A stretch of DNA of 64,000 nt from Mobula hypostoma (lineage: Eukaryota): contig NC_086107.1 of NCBI RefSeq assembly GCF_963921235.1, positions 97,280,001 through 97,344,000 on the forward strand, read 5' to 3'. The number at the start of each line of letters is the position of its first letter. Within the stretch, counting starts at the first letter, position 1. Positions 1 through 64,000 of this stretch are shown piece by piece. The notes under the pieces are model-generated. The model made no database searches, was not told the DNA's origin, and was given only the letters and a program-made list of their open reading frames with translations. The translations under genes and the position numbers were made by a program.

Positions 1-544
1 TATTAATTCCTGATAGTTATCGACAGAGGAATTAATCCAATGTATGCTGCAGTGTTCTTTTGATTGACTGTAAATGAACAAAATCAGTGCAGATTCCTCA
101 TGCAGATGAACGCCTTCAGGCAATGCGTTAGACGACTGCATCCCCCCAAATCTTCATTTTCATTGTATCATTCAAGATGATTGTTGATGCCTTAAAATTC
201 TTTGTAGTTCCTAACTTATTGAAGTAGAAATCCTCTCGTTTTCACTCCTGGTCATTTCTGGTACCTGAATACTTGAAACTTCAGTGAGCAAAACAGTTCT
301 GAATTGACTTTCTGCTTATTAATAGTGACAAAAATCACTGCTTTTTGAACACAAACACAGGCAAGTGACGCTACGTAAAACTGTTCATTCTAAGCACGGT
401 GTAATCTTTAACGCCATGCGATGTGCACATGGCTGGCACTAGTTAGAAAATATACAGCAAAAGTTTCCTGTCCCAGTTAAGCGACATCGTGTCCCAAAGG
501 GAATCCTGGCTTTTTTTGTGTGTGCCATACTCTGCCACTTTGGC

Positions 545-768
545 GACTACTTTTTTGTTTCAAGCGGTTGTCTTGGAGGAAAGATTCTGTGAGTGGTCCC
601 CCACGTCCTTCTCACAGCGCAGTCTTTTTTTTTAATGAGGCCGAGTTGCAAGCTCGACACACAACCCGGCACAGATGGAAAGCGTGCCCGGGAGCGGCCC
701 GACTGGGTTCGAACTCGGGAACCTTCGCTCCAGAGTCCGGCGCTGATGTCACTGCACCACCAGCCGGC
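545..768 (-). mobile_element. tRNA-derived SINE (same family as 13282-13521)
   Basis: Minus strand starts GCCGGCTGGTGGTGCAGTGACATCAGCG...GAGTTCGAACCC (A box/B box). Body matches the + copy at 13282. Confidence 0.75.
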
Positions 769-810
769 GATTCCTGGCTACTTCCTTGATTTAATTTTGT
801 TCTTTAAGAG

Positions 811-1596
811 ATAGAAACATAGAAACATAGAAAATAGGTGCAGGAGTAGGCCATTCGGCCCTTCAAGCCTGCACTGCCATTCAGTATGATCATGGCTGAT
901 CATCCAACTTTCTCTCCATACCCCCTGATCCCTTTAGCCACAAGGGCCATATCTAACTCCCTCTTAAATATAGCCAATGAACTGGCCTCAACTGTTTCCT
1001 GTGGCAGAGAATTCCACAGATTCACCACTCTCTGTGTGAAGAAGTTTTTCCTCATCTCGGTCCTAAAAGGCTTCCCCTTTATCCTTAAACTGTGACCCCT
1101 CGTTCTGGACTTCCCCAACATTGGGAACAATCTTCCTGCATCTAGCCTGTCCAATCCCTTTAGAATTTTATACGTTTCAATAAGATCCCCCCCCACCAAT
1201 CTTCTAAATTCCAGCGAGTATAAGCCTAATCGATCCAGTCTTTCATCATGTGAAAGTCCTGCCACCCCAGGAATCAATCTGGTGAACCTTCTTTGTACTC
1301 CCTCTATGGCAAGAATGTCTTTCCTCAGATTAGGGTACCAAAACTGCACACAATACTCCAGGTGTGGTCTCACCAAGGCCTTGTACAACTGCAGTAGTAC
1401 CTCCCTGCTCCTGTACTCGAATCCTCTTGCTATGAGTGCCAACATACCATTCGCTTTTTTCACCACCTGCTGTACCTGCATGCCCACTTTCAATGACTGG
1501 TGTACAATGACACCCAGGTCTCGTTGCACCTCCCCTTTTCCTAATTGGCCACTATTCAGATAATAATCTGTTTTCCTGTTTTTACCACCAAAGTGG
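811..1596 (-). mobile_element. CR1 LINE, 5'-truncated 3' end (RT C-terminus + 3' UTR); resumes at 2579-2591 after a Rex1 insertion
   Basis: ORF 900..1742(-) contains HFGGKN...RDLGV...LYKALVRPHLEYCVQFW...RGHSL...FFTQRVVNLWNSLP, with an (ATAGAAAC)n tail at 811. Bases 2579-2591 read KCEV on the minus strand, the motif that precedes (I)HFG in CR1. Confidence 0.92.
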
Positions 1597-2578
1597 TTGG
1601 CAGACCACAGTACGTGTGCTTGCAACACTGTGTGTCCGACACAGTGATCAGCAGCACTGGGGCTCCACAGGGGACTGTCTTGTCTCCCTTTCTCTTCACT
1701 ATTTACACCTCGGACTTCAACTACTGCACAGAGTCTTGTCATCTTCAGAAGTTTTCGGATGACTCTGCCATAGTTGGATGCATCAGCAAGGGAGATGAGG
1801 CTGAGTACAGGGCTACGGTAGGAAACTTTGTCACATGGTGTGAGCAGAATTATCTGCAGCTTAATGTGAAAAAGACTAAGGAGCTGGTGGTAGACCTGAG
1901 GAGAGCTAAGGTACCGGTGACCCCTGTTTCCATCCAGGGGGTCAGTGTGGACATGGTGGAGGATTACAAATACCTGGGGATACGAATTGACAATAAACTG
2001 GACTGGTCAAAGAACACTGAGGCTGTCTACAAGAAGGGCCAGAGCCGCCTCCACCTCCCGAGGAGACCGAGGTCCCCCAACATCTGTCAGATGATGCCGA
2101 GGACGCTCCACGAGTCTGCGGTGGCCAGCGCCACCATGCCCGCCGCCGCATGCTGGGGCAGCAGGCCGAAGGCAGCAGACACCAACAGAACCAACAAACT
2201 CATTCGCAAGGCCAGTGGTGCCATGGGGACAGAACTGGACTCCCTGACGGCGGTGTATGAAAAGAGGACGCCACCCAAGCTGCACGCCACCCCGGACAAC
2301 GTCTCCCATCCACCACACAACGAACTGGCAGCCAGACACCCACCCCACCGAGACACAACACTGAGCGCCACAGGAAGCCAACCCCGCCTATGGCCAGCAA
2401 ACTCCACAACTCCTCCCCTGGCCGGTCCTGGACCCACCTCCCAGCATAATTTACATATTACCATTCAACCACTTATGGTTTCATTACTACTCAATTATTC
2501 ACGGTGCAACTGCAACGAACACCAATTTCCCTCAGGATCAATAAAGTATGACTATGACGACTATGACTACTATGACTA
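1597..2578 (+). mobile_element. Rex1/Babar-type LINE, 5'-truncated, 3' half T>C hypermutated
   Basis: RT motifs GAPQGTVLSPFLFTIYT, KFSDDSAIVG, LNVKKTKELVVD, YKYLG; AATAAA at 2540 and (ACTATG)n tail. Confidence 0.9.
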
Positions 2579-2699
2579 AACCTCACATTTAGAAGCTTTG
2601 GGGATTCTCCTAGAGCAACCTCATGCCTTTTCTCAGTCCTCCTAATTTGCTTCTCAAGTGTTCTCTAGCATTTCTTATACTACCAAATAAACAGCTGCC

Positions 2700-2738
2700 C
2701 TGATTAACCAATGGCACAGTTAACCAGATTCCACTGTA
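2700..2738. mobile_element. Probable Tigger/pogo-like DNA transposon end (possibly belonging with the relic at 1-500)
   Basis: Ends ...GTTAACCAGATTCCACTG followed by TA, a Tigger-like CAGTGGAATC terminus. The partner end is not identified. Confidence 0.35.
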
Positions 2739-3744
2739 TATATAAAAAAAATTTAAATGAATTAAGTAGTGCAAAAAGAGAGCAAAAACAGAGTGAGGTA
2801 GTGTTCGTGGGTTTGCTGTTGAGTCAGAAATCTGTTGACCGAGGGGAATAAGCGACTTCTAAAGCTTTGAGTGTGTGTCTTCTGGCTCCTGAACCTCCTC
2901 TCTGATGGTGGCTATGAGAAGAGGGTTTGTCCTGGGTGATGGAGGTCCTTAATGACAGATGCCGCCTTCTGTAGGTATCCCCAATGCTGGAGAGGCTAGT
3001 GACCATGATGGAACCCCTTCCTTCTGGTGGTTTCAGTTCCTTTCTACTGTAGCCATTTAAACTTAGTGCAATCCCAGCAAATGAATGAATTAACAGAGAT
3101 TCCAAGCTGACAGGGAGCTTTAGGAGAGTAAATAGGAGGTTTTTACCCGCACATCTGAGGATCTGGATGCCGAGTTAGTAGAAACCTTTGGGTGCTGGAA
3201 GAGGAGGAAATTAACAGGAGGTGGGACTCATTTATATGAATATAACTCTTATAAAAGTCAGGAGGAGTACTTGTCAACCTGAGCTCACCCTGTCATTCAA
3301 CAAGCTGCTGGAGGAACTGCGTGGTCAAGCTGCAACCATGGAGGACAAGAGATGGCCCACATTTCAGCTGGGGGCCCTGACCCACTGAGTCCCTCCAGCA
3401 GTTTGTTGTTTGTTTCAGGTTCCAGCATCCACAGCCTCTTGTGTCTTCTCCATTCAACAAGATCACGGCCGATTTACCTCAACCCTCACTTTTCTGGACT
3501 ATCCCAGTATCTTCCAATTCCTCTGACATCCATAAATCTATCAACCTCGAGATTTAACTCCAACAGTGGCTGAGGCTCCAGAACTACCAGGATAAGTAAT
3601 GCTAAAGGAAACTTACCTCAGCATTAAGTGGCTTCCCCTCAATCAGGGGAAACACCCTCTTTATCCTCAACTCATTGAATCCTCTATCTCAGGGCCTAAT
3701 AACCTCCCGTGACCTGTGCACTTTCATGAACTAATTCAAGAATC

Positions 3745-4475
3745 AGAAACAGGTTTATTATCACAGACATATGTCATCAACTGTGTTGTTTTTGCATTGT
3801 GTTAAAATTACCAGAAATTACAGTAAGAATATGTAAAAAGTCTAGAAATAGAGCAAGAAGCGATCAAAGTAGTGAGGAAGAGTTCATGGGTTTGTGGACC
3901 ATTCAGAATTCTGATGGGGGCGGGGAAGAAGCTGCTGATGAATCATTGCGTGTGTCTCTTCAGCCTTCTGCACCACCTCCCTCATGGTAGTAATGAGACG
4001 AGGGCTTGCCCAGGATGATGAGGCTCCTTAATTATGGATGACACCTTCCTGAGGCATCACCTGTTGAAGATGTCCTCAATGGTGGGGAGGATAGTACCCA
4101 TGATGGAACTTGTCTACAACCCTCTGCAGCTTTTTTCATCCCTGTGCAGTGGCCCTTCCAGACTAGACACTGATGTAACCAGTCAGAATGCTCTCCAAGG
4201 TACATCTGTAGAAATTTGCTACTGTTTAGTGACATGCCAAATTTCCTTAAACTTCTAATGAAATGTAACCATCGGTATGGCTCCTTCATAATTTCATTAA
4301 TATATCAGGCCCAGGATAGATCATCTGAGATATTGACACCTAGAAATTTGAAGCGGTTCGTCCTTTCCATTGCTGATCACTCGATGAGGACTGGTGTGTG
4401 TTCTCCCAATTTCTTCTCCCTGAAGTCTACAGTCAGTTCTATGGTCTTGCTAATGTTGAGTGCAAGGTTGCTGTT
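3745..4475 (-). mobile_element. Degenerate Rex1/Babar-like LINE 3' fragment (a shorter one lies at about 2745-3010)
   Basis: Minus-strand peptide LHFIRSLRKFGMS with frameshifted continuation. Terminal AATAAACCTG(A)TTCTGA-type tail shared with other copies in the window. Confidence 0.7.
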
Positions 4476-4649
4476 ACAACTCAACTCTCAATGTCACCAC
4501 TCAATTGATGATATTGGGTTTCTTAATCATCAGAACTCAGAGAAGAAGGCTTTGCAGTTGAATGCCCCAGCTCTTCCCCTATGGAACCGAGGTTGTTGCT
4601 TGGCCCAGAATGCCACTGAGAACTAACATCACAACATATAGATAAGAAA

Positions 4650-5178
4650 CCAAGAGATTCTGCAGATCCAGGAAATCCAGAGCAAAACACACAAAATGCT
4701 GGAGGAACTCAGCAGGTCACGCAGGTCATCTAGGGAGAGGGTTTCAGCCTGAAATGTCCACTGTTTATTCCTCTCCATAGATGCTGCCTAATCTGCTGAG
4801 TTCCTCCAGCATTTTGTGTGTGTTACAATACAAAGGACATGTTTCAGTCCAAGCAACACACACACAAAAGCGCTGGAGGAACTGAGAAGGCCAGGCAGCA
4901 TCTATGGAAAAGAGTACAGTCGACATTTTGGGCCAAGTCCCTTCCTCAGGACTGGAGAGAAAAAGAGAGGAGTCAGAGTTAGGAAGTAGGGGGAGCGGAG
5001 GAAGAAATACTAGGTGAAACCGGGAAGGGTGGGAGGGGTGAAGTAAAGAGCTGGGAAGTTGATTGGTGAAAGAGAAGTGGGGGGTGGAATCTAATAGGAG
5101 AGGACAGAGGCCATGAAAGAAAGAAAAAGGGGGAGGAGCACCAGAGAGTACAGGCAAGGAGATGAGGTGAGAGAGGGA
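4650..5178 (-). mobile_element. Penelope-like terminal-repeat (pLTR) fragments: fold-back hairpin plus a copy with a decayed hammerhead
   Basis: Matches the 3' repeat of the PLE at 50597-51020. Inverted arms at 4687-4823. Hammerhead-like CTGAGGA-AGGG...CCC-AAAA-TGTC at 4917-4954(-). Confidence 0.75.
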
Positions 5179-5179
5179 A

Positions 5180-5810
5180 AACCATATAACCATATAACAA
5201 TTACAGCACGGAAACAGGTCATCTTGGCCCTTCTAGTCCGTGCTGAACTCTTACTCTCATCTAGTCCCACTGACCTGCACTCAGCCCATAACCCTCCATT
5301 CCTTTCCTGTCCATATATCTATCCAATTTAACTTTAAATGACAACATCGAACCTGCCTCAACCACTTCTGCTGGAAGCTCATTCCACGCAGCTACCACTC
5401 TCTCAGTAAAGAAGTTCCCCCTCATGTTACCCTTAAACTTTTGTCCTTTAACTCTTAACTCATGTCCTCTTGTTTGAATTGTCCCCACTCTCAATGGAAA
5501 AAGCCTATCCACGTCAACTCTCTCAATCCCCTTCATAATTTTAAACACCTCTTTCAAGTCTCCCCTCAACCTTCTACGCTCCAAAGAATAAAGACCTAAC
5601 TTGTTCAACCTTTCTCTGTAACTTAGGAGATGAAACCCAGGCAACATTTTAGTAAACCTCCTCCGTACTCTCTCAATTTTATTGACATCTTTCCTATAAT
5701 TCGGTGACCAGAACTGTACACAATACTCCAAATTTGGCCCTACCAGTGCCCTATACAATTTCAACATTACATCTCAACTCCTATACTCAATGCTCTGATT
5801 AATAAAGGCC
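5180..5810 (-). mobile_element. CR1 LINE 3' fragment
   Basis: ORF 5261..5767(-): LEYCVQFWSP...RGHEL...FFTERVV..WNELP; (AACCATAT)n tail. Same subfamily as 35430-36030. Confidence 0.92.
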
Positions 5811-6410
5811 ACCCTATCCACATGAGATTTCACTGCATAGCTAAGCATATACTGGATGGCCGGCTCTCCAAAGAAGGTGCTTCAGAGCCAAGGAGATTTG
5901 CTAGACCAACCTTAATTGCCCAGGAGTAGGTGGGTGGGGGAGAGAAATTTCTCGACTTATTTCTTCCAACCCAGTCTCGTGTGTGTGCCCTTGGCCTTCA
6001 GATAGGGAAAGGTGGCATCGACCTTGATCTCTTGCCATGCTGAACTAGATTGTTTACAGAAAAAAGAGCCTGGCTGTTTCCAACCACTGGTCCAAGCCTG
6101 GATTCCTGGCACCTGCCCATGCCAGCACCCTGCCCCATCTGTGTGCTAGGCATGAGCCCTGACCACAGTTACTGAGTGCTGATCAGGACGATTCCCTTCA
6201 TTCATCCCTGACGGTTCTGACCAGTGGCCAGGATAGGCCTACTGTGGGAGCTACATCAATGTTAGAAACCTCCCTTGGCAGATGGCTAGTTCTTTTTTCT
6301 AAAATAAACTTTATTCAGTTTGTTTTAGGAACAGTTTCTTCCCCTCTAATGTCAGATTTCTGAAGGGATAGTGAACCCATGTATATTCCCTATCATTTTT
6401 GCTGCTTTAG

Positions 6411-6414
<4 letters not shown>

Positions 6415-6460
<46 letters not shown>
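6415..6460. repeat. (TA)n microsatellite
   Basis: Perfect TA run. Confidence 0.95.
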
Positions 6461-6462
<2 letters not shown>

Positions 6463-6599
6463 GTATCCTATATCTAACTGTATATATAATTATATAACTG
6501 TAATACATAGTTTTTTATTCTGTATCGTGTTGTACTGCTGCTACAAAACAACAAATTTCATGACATATGCCAGTGATATTAAACCTGATTCTGATTCCT

Positions 6600-7965
6600 A
6601 CTCATAATAAAATATATAACAGAAGAAACAGCAAACTTTTACATTCATCGCCACTATGTTCAATAGTACAAGCTTTTATTTTAAAGAAAAACAGACATAG
6701 CACCATGCTATTCATGCGACTTCCTGGGGTGACATGCCCTGTTCAATGCGCGATGGGTTTCTCTGCCTCTCCTCGTGCAGTAATGCAAGGAGCCTGGACT
6801 GTGGTATCTGCACCGAGCTTCAGTGCATCCCTCAGCACGTACTCAAATGTGCCAGTCAGCAGAACTCCTCTGCGGACATCTCAATGTGTTGGCGGGCCAA
6901 CAGGTTTCGGGCAGACGAAAGCATCTTTCACTGAGCTGGGGATCTTCCAGCAGCACTTGATGCCTGTCTCTGTGTTTATCTGTGGAAAAACCCATAGATC
7001 AGAGAGTCCTCTGTTGCACAGCTGTTGGGGATGAACTGGGACACAGACCCCCGAGACCAGTTCAGTACCATCTTTGCCAATACAAAGGTATGATTGACTA
7101 TCTCTTCCTCACTGCCACCATCCCGAAGGCAGCATGCATTGAACGTGATGAGTCCTCTGTACAGGAAGGACCTGATTGGGAGGGCCCCTCTCATCACCAG
7201 CCAAATGAGGTCTTGGTGAGATCTGGTGCTGACAGATGTTTTGTTTGGAAAGTCTGCTGAGGAAACACCCATCGAGTCCTTCTCCTGCAGAACCTGCAGG
7301 ATGTTCCATGCTGACCACTGCCTGATGGACCTGTGGTCAAAGGTTTTGGTCTGGAAGAGCGTTTTTGCCATGAACACGTAGTGTTGCAGTGTCCAGTTGA
7401 ATGGGACATTGTGGGGTCAGACCCATCCTTCACAACACCAGGGACTGGAAGAATCTCAGTAGGTTGTGGTACTTGGTGCCCACATACTTTGATTCCACAC
7501 GTATTCTGATGCAGCCACACGCTAAAGTGGGTATCAGGATGAGGGCAACATTGGATACACATTTGCCCCCATTTTCGGAGGATTTATGCATCATGATTCA
7601 CTGGATCTGTTCCATCCTGAGGAACTGGAAGATAACCCAGGTTATTACCGAGGCAGAGGAGGGAGGAACAGGCCCCACCTACGCCTCATACCTCACACCA
7701 GATGACCAAGTCCTTCCCAGTTATTGACGGAGAAGATCATTTCCACAGACCTCAAATTTTGTTTTGCCTTCCTAGTCCGCTCCTGCAAACTCTTGCTGCG
7801 CGCCTCGGCCCCTCCGAGCCAGATCCCCAACACCTTCATATAGTCAGACCTGATCGTGAAGGGGGTCACTGAATCAGTGGGGCCAGTTGCCAAAGAACGT
7901 GGCCTCAACGTCTGCACGGTTAACTCTGGCCCCAGATGTCGACTCAAACTGGTCGCAGATGCTGA
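6600..7965 (-). mobile_element. L1/Tx1-clade LINE ORF2 3' fragment, frameshifted
   Basis: Minus-strand peptides KVLGIWLG, DLIWLVMRGALPIRSFLY and a decayed C..C....E...H knuckle (CCLRDGGSEEEIVNH), typical of Tx1/L1 ORF2 C-termini. Confidence 0.75.
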
Positions 7966-9518
7966 TCAACCTGCGAGCATGGCGACATAATTGGGTGCGT
8001 GGGGTGCTGAAGCACTGCAGTGTCTCAAGCCCACCCTTCTCCTGCAGTAACAGTGCACTTCTCCTTTAAGGGGGCAAGATCCCTTTAAGTGAGGGCAGTG
8101 CACTTTCCAGTGCCCAGGAGAGGTATGCAGCCACCAAGCATTTAAGAGTTAACCACATTGGTGGGTTTGTAGTCACATTTAGGGGCAACCCCTTTCCCCC
8201 CTGTTTTGGGCTGTCATCTACCGCCACATACTGACCGAAGCCCCTTCCCTCTGAGACAGCTTCCTGCCATGCTGCTTAGCAGCAACGTTCCAGTGAAGAT
8301 TAAGCGGCTTCTTGGGCCTGACACACATCCCCCGGCGCCTGCCCTGAGAGTTAAGTAGTGTAAAGACAGGAGAAGGTGGCAGGAGGAACGGTGGCTGAGC
8401 TACTCGGGAAGTGAGGACAGGGACCCAGTTGCCGGATTTGCGGGACATTGATGAACAGCCTTTGAGATTTGAAACTAGTGCATCTTTTCCATTAGCAGGT
8501 GCTGAATGGGTCTGTCACGCAGTTCCAGCAGACCTGGTTCAGCTCTTGGCTCAACTCAAAAAACGGGATGGGGAATGGTGAAGGAGGCAGGAGGACATGT
8601 TTCTTGAAGAGAAAGGGAGGGCAGAGGGGAGGAGAGGAAGGAGAAGGATGTCACACCCAACTCCAGTTACTGTGGGGGGGGGGTGTTGCATGCCAGCCTT
8701 AATATGGACTGGGCTGACATTTAAAAGCAGTCAGAATCCATGGGCAGTGGCAAGAATAATTAGTAGAGCACTAATCGTTTGCAATCCCTGAGCCCAAGGC
8801 ATTCACTGAGTTCCACTTGAAAGCACAGAGTTCAACTGTGTGCCAAGGATGTTGCTGTTCTTGTCTTGTAGTGACTGTGGCGTGAAATCTGTTTATCAAT
8901 AGAAGAAAGTAAACAGTGCTGACATGTTCAGAGGAGCCGCAGGGGTGAGGAATGCCTTGGCGTAAATAATGGACGAGCACTTAGCACTGCTGTTGCCACT
9001 CGGCGGTGTGTCCAACAGGAACAAGACCGGAAGATGGCCAGGGTAGCTTCCAGTTACTGATCTGATCGTCCCGGCTGTGCCCATCCTCACCCCAGTTTCC
9101 TGTGGCCAGCGGCTCCATGTGAAAATGCTCCTTCGCGGAATCTGCTTTTCAGTGGGTCTAGACGCAGGGAAGTGCTGCCTGAAAGCAGGGTCAGTCGCAG
9201 CAATTACAGTGCAAACTGGATAAGTATCAGAAGGATGTGGCCATTTGGCCCCTCTAGCCAATTCTGTCACTCAGATCATGGCAAATCAACTACAGCATCA
9301 TTTCCTGTGTCGCCCGATATCCACAAATCCTCGCCTTTCCGCCATTCCTGTCACAATGCTTGGGGAATGGGTGGGGAGAGAGCTAAACAATGCTTGGTTC
9401 TGGTTTAATCCTGCCACGGTCTGGGGGCTTCCAGATGACCCACTCTGAAAACAACCTGTTAATGCTCAGAACGAAGCCTGGAGAATGGAGGCTAGAGGAC
9501 TGTCCTGGAGTTGGAGGA

Positions 9519-9922
9519 GTGTTTGTGCGTGTTTGTGTGTGTGTGTGTTTGTGAATGTGTGTGAATGTGTGTGTGTGTGTGTGAATGTGTGTATGTGTGT
9601 GTGTGTTTGTGTGTGAATGTGTGTGTGTTTGTGTGAATGTGTGTATGTGTGTGTGTATGTGTGTGTGTGTGTTTGTGTGTGAATGTGTGTGTGTGTATTT
9701 GTGTGTGTGTGTGTTTGCGTGTGTGTGTATTTGCGTGTGTGTGTGAATGTGTGTATGTGTGTGAATGTGTGTGTGTGTGTGTGTGTGAATGTGTGTGTGT
9801 GTGTTTGTGTGTGTGTGAATGTGTGTATGTGTGTGTGTGTGAATGTGTGTGTGTGTTTGTGTGTGTGTGTGTTTGCGTGTGTGTGTTTGTGTGTGTGTGT
9901 GAATGTGTGTATGTGTGTGTTT

Positions 9923-9967
<45 letters not shown>

Positions 9968-9990
9968 TGAGTGTTTCTGTGTATGCGTGA
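9519..9990. repeat. Compound (GT)n microsatellite with GAAT/TAT/TTT interruptions
   Basis: Seen directly; it explains the HT/CV-repeat ORFs. Confidence 0.95.
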
Positions 9991-10221
9991 GAGAGAAGGG
10001 GCTTGTTTTGCTGTTCCTGTTTTGTTTTTTATTGTGCTCTGCTTTATTGGGTTCTGCGTTGCTCTGCCAACGATTATGGGCATGCTGTGTTGGCACCAGA
10101 GTGTGTGGCAACACTTGCGGGTGGCCCCCAGCACATCCCCAACTTGTGTTGGGGGTTGTTAACACAAATGAACCATTTCACTGTATGTTTCGGTAAATAA
10201 ATCTGAACCTGGATTTCAAAT

Positions 10222-10380
10222 AAGAGAAAATCTGTAGATGCTGGAAATCCAGGTAACGCACACAAAATGTCGGAGGAACTCAGCAGGGCAGGCAGCATCT
10301 ATGGAAGGGTACAGTCGACATCTCTGGCTGAGACCCTTCAGCAGGACTGGATCCGGAATTCCAGCATCTGCAGAATCCCT
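10222..10380 (-). mobile_element. PLE terminal-repeat fragment with short inverted end
   Basis: GATGCTGGAAATCC ... GGAATTCCAGCATC inverted ends; decayed hammerhead at about 10312-10349(-). Confidence 0.7.
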
Positions 10381-10559
10381 CGTATTTATGCTAATGAAAC
10401 CCATGTTATCCATGAGGACATTTCCCAGGGTAACTGAACATATACCGGGAAGTGCTCTTCTATCTCTGCTTGTGGCCAGCTCCATAAACTTCCCCCTCCA
10501 TTGACCCGTTCAGTTGTGACCCCTCCCTCCCTTCGAACTGAATGCCCACCTTAGATAAA

Positions 10560-10900
10560 GTGGGCGCGGAAAAGACGTTTCCTATCGTGGGGGAGTCTAG
10601 CACCAGAGGGAACAGCCTCAGAAAACCTTAGGTGGAAGGATGTCCCTTTAGAACAGAGATGAGGAGAAATTTCTTCAGTCAGAGGGTGGTGAATTGGTGG
10701 AATTCATGCCACAGATGACTGTGGGGGTCAAGTCATTGGATATATTCAAAGTAGGGGTTGATAGGTTCGTAATTATGAAGGGTGTTAAAGGTTATGGGAG
10801 AAGGCAGGAGAATGGGGTTAAGAAGGATAATAAATCAGTTATGATAGAATGGCAGAGACTTTGTGGGCTGAATGGCCATATTCTGCTCTGATGTCTTATG
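10560..10900 (+). mobile_element. CR1 LINE 3' fragment
   Basis: FRTEMRRNFFSQRVVN-type sequence followed by a CR1 3' UTR. Confidence 0.8.
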
Positions 10901-11937
10901 GACTGACATTGCCTTCCCCCCTGTGCCACTTACCAAGCTTATCTCACTGATTTCCAACAGCCTCTGTCAGTCTAACCTCAACCCTAATGCAGCATCGGGG
11001 AGCAGGTGGGGCTGAACCCGCCACAGCAAGAACACTACCCTCTCGGCAGTGACTGATTGTTCGAACCCTTGCTGGGTGATCTGCCAGTAGTGAACCATTG
11101 ACGCAGGAGCCAGTTGATCTACGCCCTCAGCCTGCAACCTGAGCCGGTGTCTCACAGTTAATCAATGGCAGGACTCTTGCACAGAGCAGTGAGCCAGCCC
11201 GTCGGGGACAGGTACGGAGCAGACGGTTGCCAGTTTGCTCCATGTCACTGAGGGCAGCTCACACACCATCCACACTGACTCGCGACCCCTCCCTCAGGAT
11301 GGCACTGTGCCACTTCCATACCTACCAGAAGGTTTCTCGTGTCTGTGTTGAGGCAGGATAAGGTGGGGGTAAAGCCTCCGGGTGTGACGAGTTTCACCTG
11401 AAAGGACATTGCAGAATATTGGCTGATGGACAACGTCTGGGATTGCGTGAGAAGATCGTCTCCCAGCCATTGATCTGTGGGGTCTCAGTGCCTGCTTGCT
11501 TCTTCCTCTCTCAGGGACGAGGGTACAGCCCAAGGGCACAGCTATGCTTTGCTACCTTGTCCATACACAGAGACCACTACTGAGCAAAAGACCTCCAAGT
11601 CAAAGTTGTGGAACTATCCAGCATGGAAACAGGCTGTGTAGACTAACCATCAAGCAACCATTTATACTGATTCTACACCAATTTAATGTTCTTCTTTCTA
11701 TTGTGACTGCCAACAAGAACCAGCGGAGAGACACACAGCTGGTTGTATCAAAGTCTTTATTCAGCACACACAAGCTGACAGAATCTGGAGCCACTCTAAG
11801 CCAACATTACATCACATTTTTATATGCTGAAGATCAATGGTAACAGTAGGACAACTTCTATAGTTACAATGCATTCAAAGTGCTTCCTTTGAGGTGCGTA
11901 TAATTTTCAAACACCTAGATCTTCACACCAACACATT

Positions 11938-12569
11938 CAAAATGGCGGGAGGAGAGAGAGCAGCGCGCCGTGCGCTCGCAGCCTTCCAGTGAAAATGATA
12001 TTGTATCCGTTAAATAGAGGCCGTGGACAATTCTGATTTGGTGGAGATAGACGTGAAAGCACAGAGGAACATCCGGAGAAATTTCTGAAACGCCAGTTCG
12101 CTGCTGTTGTTACTGCGCGATCGAGAATCTTCCGGAGGGAAGGCCTCAAAATCCCCAGCTTTGCCTGCTGCTGGTGACCGAGATTGAGGTCGAATCGTTC
12201 GGATAGAGATGGTGCTCGGTACTTGGTGTCGGAGGGCTAATCAGAGCTCGAAGTTTTCGGACGACTCAGAGTCGGACTGTGGTCGGGCATGGCAGGAAGA
12301 GTTTTCCTCCTTCTCCTGTCTGCGTGAGATGTGGGACACTTGAGAGACTTTGAACTTTTTACTGTGCTCATGGACTGTTCTTCAAGTTATGGTATTGTTG
12401 TACTGTTGTAACTATATGTTATAATTATGTGGTTTTGTTAGTTTTTTCAGTCTTGGTCTGTCCTATGTTTTGTGATATCACACAGGAGGAAATATTGTAT
12501 CATTTCTTAATGCATGCATTACTAAATGACAATAAAAGAGGACTGTGTGTCTTCATAATCTAAAAAAAA
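11938..12569 (+). mobile_element. Non-autonomous LINE-derived element (CpG-rich head + LINE-like 3' UTR)
   Basis: AAAATGGCG start, CpG-rich first half, T-rich 3' region, AATAAA at about 12531 and A tail; no ORF. Confidence 0.5.
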
Positions 12570-12597
12570 TGAATGTTAATCATTGCTGTCTCTGAGC

Positions 12598-12725
12598 TGC
12601 ATTTATGCGTATGCAGACATCTCAGGTCAATGGGATGTTTATTGCATTCATGCATATGCAGACATCTCAGGTTGAACAGGGTGTTTATTGCATTCATGTA
12701 TATGCTGACATCTCAGGTCATTAGG
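12598..12725. repeat. About 45-46 bp tandem repeat, ~3 copies
   Basis: GCATT(T/C)ATG..TATGC(A/T)GACATCTCAGGT occurs three times. Confidence 0.8.
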
Positions 12726-12904
12726 GTTTTTCCTAGTCTGCAATCAACCCCAGTCTGCAGCTCCAGGAAGACCATTCTTCTGAGCTACATTTTAAACTCA
12801 ATCTACAGTCCACATTCAGATCTGAAGACTGGTTGCTGTTGAAATTAATCCATAATCCCAGAATACTCCCTAATGCTCTTCACATCCCCATAAACTTCCC
12901 CTAG

Positions 12905-13095
12905 ATTCTACCCCCACCTAGATGCTAGGGGCAATTTACAATAGCCAATTAACCTCCCAATGCATATTTGAGATGTAGGAGGAAACTAGAACACACAAGA
13001 GAAGCACATACGGTTTCCTGGAAAACATGCAAACTCCACACAGACAGTATCAGAGATCAGGATTGAAGCCAGGTCACAGCAGCTAAGAGGTACCA
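12905..13095 (-). mobile_element. tRNA-derived SINE with conserved GTTTCCTCC(C)AC core (abundant family)
   Basis: GGGGCAATTTACAAT..CCAATTAACCT...GGAGGAAAC...AAACTCCACACAGACAG matches the copies at 20045, 25455, 35235 and 39650. Confidence 0.7.
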
Positions 13096-13281
13096 TTATT
13101 CCACCAATTTGTTTTGTAGCTCCTTCTCACCCATTACCCTCAGTTGCCAAGGATCAACTCCCTCCATTCTCTCTTCTGATAGGTGGAGCATGAAATGGGG
13201 GAAATGGCAGGAAATTACAAAAGAACTCCAAGAAACAAAAACTCTGGGAAAAATTCTCAGCAGATCAGTCAGCATCTGTAA

Positions 13282-13521
13282 GCTGGCTGGTGGCATAGTG
13301 GCATCAGCGCTGGACTTCAGAGCGAAGGCTCCTGAGTTTGAATCCAGCCTGCTCCTGAGTTTGAATCCAGCCGGCTCCCTCGCATGCTTTCCATCCGTGC
13401 TGGGTTGAGTGTTGAGCTAACAACTCGGCCTTGTAACAATAAGAAAGCCTGCTAAAAAAACACTGTCATGACGGCATCCCGATGACTCCACTCGGAGTTA
13501 AGGGCTTTCTTCTTCTTTCTT
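13282..13521 (+). mobile_element. Full-length tRNA-derived SINE with duplicated B box
   Basis: A box TGGCATAGTGG (13291). GCTCCTGAGTTTGAATCCAGCC occurs twice (13328, 13351). (TTC)n tail; degenerate ~16-bp TSD. Confidence 0.85.
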
Positions 13522-13659
13522 TCAGTCAGTGTCCGTAAAGGAGGCACAACAGTTTGGTTGTAGGTCATTGTTATCAAGCAGGCAACAAACTCAACAAAGT
13601 GGAAAGTTTTCTAGGAAGGGGAATGATTTGACACTATTTAGTGGCTAACCCCATCTACA

Positions 13660-13878
13660 CCATATCCATCCATGATCTTGATTGCCTTGTTGTTCCTTTC
13701 CACGTCTTGTAGTAAAATGTGCGGCAACCTTGCGGTTTCCTCAGTATTTGTTTTTTACAAGGCTGAGTTGCTAGCTCGATGGTCAACCCAGTACAGATCA
13801 AAAGCGTGCAAGGGGCCAGCCGGATACGAACCTAGGACCGTTCACCTTGAAATCCGGTGCTGATGCCACTAAATCACC
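13660..13878 (-). mobile_element. Decayed SINE related to 13282-13521
   Basis: TTTTACAAGGCTGAGTTGCTAGCTCG...GCTGATGCCACTA is the reverse complement of that family. Confidence 0.65.
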
Positions 13879-14479
13879 TTGATTGTCTGCCTCCCAGCAA
13901 TCCCCTGCTCCCTGTCAGACACATGGACCCTTCCCTCAGGTCTGACCATGACAGGCTGGTATTCTGGGGAGGGAGTGGGAGGAGAGGTTAAAGGTCAGTC
14001 AGAGCAGAACATGTGCATGTTTTGTGAGCAGAGCATTAGAAAGAGAAAATGTTGGGAAGACAGATTAGGTCAGACAGCATCCGATGAAGGATCTCAAACC
14101 AGATCTCGAAATGTGTCCTCTTCTACAGATGAGTGCTTCCAGCATTTGGCATTTTTATTTCAGGTTTCCAGCATCTGTGCTATTTCTGCGAAGACAATTG
14201 TAGGACTTTTCCCTACGGCTTGTTTCTCAACCATCAGCGCTAACAGCTCTGTGGGATTGCTCTGTGCACACTGGGGCTGATTGCATTTGCCTCTATTGCA
14301 ATGGTGTGTTGTGGCGTATTGGTTACAGAAGGCTCCGCGTTAAGGCAAGCGCTTCGCTGTTTCTGCAGCTGCTCTGGATGATGCTGCTGCACCGTTCCTG
14401 GTACCATGCTGGGCTGTTGGCATTGACTCACTGTCCAGATACATTTACAGGCACACTGTAGGTCATCATAGACTACTGT

Positions 14480-14518
14480 GTTTCCATGGAAACCACCAAG
14501 GCAGTTTCCAATAGCAAC
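14480..14518. promoter_or_regulatory. Tandem RFX X-box-like motifs
   Basis: Perfect palindrome GTTTCCATGGAAAC (14480-14493) and GTTTCCAATAGCAAC (14504-14518) in non-repeat sequence. Function untested. Confidence 0.35.
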
Positions 14519-17239
14519 GGTGTGTTGCCGATCTACAGGCAGTGTTGCTGGGTGGGTGTTGTCCCCCCTGAGCGATGTGACATCTCACTCCCACTGATTA
14601 TCTGTGCCACAGCACAGTGATCCTCCTCCTCCCGGACCAAGGACAGGGAACTGCCGTAAGTATGTAAACACCTGGAAATGACGCCATTCCCAGAAGCGCT
14701 CGCTCCTTCCCGCTGGGCACAGCCGGGGTGGTGCACAATCCCACTCTCCCCGAGCAGTTTCTGGCCACCTCCAGCGGCCTGACACAGACCACCCAATGCT
14801 ACTGGAGAGAAAGCGTCCCTACAGCACCCGCCAGACCTTCAGCACATCCTAGAGTGTTTCACAGCTACAAGAATTTAGTGATGTTCACACTGCCATGATG
14901 AAGGGAAACAGCCGGCGCTGATTTTCACATACTGAGCCCCCTGAAAAGAACATCACGAAACGATGGCGCTGGGAGGTCGGTATGAATCAGGACACTGGAA
15001 GTAACGCACCAGCTCTTCCTCAAGACCTTCTCAGCTCACAGGAGAGAGCAGAGATCTAGTTTTTGTCCCATCTGTACAACAGTACCTCTAGCACACCTCC
15101 TCACTGTATCAGTGGACAACCTGCACTGCCTTGTTCTGGCTGCCCTCCAACCATAAAGGCTCATTTTGAGATTTTAGTTAACATGAACCAGTCCTCATAC
15201 CATGGGAGCCAGCTCCCAGTGGAGACAGATACTGACAAGGAAATCCACCACAGTTTTCACCACAGCACGACCTTTGGTCAATTGAAGAAAAAGGTGCTTG
15301 AAGATCAAGTTTACCTGATGGCAGTGATCTCTGTCCTTTGTAGGTGGAAGGGTGAGCCTCCCCCAAACTCCCAGATGCACCTTAGGCAGTGTCCGATCTG
15401 GATCAGCACCCACAACATGCTGAAGGGTCTCAGCCCGAAACGCTGACTGTTTGATCTTTTGTCATTGATGCTGCCTGGCCTGCTGAGCTCCCCCAGCATT
15501 TGGGTTTCCAGCACCTCCGGACTTTCTCATGTTGGCGATGATCCTATCTGGATGCTTGACCGCTTGGCCTGGCAATTGCTCTGGCCAAGCCCACAAGGAA
15601 TTGCGGAGAGTTGTGGACACAGTCAGTCAGGCAAGCCAGCTTCCCCCTCCACTAACTCCATCCACACCTGAGAGAAGCAACCAACATAATCAAAGTCACC
15701 TTCCACCCTAGTCTTTCTAACTCTTTCTTCCCTACCTTACTATCAGGCAGTATCTACAAAGGTTTGAGATCATATGCCAGCTGACTCAAAGGGTGCTTCA
15801 ATCCCACTCTTATGAGAGGATCTCTCATGTGCTAAAAAATAACTTCTTGATTTCCCTACTTACCTTGTTGAGGCCTTTGCACTGTATTTGTCTGCCTGCA
15901 CTGCGTTTTCTTTCTGCATCTCTTTCTGCCGTCTCGGTGTACTTATGATCCACCTGAATCACGTGAAGGCAAAAGCTTTTCCTTGTACCTCTGTCTAAGT
16001 GGCAATGGTCGACCAAATTCAAAACCCACATCAGCTGCCTCTTGCCCCACTTTTAGAAGAGTGTGAGTGGTCTGGTCACTTCAGAACCTGAATGAACCCT
16101 GAGGGACCGACCAAGCAAAAAAAACAGACAGGCATCAGGTGAATATGGGTTTCCCATGGTTCCCAGTGGGAGAGAAAACAAGAAGCAAGAGCAGGGAGGC
16201 CACTCAGCCCCTCAGGCCTGTTCTGTCAGCCAGTAAGATAATCCTAATCTTCCATTGCACTCTATTCACAGGTTGGGTGGGACTACAACTAGAGGTCATG
16301 GGTTAAGGGTGAAAGGTGAAATGTTTAAGGGGAACATGAGAGGGTGGGACGAACTGCCAGCGCCAGTGGTGCATGCAAACTCAATTTCAATGTTTAAGAG
16401 AAGTTTGGTTGGGTAAGTGGATGGGAGGGGTACGCAGGGCTATGGTCCAGGTGCAGGTCGATGGGAGTAGGCAGTTTAAATGGGTCAGCACAGACTGGAT
16501 GGGCCAAAGTGCCTGTCTCTAATATCCCGTAATCCATCCACCTCCCCTTTGGAATGAACCATTATTTAGCCCTCAGGGATTGAGGATTACGAAGATTTGC
16601 CATCCACATAGTGAGTGGGCTTTTGATCTTTGGATTTTATCCAAGGAGAGGAAATAGGAAGGAGATGCTGGAGTCCATCCTTGGCTGCAGTGTTTGCTTG
16701 CGGAGATTTGCCAGGGACTGCCTCACCAGCGCGTCTAAGCTCGGAGGACATCTCACAGGGATAGGTGTCCGTTCCATGTGCAACCAGTAAAATCCACACA
16801 GCTGGGGAGGGATCGCGCCATGTCCTGGGGAACTGCAGACTTACTCAGAGCTGCAGAGAATCCATGACCATCCTTCTTCTCTTCCGTGTGCCCGTGACCT
16901 TCCCGCCTGAAGGAAACAGGCAGGCTGCTACCCCCAAGTGATAACCTCCCAACAATGGGGCCCACCACTGATCCCTGTGGCACACCCCTTACCATAGTTC
17001 TCCAGCCCCAAAATAACATGCCTTTCTACCCTCACCCTCTGCTTCCAATTATGTATCTACTTAGCCACCTCTCCCTGGATCCCATGTGGTCTAATCTTTC
17101 ATGCTGGACCTTGTATAAGGCCTTGCTAGGGTCCATCTAGAGAATATCCACCACCTTGCCCTCCCACAACTGATATCCTCCAAGTTACCAACCTTCTACC
17201 TAGCCTCCCAGTTAAACCCCTCATAGCAACCAGGTGGGA

Positions 17240-17455
17240 CAGAGGAAACCAGATTGGTTGAGGACTAACCAAACAGGAGGGACGGATGACAGTGTGTTAC
17301 ATATACCACCAGACTAGACATGCCTAGGCGTCATCCCTGATGAGGATGGCAGAGTTTGTCATCGAAACATTGGTTAAAATCTATACCTGTACCCGGCTGG
17401 AAGCCCGAGAAGAGTTTATTTGTCACGTACGCCGGGAAAGCGCTAGATCCTTTTC
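17240..17455 (+). mobile_element. Second PLE-type terminal repeat with hammerhead-like motif
   Basis: CTGATGA-G-GATGGCA-gagtt-TGTCATC-GAAAC at 17337-17368, followed by ACCCGGCTGGAAGCCCGAGAAG, a PLE terminal-repeat-like layout. Confidence 0.6.
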
Positions 17456-18887
17456 CCTCATAGCTGATACCCCATGAGTTTCCAACCTCTACTCACAGCT
17501 GTCAGCCCTTCACACTGGCTAATCCCACCCTATTATCCTCCTCACAGCAAATACCCTCCTAACTAGCCTGCCCCCCCAACCCACCCCCACTACTGCCCAC
17601 CTTCATCATCAATCAATGGCAGTCAAGCCACCATCTGACACTCCCTGCAAACACACATCACCCCACCCTCCCAGATCCACTACCCTCTCGATTGTCCGCA
17701 CATTTCTACTTGCCAAACTGTTTTGCAGAGTGGAGGGCACTGCCAGAGGGGGTGCTGGAATCAGATACAATTACTGTGTTCAACAAGCACTTAAAGACTA
17801 TTAAATAAGTGGGACGGCGAAGAATACAGGGAAATGGGATTAATGTAGATGGGCAAACAGATCGGCAGGGATGCTGGTTTGAAGGGCCCCTCTCTGTGCT
17901 GTAAATCTCTGTGACCGCTCCTCCCCGTACAATTGCCACCCACACACTGCTCTGCAGATCATCAATCCTATCTGGAGTTAAGCTGAGAGCTGAACCAAGC
18001 ACTGTGACTCACTAACTGGGAGGTTTCATTGCTGCTAAACACTGTGGTATGACATGACGTACACTATTCCGGATTGAGGAACCATCTCCCTGAGACCCAG
18101 ACTCAGACGATCCGGTTTACTTTTGCCATGTAACCATAGTTAGTTTGTTAAGATGGGCTCTCTTCCAGCTAACTGCACATGAACTGAATCCTCAGATCAG
18201 AATCAGGTTGTGAAATTTGTTGTTTTGCGGCAGCAGTACATTGCAATACATAATAGTATAAAACTGTAAATTATACTAAATATGTATGTTGAGCAAGATT
18301 TAAATCAACGAGGAGAAGAGTGGAAGGCAAGCTGGTGTTCAGCTCAGTTTGCCTGCATTTGACCGGTTTCCCTCTGCCACTTCCTTGTTGCTGCCAGAGA
18401 AAGGTGCCAGAGTCTTGGGTCTTGGGCAAGGTTCGATTGGCACAGTATGTGGATTGGACTTGTTTATAGAGGACTCTGCAATTCATGTTACCTGCTTTTC
18501 AGATTTCCAGTTACTCCTTTTTTTTAATTGCTATTTTGCACAATTTTATTCGGGACAGACTGGCTCTGCGGCCTGCAGGCAACGAATGATACAGTGCTAA
18601 ATAGAATTGAACTGAACTGAACTGAACAAACTGTTTCAAGGACTCCATGGTTTGATGTTTAATACTCCGTGTTATTGGCTTGTTTTTTGCCATTTGTGTG
18701 ATTTGTTTTTTTTTGTGATGTGGGTATTTGCTGCTTTCTTTGAACAGGTTCCTTGGTGTTTCCTTGTTTTGTGGCTGTCTGTGGGAGGACAAATCTCAGG
18801 GTTGTATACAACATACATGCTTTGATAAGAAATGTGCTTTGAATCTTTGAAAAAAAACATATACACACACACACATATATATATATA

Positions 18888-19039
18888 CAGGTTGACCTTC
18901 ACTAATCCGGCACCATTGGGACATAAGGAGTGCCAGATTAGTGAAAATGCCAAATTGCAGAAGGATCACATCAAGCATAATCAGTGCCAGATTATCGAAA
19001 GAACTGAATTACAGTAGTCGGATCAGTGAAGGTTGACTG
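18888..19039. mobile_element. Tc1/mariner (Tigger-like) MITE
   Basis: Imperfect TIRs CAGGTTGACCTTCACTAATCCG / CGGATCAGTGAAGGTTGACTG, flanked by TA. Confidence 0.75.
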
Positions 19040-19044
19040 TATAT

Positions 19045-19635
19045 CAATATAAATTAAATAAGTAGTGCAAAAAAAGCAAAGAAAGAAAAAGAAGTGAGGT
19101 GGTACACATGGATTCATCCTCTATTCAGAAATCTGATGGCGGTGGAGAAGAAGCTGTTCCTGAAGCATTGAGTGCGTGTCTTCAGGCTTCAGGATCCTTG
19201 ATGGTGGCAATGTGAAGAGGGCACGTCCTGGGTGATGGAAGTCTTTAATAGTGGATGCAGCCTTTTTGAGACCTCGCCTTTTGAAGGTGTCCTGGATGCT
19301 GGAGAGGTTAGTGCCCTTGACGAAGCTGGCTGAGTTAGCAGCTTTTTCCAATCCTCTGCTGTGGCCCCTCCATACTAGACAGTGATGCAACCAGTTAGAA
19401 TGTTCTCCACAGTACCTCTGTAGAAATTTGTGAGAATCTTTGGTGACATACCAATTCTCCTCAAACTCCTAATGAAATATTGCCACTGTCGTGTCTTCTT
19501 TGAAATTGCATCAATATGTTGAGCCCAGGATAAATCCTCAGAGATGTTGACACCCAGGACTTTGAAACCACTCACCCTCTCCACTACCGATCCCTCGATG
19601 AGGATGGGTGTTTATTCCCTCGACTTCCTCTTCCT
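19045..19635 (-). mobile_element. Rex1/Babar-like LINE 3' fragment
   Basis: ORF 19375..19584(-) ERVSGFKVLGVNISEDLSW...YFIRSLRRIGMSPKILTNFYR; 19121..19390(-) IKDFHHPGRALFTLPPS. Confidence 0.8.
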
Positions 19636-19677
19636 TGAGCAACTATTCTCCTAATGATTGCTTTTACAACAAACTAT

Positions 19678-20035
19678 CCACTGGAGGAACTCACTGGGTG
19701 AAGCAGCATCTGTGGGGGTGGGTTGAGTGAAAGGAAGTGTCAACTTTTGGGTTTAACCCTACATCAAATCTCAGTGCGCCCCTGCGGCCACATCTCAGTG
19801 AGCTCCAGGCCCATCATGAAGTTATTCTTCCATCATCCCTGCCTCCGTGCCTATTTCTTTGGCAGGGAATCCTCATCCCCTACCATCCCCCTTCCACTGA
19901 TGATCCCCTTCTTGTGTCTTCAACTCTTCCCTTCCTCTTAGACATCCCCTTTGGGCCTTTAACCTCCTCTTCACCCAATTCCTTTCCCTTTACAGATGCT
20001 GCTTGACCTTTTGATTTCCTCCAGCAGATTGCTGG
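19678..20035 (+). mobile_element. Rearranged PLE fragment between inverted terminal-repeat arms
   Basis: PLRPHLSEL matches PLRPHLSEF in the PLE N-terminal region at about 53100(-). Flanked by CTGGAGGAA...GCAGCATCTGT and ACAGATGCTGC...TTCCTCCAG. Confidence 0.6.
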
Positions 20036-20044
20036 CTTACATAT

Positions 20045-20320
20045 TTATTAGAGGTACAGGCCCTCCCGGCCCAACATGCCGTGTTGCCTAGCAACCCACC
20101 TATTTAACCCTAGCCTGATCACAGGACAAATTACAATGAACAATTAACCTACTAACTGGCATGTCTTTGGACTGTGGGAGGAAACTAGCACACCCGGAGT
20201 ACTCCCACGCGGTTCATGGGGAGAACGTGCGAATTCCTCACAGGCTGCGCCAGAATTGAACTCCCAACTCTGGAGCGCCCTAAGCTGTAATAGCATTGCG
20301 CTATCTGCTACGCTACCATT
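20045..20320 (-). mobile_element. tRNA-derived SINE (abundant family)
   Basis: Core TGTGGGAGGAAAC..GCACACCCGGAG; B-box region GAATTGAACTCC. Confidence 0.75.
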
Positions 20321-20594
20321 GCTCCAGGTTCCAGTGTCTTCGTGTCTATTACCAATATCTGCAGAAGAACAATTCAAACTGGAGGTTTCTTTCTGAAGAT
20401 ACTGATACTGGACATGGTCCAGAAGCTCCCAGTGACGGGACCGAGCCCATCAATGCTGCCCTGGAAAATCTGCGTTACATTCAGCTGGCATTGTCTTACT
20501 TCATCAGCGTGGGTGAAGTTGATGTTCGGCAGGGTAGTTAATGATCTCCACAGGCGCTAGACTACTATCCGGGCCAATGCCACATGCCATTAGA

Positions 20595-21203
20595 TTTACT
20601 TTTACTTACTACGTCGATTCAGGCCTAGGGGGCCGGCATCGGGCACGATGACGGACTCTCCACTTCTCCCTCTCTCTCATCAGTGTGTTCAGTTCATCTA
20701 CATTAGCCGCGCCGCTGTCTTCTAGGAGCGTGTTGACCATAGTCTTGGGAGGGCGCCCAGGGTTCATCCTCCCGTGCTGGGGCTCCCATATGATGACTAG
20801 GCTGGCAGGTAGCTCGGGGTGGTGTAGACAGTGCCCCACTAGTTGCAGTCTTCTCGCCTCGATTTTAGTGGTGAGCATCGGTAGGTTGTTATAGAGCTCA
20901 ACGTTCGTCATGTGCTGTTGCCAACTCACGTCAAGAGCCATCTGGAGCATTCGTGTATAGCAACCATCTAGAGACTTTCGTGAGTGTCCACGTCTCGCAT
21001 CCATACGTGAGAATGGATTCTATGACTGCTATGAAAATCCTCTTTTTAAGCCCTCTGGTCAGGTTCGACTTCCAGATTTCCTTCATGTCGTTCATAGCCC
21101 TCCACGCCAGCGCCTTCCGTATCTTTATGTCCTTCTCCGAACTCATCATTCTTGACCCGAGGTACTTGTAGTCAAAGACTTTCTTAATGGTATCATTATG
21201 ATG
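20595..21203 (-). mobile_element. RTE-clade LINE, 5'-truncated, with 11-bp TSD
   Basis: Minus-strand peptides DYKYLGS..., ESILTYGCETWTLT, LDGCYTRML, GHCLHHPELPASLVIIWEPQHGR...GRP. (GTAA)-like tail; TSD ATGCCATTAGA at 20584-20594 and 21204-21214. Confidence 0.9.
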
Positions 21204-22089
21204 ATGCCATTAGAAGTGAAATGCAATCCAGTGCAAGATGGCTCAAACTGAGAGATCCACAGCTGATTGCCAGACGTAGAGTTTAACGTAACACCATTAC
21301 GGCGCCAAGGACCCAGGTACAATTCTGGTGCTGTCAGTAAGGAAATTGTACGTTCTCCCAGTTACCATGGGTATTTGCTCCGGGTGCTCTGGTTCCCAGA
21401 GAAGTGCGGGTGAATAGGTTCATTGGCCACATGGATGTGATTGGGCGGTGCAGGCTGAAGGACCTGTTACCGTGCTGTATCTCTAAATAAATGATTAAGT
21501 AAAAAGGATGGTCACTGTTCAGCCAGAGGGAATTCTGGGAAAACCTCTCAGCCCGAAGGCACCAAGAACCTGGAAGCCGGCACAATAGGGCGAATTGGAG
21601 GGAGAATCATTTCCTCCTCGTCTGTGAGGGAGAAGAGAGTGGCAGAGGTGGAAGGGCTGATGAGGAGAAGGGCAGAGGATAGTTGACTCGTGTCACGATG
21701 GACCAACTGTGTGGAGCAACCTCTCTCCGTACATTTAGGGCATTCTGTTTCTTTGTAATATGGAGCCTCTCTGAACCCAGAAGCTTTGAATCACTCTGTT
21801 AAACTACATGGTATATGATATGTTTGTCTATCTGTCTGTGTCTGACTGACGGAGCTGGAATCAGACCATTTGGCCAGTTTTTAACCCTATTCTCCCACCT
21901 TGTTTCCATAACTCTTAACCCCTTTACCAATCAAGAACATATCAGTCTCTGCCCTCAGTACAACAGTGACTTGGCCTCCACAACCCTTGTGGCAATGAAG
22001 TCCACAGATTCACCCCCTGCTGGCTGAAAAAAATTCCTCCTTTTCCAGTTCTAAAGGGAATTCTCTCTGATCCTAGACTCTCCAACTAA

Positions 22090-22505
22090 TGGAGACATTC
22101 TCTCCACGTCTGAGTGACTGTCTGTCTCTCTGTTTGACAACCTGTTGGTGTAACTGTCTGTGTGTCCACTTGATGTCTTCCCAACTCTTGTCTCTGGCCG
22201 AGTGACTGCCCATCCTTCTGTCTGACAGCCTGTCTACCAGACTATCCGTCTGAGTGACTGTCTGTTTCTCTGTCTGGCAGTCTTTCCATTTGAGTGACTG
22301 TCTGTCTCATTGTCTGACAGTATATCTGTCTGACCGTTCTTCTCTCTATTTAAGTGAATCTCCGTCTCACTGTCTGACAAGCTGATAGTCAGTTTATCTG
22401 TCTGAGTGACTGTCCATCTCTCTGTCTGATGATTGTCTGTCTCTCTGTCTGAGTGATAGTCTGACTCTCTGTCTGATTGACTTTCTGTCTCTCTCTGTCT
22501 GAGTG
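22090..22505. repeat. Degenerate (TGTC)-rich tandem array with recurring TGAGTGACTGTCTGTC
   Basis: Seen directly. Confidence 0.7.
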
Positions 22506-22513
22506 AGGCCTCT

Positions 22514-23100
22514 GATGATCAGGGTCAACCACGGATGTTGTGTCCTAGCTGTCTAGATACGCAAGCCAGGGCAGTACGATAAGGAGAGCAAGTTGTTGCC
22601 CATGTAGCAAGCTGCCCCTCTCCTCACATCTGATGAACCCAAAGGAACGGCAGAGACCGATACAGTTTGGTATCAGCAGCTTCGCAGGAGTTGCCAGTCA
22701 GCATCAAACTCAATGTTGGACTGCCTTAGGGGCTCCAGCTCCGGAATTTTCTCCTCGGGGTTTACTCCCGAAGCCTTCCCCATGAGCGGGTATAGCCGCA
22801 AGGCAGTGGAGTTTTGAGATCAAAGTTTTCCTTCTCCTAGATGAGCTGTCAACTGCGGCCGATGAGCCCCATCTGCCTGAAGTGACTGGTTTTAAGGCAC
22901 CAGCAACCCACCTTTGCCTCTTCTCCCGACAATAGAAATGGTTCCTCAAGGCTTAGTAGCTAAGCCACACGTGGAGGCCAGGAGCTGGACTTGGTTGTCA
23001 GAGGCTCTTTGAGTTGTATTGGGAGCATTTAATAGGTAGTGGGAGCTTGTCCCCATTACCACCCCAACCACTCCCCCACCCCCCCCCGCTATAACAACCT
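22514..23100 (-). mobile_element. RTE-derived non-autonomous element (5' UTR-like)
   Basis: Minus strand CTAGGAGAAGGAAAACT...CTGCCTTGCGGCTATACCC resembles RTE 5' UTR motifs; no ORF. Confidence 0.55.
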
Positions 23101-23987
23101 AAAGGTACCAGGCGACTTGATTTACTGTGTAACGGCGTGAGGAGAACCTTATTCAGTGTCTGTCTGCCTGTCCAGAATTTGTTGACACATTTCCTGCTGC
23201 CGAGGCAAATCTCCATACAGGTTTTAGGATGGTCGGCTGATAATGAAGCAGCCTGTTCAGATGAGCATTAGATCCCTCCTTCAATGACCAACAGTTACTG
23301 GGCCTGAGGCCTCCACACCCATGAACCCTGACCCTGATCTCACTGCTGTCCCGCCTGATTTTTTTCCAGCTGGAATGGGGGGAGGTTGGTGTTGTCAGGC
23401 ATTTATGTGGAGAGATCTTTACTCCATTCCTGGTTGCCTCCTTTCTTTCCTGGATAATGGCACAGGCTCCTCATCGAGTCGAGTGCTACCCCACGTAGGT
23501 CGCTGTGAGAATCCCTTCCTCCTCTAAACTAAGACTTGCATTCACACAGTGCCTTGGGAGATCTCAAAGTATATCACAAAAGACGCAAATACTGGATGAA
23601 TTCAGCAGGTCAATCAGCAGCTACGGAGGGGAATAAACAGTTGGCACTTTGGGCCAAGACCCTTCTGGGCAGTCAATATTTCTGGACTGTGGTTGCTGTT
23701 GTAGAAAGTACAGCAGCTGATTTGTGTACCAATGGATAAAAAACTAGAAGTCAGGGTGGACATTGTCCGAATGAATCATTTTGTGCCAACAAACACTTGA
23801 GTGAAGACACCCGCCCTTCAGCATCTTTCACCACGTGTTTCTCCATCTACAAAACCATTTTACTTGTGTGTGTGTCGCTCTCCAGTCTGGGAAGAAGCTG
23901 ACAACATCTCTTCAGTTCTCGCCGGGGTATTGCACCAGTGCAGAATCAGGTTTATTGTCACTGATGGTAATCGGTAAGGGCCACGTC

Positions 23988-24341
23988 CAAGTGGTGGCGT
24001 CCATCACTAAGGATCCCCACCACCCAGGACATGCCCTCTTCTCATTGCTACCATCAGGAAGGAGGCACAGAAGCCCGAAGGCACATGCTCAGTGACTGAG
24101 GAACAGCTTCTTCCCCTCTCTCATCTGAAAGGACATTGAACCCATGAACACTACCTCTCTACTCTTGTTAAGTTCTGTTTTTGCACTACTTATTTGACTG
24201 AACTATTTAATGTACATATATAAATACTTACTGTAAATTGCAGTTTTTTCTATACTACCTTGCATTGAACTGTACTGCTGCAGCACGATTAACAAATTTC
24301 ATGACATATGCCAGTGATATTAAACCTGACTCCGATTCTGA
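23988..24341 (+). mobile_element. Rex1/Babar-like LINE 3' end
   Basis: ASITKDPHHPGHALFSLLPSGRR, then a 3' UTR ending ATTAAACCTGA..CCGATTCTGA. Confidence 0.8.
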
Positions 24342-25004
24342 CTTAAATGACATGAAATTTTTTGTTTTGAAGTAATGGTACAGTGGAAGACTTAAAAATG
24401 ACTATAACTTACATGAAGATTGCATTGTAAAGGAATAGCCAGGTACGTCCATGGGTTTGTGGACGTTTCCATAATGAACAGAACAAGCTGGTGTAAGGGC
24501 GGAGGTTTGGGCGGCCCAGTGACCATTTTGTTTAGCATGGCTGTTCTAGGGGTTTGCTGGTCCCATGGGGCAGATCGTCTGTGGGAGCTCGGCTTTCGAA
24601 GCTGGAGGTTGACCCTCCAGTCCAGTTTCTGGGTGTGATCCCCAGCCCCACAGCCCAGCTGTTCTCAGATCTAAGTTTCTCCTAACACAGAAGGAGGCCA
24701 TTCAGCCCATTTAGGCTCTGTCAGTCTTGGAACTATCCCACTCATCCAATGATTTCTCTTGAACCCTATTCTCTCCTACATTCCCTGCGCATCCCCCTCA
24801 TCTCCACCAACAGAGTCTACCACCATCCACCTACACACTTCGGGCAATTTACAACGGGAAGTTAACCTCCCAGGAAAAGGGAGGAAAGAACCAGAGGACA
24901 TGGGATTAACGTGGGAGGGGGAAGATTTAGAGTGGACACAGTGGGTACTTGGAGCTGCCAAAGGAAGTGGTAGAGGTGGGAACACAAACACTTATTGTTG
25001 TTTA

Positions 25005-25452
25005 CAGCAACACACATAAAAATTGCTGGTGAACACAGCAGGCCAGGCAGCATCTATAGGAAGAGGTACAGTCCAAATTTTGGGCCGAGACCCTTCGTCA
25101 GGACTAACTGAAAAGAAGAGATAGTAAGAGATTTGAAAGTGGGAGGGGGAGGGGGAGATACGAAATGATAGGAGAAGACAGGAGGGGGAGGGATGGAGCC
25201 AAGAGCTGGACAGTTGATTGGCAAAAGGGATATGACAGGATCATGGGACGGGAGGCCTAGGGAGAAAGAAAGGTCGGGCGGGGGGAACCCAGAGGATGGG
25301 CAAGGGGTATAGTGAGAGGGACAGAGGGAGAAAAAGGTGAGAGAAAAAAAAATTATATATACAATAATGATAAATAAATATAAAACGGATGGGGTACGAA
25401 GGGGAGGTGGGGCATTAATGGAAGTTAGAGAAGTCAATGTTCATGCCATCAG
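25005..25452 (-). mobile_element. PLE terminal repeat (closely related to 50620-51060)
   Basis: Co-linear similarity with the large PLE's 3' repeat; the hammerhead core is decayed (GAAA>AAAA). Confidence 0.85.
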
Positions 25453-25454
25453 AC

Positions 25455-25985
25455 TGTTGTTTATTGAGAGATATGACATGGCAACAGGCCCCTCAGCCCA
25501 TCAAGCCTGTGCCACCCAATTATAGCCACGTGTAGACCAATTAACTGACTAACCAGTGCGTCGTTGGGAGATAGGAGGAAACCAGAGCACCCAAGAGAAA
25601 CCCACACAGTCGCAGGGAGGAAGAGCAAACTCCCCACAAACAGTGGCAGAACTGAACTGGGGTCACGGGTGCTGTCATAGCGTTACTAGACGCCACGGCA
25701 GCATATCGGTTGGCGAGAAGCCTTTACAGCTCGGGGCATTCCAGAGTTCGGAGTTCAATTCTGGCATCGTCCTGTAAGCAGACTCTTTACGTCCTCCCCA
25801 TATGAGTTTTCCCCTAGTGCTCCAGTTTCCTCCCACAGGCCAAAGACATACCGGGTAGGTTAACAGAGTCATTGTAAATTGTTCTGTGATTAGGTCAGGG
25901 TTAATGAGGTTTGTCAGAGGTTGCTGGGGCAATGTGGCTCGAAGGGCCTGAGGGGCCTTCTCTGTACTGTATTACTAAATAAATT
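25455..25985. mobile_element. Two SINEs in head-to-head inverted orientation
   Basis: 25455-25700 is on the minus strand and about 25715-25985 on the plus strand (GGAGTTCAATTC B box, GTTTCCTCCCAC core, TAAA tail). Confidence 0.7.
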
Positions 25986-27644
25986 ACACCAATTAGTATA
26001 AAGCTATTCAAAAGTCATTTGGTCAGGTATGTAGATAGGAAAGGTTTAGAGAGGGTTAGGGGGCAAATGTGGGCATTTGGGACTAGCTTAGGTGGGTATG
26101 TTGGTCAGTATGGGCCAGATGGGCTGAAGGGCCTGTTTCTGTCCTCTAGTACTTTCTGTATCCCACAAATGTTTGGAATCAGGGAGGAGTGGGAGCATGG
26201 GAAATCCATACAGTCACAGGGTGAACTTGCAAACTCCACACAGAGAAGGAGACCCCCGTCACTGGCGCTCTCTTCACCATGCCGTCAGATGGCAGGGCAG
26301 GGCACAGTCGGTGAAAATCCCCTGGCCTGGGGACATCATCAGATGCTCCAATCCATTCTTGACAGAAGCCATTAAAACCCGTGAATGTTTCCTTGGCAAG
26401 CACTGTGTCTCATAGAGCGGACGCCAGAGAACTGTGAAGAGGTGGTTTACAATCCACCACGCCTCATATTAGCATATCTTCAGATTAGCAGAATTTACAT
26501 ATATAATTGGTATGCAATTACGCTAAACATTAATGTTGTTGCTAATAGGATAATGATCATTCTCTGAATTTCATCAAAGTAAGATTCTATTTTATTGTTG
26601 GTGTAAGTGTAGTTTCCAAGTTGTGCTTGTTTAGACATAGAAATCTGATCTTCCTAATTAGATATGTATTTTACCTTGTCCTATTAATGGGCTAAATTAA
26701 TAATTACTCCCTCTACATTTATTATTGGAAATTAATACATTTTTAGAAGTGTTTCATTAGCACTCTGTATTTTGCAATCTTATTACAACAGCAGAATTTT
26801 AAATTTAAGGAACAAGAGGGCCCTCATCCCATCGTACGTGTCAGCATTTCAAAAGTGCCCGGCAATTAGCCGCAATTCTCATTAGCCCTACAATTTTCAC
26901 CTTTTCAGCAGTTTAACCGGTTCTCTTTTCGAAGGTTTCACCTCAATGTGTCTCCTCCAGCACAGCTTGCAGACCTCACCGATTCCCAGCGTAGGAGCAA
27001 TTCCGTGTTTACCTCAGGCTTTCTTCCCTCGTCCTTCCAGTTGGTGTCCTCTGGTTACTGACCCTTGGGAAAGAGCCAACTTTAGAAAGGTCAAGCAACA
27101 CTCGCAAAATGCTGGGAGAACTCGGCAGGTCGGGCAGCGTCAATGGAGGGAATTGAACAGCTGACATCTCAGGCTGGGGCCCTTCATCAACTCCCCCAGA
27201 ATTCTGTGTGTGTCGCTCAAGATTTCCAGCATCTGCAAAACCTCTTGTGTCTGTGACTTAAGAAATTTCAGTTGTTGTAAAGCATTCTGACTTTATGACC
27301 TTTGAACCATTTTACCCACAATCCTCTCTCTCCTTCTCCATCAATCTTCACTTCAATCTATTCTCACACCACCTCCCTACCCATCTATCTGCTCCCATCT
27401 ATCCCCAGACAAAAGCCAATATTTCTGAGTGGTAATATTGCACTTTCTTTTTAGTGTGACTCACTTTGTGGCCATTTATCTTCAGACTCATTCACAGATG
27501 GATTGCAATATTGGGCTGTTACAGAGCGAATGGCTGAAGGAAAACCAGGACTGTCATCTCATTCTCCAGCGCCTGGAATCTTCTTGAGTCATAGTAGGGA
27601 GATGGCATTACAGTGATGATTACCACAAACAGGCTAAAAGACCC

Positions 27645-27878
27645 TCATGGTAGCGTAGTGGTTAGCATAACACTATCACCATGTCAGTAATCAGGGTTTG
27701 ATTCCTGCTCTGTCTATAAAGAGTTTATACATTCTCCCCATGACTGGGTGGGTTGCCTCGGTTTCCTCTCACGTTCCAAAGACGTACGGATTAGTACGTT
27801 AATTGGTCACATGAGTGTAATTGGGCAGTGTGAGCTAGTTGGGCTGGAGGAGCTGTATCTCTAAATAAATCAATAAAC
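27645..27878 (+). mobile_element. tRNA-derived SINE
   Basis: TGGTAGCGTAGTGGTTAGC A box, GGGTTTGATTCC B box, (TAAA)n tail. Confidence 0.8.
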
Positions 27879-27994
27879 AAGGCCCTAAGGAAATACAAAA
27901 GGGTAATCACTCTGTTGGAGGTCCCAGTAGTCAGTGGGAGATAGCAGAGTAGATGTGGAGGCATATCACGGAGGTGTGATAGAAATACTGAGGC

Positions 27995-28820
27995 ATAATG
28001 TCTGCCCCTACATTTCCTCCCTCGCCACCATCCAAGGCCTCACAGCTTTCTCAGGTGGGGGAGACATTCACCTGCATCTCCTCCAATCTGGATTATTGCA
28101 TTTGATACTCGTGGTGTGGCCTGCTCTACATCAGTGAGACTGAACACAGGCTAGGAGACCGTATTGCTGGACACTTGTGCTCACCAGCCATTCTAATTTG
28201 CTTCCCTTTGCCACACTGACCTATTTGTCCTTGGCCTCCTCCGCTGCCAGGGTGAGGCCAGACACAAATCGGAGGACCAGCACCTCGTATTCTGAACGGG
28301 TGGTCTAAAATTTACAGGGTCAGCATTGAACTCTCCAATTTCAGATAACCTGCTCCTCCTCTGTCCCTTCTCTCTCTCACATACTCCTCCTAATCCACCC
28401 AGTTCTTCCTACGCCCACCCCAGTCCCCAATCTCCTTATTTCTTTCTCCTCCTCCATCCACATCATCTGTCCGTTGGGTCCCCTCCCCACCTTCTTTGCT
28501 TATTTCCATGTTCCATCTTTCTTTCCTATCTGATTCCATCATCTGCAGCCCCTTGTTACCTCCACCTATCACCTCCCAGCTTCTGTTGCTAGTCCCACTC
28601 TTCACTCCTTCATCTGCCTATCATCATCTCATCTGGATGGATCTATGCTTGTCTGGTCCTACTCCATCCTTTCTCATCATTTCTCTATACTGGCTATTTC
28701 TCCCCCCTCTCTCAGCCCAGGTGAAGGGTCTTGCCCATTTTCCTCTGCAGATCCTGCCTGACCTATTGCATTCCTCCAGTTTCTTTGTTGCCCCAGATTC
28801 AAGCATGTGTAGTCTCTTTT
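27995..28820 (+). mobile_element. Old PLE 3' fragment (GIY-YIG endonuclease relic + terminal repeat)
   Basis: Decayed FTCISSNL..CI..S.CGLLYISET...LGDR...HL and EDQHLVF..G...NF, co-linear with 51020-51400(-). Confidence 0.75.
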
Positions 28821-29039
28821 GTCATCAAGGAATAAAGCAAGATGGTCCCGTTGTTGGACAGGTCTTGAGTTCCCATTGTCAGTTCTCCAAAGTTCTCCAA
28901 GACCTTCATCTCCAAGCAGTTTCACCCTTACACCTGTCATTGGCTTTCATCATTGGCCACCCTCTGATGAAAAGCCAACTGCAAAGCCAACACACATCTT
29001 GTTACCCAATTGAACAATTCTTGATTGTCAGCAAAAGTT

Positions 29040-30680
29040 CAGAGGTGGAGAAGATTAGCAACTTCAAATTCCTCAGTGTTATTATTTCTGAGGGCCTGGC
29101 ATGTAAGTGCAATTATGAAGAAGCACATCAGCGTCTCTACATCTGTAGGAGTTTGTGTGGATTCCACATGATATGTAAAACTCTGACAAACTTCTATAGC
29201 TGTGCAGTGGAGAGTGTATTGACTGGCTTCATCACAGCCTGGTATGGGAATACCAATGCCCTTAAATGGAAAATCCTACAAAAAGTAGTGGATACAGCCC
29301 AGTCCATTATGGGTAAAGCCCTCACAATCATTGAGCACATCTACATGAAGTGTAGTCGCAGGAAAGCAGCATCCATCATTGAGGGCTCCCACAACCCAGG
29401 ACAAAGTCTCTTCTTGTTGCTGCCATCAGGAGGGAGGTACAGGAACCTCAGGACTCGCACCAGCAAATTCAGGAACAGTTATTACCCCTCAACCAGCTGG
29501 TTCTTCTACCAAAGGGTATAACTTCACTCAGCTTCACTTACCCATCATTGTGGGGTCCCCACAACTTACGGACTCACTTTCAGGGACTCTTCATCTCATG
29601 CTCTTGATATTTATTGATTATTATTTATTATTATTATTATTATTTCTTTTTGTATTTGCACAGTTTGTGTCTTTTGCACACTGGTTGAATGCCCTAGTTG
29701 GTGCAGTCTTTCACTGATTCTATTATGGTTATTATTCTGTGACAGGGTCCTGAATTACCCCTATGAACTGTGCTCGATTACCCCTATGAACGGTGCTTTT
29801 GAAAAGAGAGAGAGAGAAGTAGTTAACTCTGACAGCTTAGTTTTAAGAGAGAGAGAAAGAGAGAGAGGAAGACTGCTCACAGTTTGTTTATACTTTCTCA
29901 AGGACTACACCTGCTTGTACGTTCTTACAGACAGAGAAGGGAGGAGCTGTTTGAATGACAGTTGGTACTCAGTACGGGAAGATAAATAGAAGGTCAGATG
30001 ATAGACCTGAGACACATGATTTTCGACACTGAATGAGCTTTGTTGTGCCCACAGAGAAAGTGGGTTTTGGAGGATCAATTAGGCGGATCGATCAGTGGCT
30101 CTTGCAGTATGAACAGGGCGTGACTGGTGAGGAATTATTTGTGTGGCCAACCCTCGCCTGGGTTGGTAGCTCCACCACAGAAGAACGTCCCCTTTTGTTC
30201 TGGTTACAGTTGGTGACTTCTAAAAGATTTCAGAGGACAACAGGAAGATTGATGGTGTCAGCTCACCTGAAGACTCAAATCTCTCCCTCTCTCTCTCCAT
30301 TACTACTCAACTCAATACCATGAACTGAACTGAACTTTACTCATCATCATAAGACTATCTATTTACCCCTAGACTTGAAGAAGCTTGGTTCTCATATATT
30401 TCAACACTCACTGAAATACTTACTTAAATATAATCATCGCTAATCTGTTTGATTTATCTGCATTTATATTACTGTATTGCGTAGTTACTAATAAATACCA
30501 TAAGTTAATAGCAATACTGGACTCCAAAGTGTTTTCCATTTCTGCTGGTTCTTTAACCCGCCACAAGGTATGTGACAATTCTATTATGGGTTTATTGAGT
30601 ATGCCTGCAAGACAATGAATCTCAGCGTTGTACATGGTGACATATATGTATTTGATAATAAATTTACTTTGAACTTTGAA
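29040..30680 (+). mobile_element. Rex1/Babar-like LINE 3' fragment interrupted by a solo LTR
   Basis: EVEKISNFKFLSV...LTNFYSCAVESVLTGFITAWYGN...LLPSGGRYR...FRNSYYPS. The 3' UTR resumes at 30582 and ends AATAAATTTACTTTGAACTTTGA. Confidence 0.85.
29738..30577 (+). mobile_element. Solo LTR (840 bp), Gypsy-like
   Basis: TGT...ACA termini; 4-bp TSD ATTC (29734-29737, 30578-30581); AATAAA at about 30490. Confidence 0.85.
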
Positions 30681-33138
30681 CTCTTGTGCCAAGTTCAAAG
30701 GTCTTATCAACAGTAAGTGGAGCTATCAGGAGAGGACAGGTAACCTACCTCTCTTTAACAAGGGGATGACCTCCCAGCATGAAGACAGAAGCTAGGAAAG
30801 AACAAACCTGGAGGATGTGGATAGAAGATGACCGGCCAAGAACGAGATGGGAATTTACCTTTTTCACTTCAGAGTGCGAAGGATGTTACATTTAGGACCA
30901 TAGAGGTAGCTAGCAAGGAGACATTTCAGGGCTAATAGAAGGAGCAAATGATTAGAGGGTTTGCTGATGGGAGGTGGGAAGGACAAGGCGAGGTATGGCT
31001 GAAGCTGTTGTGGTGAGCAACATATCTCTGTGCGGGGTGCACATAAAATTGTTCAAAGTAAGTTGCAAAATGCTCTCTCTGTTTTTATTCTAGAGTTCAA
31101 TTGGTGGAGAGTTTCGGGTTCCAGTTCTGTGTCTGCCTATTATCTGAAGCACTTTAAGAATATTATGGAAGTGCGGAGGGTTAATCTTTTCAGAGACTTG
31201 GATCTGAGGGCACATGCAATGCAGCCATTTTGTGTGTTAGTGCCATCTTCCCCGCTCTCCATTTGACAGCCTACTAAAAAGGTTAAGTGCTTAAAAAATA
31301 ATATTTTCAAATTTTTTTTACAATATTTCAAAATTCTGACCAGTTTCCTAGAGTTGCTGGGATTGTTTGACGATTGTCAAAGACATCTGCAAAGATTCAA
31401 AGATTCAAAGTACATTTATTATCAAAGAATGTATAAATTATACAACCTTGAGATTTCCTTGCTCACAGGTGGCCACAAAGTAAGAAACCTGAAAGAATGC
31501 AATTAAAGAAAAAAAATAAAAGACCAACACCCACTGCACAAGGGAAAGAAAAAAAACACAAATCATGCAAACAATTGCAGCGAACAACAACAATCTGAAC
31601 CAATAATGAATCCTCAAGTCTGTGCCCTGGAACAACCCAGAGTAGGCCCAAAGCCTCGCTTATCAGTTCACCATATTAGTGAGCACGGAGCAGAGCAGCC
31701 GGGGCAGTCGTCATGGCTCACAACCATGGAGAGAGGAGTGACCATTGCGGAAAGCGAGCAAAATCGGATCTTGTCTCGTAAACCAGAAGCCATGTCTACC
31801 TACTGGCAGTCAGAGCCAGTGTGTGAGGGCAGCTGGCTACCTGGGTGGATGGCAGCCACACCCGTGAGATGGGAGCTGGGAAGGCAGCAGGAGACTGATC
31901 TTGGACATCGCTAAAAGCACCAGCAGAACCACCTGCCCTGGCATCTTGTTCTGGGAGCTTGCTGTGCTCAAATTACATGCTGCATTTGCTACAGGACTGC
32001 AAGCAGTAGCTGGTGAAGGATTGGTTACAAATTGTTTATTTAGTTAGTGACAAATTGCTTTCAGACATCATGATATCCCTTAAATAAATGCAAATCTGTC
32101 TGCTTTTCCAATAAATCATAAAACGTGTGACAGCTTCATCAGGGCCGAGGGACTGGCAGGTCTGGGTGGATTGCTCTGGCCCCAGGCTACACTGAGAGAC
32201 CACGCTTAGATTAATTGTTACAGATTAATAGAATGAACATTTCTTTTCTTTTCTCACTGAAAAAAAAACTGAAATCACAGCAGAAGGCACAGTTTTCATA
32301 GTCGTCAGCACGGCTTTTTATCCAGACTAGTCCCAGAAGGTTCAGGCTCAAGGAATCTGAGGCATGCTGGCAAAATGGATCCCAAATTGGCTTGGTGGTA
32401 ATAAGCAGGGGTTAGTGGTTGGTTAACCGTCTGACTGGAACCCTGTAACGAGTGGCGTACTGCTAGGACCAGTGCTGGGACATTCAGCGTATTTGATTTG
32501 GATGAGAATGTAAGTGTTCTGAATTTAGAAGATGGAGGGGAAAGATATTGTAGAGAGCGATGAAGGCTGGTTGAGAACACAGGAAGGTAGATCAGGTGGA
32601 AAGTTGGGCAGAATAGTGGCAGGTGGAATTTACTCCAGGCACGCGTGGAGTCAAATTCTGGTAAGGTATGTAGAGTAAATGACAGGGACCTTAGGAATGC
32701 TGGAATAATGAAAAACCCTGAGATGTCAGTTCATAGCTCCTTGAAAACAGCAACACAAGTGGTAATAGGATAGGTTAGTGTAGTGAAGATGTATGAGTTC
32801 AGAATCAGAATCAGGTTTAATATCATATGTTGTGAAATTTGTTAACTTTGTGGCAGCAGTACAATGCAATACATGATAAATATGGGGAAAAAAATCAATT
32901 ATATTAAGTGTATAATTATAGAGAGTGTAAAAGGTGTCCACTAGATGTTGTCTGGAATGGAGGGTTTTAGTTACAAAGGGAGATTGGATAGGCTGGGTTT
33001 ATTCTCATTGGAATATAGGGAGCTGAGGGGCGATGTTATAGAGACATATAAGATTATGAAGGTCCCCAACCCACTGGCAAGGGATTGTGGAACTAGAGGG
33101 CACAGGTTTAAGGCGAAAAGTAAGGAATTCAGAGGCTG

Positions 33139-33702
33139 CATCTGGAGTACTGCTTGCAGTTCTGGTCTCCTTGCTTGAGGAAGGATAATACTGGCTTTAG
33201 AGGTGATGCAGAGGAGGTTCACCAGGTTGATTCCAGAATTAAGAGGTTTAGACTATGAGGAGAGATTGAGTCACCTGGGACTGTCCTTGCAGGAATTCAG
33301 AAGAATGAGAGTAGAACTTATAGAAATGTATAAAATTGTGAAAGGGGTAGATAAGATAGAGGCAGGAAAGTTGTTTCCACTGGTTGGTGAGACTAGGACT
33401 AGGGGACGTAGCCTCAAGATTCGGGAGAGTAGATTTAGGACGGAGATGAGGAGGAACTGCTTTTCCCAGAGAGTGGTGAATCTGTGGAATTCTCTGCCCA
33501 ATGAAGCAGTGGAGGCTACCTTAATAAATACATTTAAGATAAGGTTGAATAGATTTTTGCATAGTAGGGGAATTAAGGGTTATGGGGAAAAGGCAGGTAG
33601 GTGGAGACGAGTCCATGGCCAGATCAGCCACGATCTTATTGAATGGCGGAGCAGGCTCGATGGGCCAATTGGCTGACTCCTGCTCCTACTTCTTACGTTC
33701 TT
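33139..33702 (+). mobile_element. CR1 3' fragment nested in an older CR1 (about 32300-33940)
   Basis: ORF 33203..33676 QRRFTRLIP...RTEMRRNCFSQRVVNLWNSLP; the older CR1 resumes at about 33713. Confidence 0.88.
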
Positions 33703-34259
33703 GAGTTATGAATTTTAAAAGGCAGTCTGAGGGGTGAGCTTTTCACACAGGGTGCTGAATTTTTGGAACAAGCTGCCAGAGGAGATGGTGGAGACAGATA
33801 CAATTACAACGTTTATAAGGAAAACAAACAGGAATCTGTATAGGAAAAGCAGAGAGGGATGTGGTTAAATGAAATGATGTAGATAACTATCACAGTAAGC
33901 ATGGATGAGATGGGCTGGAAGGAGCCTTTCCTGTGTGCATCTTCGATGATTGTACAACATGACATAATCAACTCAGGGCAATTGTATAGCCGGAGGCCTA
34001 TAGACCATTATTGATCAACTGCCCACAGTAATCTCCAAATGTAGGCCTTGAAACACACTAATACAATATCCTATTGCTCTGTAATTAATCTTAAAGTGTT
34101 TTGCTCACTTGGCTTGGTAGATGGGGAACCAGTGAACATAGTACGACTGAATTTTCAAAATTATTCATTAAGGCTGTCAGATCAAGGACGCAAGCAGCAT
34201 GGCTGAGGGCTGATTAAAGGTCAGAAAGCTGAGAGTAGAAACATGAGAAAGTGCTTGTT

Positions 34260-34690
34260 GGAAATCCAGAGCAACACACACAAAATGCTGGAGGAACTCA
34301 GCAGGTCAGGCAGCATCTACGGAAATGAATAAACAGTCATGTATTGGGCTGAGACCCTTCTTCAGGACTGAAAGGAAGAGGGAAGATGTTAGAATAAAAA
34401 AAAGGTGCAGGGGGTGGGGAGGCTAGCCGGATAGGCTGGAGAGGTCAAGGGTTGGAGAAGAAAGAATCTGATAGGAGAGGAGAGTGGATCACTGGAGAAA
34501 GGAAAAGATGAGGGGACCCAGGGGGAGGTAATAGGCAGGCGAGAAGAGGTAAAAGGTCAGAGCAGGGAATAGAGGAAGGGAGTTGGGAGTGTGTTTACCA
34601 GAAGGAGAAATTGATATTCATGCCATCAGGCTGGAGGCTTTCCAGACAGAATATAGGATGTTACTCCACCTTGGCACAAGAGGAGCCCAT
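34260..34690 (-). mobile_element. PLE terminal repeat + endonuclease tail relic
   Basis: Same layout as 25005 and 50600; decayed hammerhead CTGAAGA-AGGG...CCC at about 34334-34370(-). Confidence 0.75.
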
Positions 34691-35429
34691 GGAGTGGCGT
34701 AGAAAGAGGTGCCTCATTTTTGGGCTGGCATGTTAGTGATAGAGTGGCATTGGGCCCAGTTGCTCACAAGGTGTGCTAAAGGCCCTGGTGAGAAGGCAGA
34801 GTGGACCTTATCCAGGTTCATAGATGATATGAAGCCAGGTGGAAACTTGAGGAGTCTGCAGATGGATGTAAACAGGTGGAGTGTGTATTCAGGAAGGCAG
34901 GTACGGAAAGCAACAGCGGGAAATTGGAAATGCCTGTTTGCTTTGGAAACCTGATGCACTGGTTCCAGACATGCAGGAACCATGGACAGATCAGAAGGCA
35001 AATGAAAGGAGCTTATCAACTCCTTATCTCACCCATGTGAGAAATTCCTCTCCCTCTTTCTCAGCTCAGACAAGGGACCTCAGAACTGAACTGCTGACTT
35101 CTTCCCCTGACATCTGTTAGTTTATCTCCAGCAATTACTGCTTTTAATTTCAATAACACAATGTACTTATATTGCAGGGGTGGAGTACTAGAGTGAAGAA
35201 CCTAGTGAGAAGTGTGATTTGAGGGGAATTTATTTATTTATTTACTCATCGATTGAGCCTTCTGGTCCACCCGATTTAACTAATTTACAATGGCGAATTA
35301 ACCTACTAACTGGTACATCTTGGAATGTGGGAGGAAACCCATTTCCCAGCAGAAATGGAGAGAACGTACAAACTCCTTACAGACAGCGGCAGGAATTGAA
35401 CCCGGGTCGCTGGTACTATAAAGCGTTAT

Positions 35430-36030
35430 AATAACAATTACAGCACGGAAACAGGCCATCTCAGCCCTTCTAGTCCGTGCCGAACTCTTACTCTCACCTA
35501 GTCCCACCAACCTGCACTCAGCCCATAACCCTCCACTCCTTTCCTCTCCATATATCGATCCAATTTAACTTTAAACGACAACATCGAAGCTGCCTCAACC
35601 ACTTCTGCTGGAAGCTCGTTCCACACAGCTACTACTTTCTGAGTAAAGAGGTTCCCCCTCATGTTACCCCTAAACTTTTGCCCTTTAACTCTCAACTCAT
35701 GTCCTCTTGTTTGAATCTCCCCCACTCTCAATGGAAAAAGCCAATCCACGTCAACTCTATCAATCCCCCTCATAATTTTAAATACCTCTATCAAGTCCCC
35801 CCTCAACCTTCTACGTTCGAAAGAATAAAGACCCAACTTGTTCAACCTTTCTCTGTAACTTAGGTGATGAAACCCAGGTAACATTCTAGTAAATCTTCTC
35901 TGTACTCTCCCTATTTTGTTGACATCTTTCCTATAATTTGGTGACCAAAACTGTACACAATACTCCAAATTTGGCCTCACCAATGCCTTGTACAATTTCA
36001 ACATTACATCCCAACTCCTATACTCAATGT
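35430..36030 (-). mobile_element. CR1 3' fragment inserted into a SINE (35235-36060)
   Basis: ORF 35498..36004(-) LYKALVRPNLEYCVQFWSP...; the SINE head resumes at about 36040 (CTATGCTACCGTGCC). Confidence 0.9.
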
Positions 36031-36424
36031 TGTGTTGACTTCTATGCTACCGTGCCAACCCCAGCTTGTTGAGGCCACATCAAGAGTGTTGTAGTCTCTG
36101 TAGAAAGGGGAATGTACAGAACCTCCTTGGGGACAGTTCAAGGAGGTTCCCCATGTGATCCCATAAGGAAATTGATTTACACTCTGAAGTTTTGAACAAT
36201 AAGAAGCAACTCCATTGAAATAAATGAGATTCTAAAGGATAAATATAAGGAAGTCTGCAGACGCTGGAAATCCAGAGCAACACATACAAAATGTTGGACA
36301 ACCTTTTGGGTCAAGACCCTGACATGTCGACTGTCTATTAATGTCCATAGATGCTGCCTGACCTGCTAAGATTCTAAAGGAAATTGCAGGTAGATGTTTC
36401 AAGAGGAGTGTCAGTCGAGGGTTT

Positions 36425-38200
36425 AGCCAGTTTGGACTGATATGCTAATTGGGTTTATTCTTGTTGGAAGTCCTAAGGTACAATGAAACACTTTGTTTTG
36501 CATACCATTCATGACAACCGCGCATTGAGGTGGTACGAGGGAAAACAGCAACAATGGAGGATCTAGAGTTGGAGTTACAGAGAAAGTGCAGCGTAGGCAG
36601 GTGGACAGTAAGGTACAAGAGCTGTGATGAGATGGATTGTGAGGCCAAGAGTTCATGTATTCATACTAGGGGACTGTTCAACACTCTTCTAACAGCGGGA
36701 TACAAGGTGCCCTTGAACTTGGCGGTAAGTACTTTCAAGTTCAAGGTCAGTTTACGGTCATGTATACCGGCAAATGAAACAATGTTCCTCTGGACTAAGG
36801 TGCACATCTCAGCACATCTAACTCACCCACATAACACATGAAGTAATATTACCACAAATAAACTAACGAATAATCAGATACATATACGATATAAGTTATA
36901 AAGTGAACAGTATAACGCTACTGGCGCTTCCTACGTGATGAGACCTGGGTGGTGGCAGGGAGTTCCGCAGTCTTACAGCCTGGGGGAAGAAGCAGTTTCC
37001 CATCCTAGCATTCTTGCCCTAATGCTACGGTACTCCTGTCTGATGGTGGGAGATAAAAGAGATGCGAGAAATCAAAGACCATTGACAACGCTAAGAGCCC
37101 TGTGTACAACAGCGCTCCTGATAAATATCTCTAATGGCTGGAAGAGAGACCCCAAGGATCCTCTCAGCAGCCCTCCCAAGCCTTTGTAGGGACTTGCGGT
37201 CAGCTGCCTTGTAATTCCCATACCAGATGGTGATGCATCTGGTCAGGACACTCTCGATGGTGCTCCAGTAAAACTTGGTTAAAATCAGGGGAGGGAGAGC
37301 CTCACGCACCTCAATCTTCTCAGAAAATGGAGTTGCTGCTGTACTTTCTTAACCAAAGTGGTGGTGTTGAGGGACCAGCTGAGGTCGACTGTCATGTTCA
37401 TTCCCAAAATCTTGGTGCTCCTAACTCTCTCCATAGAGGAGCTGTGTATGTGCAGTGAGGAGTGGAGAGCCTGCACCTTCCTAGAGTCCATAATCATTTG
37501 TTTGGTCTTGTCCAAGTTGAGACTCAACTACTCTACTCACACCATTCTACCAGCCTTTCAGACTTTTGTAGCTCTTACCTGATGGGAAGAGAAGAAGAGA
37601 GAATGCCTAGGCTGGGTGGGCTCTTTATTTACGCTGCCTGCTTTACTGCGGCAGTGAGAAGTGTAGACAGAGTCCCCGAAGGGGAGGCTAGATTCCATGA
37701 TGTGGTGAGCCGTGTCCACAAACCTCTGGAATTTCTTGTGGTCATAAGAAAAGAGGTTGCCATACCAAGCCGTGATGCATCCAGATAGGATGCCTTCTAT
37801 AACAATTGGTGAAGAACAATGGCAACATGTTGAACTTCAATAGCTTCCTGAGGAAGTAGAACTTCTGGTGCACCTTCTTGGTCATGACATCAATGTGGTT
37901 GGACCAGAACAGCTTATCGGTGATGTTCACTGTGAGGAACTCGAAGCTCTCAACCTTCTTAACCTTAGCACCCGTTGATGAAGACAGGAGTGGGTGCACC
38001 ACTCCCATTTCTGAAGTTAATGACCAGCTCTTTCATTGGCTATTATTGATGGAAAGGATGTTGTCATGACACCACGTCACTAGGTTCTCTTTCTCCTTCC
38101 TGCACTCTGACTCATCGTCGTTTGCGATACGGCTCACTCCAGTAGTATCCTCTGCAAACTTGTAGATGGAGTGACAGCAGAATCTGCCACACAGTCATGA
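36425..38200 (-). mobile_element. Nested Rex1/Babar-like LINE fragments (two subfamilies)
   Basis: Minus-strand peptides LNLDKTKQMIMD...LHFLRRLR, LTKFYWSTIESVLTRCITIWYGN, VESFEFL..ITDKLFWSNH, and KFAEDTT at about 38150. Confidence 0.8.
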
Positions 38201-38314
38201 GTGAACCGAGGGCAGTGGTGTAGAGTAGGGGGCTGATGATGCAACCAATGTTGAGAGGTGCTGCTGTCCATCCTTAATAATTGTGGTTGTTGACCAGCAA
38301 TTCAAGAAGTTGCA

Positions 38315-38812
38315 GAGGAAAGGATACTATAGAGAGAGTGCAAAGGAGATTTACAAGGATGTTGCCTGGACTGGGGAGCATGCCTTATGAGAATAGGTTG
38401 AGTGAACTTGGCCTTTTCTCCTTGGAGTGATGGAGGATGAGAGGTGACCTGATAGAGGTGTACAAGATGATGAGAGGCATTGATCGTGTGGATAGCCAGA
38501 GGCTTTTTCCCAGGGCTGAAATGGCTAACACAAGGGAGCATAGTTTTAAGGTGCTTGGATGTAGGTGCAAGGGGGATGTCAGGGGTAAGTTTTTTCACAC
38601 AGAGAGTGGTGGGTGTATGGAATGCACTGCCAGTGATGGTGGTAGAGGTGGATACAATAGGGTATATTAAGAGACTCTTAGGTACATGGAGCTTAGAAAA
38701 ATAGAAGGCTATGCAGTAGGGAAATTCTAGGCAGTTTGTAGAGTAGATTACATGGTCGGCACAAATTTGTGGGCCGAAGGGCCAGCAATGTGCTGTAGGT
38801 TTCTATGTTTCT
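38315..38812 (+). mobile_element. CR1 3' fragment
   Basis: RGDLIEVYKMMRGIDRVD; FFTQRVVGVWNALP; TTTCTATG tail. Confidence 0.88.
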
Positions 38813-39649
38813 GTGAAGGAATTGGGTCTCAGGTCAACAAGTTTTAGGACAAATTTTCTTGGGATAATAGCACTGAAGGTGGATCCATAGACAGTAAACA
38901 ATAGCCTGATTTAGGAGTTGATGCTATCCCGATACTCCAGAGATGAGCATGGGGCCAGGGAAGGGTGTCCATTGTTGACCTATTTCAGTAGTAGGTGGAT
39001 TGCAGTGGCACAAGGCTAGGAGGATGGTGCTCATGCATGCCTCTCAAAGCTCTTCGTGACATGGATGTCAGAGCCACCAGGCCTCCGTCCTTGGTGGGAG
39101 CGGTCATGGCTTTGGGTGGTGCTGTCGGTGCATTTTGTAGATGTCGTACGCTGTAGATGGAGGAATGTTCCAGTTGGTTGGTGGACTTCCAGTCAAGGGC
39201 AACACAAGCGATTCTGCAGATGCGGAAGATCTAGATCAACACACACAAAATGCTGGAGGAACTCAGCAGGTCAGGCAGTCTCTATGGAGGGAAATGAAGA
39301 ATCAACATTTCAGGCCCCAATGAAGGGTCTCGGCCCAAAATATTGACCATCCATTTCCCTCCACAGATGCTGCCTGACCTGCTGGGTTCCTCCAGCATCT
39401 TGTGTGTGTTGGTTCCAATCAACGGTACTTGAATGAGCTGCAAATGTTCTCGTCGATCTCAATTCTGCAACTAAATCTGTTCAAGGTTGAGACCGACGTG
39501 TTTGGGAAACTTAAGGAAATCCTAGGATACAGAGGCTGTGTGATGAGATGGACTTGGGCGTAGGTTGCTCCTGGACCTCGTGGAATGGTGTGGAAAGGCT
39601 TCAGTGACTGAGGCCTTCCTCCTGCTTCAGTTCTACGTTTCTGCTGAAG

Positions 39650-39915
39650 TAAATTTATTGATCGAGATACAGCGTGGAATAGGCCCTTCCAGTTCTTCGA
39701 GTCGCACCGCCTAGCAACCCCCGATTTAACCCTAGCCTAACTGCGGGGCAATTTACAATGACCAATTAACCTACCAACCGGTACGTCACCGGACTGTGGG
39801 AGGAAACCAGAGCACCCGGAGGAAACCCATGCGGTCACGGGGAGAATGTACAAAGTCCTTACAGACAGCAGTGAGAAGTGAACCCGGGTTGCTGGTACTC
39901 TAAAGCGTTGTGTTG
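39650..39915 (-). mobile_element. tRNA-derived SINE (abundant family)
   Basis: TGTGGGAGGAAACCAGAGCACCCGGAGGAAACCCA core. Confidence 0.8.
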
Positions 39916-41529
39916 CCATTAAATAATTTAATCATGCAGTAAAAGTAACTCAGATTAAAACCCCCACTCCCCTCCCTTTGAGGCAAATAATTTAACCTCG
40001 TTAAGTGGGTCTGTTCCCACCCCCAAGATAATTCATGTTTCGCTCCTGTGAAATCGCACAGATTGTGACTCATAGACAGATGGGACACCAGTGTATTAAA
40101 ATTGAAACCTATTTGCAGTTAATTATCACTTAAAAGTCACAGCCAAAGAGAAACATTTATTCATTAATGGAATGTGGAGATTCGAGTCGCAGATCTCTGC
40201 ACCACTGACAGTGGAGTTTCAGTCCAGTCCAATCTATTCTCTGCATCTTGTCATTGCTGGTGGGACAGCAGAGCAATGGTTCCCAGTCCATTGGCGCTTA
40301 ACAGTATGCAGGGTTAGCGCAACGCTGTACTTAAATCTTTTAGCCTGGGGAAAATACACACGCAGGACAACAAATACTTTTTTGGGCCATTAATTCCTTT
40401 ATCTGTTTTCGATGTTTTAATGCAGGAAGAGGGTTTAAAAATAAAAACAACAAAATGAATATTGAAAAAAAACAGCTCCAGCTGTTACAATTTCAGTTTA
40501 ATTTCAGACCACACCTTTGCAATGTACGCACTATGAAAATAAATAAAATATACAAAGCCAATACAATAGTGGCAATTCTTAACAAAAACAATACAAACAA
40601 CATTAGAATCCCACCAACCCTGTAGCTTATACACATCAAAAATATGAATAAATACATCTCACCTTAACTAAGAGGTATACTCACTTTGGCACAGATGTGT
40701 GTAACATCCAAATATATATCAGCTAGACCCTGAAACGCGTTCTCCCTGCTCACGCTACGTGAACAGAAATGAACACATTCACATTACTCTGTTACATTCA
40801 CATTTGGTCATGAAACAATAAAGTAAGACAAAGATAAACTTTTGCAAAACTTTTACAATATAGTGCCTTGTCTTTTAAATGACGAGAAAGTCTAATATAC
40901 TAGGCTGAAAAGGAACTTTGCACAATCATGCGTCCAGTGCTGATACCTTACTCGCGAAAATCATGTCAAATTACCAATATTCTAGATTTATGAACAAGTA
41001 TAAACAAATTTACATGAATATTATCAAATATTATTCACCTTTCCTCGCCATACGACTAGCATTTGACATTCTTTCTAGAACCTTGTCACTTGTCTTTCTA
41101 CTCCACACGTGCATAATGACGTCACTGTTTTCTCTTCAAGGCACAGGCAGCTGTTTTACCAGGGTGAATACATAAGTGCATGTTAACAATAAAAAACTCA
41201 ACAGTCACCTGGTTACATAAGGTACATAGAACATTACAGTATAGTACAGGCCCTTCAGCCCACAATGTGGTGCTGACCTTTTAACCTACTGCAAGATCAA
41301 TCTAACCATCAATGGAGTTTATATGTTCTCCCCATGACCATGTGGGTTTCCTCTGGGTGCTCTGGTTTCCTCCCATGGTTAGGGTTAAGATTAGTGGGTT
41401 ATTGGCACGCTATGTTGGCATCAGAAGCATGGCAACACTTGGAGGTTGCCTCCAGCACAATCCCCACTCATTTGATTTGACACAAGTGACACTTTTCACT
41501 GCAGGGTAACAAATAAAGATAATCTATCT

Positions 41530-41875
41530 TTAATCTGATAGATGCAGGATAGAAGCTGTCCTTGAGCTTGGGGGTATGTGCGTTCGGGTTTCTGTATTTT
41601 CTGCCTGATGGGAGATGGGAGAATGTCTGGGGTGGGTGGGGTCTTTGATTGTGCTGGCTGCTTTACTGAGGCAGTGAGAAGTGTAGACCACGTACACAGA
41701 GGGGAGGCTGGTTTCCGAGATGCACTGAGCTGTGTGCACAACATCTTGTCGTCACACGCAGAGCCGTTGCCATACCAAACCGGGATGCATCCGGACAGAC
41801 TGCTTTCCATGCATTGATAACAATCGGTAAGGGTTAACAGTGATATTTAGAACGTCTTTGGCCTTCTGAGGAAGT
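41530..41875 (-). mobile_element. Rex1/Babar-like LINE fragment
   Basis: MESSLSGCIPVWYGN; KAASTIKDPTHPRH. Confidence 0.75.
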
Positions 41876-43106
41876 CCTGTGATATCAATGTAGATGGAAA
41901 TCCTTTTGGCCAGAGGTAGACCCCTCAGCCATGTTTCTGAAGTTGACTGGGCAGGGAGAGCCACCGCTTCACACCTCCGGCGAGCTGGGATCATCCTGAC
42001 TCCTGGTGTTGCGCCTTCTCTCTGTGGCCGTGTGGGCTTCTGCCGGCTGCCTCAGTTTTCTCCTACATCCCAAAGACGTGCAGGTCACTGTAAATTGGTC
42101 CTCATGTGTAGGCAAGAGATGGGTCTTTTCGGGAGGGGGGCAAGGTGTGCAGGGTTGATGGGAATGTGGAAAGAAGATGTTAAAGTGAGGAAATAGGACC
42201 GATGGGATTGCTCTAAGTCAGCGTTGACTCAGTGGGCTGAATGGCCTCCCATGTGGTAAGGAACTATAGAAATCTCACTCTTATTGAAGACCACACATCG
42301 GGCCTGTTCCTGGTAGATCTCTGTATTAGTAACTGCCCCAGGCATGCAGACATCTCCACCTGGGTGTGAGCTGGAGCCAGACTATACGCTGGTACTTAGC
42401 AGAGGTGATGGTGTCAAAGCAGAGATTTGTCTTCCTTTGACGTGACTGTGGAGCCTTCTGGTGTACCTGGTGTAAATCTGAAGCGGGCACCGCTAGGTGT
42501 TTAGTGGGAAAACTGTTTAGTGAAGAAGAAGGAGAAAAGGAGAGACTGGAGATAGAAGAGTCTGCCGACACCAGAATCCGGAGCAACAATCTATCCGCTG
42601 GATGAACTCGCTGGACCAAGCAGCGTCTGTGGGGAAGGCAACTACTGATGTTTCGGGTCAAAACCCCGTGACAGGACTGAGAGCCGGAGAGGGAAAATCG
42701 TTGGTGTAACGAGGAGAGCAGAGGAGCTGTGGCAGGCGTTGGTAGGTGATGGGTGGATCGAGGAGGGGTAACGGATAACAGGCAGATGGAGCCGGGTAGG
42801 GAGAGGGGTCGAGGTGGGTGGGTAATCAGTAGAGGTAGGTAGATGGAGTCAGTGGGGTGTGGGGAGGATGAAGGCAGAGACAGAGGCTGGCAGGCGATAA
42901 GTGGGGACACAAAGGCTCCCTGTGCTGGAATTAAGATGGATGTGTGAGTAGTGAATTGGATGGAACCGAGAGGGAAAGGAAGAGATAAAAAGCTGATGGG
43001 GAAGGCTGGAGGAGGTGTATGGAAATAGGAATAAAATTGGGAGGACCGGAGGTGGAAGAGAAGGAGAGAGACTGAAAAGTGTGGGGAGAACAGACAAGGT
43101 ATGGTT

Positions 43107-44065
43107 TACCTACTTACTGCCCCTTACGCCGCTGGCGTTTAGGACAGCAATGAAGGTCCTACATCTCTGGCGGTGACTTCCTTCATCATGTCAGAAATAT
43201 CCTCTTGGTTTTCACTACTGTCAGTCACACAGGTCCCAGGTGGAGACTCAGGAATAATGTCACACTCAGACGTAGAAGGATTCTTCATTGCTGTTTCTGT
43301 AATGATCTTGTTTGGTCAGTCGGACCCCACTTGGAGTACCGTGCTCAGTTCTGGTCACCTGACTACAGGAAGGATGTGGATTCTCTAGAGAGAGTGCAGA
43401 GTAGATTTACAAGGATGTTGCCTGGATTGGGGAGCATGCCTTACGAGAGTAGGTGGGGTGAACTTGGCCGTTTCTCCTTGGAGCGACGGTGGATGAGAGG
43501 TGACCTGACAGAGGTGTATAAGATGATGAGAGGCATCGATCATGTGGATAGTAAGAGGCTTTTCCCCAGGGCTGAAATGGCTAACATGGGGGGGCATAGT
43601 TTTAAGGTGCTTGGAAGTAGGTGCAGAGGGGATGGCAGGGGTAAGTTTTTTCACACAGAGAGTGGTGGGTGCGTGGAATGCACTGCCGGCGACGGTGGTA
43701 AAGGCGGATACAATAGGGTCTTTTAAGAGACTCTTAGATAGGTACATGAAGCTTAGAAAAGTAGAGGGCTATGCAGTAGGGTAATTCTAGGTAGTTTCTA
43801 GAGTAGGTTACATGGCTGGCACAACGTTATGGGCCAAAGGGCCAGTAATGAGCTGTAGATTTCCATGTCAGGGTTACAAGTCCTGGGTTGAACCCCTGAA
43901 CCTGGAGGACTGGTGGACCACTCTTACACTGTCCTCTATCCTTTGACTGTTTGACATGGGTGACCCGACCAAGAGCCAAAGCAACAAGTCCTGACTTCAG
44001 CCAGAATAGCTCTCAGGGTCATTGAAGCACACAAGCCTCCAAACCACGGCGAGGTTGTGGCCCTC
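43107..44065 (-). mobile_element. Non-autonomous RTE (BovB/Expander-like ends) interrupted by a CR1
   Basis: Minus-strand start CACAACCTCGCCGTGGTTTGGAGGCTTGTGTGCTTCAATGACCCTGAGAGCTAT resembles RTE 5' ends; (GTAA/GTAG) tail at 43107. Confidence 0.55.
43315..43868 (+). mobile_element. CR1 3' fragment (same subfamily as 38315)
   Basis: PHLEYRAQFWSPDYRKD...FFTQRVVGAWNALP. Confidence 0.88.
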
Positions 44066-44603
44066 CTAGAACTGGAAAATTCAATAGCCAATCATTATGG
44101 TTGTAGACCACCCAGGTGGAATATGAGATGCTGTTCTTCTATTGAATTTCTGTGATATCTTTGTCAATTGCAGGACAACAGCAGTGCAGTGACATTGGGA
44201 GTGTTACAGCTGCTCAGTGCAAGGCAGGATCCTTCCACATCACTCCAAGGAGGCTGGATTGATGGTCAGGCCCTAGTGGGCTTTCCCTGCTCCTCAAATG
44301 CTGACCTGATATCTCACACATTCACCCGAGAGGCAGAAAGGGCTTAGGTGAACGTCTCCTTTGAAAGACGATACCACTGACACTGCAACATTTCCTCAGG
44401 TCTGAAGTTGGAGCACAAATTCACAGTAACCTCACAGTATTTGAGTAGGTCTTGAATCCACAATGTCTGGTCCCGAGAGAAGCAGCTGAGGCAGAGATGG
44501 TGAGGAGAAGATCCCTCAAAATGCTTAATCAACAGTCCCTCAGTGACCTACTGCTGGCAATGGCTTTCTACTTCAGTTCCAACCCCAGCATCGGACATGT
44601 TCA

Positions 44604-46644
44604 TGTCACAATGGGGTGCTGGAAACAGACCCAAATGCAAGACACAGACACTGAAGTACAAGGAACAGGACTTGACTAGAGTAGGATGAGACAGGATTCA
44701 GGCAAGAAGCAGGGACAAGAATGCAGACTTGGGCTAGGGAAAGTGGGACCAGGACTAGGAACCATCGACTAGGAGACAAGGCTTGGACTCCGACCCTGAG
44801 ACCGGACAAGGACCCAGAACCTGGGTCTTGCCTCGGGCTCAGACCCCAGAACCAGGCAAGGACATGACATAGTTTGAGGCTGGGGTCTTGGGTCTAGAGG
44901 CTTGGCTGGAGGCTGGGGTCTTGGGTCTAGAGGCTTGGCTGGAGGCTGGGGTCTTGGGTCTAGAGGCTTGGCTGGAGGCTGGGGTCTTGGGTCTAGAGGC
45001 TTGGCTGGAGGCTGGGGTCTTGGGTCTAGAGGCTTGGCTGGAGGCTGGGGTCTTGGGTCTAGAGGCTTGGCTGGAGGCTGGGGTCTTGGGTCTAGAGGCT
45101 TGGCTGGAGGATGGGGTCTTGGGTCTAGAGGCTTGGCTGGAGGATGGGGTCTTGGGTCTAGAGGCTTGGCTGGAGGATGGGGTCTTGGGTCTAGAGGCTT
45201 GGCTGGAGGATGGGGTCTTGGGTCTAGAGGCTTGGCTGGAGGCTGGGGTCTTGGGTCTAGAGGCTTGGCTGGAGGCTGGGGTCTTGGGTCTAGAGGCTTG
45301 GCTGGAGGCTGGGGTCTTGGGTCTAGAGGCTTGGCTGGAGGCTGGGGTCTTGGGTCTAGAGGCTTGGCTGGAGGCTGGGGTCTTGGGTCTAGAGGCTTGG
45401 CTGGAGGCTGGGGTCTTGGGTCTAGAGGCTTGGCTGGAGGCTGGGGTCTTGGGTCTAGAGGCTTGGCTGGAGGCTGGGGTCTTGGGTCTAGAGGCTTGGC
45501 TGGAGGCTGGGGTCTTGGGTCTTGAGCTTGGCTTGGGATCCTCGAGGCTTGGGGTCTTGGGTCTTGAGGGCTTGGGATCCTCGAGGCTTGAGGTCTTGGG
45601 TCTTGAGCTTGGCTGCAGGCTGGGGTCTTGGGTCTTGAGCTTGGCTAGGGATCCTCAAAGCTTGGGTTCCTGGAGCTTGGCTTGGGATCCTCGAGGCTTG
45701 GGTTCTTGGCTTGGCTTGGGATCCTCGAGGCTTGGGTTCTTGGCTTGGCTTGGGATCCTCGAGGCTTGGGTTCTTGGAGCTTGGCTTGGCTTGGGATCCT
45801 TGAGGCTTGGGGTCTTTGCCTTGAAATGTGGAGGCTGATAACTCAGAGACTGGAGCTGAGAGACAGACTGGGAACTGAACATCAACATAGAGCTGGGACT
45901 TATCCTTCGACAAGCCAGGACTCATCTTTAACACAACACAAACATGAGACAGGACAGAACATTGACATAGAGCTTGGACTTATCTTACGACAAGCCAGGA
46001 CTCAACTTCATCTCCTCACCAAGGTGGGACAGGTCTCTCCATCAGGTAACGGCAGAATGGCCTGGCTTACCCCACAGAGGCGAGGACTAGACAAGGCAGA
46101 TCCCCCTGCAGGGCAACAGCAAAACAGCCTGGCTTACCCCACAGAGGCGAGGACTAGACAAGGCAGATCCCCCTGCAGGGCAACAGCAAAACAGCCTGGC
46201 CTACCCCACAGAGGCAAGGACAAGAAGAGACAAACACCAAAGAACGACAGACAGTTCCACCTCTGCTCCAGGGAAGCTCCGAGTCTCAGTTCGGCCAGCA
46301 ACCTCCGCTGGCTATGGAAACAGCCAGATCCCTACCTAGCTTGGAGTGGCTGGCAGCCACTCAGCTGGCCCAGGAAACAGCTGAATCCATACCGCAAAGA
46401 CCACTCCAATGAGTGGCAACAAGGCACCATGAAGCAGTGGTCCTCCAACCAGGCCTAGAGATCACAAATGGTTTCATCGGCAGGTTGCTCCAAGGGGGAC
46501 TGACAAGACAAACCAGCAGCCCACACTCACCCCAAGGCTACTTAAATTGCAAGCCCAAGGATGAAAATCAGGTGCCTATGATTAACTCAAACAAGGGTCA
46601 GCTGGAAGACCCGGAGTCCTGAATCCGCGGACCGGACCGTGACA
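44604..46644 (-). mobile_element. Solo LTR (2041 bp) inflated by internal tandem repeats
   Basis: Inverted termini TGTCAC...GTGACA; 5-bp TSD GTTCA (44599-44603, 46645-46649). Strand is inferred from resemblance to fish Gypsy-type LTR ends. Confidence 0.85.
44877..45522. repeat. 33-bp minisatellite, about 19-20 copies
   Basis: Unit GAGGCTGGGGTCTTGGGTCTAGAGGCTTGGCTG. Confidence 0.97.
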
Positions 46645-48023
46645 GTTCAAGGTTATTGCACAGGACCAGCCATTTTTAGGCCTCGGTCCAAACATGGACT
46701 GATGAGTTATATTCCAAAGAGAGAGGTGGGAGTGACTACTATTGACACTGAGGCAGCATTGTTCAGTTGTGGAAAATCAAAGCAAAAGTGCAGATGCTGA
46801 AAGTCTGAGGTAAAACCAAAAAACACTGGGAAGACCCATGTCAGGCTGCATCAGTGGAAGGAGACTTGACCAAGGTACTCAGGTACAGGACCCTTCACCA
46901 GAACTGAGAACTCTTCCTTTGGCATTTTTGGTTTGTAATTTAGTCACTGAAATCCTGTTTATGAGACTTGCCTTGTCTCCTTCAGTACAACAGTTTCTCA
47001 CTGAGAAGTGCTTTGGGAGTTCTAGGAATCCAAATCCTTTCTTGCGCGCTTTGGGGAAGGCTATGCAAATGCAGCTTGCTGTTGTCAACAGTTGTGTGAG
47101 TGACATTTCTGACAGTCAAGGTGGTCTGACTGGCAGATCTGCTGTCTCAGGAGATGGGCTTCCAGTAGTCTTCCCCCATCTAGGCTTTCCCCAGGAGCTC
47201 TGCTCTCCCCGTCACGTGTACTTCATTTGCTGTTAATGCTGGCTGCCGCTTGAGCAAAATGGGTGCAACATGACAGGCCGATAAATTATTGACAATCGCT
47301 GTAAATTGAAGATGGTACTTCAATTACAGAAATGTGAATTTTTATTCGGTTCCCTTCCCTGCAAAACAGAAATACTGTGACAGAACTAATCAGTATCTTT
47401 GTGAGTGAGTCACTTTCAGATGGTCTGTCAAGGGGACCTGACTAATTTATCAAACAGTTCACTGACTCTAATGCATGTATGTAACTCACCGCACGGATAG
47501 ACAGTTGCATCCCACTCCATCTGAAAACTCATTCAATATAAAAGCAGAAAACACTGGAAGCACTTAGAAGGTCAGGTGGCAACAGTGGAGAGAGAGAGAG
47601 AGAGAGAATGTTTCAAATTAAAAAATCTTCGTGTTAAGGTCTTGATGCAAAATGTCACCTCCATAGATGCTGCCTGACCTGCTGACTTCCTCCAGCATTT
47701 TGTGTGTTTTACTCACCTGCAGAATCCCTTATGTTTACCCTTCACCATCTGTGTCTTTCTCTCTACAGATGCTGCCCGACCTGAAGTGTTTCCAGTTTCT
47801 GAATTTTTTATTTCAGGACCTCCAGCGCCTGCAGCTCCAGGTCACTCATTGAGGGGAGATTGAGTCGCCTGGGACTGTACTCGCTGGAATTCAGAAGAGT
47901 GAGAGGAGATCATCTAGAGACATATAAAATTATGAAAGGGGTCGATAAGATAGAGGCAGGAAAGTTGTTTCCACTGGTAGGTGAGACTAGAACTAGGGGA
48001 CGTAGCCTCAAGATTCGGGGGGA

Positions 48024-48198
48024 GTACCTGATAAAGTGGCCACTGAGTGAATGTTCGTGATCTTCTGTTGCTGTAGCCCGTCCACTTCAACAGTTGACAT
48101 GTTGTGCATTCACTGATGGTCTTCTGCACATCACTGTTGTAATGTGTGGTTGTTTGAGTTACTGTCGCTTTCATATCAGCTTGAACCAGTCTGGCCAT
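48024..48198 (-). mobile_element. Tc1-like transposon relic
   Basis: Minus-strand peptide RLVQADMKATVTQ...QKTISECTT..LL.WTGY.NRR (Tc1 HTH region) next to the TIR-like CACTCAGTGGCCACTTTAT. Confidence 0.7.
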
Positions 48199-48203
48199 TG
48201 GCA

Positions 48204-48512
48204 CTGTGCTGTAGAGCTGTACACAGGGACTGTACTGTGGGACTGTACTGTAGAGCTGTACACAGGGACTGTACTGTGGGACTGTACTGTAGAGCTGTAC
48301 ACAGGGACTGTACTGTGGGACTGTACTGTAGAGCTGTACACAGGGACTGTACTGTGGGACTGTACTGTAGAGCTGTACACAGGGACTGTACTGTGGGACT
48401 GTACTGTAGAGCTGTACACAGGGACTGTACTGTGGGACTGTACTGTAGAGCTGTACACAGGGACTGTACTGTGGGACTGTGCTGTAGAGCTGTACACAGA
48501 GACTGTACTGTG
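48204..48512. repeat. 39-bp minisatellite (3 x 13-bp subunits), about 8 copies
   Basis: Unit CTGTACTGTAGAG-CTGTACACAGGGA-CTGTACTGTGGGA. Confidence 0.95.
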
Positions 48513-49570
48513 GAGGAAAGCACTGAATGCAGATATGATGTATTTCTCAGCCCAGCAGATTCTCCACTAATGCTTACAGCCTGCAACTGCTTGTGATTTT
48601 CTGTTTGTTCGCTTGTGGTACTTCTTCCAGCTGTGTGAGCTTCCAAACACATCACTCAGCATAGTCCCAGCACAATTCCTTTTAGCCCAGGGAATCTCCA
48701 CACAAGACCCATTTGCAGCCCTGCAGACGCAGCACTGCTTTGGTCACCATTTGACATTATGGTCTGGCTCCATACTTCTCACCCACAGCATGGCCCCGTG
48801 GTGTGGCTCCATAATGGAGCTCCATGGTGCGGCTTCATGTCACAGCTCACAGTGCCATTGCATGGTACAACTCCGTAACCCATCCCCATGGTGTGGCACC
48901 ATGATGGAGCTCCGTGGTACAGCCTCTTGTTATAGCTCCAGAGTTATGGTCCTGTGATGCAGCTCCATGTTCTGGCTCCTTGGGCCATCTCCACAGTCAG
49001 GCTACATGCCACAACTCCATAATATGGCTGGTTATACACCACTGACTTGGCATCTCTACCAAAGTGGTTATAGCTAAGGCTTCATGAAGGGCTTCTCCTC
49101 CACAGAGGTAACACAGAACTGTTGGATGAGGCTCCATTACCTGCCCAGGGAAGGAGTGAAACCTGTGGACAAGATGGCCTCAGTTCGATCTGGTCAATTT
49201 GGATTGGAGAAGCCTGAGGAGAAGGGGCCTAAAAGCGGACAAGCCACCAGAACCTGATGGACTGCATGCCAGGCTTTTTAAAGGAAGTGGCCTATGCCTG
49301 ACAATCTTCATAACCACCCACACCATGTCTTCTTCTCACTACTACTATTGGGCATGAGGTATAGAAACCCTAGATCCCACACCCCCAGGTTCAGGAACAG
49401 TTATTACCATCAGGCTCCTGAACCAGCATGGATAACTTCAATCAATATTACTATGAACTGATTCTACTGACTCACTTTCAAGGACTCTTTACAACACATG
49501 TTCTCAGTATTATTTTTCATTTGCACAGTGTGCCTTCTCTTTTACATTGGTTGCTTCTCTGTCTTGGCAT

Positions 49571-49895
49571 CGATACGTCTCTACCAAACGAGGTGCAAGG
49601 GACACCTTCCCTCTGCTAGCCTGCAGGTCACCCTGGGCAAAGTATAGCACCCGCTTAACACCCCCCCCCCACCTGATCAGGCTCACATGAAGCCATGGCA
49701 GGAGGTGGTGGATGGCCGTATGAGCAGCCGGTGCACATCACAAGTCCTGGTTATGCGATCACTGACATCAGGCAGACAATCTCTGAGGAGTACTGATAAT
49801 GACTGGGGTCACCCATCTTGTAAAGACACTGCCCAGAAGAAGGCGATGGCAAACCACTTCCGTAGAAAAATTATCAAAAACGATCATGGTCATGG
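49571..49895 (+). mobile_element. RTE-related SINE/non-autonomous element (copy 1)
   Basis: Co-linear with 55268-55693; contains GAAGAAGGCGATGGCAAACCAC, a BovB/RTE-type motif. Confidence 0.7.
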
Positions 49896-50596
49896 GATAG
49901 TTTTTCCATATTTTCTATTATACAGTATCATAGACAAAATGCAGGAGGAACTCAGGAGGCCAGGCAGCATCTATGGAAAAGAGTACAGTCAATGTTTTGG
50001 GCTGAGACTCTTCAGCAGAAGATGAGGAGTAGATTTTAAAGGTGGGGGGCCGGGGGGGGGGAGCAGAGAGAAAATCACCAAGTGATGGGTGAAACTGGGA
50101 GAGGGAGGGAAGAAGTAAAGAGCTGGGAAGTTGATTGGTGAAGGACATACAGGGTTGCAGAAGGAACAGTATTGTACAGTATGTCATTTTTCATCCATAA
50201 ATGCTTGTAAGAAAATAAATATATGTGGTAACATAGATGTACATTGATAATAAATTTACTTTGAACTTTTGAACTTTAGCTCATGCATCTTTAGGAGGGC
50301 TTATTGGATTGCAAAAGATTACAAAACAGGAATTGTGACTCCCCTGTTCAAAAAGCAGAATGGGAGAAGGTAGAAAGCTATGGGCCAGTTAATTGAACAT
50401 CTATCATTGGCAAATTGCTAAAGTCAGTAATCAAAAATAAAATAATTAATCGTTTAATAAAGCTGAATCTTGTCATCACAGTTTTAGGAAAAATCATGCT
50501 TAAATTCTTTGAGAATATGGAACGTTGAAAGAGGAGAAACCGCAGATATAGTATATTTAGATTCCGAATGGCATTTGACAAGGTACTGCATAAGAA

Positions 50597-53500
50597 ACTA
50601 CAGGAATTCTGCAGATGCTGGAAATTCAAGCAACACACATCAAAGTTGCTGGTGAACGCAGCAGGCCAGGCAGCATCTGTAGGAAGAGGTGCAGTCGACG
50701 TTTCAGGCCAAGACCCTTCGTCAGGACTAACTGAAGGAAGAGTGAGTAAGGGATTTGAAAGTTGGAGGGGGAGGGGGAGATCCAAAATGATAGGAGAAGA
50801 CAGGAGGGGGAGGGATAGAGCCAAGAGCTGGACAGGTGATAGGCAAAAGGGGATACGAGAGGATCATGGGACAGGAGGTCCGGGAAGAAAGACAAGGGGG
50901 GGGACTCAGAGGATGGGCAAGAGGTATATTCAGAGGGACAGAGGGAGAAAAAGGAGAGTGAGAGAAAGAATGTGTGCATAAAAATAAGTAACAGATGGGG
51001 TACGAGGGGGAGGTGGGGCCTTAGCGGAAGTTAGAGAAGTCGATGTTCATGCCATCAGGTTGGAGGCTACCCAGACGGAATATAATTGTTCCTCCAACCT
51101 GAGTGTGGCTTCATCTTTACAGTAGAGGAGGCCGTGGATAGACATGTCAGAATGGGAATGGGATGTGGAATTAAAATGTGTGGCCACTGGGAGATCCTGC
51201 TTTCTCTGGCAGACAGAGCGTAGATGTTCAGCAAAGCGGTCTCCCAGTCTGCATCGGGTCTTGCCAATATAAAAGGCCACATCGGGAGCACCGGACGCAA
51301 TATATCACCCCAGTCGACTCACAGGTGAAGTGTTGCCTCACCTGAAAGGACTGTTTGGGGCCCTGAATGGTGGTAAGGGAGGAAGTGTAAGGGCATGTGT
51401 AGCACTTGTTCCGTTTACATGGATAAGTGCCAGAAAGGAGATCAGTGGGGAGGGATGGGAGGGACGAATGGACAAGGGAGTTGTGTAGGGAGCGATCCCT
51501 GCGGAATGCAGAGAGGGGGGGGAGGGAAAGATGTGCTTAGTGGTGGGATCCCATTGGAGGTGGCGGAAGTTACGGAGAATAATATGTTGGACCCAGAGGC
51601 TGGTGGGGTGGTAGGTGAGGACCAGGGGAACCCTATTCCTAGTGGGGTGGCGGGAGGATGGAGTGAGAGCAGATGTACGTGAAATGGGGGAGATGCGTTT
51701 AAGAGCAGAGTTGATAGTGGAGGAAGGGAAGCCCCTTTCCTTAAAAAAGGAAGACATCTTCCTCGTCCTAGAATGAAAAGCCTCATCCTGAGAGCAGATG
51801 CGGCGGAGACGGAGGAATTGCGAGAAGGGGATGGCGTTTTTGCAAGAGACAGGGTGAGAAGAGGAATAGTCCAGATAGCTGTGAGAGTCAGTAGGCTTAT
51901 AGTAGACATCAGTGGATAAGCTGTCTCCAGAGACAGAGACAGAAAGATCTAGGAAGGGGAGGGAGGTGTCGAAAATGGACTAGATAAACTTGAGGGCAGG
52001 GTGAAAGTTGGAGGCAAAGTTAATAAAGTCAATGAGTTCTGCATGCGTGCAGGAAGCAGCGCCAATGCAGTCGTCGATGTAGTGAAGGAAAAGTGGGGGA
52101 CAGATACCAGAATAGGCACGGAACATAGATTGTTCCACAAAGCCAACAAAAAGGCAGGCATAGCTAGGACCCATACGGGTGCCCATAGCTACACCTTTAG
52201 TTTGGAGGAAGTGGGAGGAGCCAAAGGAGAAATTATTAAGAGTAAGGACTAATTCCGCTAGACGGAGCAGAGTGGTGGTAGAGGGGAACTGATTAGGTCT
52301 GGAATCCAAAAAGAAGCGTAGAGCTTTGAGACCTTCCTGATGGGGGATGGAAGTATATAAGGACTGGACATCCATGGTGAAAATAAAGCGGTGGGGGCCA
52401 GGGAACTTAAAATCATCGAAAAGTTTAAGAGCGTGAGAAGTGTCACGACCATAGGTCGGAAGGGATTGAACAAGGGGTGATAAAACCGTGCCGAGGTATG
52501 CAGAAACGAGTTCGGTGGGGCAGGAGCAAGCTGAGACAATAGGTCGGCCAGGACAGGTAGGTTTGTGGATCTTGGGTAGGAGGTAGAAACGGGAAGTGCG
52601 GGGTGTGGGAACTATAAGGTTGGTAGCAGTGGATGGGAGATCCCCTGAGCGGATAAAGTCGGTGATGGTGTGGGAGACAATGGTCTGGTGCTCCTTAGTG
52701 GGGTCACGATCGAGGAGTAAATAAGAGGAGGTATCCGCGAGTTGTCACTGTGCCTCGGCAAGGTGAGGTCAGTACGCCAGACTACAACAGCACCCCCCTT
52801 ATCGGCAGGTTTAATAGTAAGGTTAGGATTAGTGCGGAGGGAGTGGAGAGCAGAGCGTTCGGAAGGAGTGAGGTTGGAATAGGAACAAGGTGCGGTGAAG
52901 TCGAGACGGTTGATGTCCCGTCGGCAATTAGCGATAAAGAGAACCAGAGCAGGCAGAAGACCAGAGCGGGGTGTCCATGAAGAAGAGGAGGGTTGAAGAT
53001 GGGAGAAGGGGTCATCGGTGGGGGTGGAAGAGTCCTTGCCGAAGAAGTAGGCTCGGAGACGGAGACGGCAGAGGAAGAGTTCCGCATCAAGGCGAACGCG
53101 GAACTCGCTGAGGTGTGGGCGAAGGGGGACAAACGTGAGGCCCTTACTGAGGACAGAGCGTTCTGCCTCCGACAGTTGAAGGTCGGAGGGGATGGTAAAG
53201 ACCCGGCACGGATGAGAGCTGGGATCAGAGGGGGGAGGGGGGAGGCTCGGGGTGTCAGTGGAGAGGGGAGGGTTGGGGTGAGAGGAAGATGGAGCGTCTG
53301 AGGGCCCAGGAGTTGACGGTGGGATCTGAGGGAGACGGGGCTGCGGAGTGGTGGTGGGGGAAGGGGCGACGGGAGTCACAACAGCAGCACATAAAGACCC
53401 GGCCTGAAGTTCAAGGCTGGAGTTGCAGTTGGTGGTTGCGCAATCGCTGTGAAGGTGTCCATGGTCGTTGCTGGAGTCCGGGTTTTGAATATGTCCATGG

Positions 53501-53917
53501 TCGTTGCTGGAGTCCGGGTTTTGAATATGCCCTGAGGTGTTGGAGCCGACGAGATCAATGGCTGGATCAGCAATCTGAAGTTCATGCCTGCTAGTTTCAG
53601 GGCCCGCAGGCTCTGGACTCCGTAGATGTAAGATCTTGCGATCTTTGCCTCACATGACAAAGTCAAAAAAACGGCGATTGCAGGCGTGAATCCGACGGAG
53701 GATGAAATAACGGGTAGGACCATAACAGACGGCGAAGAAAGTGTCCCGAAGGTGTGGAAGGGTCTGGGATAGGGACACCAAGTACCTCCTCATGGCGGAG
53801 AGAGTCGCCTTCAGAGCTTGACGGGAGAAGCGGCGAGAGGCAGAGTCAATAAAATGTGAGTACCTGGGATCCTCAGAAGGTCCAAATTGAGAGGCTTGGA
53901 AACGAATCCTAAAGCCA
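50597..53917 (-). mobile_element. Penelope-like retroelement (Neptune-type), 5'-truncated, frameshifted RT + GIY-YIG endonuclease, with 12-bp TSD
   Basis: SKGLTFVP, IKPADKGGAVVVW, MDVQSLYTSIPH, GVAMGTRMGPSYA, YIDD, FKERGFP, Cys-rich linker PCKRNKCYTC, YIGKTRCRLGDRFAEHL. TSD ACTGCATAAGAA at 50585-50596 and 53918-53929. Confidence 0.95.
50693..50728 (-). ncRNA. Minimal type I hammerhead ribozyme in the PLE terminal repeat
   Basis: Minus strand AGTC-CTGACGA-AGG-gtcttgg-CCT-GAAA-CG-TC-GACT: intact core boxes, stem I AGTC/GACT, palindromic ACGT stem III, GUC cleavage triplet. Confidence 0.8.
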
Positions 53918-54244
53918 ACTGCATAAGAAGTTGGTGCATGAAGTCAGTGACCAAGGTATCGAACAAAGTGTGTTTGAATGAATTGAAAACTGCATATCTC
54001 ATAAAAAAACAAGAGTTAGAATAAATCTGTCCTTTTCAGATTGAAAGAGGTAATTAATGGAGTACCTCAGGGATCAGCTTTGTTCACTATTAGTGAGCTG
54101 GAGGAGGGAACAGTGCGTAAGGTTACTAAATATGCCGGTGATGCAGAAGTAGGTGGAAAGGCATTTTGTTATCAGAACAGTATGATTCTGCAAAGGGATA
54201 TGGATAGGTTTATTGAGTGGCAGAAGATTGACAAATAATGTTAT

Positions 54245-54818
54245 AGAGTCATAGAAAAGTTCAGCACAGTCACAGGCTCTTCGGCCCCTCTAGTCCATGC
54301 CGAATGATCTAAACTACCTACTCTCATCGACCTGCACTGGGACCACAGCCCTCCATATTCCTACCTTCCATCTACCTATCCAAACTTCTCTTAAATTTTG
54401 AAGTTGAGCTCGCATGCACCACTTGTGCTGGCAGCTCATTCCACACTCGCACAATCCTTTGAGTGAAGAACTTCCCCCTCGTGTTACCCTTAAACTTTTC
54501 CCCTTTCACCCTTAACCTTTAACCTCTAGTTGTAGAACCAGTCAATCTCAGTGGAAAAAGCCTGATTGCTTTACCCTATCTCCACCCCTCACAACTTTGT
54601 ATGCCTCTATCAAATCTCCTCTCAGTCTTCTATACTCCATGGAATAAAGTCCTAACCTACCAATCTTTCCTTATACCTCAGATCCTCCAGACCCAGCAAT
54701 ATCCTTGTAAATTTTCTCTGTACTCTTTCAACCTTATTTATATCTTTCCTGTAGGTAGGTGACCAAAACTGCACAAATTCTCCAAATTAGGCCTCATCAA
54801 CATTTTATACAACTTCAA
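54245..54818 (-). mobile_element. CR1 3' fragment inserted antisense into the older CR1
   Basis: Reverse complement of LKLYK..L.RPNLE..VQFWSP... with a (CTATGACT)-type tail. Confidence 0.85.
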
Positions 54819-55267
54819 CTGTGAAAGTGTGACATTCCACACTTCAATAAGAGGGAACAAAAGGCAGAATTTTAGCTAGATGGAAAGAGCTGCATGTGAG
54901 TGAGGCACACACAACATGCTGGAGGAACTCAGCAGGCCAGGCAACTGTACATTTTTTCCATAGATGGTGCCTGGCCTGCTGAGTTCCTCCAGCATTGTGT
55001 ATGTGCTGCTTGGATTTATCTCCTGTTTGCATGTAAGTGAAGTTTAGAGGAATCCAGATGCTCCAGTACATGAAATACAAAAGTTAGCAGCTAGGTTCGG
55101 CAAGCAGCTAAGGAGGCAGGTGACACTTTGGCCTTTATTATAAAGGCATTGAATAGGGAGGTTTTGGTAAAGCTGACAGGATGTTGGTGAGGCCACACTT
55201 GGAAAACTGGGCACAACTTGCTCCCTTTAATTCAAAAAGGATATAGCAACATTTTGGGTGGGGGTGG

Positions 55268-55693
55268 AGATACGTCTCTACCAAAGGAGGTGTAAAGCAC
55301 TCTTTCCCTCCGCTACTCTGTAGGTCACCCTCGGGCAAGGTGTAGCACCCGCTTAGCCCCACAAGCAGGTTCAGGTGAAGCCATGGAAGGAGATGGTGGA
55401 TGGTCATATGAGCAGCTGGTGCATATCACAAGTCCTGGCTATGTGGCCACTGACACCAGGCAGACAATCTCTGAAGTGTATTGATAATGGCTGGGGTCAC
55501 CCGTCTTGTAAAGACACTGCCCAGAAGAAGGCAATGGCAAACCACTGCTGTAGAAAAATTTGCCTAAAACAATCATGGTTATGAAGACCATGATCGTCCA
55601 TGTCATACAATATGGCACATAACGATGATGTCATATGGTACGGCACATAACGTTGATGTCATATGGTATGGCACATAATGGTGGTGATGATGA
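55268..55693 (+). mobile_element. RTE-related SINE/non-autonomous element (copy 2) with triplicated 3' end
   Basis: GAAGAAGGCAATGGCAAACCAC; GGCACATAA(C/T)G.TG repeated three times; (ATG)n tail. Confidence 0.7.
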
Positions 55694-56844
55694 TAGTAAC
55701 AATGGAGCCAGTTCAGAGGAAATTCACCAGGTTAATTCTTTGGATGGAAGGATTGTCCTTTCAAGAGAGACGAAGATCTGTATTCCCTGGAATTTAGAAG
55801 AATTTGAAATGACAATATTCAAATATCTAAGATCCCAAGAAGGCTCAACAGGGTGGATGTTGAGATATTTTCTCTAGTAGGAGATTATTGATCGAGGGAA
55901 CATAACTACAATGTATGGGCTAGTCATTTCAAACTGAGGTACATAGAAATGTCTTTTTGCAGTGGAGGGTGAATCACTAGAAGTCTGTGTCCTGCTGGAT
56001 GGTGGGATCTGGATAAGCAGAAGTATTTAAAATGGAGATGGATGAAAAAAAGACAGATTGAGGAAGAGAGTGGTATGGAGAAATGGTGTTGAGGCCGGCC
56101 TAGACCAGCAATGGTTATACTGAATGGTGGGGCAGACCTGAGGAGCCTGATGGCATACCCTGCTCCCATTGTCTAGCATTTTTGTCTGTGTTAGGCCAAA
56201 CGTATCATTTCCCTTGATGAATCAAACAAGATCTCAAGTTCCAAAGGTTTTCCAGGTTGTGTGTAGGGAGGACCATAGTGGATGGCAGCCCAGTGCTGAT
56301 GCTCACTATAGGCTCATACGCACCACCGGGGTTCAGAGCCGAAGGGCAGCTGGGAGACCCATCCCAGGAGTGTGGGACATTGGGAAAAGATGGGACAAAA
56401 GGGGGAAGAGCTGCGTGTCTGGCACTTGTGACTCAGTGTTCCCTCCTCTCCCTTCCAGGGCCCTCACTGATCTCCTGAAGCAGCAGGGAAACCCCCCGAT
56501 GGATTGCATCGAGCGCGATGGGAGCGTCGGAGCAGTTCAGGTGCCCATCACGGGCAGTCTCTCGCCGAGACCGTCGAGGAGCACTGCTGGTAGGTAGCCC
56601 CTCCTTCACCAACAGCCACTTTCAGCGGCGCCTGCTGAGATTACAGCTCCGAGATTAAGGGCCAAAGCAACTCCTGCAGTGTGAAGTGATGGACGCCCCG
56701 TGGACTGTACGGTCCTCACTGACCCAACATACTACAGACCTGAGTCAGGTATTCCTTCCATATAACACTGGCATCAGGGGTCAGCAGTGATCCAAATGTC
56801 CAACAAGTTGTTCATGGGTCAGGTGGGAGGGGGCTAAATTCAAT

Positions 56845-57135
56845 CTGATACCAGAGGGCATGCATATATAAGATGAGAACGGGATGTGAGGGGAAAGTTT
56901 TCATACTCAGAGAGTGATGGGTGCCTGGAGTGAGCTGCCTGGGCTGGTGGTAGAGACTGAGCATTGCAGACTTTTAACGGACATTTAGATGGGCAATTGA
57001 ATGTGAGGGAAATGGAAGCATATGGACATCGCGCAGGCAGAAGGGATTAATTTGGCAGGCCATCTGAGTCCTAATTCAATCGGTTCAGCACAACATTGTG
57101 GGCCGAAGGGCCTGTTTCTGTGCTCTACCGTTCTA
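56845..57135 (+). mobile_element. CR1 3' end fragment
   Basis: TRGH...TQRV.GAW.ELP and 3' UTR GTGGGCCGAAGGGCCTGTT. Confidence 0.75.
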
Positions 57136-57414
57136 TAAGTGACAGTCTCTGCAGTTGAGTGTGGCTGTGAGCCTCGGCGCTGGTCCAGATGTGGCACAGC
57201 GCCAGTTCATCGGATCCAGATGTTTATCGATGAATGTGCTGGAGTCCAGATGGGCAGCCACGAGCACGCAGATGTCTACCGCCCCGACGGTTCAGATCTT
57301 CTGAATGTGTAGCCATCTCATTGAGGTCACCCACGGTGCAGGCACGTTAAATGTTGAAAACAAGCCTGCTTTCGTCGATGTGTCACTCTGATGGAGCGCT
57401 GTGAAGGTACACTG

Positions 57415-57760
57415 AATCAGAAACAGATTTAACATCACTGGCATATGTTATGATACTCGCTGTTTCGCTGCAGCAGTACATTACAATACACAATAAACAG
57501 CCATAAATTACAAAAAGAAATATATATTAAAATTAAATTTAAAACATGGTGCATAAAGAGAGCAAAGCAATCGCGAGGTAGTAGGCATTCAGAAATTCGA
57601 TGGTGGAGGGGAAGGAGCTGTTTCTATAATGTTGAGTGTGTGTCTTCAGGCTCCTGTACCTCCTGCTTGATGAGAAGAGGGCATGTCCTGCCTGTCGGGG
57701 GTCCTTAATGATGCACGCTGCCTTCTTAAGCCATCGCCTTTTGAAGGTGTCCTCGATGCT
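57415..57760 (-). mobile_element. Rex1/Babar-like LINE 3' end
   Basis: KKAACIIKDPRQAGHALFS..RRYRSLKTHT...NSSFPSTI. Confidence 0.8.
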
Positions 57761-58135
57761 TCCCAAAGAAGGTGCCTGTGTGTCAGGACAAGAGAAAGGG
57801 TAGCAGGGAGAATATGCAGGCAGCAGCCCATCATCCAGCTTCTCCACACTACGACAAGAAGCTCTTTGGCCAGTGACTTGCTGCTCCCAGTGCACAGGAT
57901 ATCAGACAATACGAGGCTTACTCATGATGCGTTTGCAAATGATAATCAAGTCTCCAGGGTCAGCTCCTCGAGTGGAAAGACTGCTGGGCCGGGCACGTTG
58001 CCTGGACTCAGACTGGAGGCAGCTGGTGGAACGAGGTCTGCTACGTTCAGCACAGACAAAACTCTGTCCACCTCAGTCAGAGCAGTGTACCCCAGAGGTT
58101 GCTGCTCACGGAGAGGCAGATGAGTAATTACAGGA

Positions 58136-58769
58136 ACACTCACAACATGCTGGAGGAACTCAGCAGGTCAGGCAGCATCCATGGAAACGATCAGTCAACG
58201 ATTCGGGCCAGAACCTTTCGTCACGACTGAAGAGGGAAGGAGCAGAGGCCCTATAAAGAAGGTGGGGGGAGGGTGGGAAGGAGACGGCTGGTAGGTTCCA
58301 GGTGCACCTCATATACCGTCTGGGTAGTCTTCAGCCCCTTGGTATGAACACTGAATTCTCCAACTTCTGGTAATCCCCTCCCCCTCCCTTCCTCCATCCC
58401 TATTTCATTCTGCCCCTCCCCCAGCTGCCTATCACCTCCCTCATGGTTCTGCCTCCTTCTACTATCCATTGTGCTTTCCCTTATTCCTCCTTCACCGTTC
58501 CTGCCTATCACCTCCCTGCATCCCCTCCCCCACCCTTTTATCTTTCCCCTTACCGGTTTTTCACCTGGACCGACCAGCCTTCTCCTTCCCACCCTCCCCC
58601 CACCTTCTTTATAGGGCCTCTGCCCCTTCCCTCTTCAGTCCTGATGAAGGGTTCCGGCCCGATACGTTGACTGATCGTTTCCACGGATGCTGCCCCAGCT
58701 GCTGAGTTCCTCCACCATGTTGTGAGTGTTGCTTTGACCCCAGCATCTGCAGAGTATTTTGTGTTGTGT
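58136..58769 (+). mobile_element. Short PLE insertion with inverted 5' terminal-repeat copy and 15-bp TSD
   Basis: TSD TGAGTAATTACAGGA (58121-58135, 58770-58784). Arms 58136-58304 and 58562-58729 are inverted. Internal HLIYRLGSLQPLGMNTEFSNFW* is the PLE endonuclease C-terminus. Confidence 0.92.
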
Positions 58770-58809
58770 TGAGTAATTACAGGAGCAGCTGAAGTGTGGG
58801 CCTGAAGAA

Positions 58810-61800
58810 GTGTGTCGGTGCTTACAGGGAGTCGTGAGGTGTGTAGTCAGTTTCCCTGGGGGACTCCGCGAAGTGTGTCAGCATTTACAGAGTGTCACCA
58901 GGGCATGTGTCCGTGTTTACAAGGGGTCCTGGGGAGAGTGTCGGTACTTATTGGGGGAGCTAAGGATAGTGTCAGCTTTTAAAGGCGGACCCAGGGGGTG
59001 TGTCAGTATTTACTGGGGGAACAAGGGGTGTGTGTCAGTATTTACTGGGGAACCCAGGGGGTGTGTCAGTATTTACTGGGGGGACAAGGGGGGGGTGTGT
59101 CAGTATTTACTGGGGGAACAAGGGAGGTGTGTCAGTATTTACTGGGGAACCCAGGGGGTGTGTCAGTATTTACTGGGGGAACAAGGGGGGGGTGTCAGTG
59201 TTTACTGGGGGAACAAGGAGGGTGTCAGTATTTACTGGGGGACCCAGGGAGTGTGTCAGTATTTACTGGGGACCCAGGGGGTGTTTCAGTATTTACCAGG
59301 GGACTCAGGGGTGTGTCAGTATTTGATGGGGGACCCAGGGGATGTATCAGTATTTACTGGGGAGCCCTGGGGGTGTGTCAATATTTACTGGGGGAACAAG
59401 GGTGTGTGTCAGCATTTGCTGGAGGACCCAGGGGGTGTGTCAGTATTTACTGGGGGATCAAGGGTGTGTGTCAGTATTTGCTGGAGGACCCAGGGGGTGT
59501 GTCAGTATTTACAGGAAGATAGAGGGGGTGTGTCAGTATTTACAGGACGATCGAGGGATTGTGTAGGTATTTACAGGGAGATCGAGGGATTGTGTCAGTA
59601 TTTACAAGGAGATCGACGGGGTGTGTCAGTATTTACAGGGAGGTCGAGGGATTGTGTCAGTATTTACAGGGAGATCGAAGGAGTGTGTCAGTATTTACAG
59701 GGAAATGGAGGGATTGTGTCAGTATTTACAGGGAGATTGAGGGATTGTGTCAGTATTTACAGGGAGGTCAAGGGATTGTGTCAGTATCTACAGGGAGATC
59801 GAGGGAGTGTGTCAATATTTACAGGGAGATCGAGGGAGTATGTCAGTATTTACAGGGAGATCGAGGGATTGTGTCAGTATTTACAGGGAGATCGAGGGAT
59901 TGTGTCAGTATTTACAGAGAGATCGAGGGATTGTGTCAGTATTTACAGGGAGATCGAGGGATTGGGTCAGTATTTACAGGGAGATCGAGGGATTGTGTCA
60001 GTATTTACAAGAAGATCGAGGGAGTGTGTCAATATTTACAGGGAGATCGAGAGGGTGTGTCAGTATTTACAGGGAGATCGAGGGATTGTATCAGTATTTA
60101 CAGGACGATCGAGGGATTGTGTCAGTATTTACAGAGAGATCGAGGGATTGTGTCAGTATTTACAGGGAGATCGAGGGAGTGTGTCAGTATTTACAGGGAG
60201 ATCGAGAGGGTGTGTCAGTATTTACAGGGAGATCGAGGGGGTGTGTCAGTATTTACAGGGAGATCGAGGGAGTGTGTCAGTATTTACAGGGAGATCGAGG
60301 GAGTGTGTCAGTATTTACAGGGAGATCGAGGGAATGTGTCAGTATTTACAGGGAGATCGAGGGAGTGTGTCAGTATTTGCAGGGAGATCGAGGGATTGTG
60401 TCAGTATTTACAGGGAGATCGAGGGATTGTGTCAGTATTTACAGGGAGATCGAGGGAGTGTGTCAGTATTTACAGGGAGATCGAGGGAGTGTGTCAGTAT
60501 TTACAGGGAGATCGAGGGGGTGTGTCAGTATTTACAGGGAGATCGAGGGGATGTGTCAGTATTTACAGGGAGATCGAGAGAGTGTGTCAATATTTACAGG
60601 GAGATCGAGGGATTGTGTCAGTATTTACAGGGAGATCGAGGGAGTGTGTCAGTATTTACAGGGAGATCGAGGGGGTGTGTCAGTATTTACAGGGAGATCG
60701 AGGGGATGTGTCAGTATTTACAGGGAGATCGAGAGAGTGTGTCAATATTTACAGGGAGATCGAGGGAGTGTGTCAGTATTTACAGGGAGATCGAGGGAGT
60801 GTGTCAGTATTTACAGGGAGATCGAGGGAGTGTGTCAGTATTTACAGGGAGATCGAGGGAGTGTCTCAGTATTTACAGGGAGATCGAGGGATTGTGTCAG
60901 TATTTACAGGGAGATCGAGGGATTGTGTCAATATTTACAGGGAGGTCGAGAGATTGTGTCAGTATTTACAGGGAGATCGAGGAAGTGTGTCAATATTTAC
61001 AGGGAGATCGAGGGAGTATGTCAGTATTTACAGGGAGATCGAGGGGATGTGTCAGTATTTACAGGGAGATCGAGGGAGTGTCAGTATTTACAGGGAGATC
61101 GAGGGATTGTGTCAGTATTTACAGGGAGATCGAGGGAGTGTGTCAGTATTTACAGGGAGATCGAGGGAGTGTGTCAGTATTTACAGGGAGATCGAGAGAG
61201 TGTGTCAATATTTACAGGGAGATCGAGGGAGTGTGTCAGTATTTACAGGGAGATCGAGGGAGTGTGTCAGTATTTACAGGGAGATCGAGGGAGTGTGTCA
61301 GTATTTACAGGGAGATCGAGGGATTGTGTCAGTATTTACAGGGAGATCGAGGGATTGTGTCAATATTTACAGGGAGGTCGAGAGATTGTGTCAGTATTTA
61401 CAGGGAGATCGAGGGGATGTGTCAGTATTTACAGGGAGATCGAGGGATTGTGTCAGTATTTACAGGGAGATCGAGGGATTGTGTCAGTATTTACAGGGAG
61501 ATCGAGGGAGTGTGTCAGTATTTACAGGGAGATCGAGGGGGTGTGTCAGTATTTACAGGGAGATCGAGGGGATGTGTCAGTATTTACAGGGAGATCGAGG
61601 GAGTGTGTCAGTATTTACAGAGAGATCGAGGGAGTGTGTCAGTATTTACAGGGAGATCGAGGGAGTGTGACAATATTTACAGGGAGATCGAGGGAGTGTG
61701 TCAGTATTTACAGGGAGATCGAGGGAGTGTGTCAGTATTTACAGGGAGATCGAGGGATTGTGTCAGTATTTACAGGGAGATCGAGGGAGTGTGTCAATAT

Positions 61801-64000
61801 TTACAGGGAGATCGAGGGAGTATGTCAGTATTTACAGGGAGATCGAGGGGATGTGTCAGTATTTACAGGGAGATCGAGGGAGTGTCAGTATTTACAGGGA
61901 GATCGAGGGATTGTGTCAGTATTTACAGGGAGATCGAGGGATTGTGTCAGTATTTACAGGGAGATCGATGGATTGGGTCAGTATTTACAGGAAGATCGAG
62001 GGAGTGTGTCAGTATTTACAGGGAGATCGAGGGAGTGTGTCAGTATTTGCAGAGAGATCGAGGGATTGTGTCAGTATTTACAGGGAGATCGAGGGATTGT
62101 GTCAGTATTTACAGGGAGATCGAGGGAGTGTGTCAGTATTTACAGGGAGATCGAGGGAGTGTGTCAGTATTTACAGGGAGATCAAGGGGGTGTGTCAGTA
62201 TTTACAGGGAGATCGAGGGGATGTGTCAGTATTTACAGGGAGATCGAGAGAGTGTGTCAATATTTACAGGGAGATCGATGGATTGTGTCAGTATTTACAG
62301 GGAGATCGAGGGAGTGTGTCACTATTTACAGGGAGATCGAGGGGGTGTGTCAGTATTTACAGGGAGATCGAGGGGATGTGTCAGTATTTACAGGGAGATC
62401 GAGAGAGTGTGTCAATATTTACAGGGAGATCGAGGGAGTGTGTCAGTATTTACAGGGAGATCGAGGGAATGTGTCAGTATTTACAGGGAGATCGAGGGAG
62501 TGTGTCAGTATTTACAGGGAGATCGAGGGAGTGTGTCAGTATTTACAGGGAGATCGAGGGATTGTGTCAGTATTTACAGGGAGATCGAGGGATTGTGTCA
62601 ATATTTACAGGGAGGTCGAGAGATTGTGTCAGTATTTACAGGGAGATCGAGGAAGTGTGTCATTATTTACAGGGAGATCGAGGGAGTATGTCAGTATTTA
62701 CAGGGAGATCGAGGGGATGTGTCAGTATTTACAGGGAGATCGAGGGAGTGTCAGTATTTACAGGGAGATCGAGGGAGTATGTCAGTATTTACAGAGAGAT
62801 CGAGGGAGTGTGTCAGTATTTACAGGGAGATCGAGGGAGTGTGTCAATATTTACAGGGAGATCGAGGGAGTGTGTCAGTATTTACAGGGAGATCGAGGGA
62901 GTGTGTCAGTATTTACAGGGAGATCGAGGGAGTGTGTCAATATTTACAGGGAGGTCGAGAGATTGTGTCAGTATTTACAGGGAGATCGAGGGAGTGTGTC
63001 AATATTTACAGGGAGATCGAGGGAGTATGTCAGTATTTACAGGGAGATCGAGGGGATGTGTCAGTATTTACAGGGAGATCGAGGGAGTGTCAGTATTTAC
63101 AGGGAGATCGAGGGATTGTGTCAGTATTTACAGGGAGATCGAGGGATTGTGTCAGTATTTACAGGGAGATCGAGGGATTGGGTCAGTATTTACAGGAAGA
63201 TCGAGGGAGTGTGTCAGTATTTACAGGGAGATCGAGGGATTGTGTCAGTATTTACAGGGAGATTGAGGGATTGTGTCAGTATTTACAGGGAGATCGAGGG
63301 AGTGTGTCAGTATTTACAGGGAGATCGAGGGGGTGTGTCAGTATTTACAGGGAGATCGAGGGGATGTGTCAGTATTTACAGGGAGATCGAGGGAGTGTGT
63401 CAGTATTTACAGGGAGATCGAGGGAGTGTGTCAGTATTTACAGGGAGATCGAGGGAGTGTGTCAGTATTTACAGGGAGATCGAGGGATTGTGTCAATATT
63501 TACAGGGAGGTCGAGAGATTGTGTCAGTATTTACAGGGAGATCGAGGGAGTGTGTCAATATTTACAGGGAGATCGAGGGAGTATGTCAGTATTTACAGGG
63601 AGATCGAGGGGATGTGTCAGTATTTACAGGGAGATCGAGGGAGTGTCAGTATTTACAGGGAGATCGAGGGGATGTGTCAGTATTTACAGGGAGATCAAGG
63701 GAGTGTGTCAGTATTTACAGGGAGATCGAGGGATTGTGTCAGTATTTACAGGGAGATCGAGGGATTGTGTCAGTATTTACAGGGAGATCGAGGGATTGTG
63801 TCAGTATTGCAGGGAGATCGAGGGATTGTGTCAGTATTTACAGGGAGATCGAGGGATTGTGTCAGTATTTACAGGGAGATCGAGGGAGTGTGTCAGTATT
63901 TACAGGGAGATCGAGGGGGTGTGTCAGTATTTACAGGGAGATCGAGGGGATGTGTCAGTATTTACAGGGAGATCGAGGGAGTGTGTCAGTATTTACAGAG
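58810..64000. repeat. 31-bp satellite/minisatellite array (>5 kb, continues past the window end)
   Basis: Consensus GTGTCAGTATTTACAGGGAGATCGAGGGAGT; diverged left edge. Confidence 0.98.

Follow-up and report, generated by a model that had tools for sequence, protein, structure and literature searches.

A dense T-to-C tract in a Rex1-type LINE lying antisense within a CR1-type LINE: a probable germline scar of ADAR-type adenosine deamination

Within the 64-kb window (the whole stretch of DNA that was analysed), a CR1-type LINE on the minus strand hosts, in antisense orientation, a 5'-truncated copy of a Rex1-type LINE on the plus strand. The composite consists of the 3' part of the CR1-type LINE (811..1596, minus strand), the Rex1-type copy (1597..2578, plus strand), and a 13-nt CR1 remnant (2579..2591, minus strand; codons K-C-E-V) that marks the 5' end of the CR1 copy; read in the CR1 direction, antisense Rex1 is followed directly by the CR1 3' part with its tail. 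The minus-strand LINE is presumably a CR1, a name that no tool returned; the plus-strand LINE we take to be a Rex1, the name used in the first-pass annotation, the database names being generic. The CR1 part comprises the C-terminal part of ORF2 (from HFGG... to a stop near 900), the 3' UTR, and a tail of short tandem repeats with an 8-nt unit, read directly in the sequence (811..835, minus strand). The Rex1 copy comprises the C-terminal half of the reverse transcriptase (RT), the end of the ORF, the 3' UTR, and a tail of 6-nt tandem repeats (~2547-2578). It falls into three plus-strand segments: an unaltered part (1597..2051), in which reference T is kept and contig depth is ~0.8-1.2 million; a hypermutated tract (2052..2440) with dense T>C changes (A>G on the minus strand), delimited by composition, relatives, and contig comparison; and a nearly unaltered 3' UTR and tail (2441..2578; T = 41/132 in 2447-2578). 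Inspection by eye found no convincing target-site duplication around 811-2591; Rfam gave no match at E≤0.1 in positions 400-3200, and ARAGORN found no tRNA in positions 500-900.

In the minus-strand ORF 900..2006, protein of the CR1 type begins at about 1596 and continues downwards. The CR1 side of P0262 has 19 protein matches at 66-94% identity, from batoids and sharks and many with PF00078; Pfam assigns no family to P0262 itself because the RT core lies upstream of the CR1 break. Contig depth, counted at 80% likeness in assembled contigs from organisms A, B, and C, is 1.2-3.4 million over CR1 positions 811-1596 and rises at the edge of the CR1 tail from 75,658 (681-761) to 1,173,162 (762-842; all X1); this tail is the end at which the CR1 reverse transcriptase would start. 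Behind 1596 the CR1 paralogues have 72 (X1) and 71 (X2) loose ends. Past 1596 they continue for 2 nt, after which their letters agree with window positions 2579-2591 at 12 of 13 places, the sole mismatch being at 2582 (C in the window, T in the paralogue); beyond 2591 the window and the paralogues diverge. The CR1 thus breaks off at 1596/1597, picks up again for 13 nt, and stops at 2591, just as the break at 1596 and the resumption of about 13 bp had been read from the window alone.

The plus-strand frame 1599-2576 aligns with Rex1-type RT proteins, 757 of which were found with E≤0.001 among 1437 candidates; the representative library holds 29,976 such relatives. Pfam RVT_1 matches residues 15-130 of the window's Rex1 protein (E 2.3e-08), and the 5' truncation is evident from paralogues that continue upstream of 1598 (67 loose ends, X9). 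Outside the tract the copy is ~93% identical to its relative P0021 (7 differences in 101 residues, a hand count on alignment A1), and among the rows listed for 1597-2051 only positions 1642 and 1700, with half of the depth at 1757, deviate from nearly all organism A paralogues. Downstream of the tract, in 2441-2578, C stands for T at 3 places among the rows listed (2492, 2500, and 2502), and contig depth is back to 325,447. In alignment A1 the family sequence (P0021) reads RLYFLRRLRSFN...MLRMFYES.VASAIMFAVVCWG, and the window at the same segments reads RLHLPRRPRSPN...MMPRTLHESAVASATMPAAACWG; the family motif given in the first-pass annotation agrees with these real relatives. PF09004, which is precomputed for most relatives, matches P0021 at 193-232 and is lacking in the window protein, P0001. 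The segment after the RT is present by alignment but hypermutated; the loss of the match is thus due to hypermutation and is no evidence against Rex1 homology. Neither strand of the 64-kb window holds a second Rex1 copy: blastn returned the self match only, and tblastn three weak RT matches (32-37% identity) to other LINE types.

The tract is first of all a feature of base composition. Positions 1681-2040 hold A98 C73 G99 T90 and positions 2041-2400 hold A96 C136 G93 T35 (Fisher p=6e-11 for T versus C, p=0.84 for A versus G); the hand counts of T given earlier, 90/360 and 35/360, were exact on recount. Taken at its own limits (2052-2440, 389 nt), the tract has 41 T and 152 C, compared with 95 T and 84 C in the preceding 389 nt, and A and G are unchanged. 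T is at or below 10% in only 4 of the 6365 overlapping 360-nt windows of the 64 kb, and all four start at 2021-2051. GC content in the tract reaches 0.69, and it has 23 CpG versus 5. A second extreme of composition, poor in A and located at ~9520-9975, is nothing but a (TG)n-type microsatellite. At its start, the last T-then-A kept before the tract is at 2028 and the first change at 2052; at its end, 2404 is the last position with an inferred change, and a T before an A or T is first kept at 2447. About 54-68 T>C changes, or in round terms 55-65, lie within these ~390 nt of one strand. A dense hyper-edited tract had been described as ~480 nt long; the tract stands, and its length is corrected to roughly 390 nt (2052 to ~2440).

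Base changes in the tract were inferred from protein relatives, with a partial DNA reference consisting of paralogue letters at loose ends. Across 2041-2340 the copy departs from its closest relative, P0021, at 34 of 97 codons, and T>C accounts for 28.0 of 39 inferred changes and A>G for 1.0; in the control region 1599-2040, T>C accounts for 2.0 of about 62. T>C is again the top class (25-29) with four further references, and it makes up 9.0 of 16 changes relative to P0090 over 2337-2415. A hand comparison of DNA with the paralogue letters at three loose ends (2052-2081, 2133-2150, and 2218-2247) found differences at 24 of 78 positions, of which T>C makes up 20, G>A 3, and A>G 1, and the tally of the rows listed over the whole stretch (X1) has window C where others have T at 59 places and the reverse at 24. 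The changes fall on all three codon positions. At codon positions 1-2 an inferred reference T has become C at 29 of 54 places in the tract and at 0 of 41 in the control (p=5e-10), reference T being kept 41/41 in Rex1 1740-2040; third codon positions have 7 T and 41 C in the tract versus 33 T and 36 C upstream. Because third positions are altered too, the tract is not due to selection. The proposed one-directional change, T>C when read along Rex1 sense and A>G when read along CR1 sense, is thereby borne out, and a check for balancing A>G on the same strand found none.

The tract is single-copy, old, and fixed in the germline. Contig depth falls about 1000-fold, from ~1.06 million (1977-2057) to 1948, 1235, and 752 in the tract bins; the C-rich version, for which a normal multicopy subfamily had been considered, is therefore not one. 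Exact contigs over 2177-2550 occur in X1 and X2 at depth 10-13. In the organism A runs all depth at position 2077 reads T, and no exact contig among those listed spans 2058-2176, a gap that carries no weight and that organism B covers. Contigs from organism B span 2040-2190 with 5 differences and 2177-2550 with 14 differences and a 26-nt indel; the organism B orthologue already carries the tract and differs at 19 of 548 positions (~3%). Since a second organism has the orthologous copy, the tract is no error of assembly and goes back to a single ancient event in the germline, of which the DNA trace alone is left, in keeping with the suggestion that the changes had been fixed in germline DNA. 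The finding withstood three of the four refuting conditions set in the first-pass annotation, and on the fourth, which called for raw reads, the assembled contigs concur. In organism C (X9) the tract-bin depth is 14-1576, with no long piece among the matches listed. The hypermutation signature occurs in 1 of 261 family proteins, the window's own (T>C-type score 13.0, next 6.3). Four proteins with A>G-type scores of 6-7 at 20-21 mismatches (P0053, P0086, P0113, and P0166) show mostly conservative exchanges and were rejected as cases of editing. A weak search for edited siblings or orthologues among short called proteins gave 2 matches from 8 candidates, both unedited, and there was no edited sibling in relatives of near length.

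Which Ts were changed depends on the base that follows. Surviving T is followed by A or T in 3 of 35 cases in 2041-2400, an earlier count that proved exact; upstream the figure is 38 of 90 (p=2.4e-4), and over the window as a whole it is 7618 of 16779. Scored by change, T followed by A or T was altered in 12 of 13 cases and T followed by C in 3 of 9 (p=0.0066, on small numbers and a reference partly inferred from protein); T followed by G was altered in 8 of 13, a class that is not rankable, since CpG sites newly made there revert to TG or decay to CA. On the edited strand this bias is an avoidance of 5' G as for ADAR, only partial given the 3 of 9 altered in the T-then-C class, and it answers to the ADAR-like 5' neighbour preference that had been postulated. 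In hyper-edited clusters, a shortage of G at the position just upstream of the edited A is the ADAR motif (Porath, 2014). The ADAR enrichment of G as 3' neighbour does not appear: T was changed after C in 6/12, after G in 9/17, after A in 6/11, and after T in 3/5 cases, versus 29/54 overall, a comparison of low power near saturation.

The direction, density, and neighbour bias of these changes point to adenosine deamination of the ADAR type, which, by whatever route it acted, is probably what made the tract. A single ADAR-type burst would have struck ~390 nt of the strand that pairs with Rex1 mRNA and altered slightly more than half of its adenosines, among them nearly every one with a preceding U or A. 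The most likely carrier would be a CR1-direction RNA from a CR1 that already held the nested antisense Rex1. The antisense-Rex1 part of this RNA may have paired with Rex1-sense RNA, supplied either by an inverted fragment in the same transcript or in trans, and the duplex would then have been hyper-edited by ADAR. The CR1 reverse transcriptase would have copied the RNA from the CR1 3' tail, reading inosine as G; the new copy (811-2591) would have ended 13 nt past Rex1, and the edits would thereby have become a fixed part of germline DNA. What the data show is the strand-specific T>C tract with its neighbour bias, single-copy status, and age; we infer the enzyme, its RNA carrier, and retrotransposition of the chimera, and the whole chain, from chimeric CR1-direction RNA through ADAR hyper-editing to CR1 retrotransposition, is put forward tentatively, with slightly less than even confidence.

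The layout that the CR1 route requires, antisense Rex1 with an adjoining CR1 3' end and tail, is present at the locus. The absence of an inverted Rex1 partner from the 64-kb window fits editing before arrival at the locus; under the favoured model the duplex partner would have been at the source locus or in trans. A weak search of called proteins for the junction gave 19 matches from 41 candidates, all on the CR1 side only, and among 15 of 501 joints listed none bears on a source or sibling with both CR1/Rex1 junctions. Several points count against the chimera. An ordinary nested insertion of Rex1 into CR1 yields an identical layout, and the 13-nt CR1 remnant would be no less of a coincidence under one history than under the other. 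A CR1 whose RT was broken by Rex1 would need its enzyme in trans. A full-length Rex1 RNA acting as partner in trans would be expected to draw all 982 nt of the antisense part into the duplex, but 1597-2051 and 2447-2578 show hardly any change. A cell assay detected no ADAR1 editing of L1 RNA (Orecchini, 2017), which also counts against this route.

A precedent for the favoured CR1 route is found in A>G hyper-edited avian retroviruses, namely RAV-1 (Felder, 1994) and avian leukosis virus (Hajjar and Linial, 1995), both as cited in Piontkivska (2021). There, as proposed here, ADAR-type clusters on retroelement RNA became fixed in DNA by reverse transcription. The avian cases are exogenous viruses with somatic or cell-culture proviruses, whereas the present case is a non-LTR LINE in the germline, common to two organisms, and unlike them its edited strand is antisense to the scarred element.

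The alternative that survives best dispenses with the chimeric RNA. A resident CR1, already 5'-truncated, may have received Rex1 through the latter's own target-primed reverse transcription, with ADAR deaminating dA of the first-strand cDNA in its hybrid with Rex1 RNA, or in a later R-loop, and dI being read as G; we regard this history as unlikely, if quite conceivable. It gives the observed strand polarity with neither a chimeric RNA nor a source locus, it agrees with protein searches that returned no sibling with the chimeric junction, and the neighbour bias and density fit it equally well. ADAR acts on the DNA strand of DNA/RNA hybrids and would convert dA to dI on RNA-paired cDNA, with the same neighbour preferences and a polarity exactly as here, but the reaction has been demonstrated in vitro only, is slow, and affected few sites per substrate (Zheng, 2017); the hybrid is edited ~20-fold more slowly than RNA duplex (0.02 versus at least 0.4 per min). 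The literature searched yielded no natural retroelement example of hybrid editing and no precedent for in vivo change of more than half of dA over 390 nt. A continuous hybrid also leaves the sharp ends of the tract unexplained, and chance would have to account for an antisense site lying immediately upstream of an intact CR1 3' end, an outcome estimated at a few percent to 10% per random insertion. That the scar was made on DNA, by ADAR or another adenosine deaminase acting on Rex1 first-strand cDNA during germline target-primed reverse transcription, is graded as distinctly unlikely.

Misincorporation requires no deaminase at all: the Rex1 reverse transcriptase would have placed dG opposite U, for example during a local shortage of dATP. 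T>C on the sense strand would follow directly, no wobble mispair is commoner than rU:dG, and biased dNTP pools in reverse transcription have been reported to generate U>C hypermutants in vitro. The account is nonetheless improbable, as change at ~54% of T, and at 12 of 13 Ts followed by A or T, far exceeds the error rates known for polymerases, and the tract has sharp ends within one cDNA, in which control T was changed at 0 of 41 places. The dependence on the 3' neighbour is moreover what the ADAR 5' preference predicts, and we know of no comparable neighbour rule for misincorporation.

A DNA process acting after insertion, whether GC-biased gene conversion, transcription-associated asymmetry, or error-prone gap filling with WA bias (e.g., by pol eta), could appeal to the GC content of 0.69 and to the WA motif of pol eta, which resembles the observed neighbour bias. 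Pol eta error rates, a few percent per T, are far too low. A and G are constant (98/99 versus 96/93) and A>G stands at 1.0 versus 28.0 for T>C, which excludes GC-biased conversion, and the flanks within the same element are almost identical to the family. Because the organism B orthologue already has the tract, with 19 differences in 548, the process did not continue; readings of this kind are already largely refuted and very improbable. For the notion that the C-rich stretch belongs to an ordinary Rex1 subfamily, is mosaic with a different lineage, or arose as an artefact of assembly or sequencing, there was no supporting point, and that notion is refuted to the point of being negligible by the depth drop at 80% likeness, by differences all of a single type, by the survey of 261 family proteins, and by the independent organism B contigs.

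The favoured reading, ADAR-type editing, has counterparts in other systems. In persistent infection, measles virus shows biased U>C hypermutation of its coding strand, which is put down to ADAR action on the opposite strand of a duplex; RNA polymerase can copy either strand as template, whereas for a LINE only the strand with the 3' recognition end is copied. Endogenous retroelements hypermutated G>A by APOBEC3 are said to have been described by Carmi in 2011. Such elements are likewise genomic fossils of deaminase attack during copying, with dense clusters of one type of change relative to siblings (Zaranek, 2010). APOBEC deaminates C on minus-strand cDNA and so leaves G>A on the sense strand, whereas the sense strand here carries T>C; cytidine deamination therefore cannot be the source. 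Hyper-editing of inverted-repeat transcripts likewise gives dense A>G over hundreds of bases with depletion of upstream G, the usual substrate being antisense repeats (Porath, 2014); that editing is confined to RNA and leaves the DNA unchanged, whereas the present pattern is in DNA, lacks enrichment of downstream G, and has no partner repeat in the window. The full-text literature, from which subscription journals are mostly absent, yielded no genomic LINE copy reported to carry an ADAR-type scar.

Deaminase scars in retroelements are the main record of past conflict between hosts and mobile DNA, and so far they have essentially been those of cytidine deaminases (G>A). The LINE tract described here would be a clean scar of the adenosine type, one that a cartilaginous fish lineage has fixed in its germline and that is old enough to be present in two organisms. 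Tracts of this kind destroy domain matches (here PF09004), create CpG-rich islands, and can mislead repeat subfamily calling. The antisense polarity forces a choice between co-mobilisation of a nested LINE in the RNA of another LINE and deamination of cDNA in an RNA:DNA hybrid, the latter never shown in nature to our knowledge. If the cDNA reading were true, hypermutated LINE copies genome-wide should show sense T>C regardless of their neighbours, and the tract would be a natural adenosine counterpart of APOBEC3 restriction and natural evidence for ADAR editing of hybrid DNA. Under either route, heavily adenosine-deaminated templates would be able to complete integration and be inherited.

Two non-LTR retrotransposons, one nested in the other, occupy positions 811-2591: a CR1-type element on the minus strand and a 5'-truncated Rex1-type element on the plus strand. 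We take these to be CR1 and Rex1; the database names are generic only. The CR1 copy has an 8-nt-repeat tail at 811-835 and runs up to 1596, the Rex1 copy (1597-2578) closes with a 6-nt-repeat tail ending at 2578, and past Rex1 a 13-nt remnant of CR1 resumes on the minus strand (2579-2591) before that element ends. The first-pass annotation had seen CR1 break at 1596 and resume for about 13 bp at 2579-2591, and the paralogues bear this out; beyond 1596 they continue for 2 nt and go on with letters matching 2579-2591 at 12/13 positions (72 and 71 loose ends, paralogue letters running on where contigs cease to fit the window, in X1 and X2, public sequencing runs of organism A). In contigs of public runs the window departs from CR1 paralogues past 2591, and Rex1 paralogues extend upstream of 1598 (67 loose ends in X9, a run of organism C). 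No second Rex1 copy is found within the 64-kb window.

Nearby, a moderately repeated element at ~625-780 (minus; depth 28,000-76,000 in X1) is GC-rich at its head, ends in an A-run, and is SINE-like by eye; ARAGORN detects no tRNA there, and Rfam no family. Two same-orientation copies of another repeat, 69% identical over 267 nt, lie at 2764-3014 and 3845-4108.

Within the Rex1 copy, C replaces T over a sharply bounded tract. Base counts are A98 C73 G99 T90 in 1681-2040 and A96 C136 G93 T35 in 2041-2400 (T against C, p=6e-11; A against G, p=0.84), and T falls to 10% or less in only 4 of 6365 overlapping 360-nt windows across the 64 kb, all four starting at 2021-2051. Surviving T is followed by A or T in 3/35 cases in 2041-2400, compared with 38/90 upstream and 7618/16779 in the whole window; on recount the earlier T counts (90/360 and 35/360) prove exact, and the earlier figure of 3/35 is also recovered. 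The 5' limit falls between the final kept T before A ahead of the tract (2028) and the earliest change (2052), and the 3' limit between the latest inferred change (2404) and the earliest kept T before A or T beyond the tract (2447). Over 2052-2440 there are 41 T and 152 C, against 95 and 84 in the preceding 389 nt, implying ~54-68 changes by base counts. The hypermutated tract of the first-pass annotation thus stands, but its length of ~480 nt does not, 2052-2440 being 389 nt. Isolated places with C in the window and T in paralogues at 2492, 2500, and 2502, and one more in the CR1 remnant (2582), may be a thin fringe of the tract or ordinary differences. The A-poorest stretch of the window (~9520-9975) is a plain, long (TG)n-type microsatellite interspersed with TGAATG units, and is rejected as a comparable tract.

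The direction of change is given by reference letters from two sources: related proteins, with base changes taken as smallest codon changes, and contigs of public runs matched at 80% likeness. The closest relatives are two stingray proteins, P0021 and P0090. Beyond the tract, 7/101 aligned residues distinguish the window copy from P0021 (hand count in A1, the Rex1-type RT alignment). In 2041-2340, 34/97 codons differ, and T>C accounts for 28.0 of the 39 base changes, G>A for 4.0, and seven other types for 1.0 each; in the control segment 1599-2040, where P0021 is partly non-homologous, T>C makes up 2.0 of about 62. Against P0090, T>C reaches 29.0 in the tract and 1.0 in the control, with 9.0/16 in 2337-2415, and three more distant references give 25-28 in the tract. 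Inferred reference T at codon positions 1-2 is kept at 41/41 sites in 1740-2040, but at 24/54 in 2041-2340, where 29 have become C and 1 has become A (p=5e-10). Third codon positions are also changed (T 7, C 41 in the tract; T 33, C 36 upstream), which indicates mutation, not selection. The family letters supplied by loose-end strings were set by hand against positions 2052-2081, 2133-2150, and 2218-2247 of the window; 24/78 positions differ, as 20 T>C, 3 G>A, and 1 A>G. Proteins and DNA agree on the T>C polarity first read on the Rex1 sense strand. The 17 differences listed for this stretch, from a tally with 229 further rows, are 12 places in 2052-2502 with C in the window and T elsewhere, other types at 2218, 2223, 2231, and 2273, and, just outside, a window C against A at 2520. 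Over the whole 2401 nt in X1, 59 window-C/other-T places compare with 24 of the reverse.

Among the relatives, P0021 bears the database name 40S ribosomal protein S24 isoform X1, yet carries a Rex1-type C-terminal half. Pfam PF09004 (ALKBH8_N) matches the Rex1-type LINE segment in most relatives, a match that the tract has removed from the window copy. P0090 and the window copy (2337-2415) share a reading frame past the HN.L motif that is shifted relative to P0021 and teleost relatives; probably there was already a frameshifted subfamily when the hypermutation occurred. A protein filed under a bacterium (P0280, Aeromonas) shares 75% identity with the fish CR1 segment and probably reflects host sequence that entered a bacterial assembly.

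Summed depth in X1 is ~0.8-1.2 million across 1572-2057, drops to 1948 at 2058-2138, 1235 at 2220-2300, and 752 at 2301-2381, and is back to 325,447 at 2463-2543; in bin 2139-2219 it stays at 444,597, and the family has few T there. Among 261 family proteins compared, the window's own alone carries the signature (score 13.0; next 6.3). This depth collapse and the single protein in 261 lead us to reject a C-rich multicopy Rex1 subfamily, an alternative raised by the first-pass annotation. Exact contigs of organism A, whose runs may be the window's source sample, span 2177-2550 (0 differences, depth 10-13); none is among those listed for 2058-2176, a gap that proves nothing. Contigs of organism B, which has an orthologous copy, cover 2040-2190 (5 differences), 2177-2550 (14 differences, plus 26 nt more after 2419), 2568-2712 (3 differences), and 2699-2908 (3 differences), at a depth of 31-52, similar to its flanks. 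The 26 extra nt are a between-lineage indel inside the Rex1 ORF end. Because both organisms carry the tract, an artefact is rejected, and its presence in organism B means that it was complete before the two lineages split. All three G>A differences directly follow a T>C, turning TG into CA (2149/2150, 2222/2223, 2230/2231), and at 2273, immediately 3' of an edited C, organism B has kept G where the window shows A; CpGs made by T>C (23 CpGs in the tract, 5 upstream) have therefore decayed since, that at 2273 later in the window's lineage.

The neighbouring base biases which T is changed. At sites with a reference T and a neighbour known from loose ends or unambiguous codons (2340, of doubtful alignment, left out), T on the plus strand is changed in 9/10 cases before T, 3/3 before A, and 3/9 before C; before G, 8/13 are changed at the DNA level, a class that is not rankable because edited sites turn into CpG, which then decays to CA or reverts to TG. 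T before A or T (12/13) differs from T before C at p=0.0066, and the ADAR-type 5'-neighbour bias noted earlier holds. On the complementary strand the pattern is A>G with a strong 5' U or A preference and 5' G avoidance, the latter a motif reported for hyper-editing (Porath, 2014). The 3' G enrichment reported for ADAR is not seen here, T preceded by C being changed at 6/12 sites versus 29/54 overall.

ADAR-type adenosine deamination, acting on the complement of Rex1 mRNA, is the remaining candidate and a probable one. Were Rex1's own RNA edited, sense-strand A>G would result, because that RNA is the sense strand, and this is not seen; the observed polarity is given by two routes, CR1-direction RNA or cDNA-strand deamination. 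The former, proposed in the first-pass annotation, is favoured tentatively, at a little under even chances: RNA in the CR1 direction would carry Rex1 in antisense, this part would pair with Rex1-sense RNA, and reverse transcription of the edited strand would start at the CR1 tail; the sharp tract ends would be accounted for if the partner fragment was of limited length. The layout needed is present at 811-2591, by our own estimate a roughly ten-fold gain in likelihood over chance placement, and ADAR-type clusters fixed through reverse transcription in avian retroviruses are precedents (Piontkivska, 2021). Protein searches, which are weak for this purpose, found no junction-spanning or edited siblings. 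Both routes need the same degree of coincidence to leave the 13-nt CR1 remnant, which does not discriminate between them.

It is unlikely that ADAR instead deaminated the cDNA strand while it was still paired with RNA, as Rex1 inserted on its own into a CR1 already in place; ADAR2 edits the DNA strand of hybrids in vitro with the same preferences, but at a rate ~20 times lower (Zheng, 2017), and the literature search found no natural case. Misincorporation by the Rex1 reverse transcriptase is less probable still, and other explanations share what is left. Known polymerase error is excluded, its rates being far below 54% of sites, as are a slow local process (sharp ends, intact flanks, a state common to organism B), GC-biased conversion (A would also give way to G, yet A and G are steady and same-strand A>G amounts to 1.0 vs 28.0 T>C), and cytidine deamination, which is incapable of T>C.

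That last point separates the tract from the well-known APOBEC deaminase fossils in retroelements (Zaranek, 2010). In RNA, antisense repeats are commonly hyper-edited (Porath, 2014), and ADAR1 editing of L1 RNA was undetectable in a cell assay (Orecchini, 2017). No report of a genomic LINE copy with an ADAR-type scar was found in full-text literature, in which subscription journals are mostly uncovered, so absence is unproven. The tract is a single germline case, clean and old, whose strand polarity raises the question of mechanism.

Follow-up and report, generated by a model that had tools for sequence, protein, structure and literature searches.

The window, that is, the whole 64-kb stretch of DNA that was analysed, carries at positions 811–2681 a block made of two LINE fragments and set into an older repeat, Z. 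From its alignment to a second locus, C2, and from junction words shared with it, the whole block would be a minus-strand DNA copy of a CR1-sense RNA from C2, whose 3′ end lies at 811 and whose 5′ end is cut short at 2681. A piece of the target repeat Z lies to the left at 779–810, and Z continues to the right at 2683–2751, as seen in alignments to Z paralogues. Scans of 400–2800 for tRNA genes and Rfam families gave no match.

The left part of the block (811–1596, minus strand) is the 3′ fragment of a CR1-like LINE and comprises the end of ORF2, which forms an open frame on that strand, and the 3′ UTR. The genome holds 1890 candidate copies of this fragment, and the 39 non-self matches that were scored are 96–97% identical to it. 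The window, C2 and the family majority agree at 728 of 772 aligned sites; changes private to the window in this 786-nt part include 1 T>C and 2 A>G. A Pfam scan of the minus-strand ORF2 end gave no match. In CR1 sense the fragment terminates in a microsatellite, (TTTCTATG)n, at 811–837 on the minus strand. Just upstream of this octamer tail a hairpin is predicted (−26.5 kcal/mol, z −2.25), 6 of 200 shuffled sequences being equally good. PMC8665684, citing Suh 2015, states that CR1 retrotransposition uses a 3′ hairpin and an 8-bp microsatellite, the amniote octamer being ATTCTRTG. The likeness to this mechanism lies in the tail, which agrees with the octamer at 7 of 8 positions, in the predicted hairpin and in the 5′ truncation of the copy. 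The template differs, since here it would consist of a CR1 3′ fragment joined to a Rex1 in antisense and to a foreign 5′ flank of 90 nt.

A 5′-truncated Rex1-like LINE fragment of 982 bp occupies 1597–2578 on the plus strand, antisense to the CR1 fragment, and has the same junction in C2. The Rex1 clade name comes from a preliminary description of this DNA and has been tested in part: the fragment contains a reverse-transcriptase domain (Pfam RVT_1, E 2.3e-8, residues 15–130) and its 3′ end is a short tandem repeat, a tail of GACTAT-like units at 2551–2578. The genome contains 6681 candidate Rex1-like copies, 100% matches among them. Beyond the Rex1-like fragment, the last 13 nt of the CR1 fragment (AACCTCACATTTA, 2579–2591, minus strand) mark its 5′ truncation point. 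They are followed at 2592–2681, on the same strand, by 90 nt of non-CR1 sequence, which alignments to copies of a further repeat, X, identify as a probably transduced 5′ flank from C2. The preliminary description had placed the CR1 break at 1596 and its resumption at 2579–2591. The CR1 family bears this out, as 29 of 29 copies read GTGG|ATAAC at the break point and 27 of the 29 continue as CR1; intact copies read GTGG|ATAACCTCACATTTATCC.

The source locus and the insertion site

A search for an unedited source locus through the CR1/Rex1 junctions had been proposed, and it led to C2 (G000:C2:124659100-124661900), which has identical junctions and flank and retains the T's that are changed in the window. 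Each of the two 28-nt junction words, with up to 3 mismatches allowed, occurs exactly twice in the 3.48-Gb assembly, once in the window and once in C2; reversed control words gave 0 matches in the same assembly. These pattern searches superseded DNA queries of 120 nt across the junctions, one of which, with the best 40 of 778 candidates scored, gave the window alone, while another search gave C2 at 80%. Window 820–2681 aligns to C2loc 569–2482 with 1678 identities in 1942 aligned positions. The homology starts within the CR1 3′ microsatellite (811–820) and ends at 2681. The two loci have 9 states in common against the family majority (shared derived sites), the 13-nt CR1 remnant is identical in C2, and the window tail equals that of C2 plus one octamer unit. 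At C2, copies of X align on both sides of the CR1 fragment, where a short GAA/TAGAA duplication is found, and 14 nt of X are present that the window does not have. Against the window, X copies align on one side only, at 2606–2683. The truncation of CR1 at 2591 and the insertion of Rex1 predate the retrocopy, and both occurred at C2.

Outside the edited zone C2 has 39 private substitutions and the window 13 (binomial p 4e-4), an asymmetry that a simple parent–daughter clock does not predict. Selection bias was considered as its source and rejected. The ratio is alike in the part that was used for choosing the family copies (5 vs 15) and in the unused part (6 vs 14).

The target of the insertion is preserved in paralogues of the surrounding repeat. 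In Z copy L085rc, 313–345 corresponds to window 779–810 and 351–497 to window 2683–2848, and in the empty site the equivalents of 810 and 2683 are separated by 5 nt (TTGTC). No target-site duplication was found at the window insertion; instead, about 5 nt of target (TTGTC) were lost. CR1 insertions frequently lack target-site duplications. Parent locus and empty target have both been identified, and the copy ends at a LINE tail. Taken together, the limits of the homology, the empty Z site and the presence of X on both sides of CR1 at C2 support the view that 811–2681 is a single retrocopy of a probable read-through transcript from C2, with the CR1 tail as the site of priming. Its cargo would be the antisense Rex1 and the 90 nt of 5′ flank, which the shared alignment to C2 also supports. 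Retrotransposition through the CR1 3′ end, as earlier suggested, is thereby upheld, but not the end of the mobilised unit at 2591, because the shared block runs on to 2681. Copying by a CR1 reverse transcriptase/endonuclease is putative and suggested by the tail. Since the CR1 fragment is a 3′ part without a full ORF2, such an enzyme would have acted in trans.

Strand, density and context of the substitutions

The Rex1-like fragment had been described as reading normally to about 2038 and as rich in T>C changes thereafter, and comparison with the column majority of 29 genomic copies gives the same picture. Over 1597–2035 the window is identical to the majority at 435 of 437 sites. Over 2036–2440 identity falls to 325 of 403, the differences being 62 T>C, 8 G>A and 8 others, and over 2441–2578 T>C makes up 12 of the 18 differences. 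The 29 other copies and the C2 paralogue have 0–7 T>C each, compared with 74 in the window. The effect on coding is seen in the peptide KGQSRLHLPRRPRSPNICQMMPRTLHESAVASATMPAAACWG (window:2034-2159), which in C2 is KGQSHLYFLRRLRSFNICRTMLRMFYEPVVASAIMFAVVCWG; the family motif given earlier for this region was thus essentially right. A recount of T residues reproduced exactly the earlier figures of 90 in 360 nt (1681–2040) and 35 in 360 nt (2041–2400).

Within 2039–2561, 74 of 150 ancestral T's are changed to C, against 1 of 132 A's changed to G. The zone has a sharp left edge, with 0 of 106 T's changed in 1597–2038 but 9 of the 12 T's over the 40 nt that follow. The cluster of about 480 nt proposed earlier is real, and its extent is set here to 2039–2513 (~475 nt), with 73 sites at which RNA-sense A>G on the minus strand appears as plus-strand T>C. 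One further, doubtful edited site lies outside this zone at 2561 and brings the total to 74. In the core, 2039–2440, 62 of 101 sites are changed, i.e. 61% of the RNA-sense A's.

The preliminary description had also noted that 3 of the 35 surviving T's of 2041–2400 precede A or T. The count is correct (G 19, C 13, A 2, T 1; in the control 1681–2040 the base after T is G 31, C 21, T 20, A 18), but the measure is confounded, because edited T's alter their own neighbours. The bias was therefore recomputed with ancestral neighbours. In the core the fraction of A's changed is 10/10 after U, 17/19 after A, 23/43 after C and 12/29 after G. W versus S at −1 gives 27/29 versus 35/72 (p 1.4e-5), so that the neighbour bias claimed before is present in the core; with the weaker 3′ zone added (to 2513) it is not significant (p 0.16). 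On the 3′ side the fractions are 0.52 for G, 0.59 for C, 0.70 for A and 0.71 for U, with no preference for G. On the CR1-sense RNA strand the changes read as A>G, and their pattern, with one strand affected, a dense cluster between clean flanks and the 5′ order U>A>C>G, supports an assignment to ADAR-type editing. In PMC3113232 (Eggington et al. 2011), hyper-editing of long dsRNA in vitro by human ADAR1 and ADAR2 reaches about 50–60% of adenosines, with the 5′ neighbour order U>A>C>G. The window matches this footprint in its single-strand A>G, in the edited share of about 60% over several hundred nt and in the 5′ order, and differs in that the footprint is carried by genomic DNA instead of RNA or cDNA and shows no 3′ G preference. 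Human ADAR1 and ADAR2 favour a 3′ G, unlike the core of the window. The same paper reports no 3′ preference for Xenopus ADAR1, so that the missing 3′ G preference is not decisive for a non-mammal. Adenosine-deaminase exons (PF02137) scored above cut-off at 7 genomic loci, a count in which ADAR, ADAT1 and ADAD are taken together.

No inverted Rex1 piece that could pair in cis was found within the retrocopy or in the rest of the 64-kb window. When the 8.3-kb C2 locus was compared by BLAST with its own sequence and with an unedited Rex1 copy, none came to light within 568 nt to the left (downstream) or 5.8 kb to the right (upstream) of the composite. The great number and near-identity of sense Rex1 copies make sense Rex1 RNA a plausible candidate for a partner in trans. 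The sharp left edge at 2039 is not accounted for if that partner was a full-length Rex1 RNA.

The presence of the edited form in independent reads had been set as a check, and contigs from two run sets carry it. The read evidence consists of short contigs, and the first run, X1, is possibly the assembly's own sample; its contigs cover 2177–2550, 2540–2664 and 739–832, all with 0 differences. The other run, X5, bears another species label. One X5 contig covers 2040–2190 with 5 differences, of which the 4 listed are all in CpGs, and a second (2568–2712) spans the 2681/2682 boundary. Two further runs, X9 and X10, putatively of RNA, yielded nothing usable over the edited zone. Within the window, 7 of the 9 private G>A changes affect CpGs, and in 6 of these cases the C immediately before is an edited one. 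Decay at CpGs that the edits themselves created, together with the X5 contigs of a second species label, shows that the edited copy is old germline DNA.

A proposed history and its alternatives

The interpretation first put forward, that an ADAR-edited antisense Rex1 was mobilised by CR1, is supported, as its testable links all held. We consider it very probable that the block is a CR1-mediated retrocopy of an ADAR-edited C2 read-through RNA that was fixed in the germ line. The alignments show the opening of this history at C2, where a CR1-like LINE, 5′-truncated to ~0.8 kb, entered the older repeat X, and where the 982-bp 5′-truncated Rex1-like LINE then landed, in opposite orientation, 13 nt from the CR1 5′ end. 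A CR1-sense transcript, presumably starting in or upstream of X, would have run across the antisense Rex1 and finished with the hairpin and octamers of the CR1 3′ end. Of its antisense Rex1, about 475 nt may have paired with sense Rex1 RNA, and an ADAR-type deaminase would have turned about half of the A's there into inosine. With the CR1 tail as its priming site, a reverse transcriptase acting in trans, probably from CR1, would have started synthesis where repeat Z was nicked on contig C45, and would have read inosine as G. Copying would have reached 2681, and the product would have been joined with a loss of ~5 nt of target and no duplication. The structure and direction of the copy are seen directly in its alignment to C2, as are the strand on which the changes lie, their density and their context. 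Likewise, the read contigs and CpG changes show its final stage, germ-line fixation, after which decay began at the edit-created CpGs.

A retrocopy formed as proposed could instead owe its A>G changes to the reverse-transcription step, with no part for ADAR: the LINE reverse transcriptase may have misincorporated nucleotides from an unbalanced pool, or the template may have held some modified base that was not inosine. Template-reading errors would also lie on the template-sense strand, and the cis searches revealed no dsRNA partner. The explanation is nevertheless very unlikely, because the changes are limited to ~475 nt in the sole part of the RNA with abundant complementary transcripts, with no T changed upstream and a single T>C in the CR1 part, and because 61% conversion, with the 5′ neighbours ranked U>A>C>G, matches the ADAR footprint published in PMC3113232. 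Still less probable is a strand-specific mutation of the DNA after the copy arose, for example by error-prone repair converting WA to WG in the manner of polymerase eta. The hotspot of this polymerase is an A preceded by A or T, which is the favoured context on the minus strand. Against this stand the clean flanks around 62 changes at 101 sites in 400 nt, a density that to our knowledge exceeds every known polymerase error rate by far, and the exact coincidence of the mutated strand with the RNA-sense strand of the intermediate required by the retrocopy structure.

A segmental DNA duplication linking the two loci, with a T>C cluster formed without an RNA step, would agree with the lack of a target-site duplication and with the unequal numbers of private substitutions. 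One end of the block, however, lies inside the CR1 3′ microsatellite, with the repeat number altered, and the other is merely cut short. Nothing would make a DNA duplication stop at a LINE tail, and we give this explanation slighter credence again. An editing step on DNA has also to be weighed, as ADAR acts in vitro on the DNA strand of RNA:DNA hybrids, and editing of such a hybrid during target-primed reverse transcription would make a second RNA partner unnecessary. The first-strand cDNA is the plus strand, so that deamination of dA would give plus-strand A>G, yet this is seen at 1 of 132 sites; the probability of such a course is negligible. Barely credible, too, is an ordinary cause, namely a C-rich Rex1 subfamily, GC-biased conversion, recombination between subfamilies or an assembly error. 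The search for a C-rich subfamily found none, the best other match to 2036–2440 being 78% identical (best 40 of 3563 candidates scored). The T>C changes are not balanced by A>G (74/150 versus 1/132), the paralogue with the same junctions is unedited, and two run sets carry the edits.

Possible germline editing and comparison with known systems

The usual view is that RNA editing leaves the genome unmarked. If CR1-mediated retrocopying of an edited RNA is correct, the retrocopy and its unedited parent would indicate that ADAR-type editing hit LINE-derived dsRNA in cells contributing to the germ line, that the 3′ end of a CR1-type element is by itself enough to mobilise foreign sequence, even another LINE in antisense, and that one event can set a sequence about 20% apart from its source. 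Our judgement is evenly balanced on the further claim that the locus is a direct, datable 'write-back' of A-to-I editing into a vertebrate germ line, in which, in germ cells, a CR1 read-through with antisense Rex1 paired with sense Rex1 RNA, was hyper-edited by ADAR and still served the CR1 machinery as a template. Were this true, ADAR editing would be no bar to CR1-type retrotransposition, a single step would yield a sequence ~20% diverged from its parent, and a defined sense Rex1 RNA of ~0.5 kb in the germ line would have ended where the zone sets in abruptly on its 5′ side. A 2016 review held the roles of ADAR editing in retrotransposon evolution to be still undetermined at that time (PMC4982230). 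Loci of this kind would make that role countable, as one-strand A>G clusters in retrocopies relative to their parents, and would show, site by site, the footprint that a non-mammalian ADAR leaves in vivo. A literature search, whose reach did not extend to the review of Knisbacher and Levanon (2015), turned up no report of this kind concerning a LINE-made retrocopy.

A close parallel is offered by avian retroviruses with A-to-G hypermutation, RAV-1 (Felder et al. 1994) and avian leukosis virus (Hajjar and Linial 1995), as summarised in PMC8586724. There too, ADAR-type A>G clusters in RNA became DNA by reverse transcription, but the viruses are exogenous, whereas the window would hold a germline-fixed, LINE-made retrocopy of a host read-through transcript whose unedited parent is extant. 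The block also recalls deaminase hypermutation frozen in genomes in another form. APOBEC-edited retroelements fixed in mammalian genomes were reportedly described by Carmi, Church and Levanon in 2011, and they share with the window clusters of one type of change on one strand relative to the parent. They arise by C>U on minus-strand DNA (G>A), while the changes here would be A>I on RNA (A>G), with another enzyme family and another substrate. Finally, in LINE-1 5′ transduction flanking DNA reaches a new site within a read-through RNA that starts upstream of the element, as it would have done in the C2 transcript; in the window the element is CR1-type, the host is a non-mammal and the passenger includes another LINE family in antisense.

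Substitution pattern in the Rex1-like piece

GC climbs from ~0.5 to 0.58-0.69 over 2041-2400 (120-nt windows) within the Rex1-like piece (1597-2578), and AT skew rises to +0.4 to +0.64. A recount reproduced the T depletion of the preliminary description (90/360 in 1681-2040 against 35/360 in 2041-2400), and its observation of T loss is confirmed as a whole. The base 3′ of the surviving T's in 2041-2400 is G in 19 cases, C in 13, A in 2 and T in 1. RVT_1 (Pfam) was detected on the Rex1-like frame; Rex1 and CR1 are provisional names, supported in part by this domain and by a CR1-type tail. Frame 1545-2579 (+) stays open for 344 codons across the edited zone and 3′ UTR because T>C strips the T needed by every stop codon, and is meaningless. 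A weak ALKBH8_N (PF09004) match, below threshold (E 0.0059, 16.6 bits, Pfam cut-off 21), lies at residues 136-169 of frame 1599-2579, directly past the RT domain in a stretch edited in the window.

Relatives of the 982-nt piece number in the thousands in the 3.48-Gb animal assembly G000 (6681 candidates, 40 scored), where the window is part of contig C45. Twenty-nine genomic copies were aligned, and the column majority (at least 20/29) served as outgroup only. Identity to this majority is 435/437 over 1597-2035 and 325/403 over 2036-2440, where the differences are 62 T>C, 8 G>A and 8 others; 12 of the 18 differences over 2441-2578 are T>C. In the same alignment the window carries 74 T>C changes, against 0-7 in C2 (a paralogue, see below) and in each of the 29 genomic copies. 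Ancestral T has become C at 74/150 sites of 2039-2561 and ancestral A has become G at 1/132; none of 106 upstream T's is changed. The last secure changed site is 2513, that at 2561 lying within the repeat tail.

The three-way comparison of window, C2 and family majority assigns these changes to the window. In the CR1 part, 728 sites are the same in all, 11 are private to the window, 29 private to C2 and 3 shared derived. The corresponding numbers are 408, 2, 10 and 0 for Rex1 1597-2035; 315, 75 (T>C 61, G>A 8), 10 and 2 for 2036-2440; and 100, 13 (T>C 11), 3 and 4 for 2441-2578. Outside the zone, private substitutions are more frequent in C2 (39 vs 13, p 4e-4). That this asymmetry is an artefact of family-copy choice was rejected on check; the substitution rates of the two loci differ. 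The excess in the CR1 part of C2 is in plus-strand C>T (11 vs 2 G>A), mostly non-CpG.

The unedited paralogue and the retrocopy

A 120-nt query over the 3′ junction gave one other match (80%), at G000:C2:124661416-124661538. The locus around it, C2 (G000:C2:124659100-124661900), aligns from its position 569 to 2482 with window 820-2681 (1678/1942). Common to C2 and the window are the CR1/Rex1 junction (GTGG followed by ATGGCAGACC and by TTGGCAGACC, respectively), the Rex1 tail with 13 nt of CR1 behind it, and the continuation (GAAGCTTTGGGGATTCTCC...). C2 retains its T's across 2036-2578, KGQSHLYFLRRLRSFNICRTMLRMFYEPVVASAIMFAVVCWG in C2 corresponding to KGQSRLHLPRRPRSPNICQMMPRTLHESAVASATMPAAACWG in the window. 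Since a similarity search over the 5′ junction overlooked C2, and hence was not exhaustive, two 28-nt junction patterns were searched with at most 3 mismatches. For each pattern the assembly has two occurrences and no more (window and C2), against 0 for the reversed controls. C2 is therefore an unedited locus with both junctions, such as the preliminary description had proposed to look for in the genome.

The CR1 break had been placed correctly. All 29 CR1-like copies retrieved with query 1297-1596 read ...CCACCAAAGTGG then ATAAC... at this point, and 27/29 continue as CR1; in the window the Rex1 piece follows GTGG, CR1 returns as AACCTCACATTTA (2579-2591), and family homology then stops. The CR1 copy L078 (G000:C36:148057400-148060699) stops at its 5′ side exactly where the CR1 of C2 and the window does (...ATAACCTCACATTTA, with unrelated sequence beyond), and L071 breaks 3 nt before that point; the common end could reflect a favoured site of truncation or a short subfamily. 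Three other CR1 copies (L053, L054, L055; contigs C13, C12), with near-identical substitution profiles and the same flanks over the 80 nt shown, are probably a recent segmental duplication. Eighteen nt of the C2 CR1 are missing from the window at 909/910; loose ends of other copies carry similar sequence there, so the deletion is private to the retrocopy.

The block common to both loci begins in the CR1 3′ tail and ends at 2681. To the left of the tail the loci are unrelated (window …TTGTTCTTTAAGAG, C2 …TTTTAATATATCTG), and the window has one octamer more. The CR1-sense tail, (TTTCTATG)n, agrees at 7/8 positions with the amniote CR1 octamer ATTCTRTG, and a hairpin is predicted upstream of it (-26.5 kcal/mol, z -2.25; 6/200 shuffles as good). 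Hairpin and octamer tail together form the 3′ structure that CR1 reverse transcriptase is considered to recognise (PMC8665684).

Two repeat families meet near the end of the block: X (2290 candidates) accounts for 2606-2681 and Z for 2683-2751. In L085rc, one of three Z copies fetched, 313-345 corresponds to window 779-810 and 351-497 to window 2683-2848. The two flanks thus lie 5 nt (TTGTC) apart in this empty copy, and the same continuity was judged by eye in L084rc and L083. Therefore 811-2681 entered Z as a single insertion; a small piece of the target was lost and none of it duplicated. At C2, two X copies align on either side of CR1 (L088rc 252-335 to C2 492-575, 341-774 to 2389-2838), so C2 is the original landing place of CR1 in X; a short GAA/TAGAA repeat stands at both CR1 ends. 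In the window X adjoins the 5′ end of CR1 alone. Most simply read, the block is a retrocopy of a CR1-sense C2 read-through RNA, which would have been reverse-transcribed from the CR1 tail and cut off at 2681, with 5′ transduction of 90 nt and the antisense Rex1 as passenger. The CR1 truncation and Rex1 insertion, previously placed in the window's own history, belong instead to C2.

Fourteen nt between two CTAG repeats, present in C2 and the X copies, are absent from the transduced X flank (2605/2606). The Z repeat that received the block holds a second, unrelated insertion at 499-778, since 498 and 779 are contiguous in Z copies. This insertion is rich in G+C, has a run of T's at 625-636 and is related to L006 and to window 13282-13431; ARAGORN and Rfam found nothing in it.

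Origin of the changes and neighbour context

Plus-strand T>C is minus-strand A>G, and it is the minus strand that corresponds to the RNA required by the retrocopy structure; this strand assignment had been proposed before, and the orientation puzzle is gone. Deamination of first-strand cDNA would yield plus-strand A>G, seen at 1/132 only, and is excluded. A C-rich Rex1 subfamily is ruled out as well, since the edited 405 nt have no close relative (top other match 78% among the best 40 of 3563 candidates scored). Nor does the G>A excess call for a second deaminase. The zone holds 9 G>A changes private to the window, 6 of them immediately 3′ of an edited C (TG>CG>CA) and 1 of an ancestral C; methylated CpGs are expected to decay in this way, and the edits created most of those concerned. 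The best explanation, and a very probable one, is a read-through RNA hyper-edited by ADAR and retro-copied by the CR1 machinery, an ADAR-type enzyme and CR1 reverse transcriptase being the presumed agents. The earlier interpretation is thus supported, with borders now at 811-2681.

The neighbour bias claimed previously had been counted on edited sequence and was confounded; it is kept in the core (2039-2440) with ancestral neighbours. There 62/101 adenosines are converted: 10/10 after U, 17/19 after A, 23/43 after C and 12/29 after G in RNA sense (W vs S p 1.4e-5; G vs non-G p 0.013). ADAR1 and ADAR2 are described as preferring 5′ U>A>C>G and editing 50-60% of adenosines in long duplexes (PMC3113232). 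Their 3′ G preference was not seen (G 0.52, C 0.59, A 0.70, U 0.71). Only about a third of sites are edited over 2441-2513, A/U contexts included, so that for 2039-2513 as a whole the 5′ bias loses significance (p 0.16). Both points speak against a simple ADAR fit. Adenosine-deaminase (PF02137) exons occur at 7 loci of the genome.

A search for inverted Rex1 pieces in the retrocopy, the rest of the 64-kb window and the surroundings of the composite at C2 (568 nt on its left, 5.8 kb on its right) found none. Many Rex1 copies show 100% identity in the stretches compared, which makes sense Rex1 RNA acting in trans a plausible partner. A full-length partner would not account for the sharp edge at 2039, and the partner is presumed to have been either a sense Rex1 transcript ~0.5 kb long or a Rex1 copy lying far off in cis.

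Precedents and presence in the germ line

The nearest genomic analogue is the APOBEC-edited retroelement fossils reportedly described by Carmi et al. in 2011. Edits fixed by reverse transcription have their closest precedent in the A-to-G hypermutated avian retroviruses, as presented in PMC8586724. ADAR roles in retrotransposon evolution had 'not yet been determined' according to a 2016 review (PMC4982230). Full-text searches of limited coverage yielded no ADAR fossil made by a LINE, fixed in the germ line and accompanied by its source locus; to that extent the present case may be new.

The edited form was also checked in sequencing runs, and contigs of two runs carry it. Those of X1 (organism A; possibly the sample behind the assembly itself) cover 739-832, 2177-2550 and 2540-2664 with 0 differences. 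A 151-nt contig from run X5, which bears a different species label, covers 2040-2190, a stretch with 25 edit sites, and differs at 5 positions; the 4 that are listed (2088, 2089, 2099, 2104) all lie in CpGs. A 145-nt X5 contig over 2568-2712 has 3 differences and spans 2681/2682, the short side being 31 nt. The edited insertion is thus common to two labelled taxa; with its edits, it is real, germ-line and not recent. Read depth over 2262-2474 is at single-copy level, the repeat parts reaching into millions.
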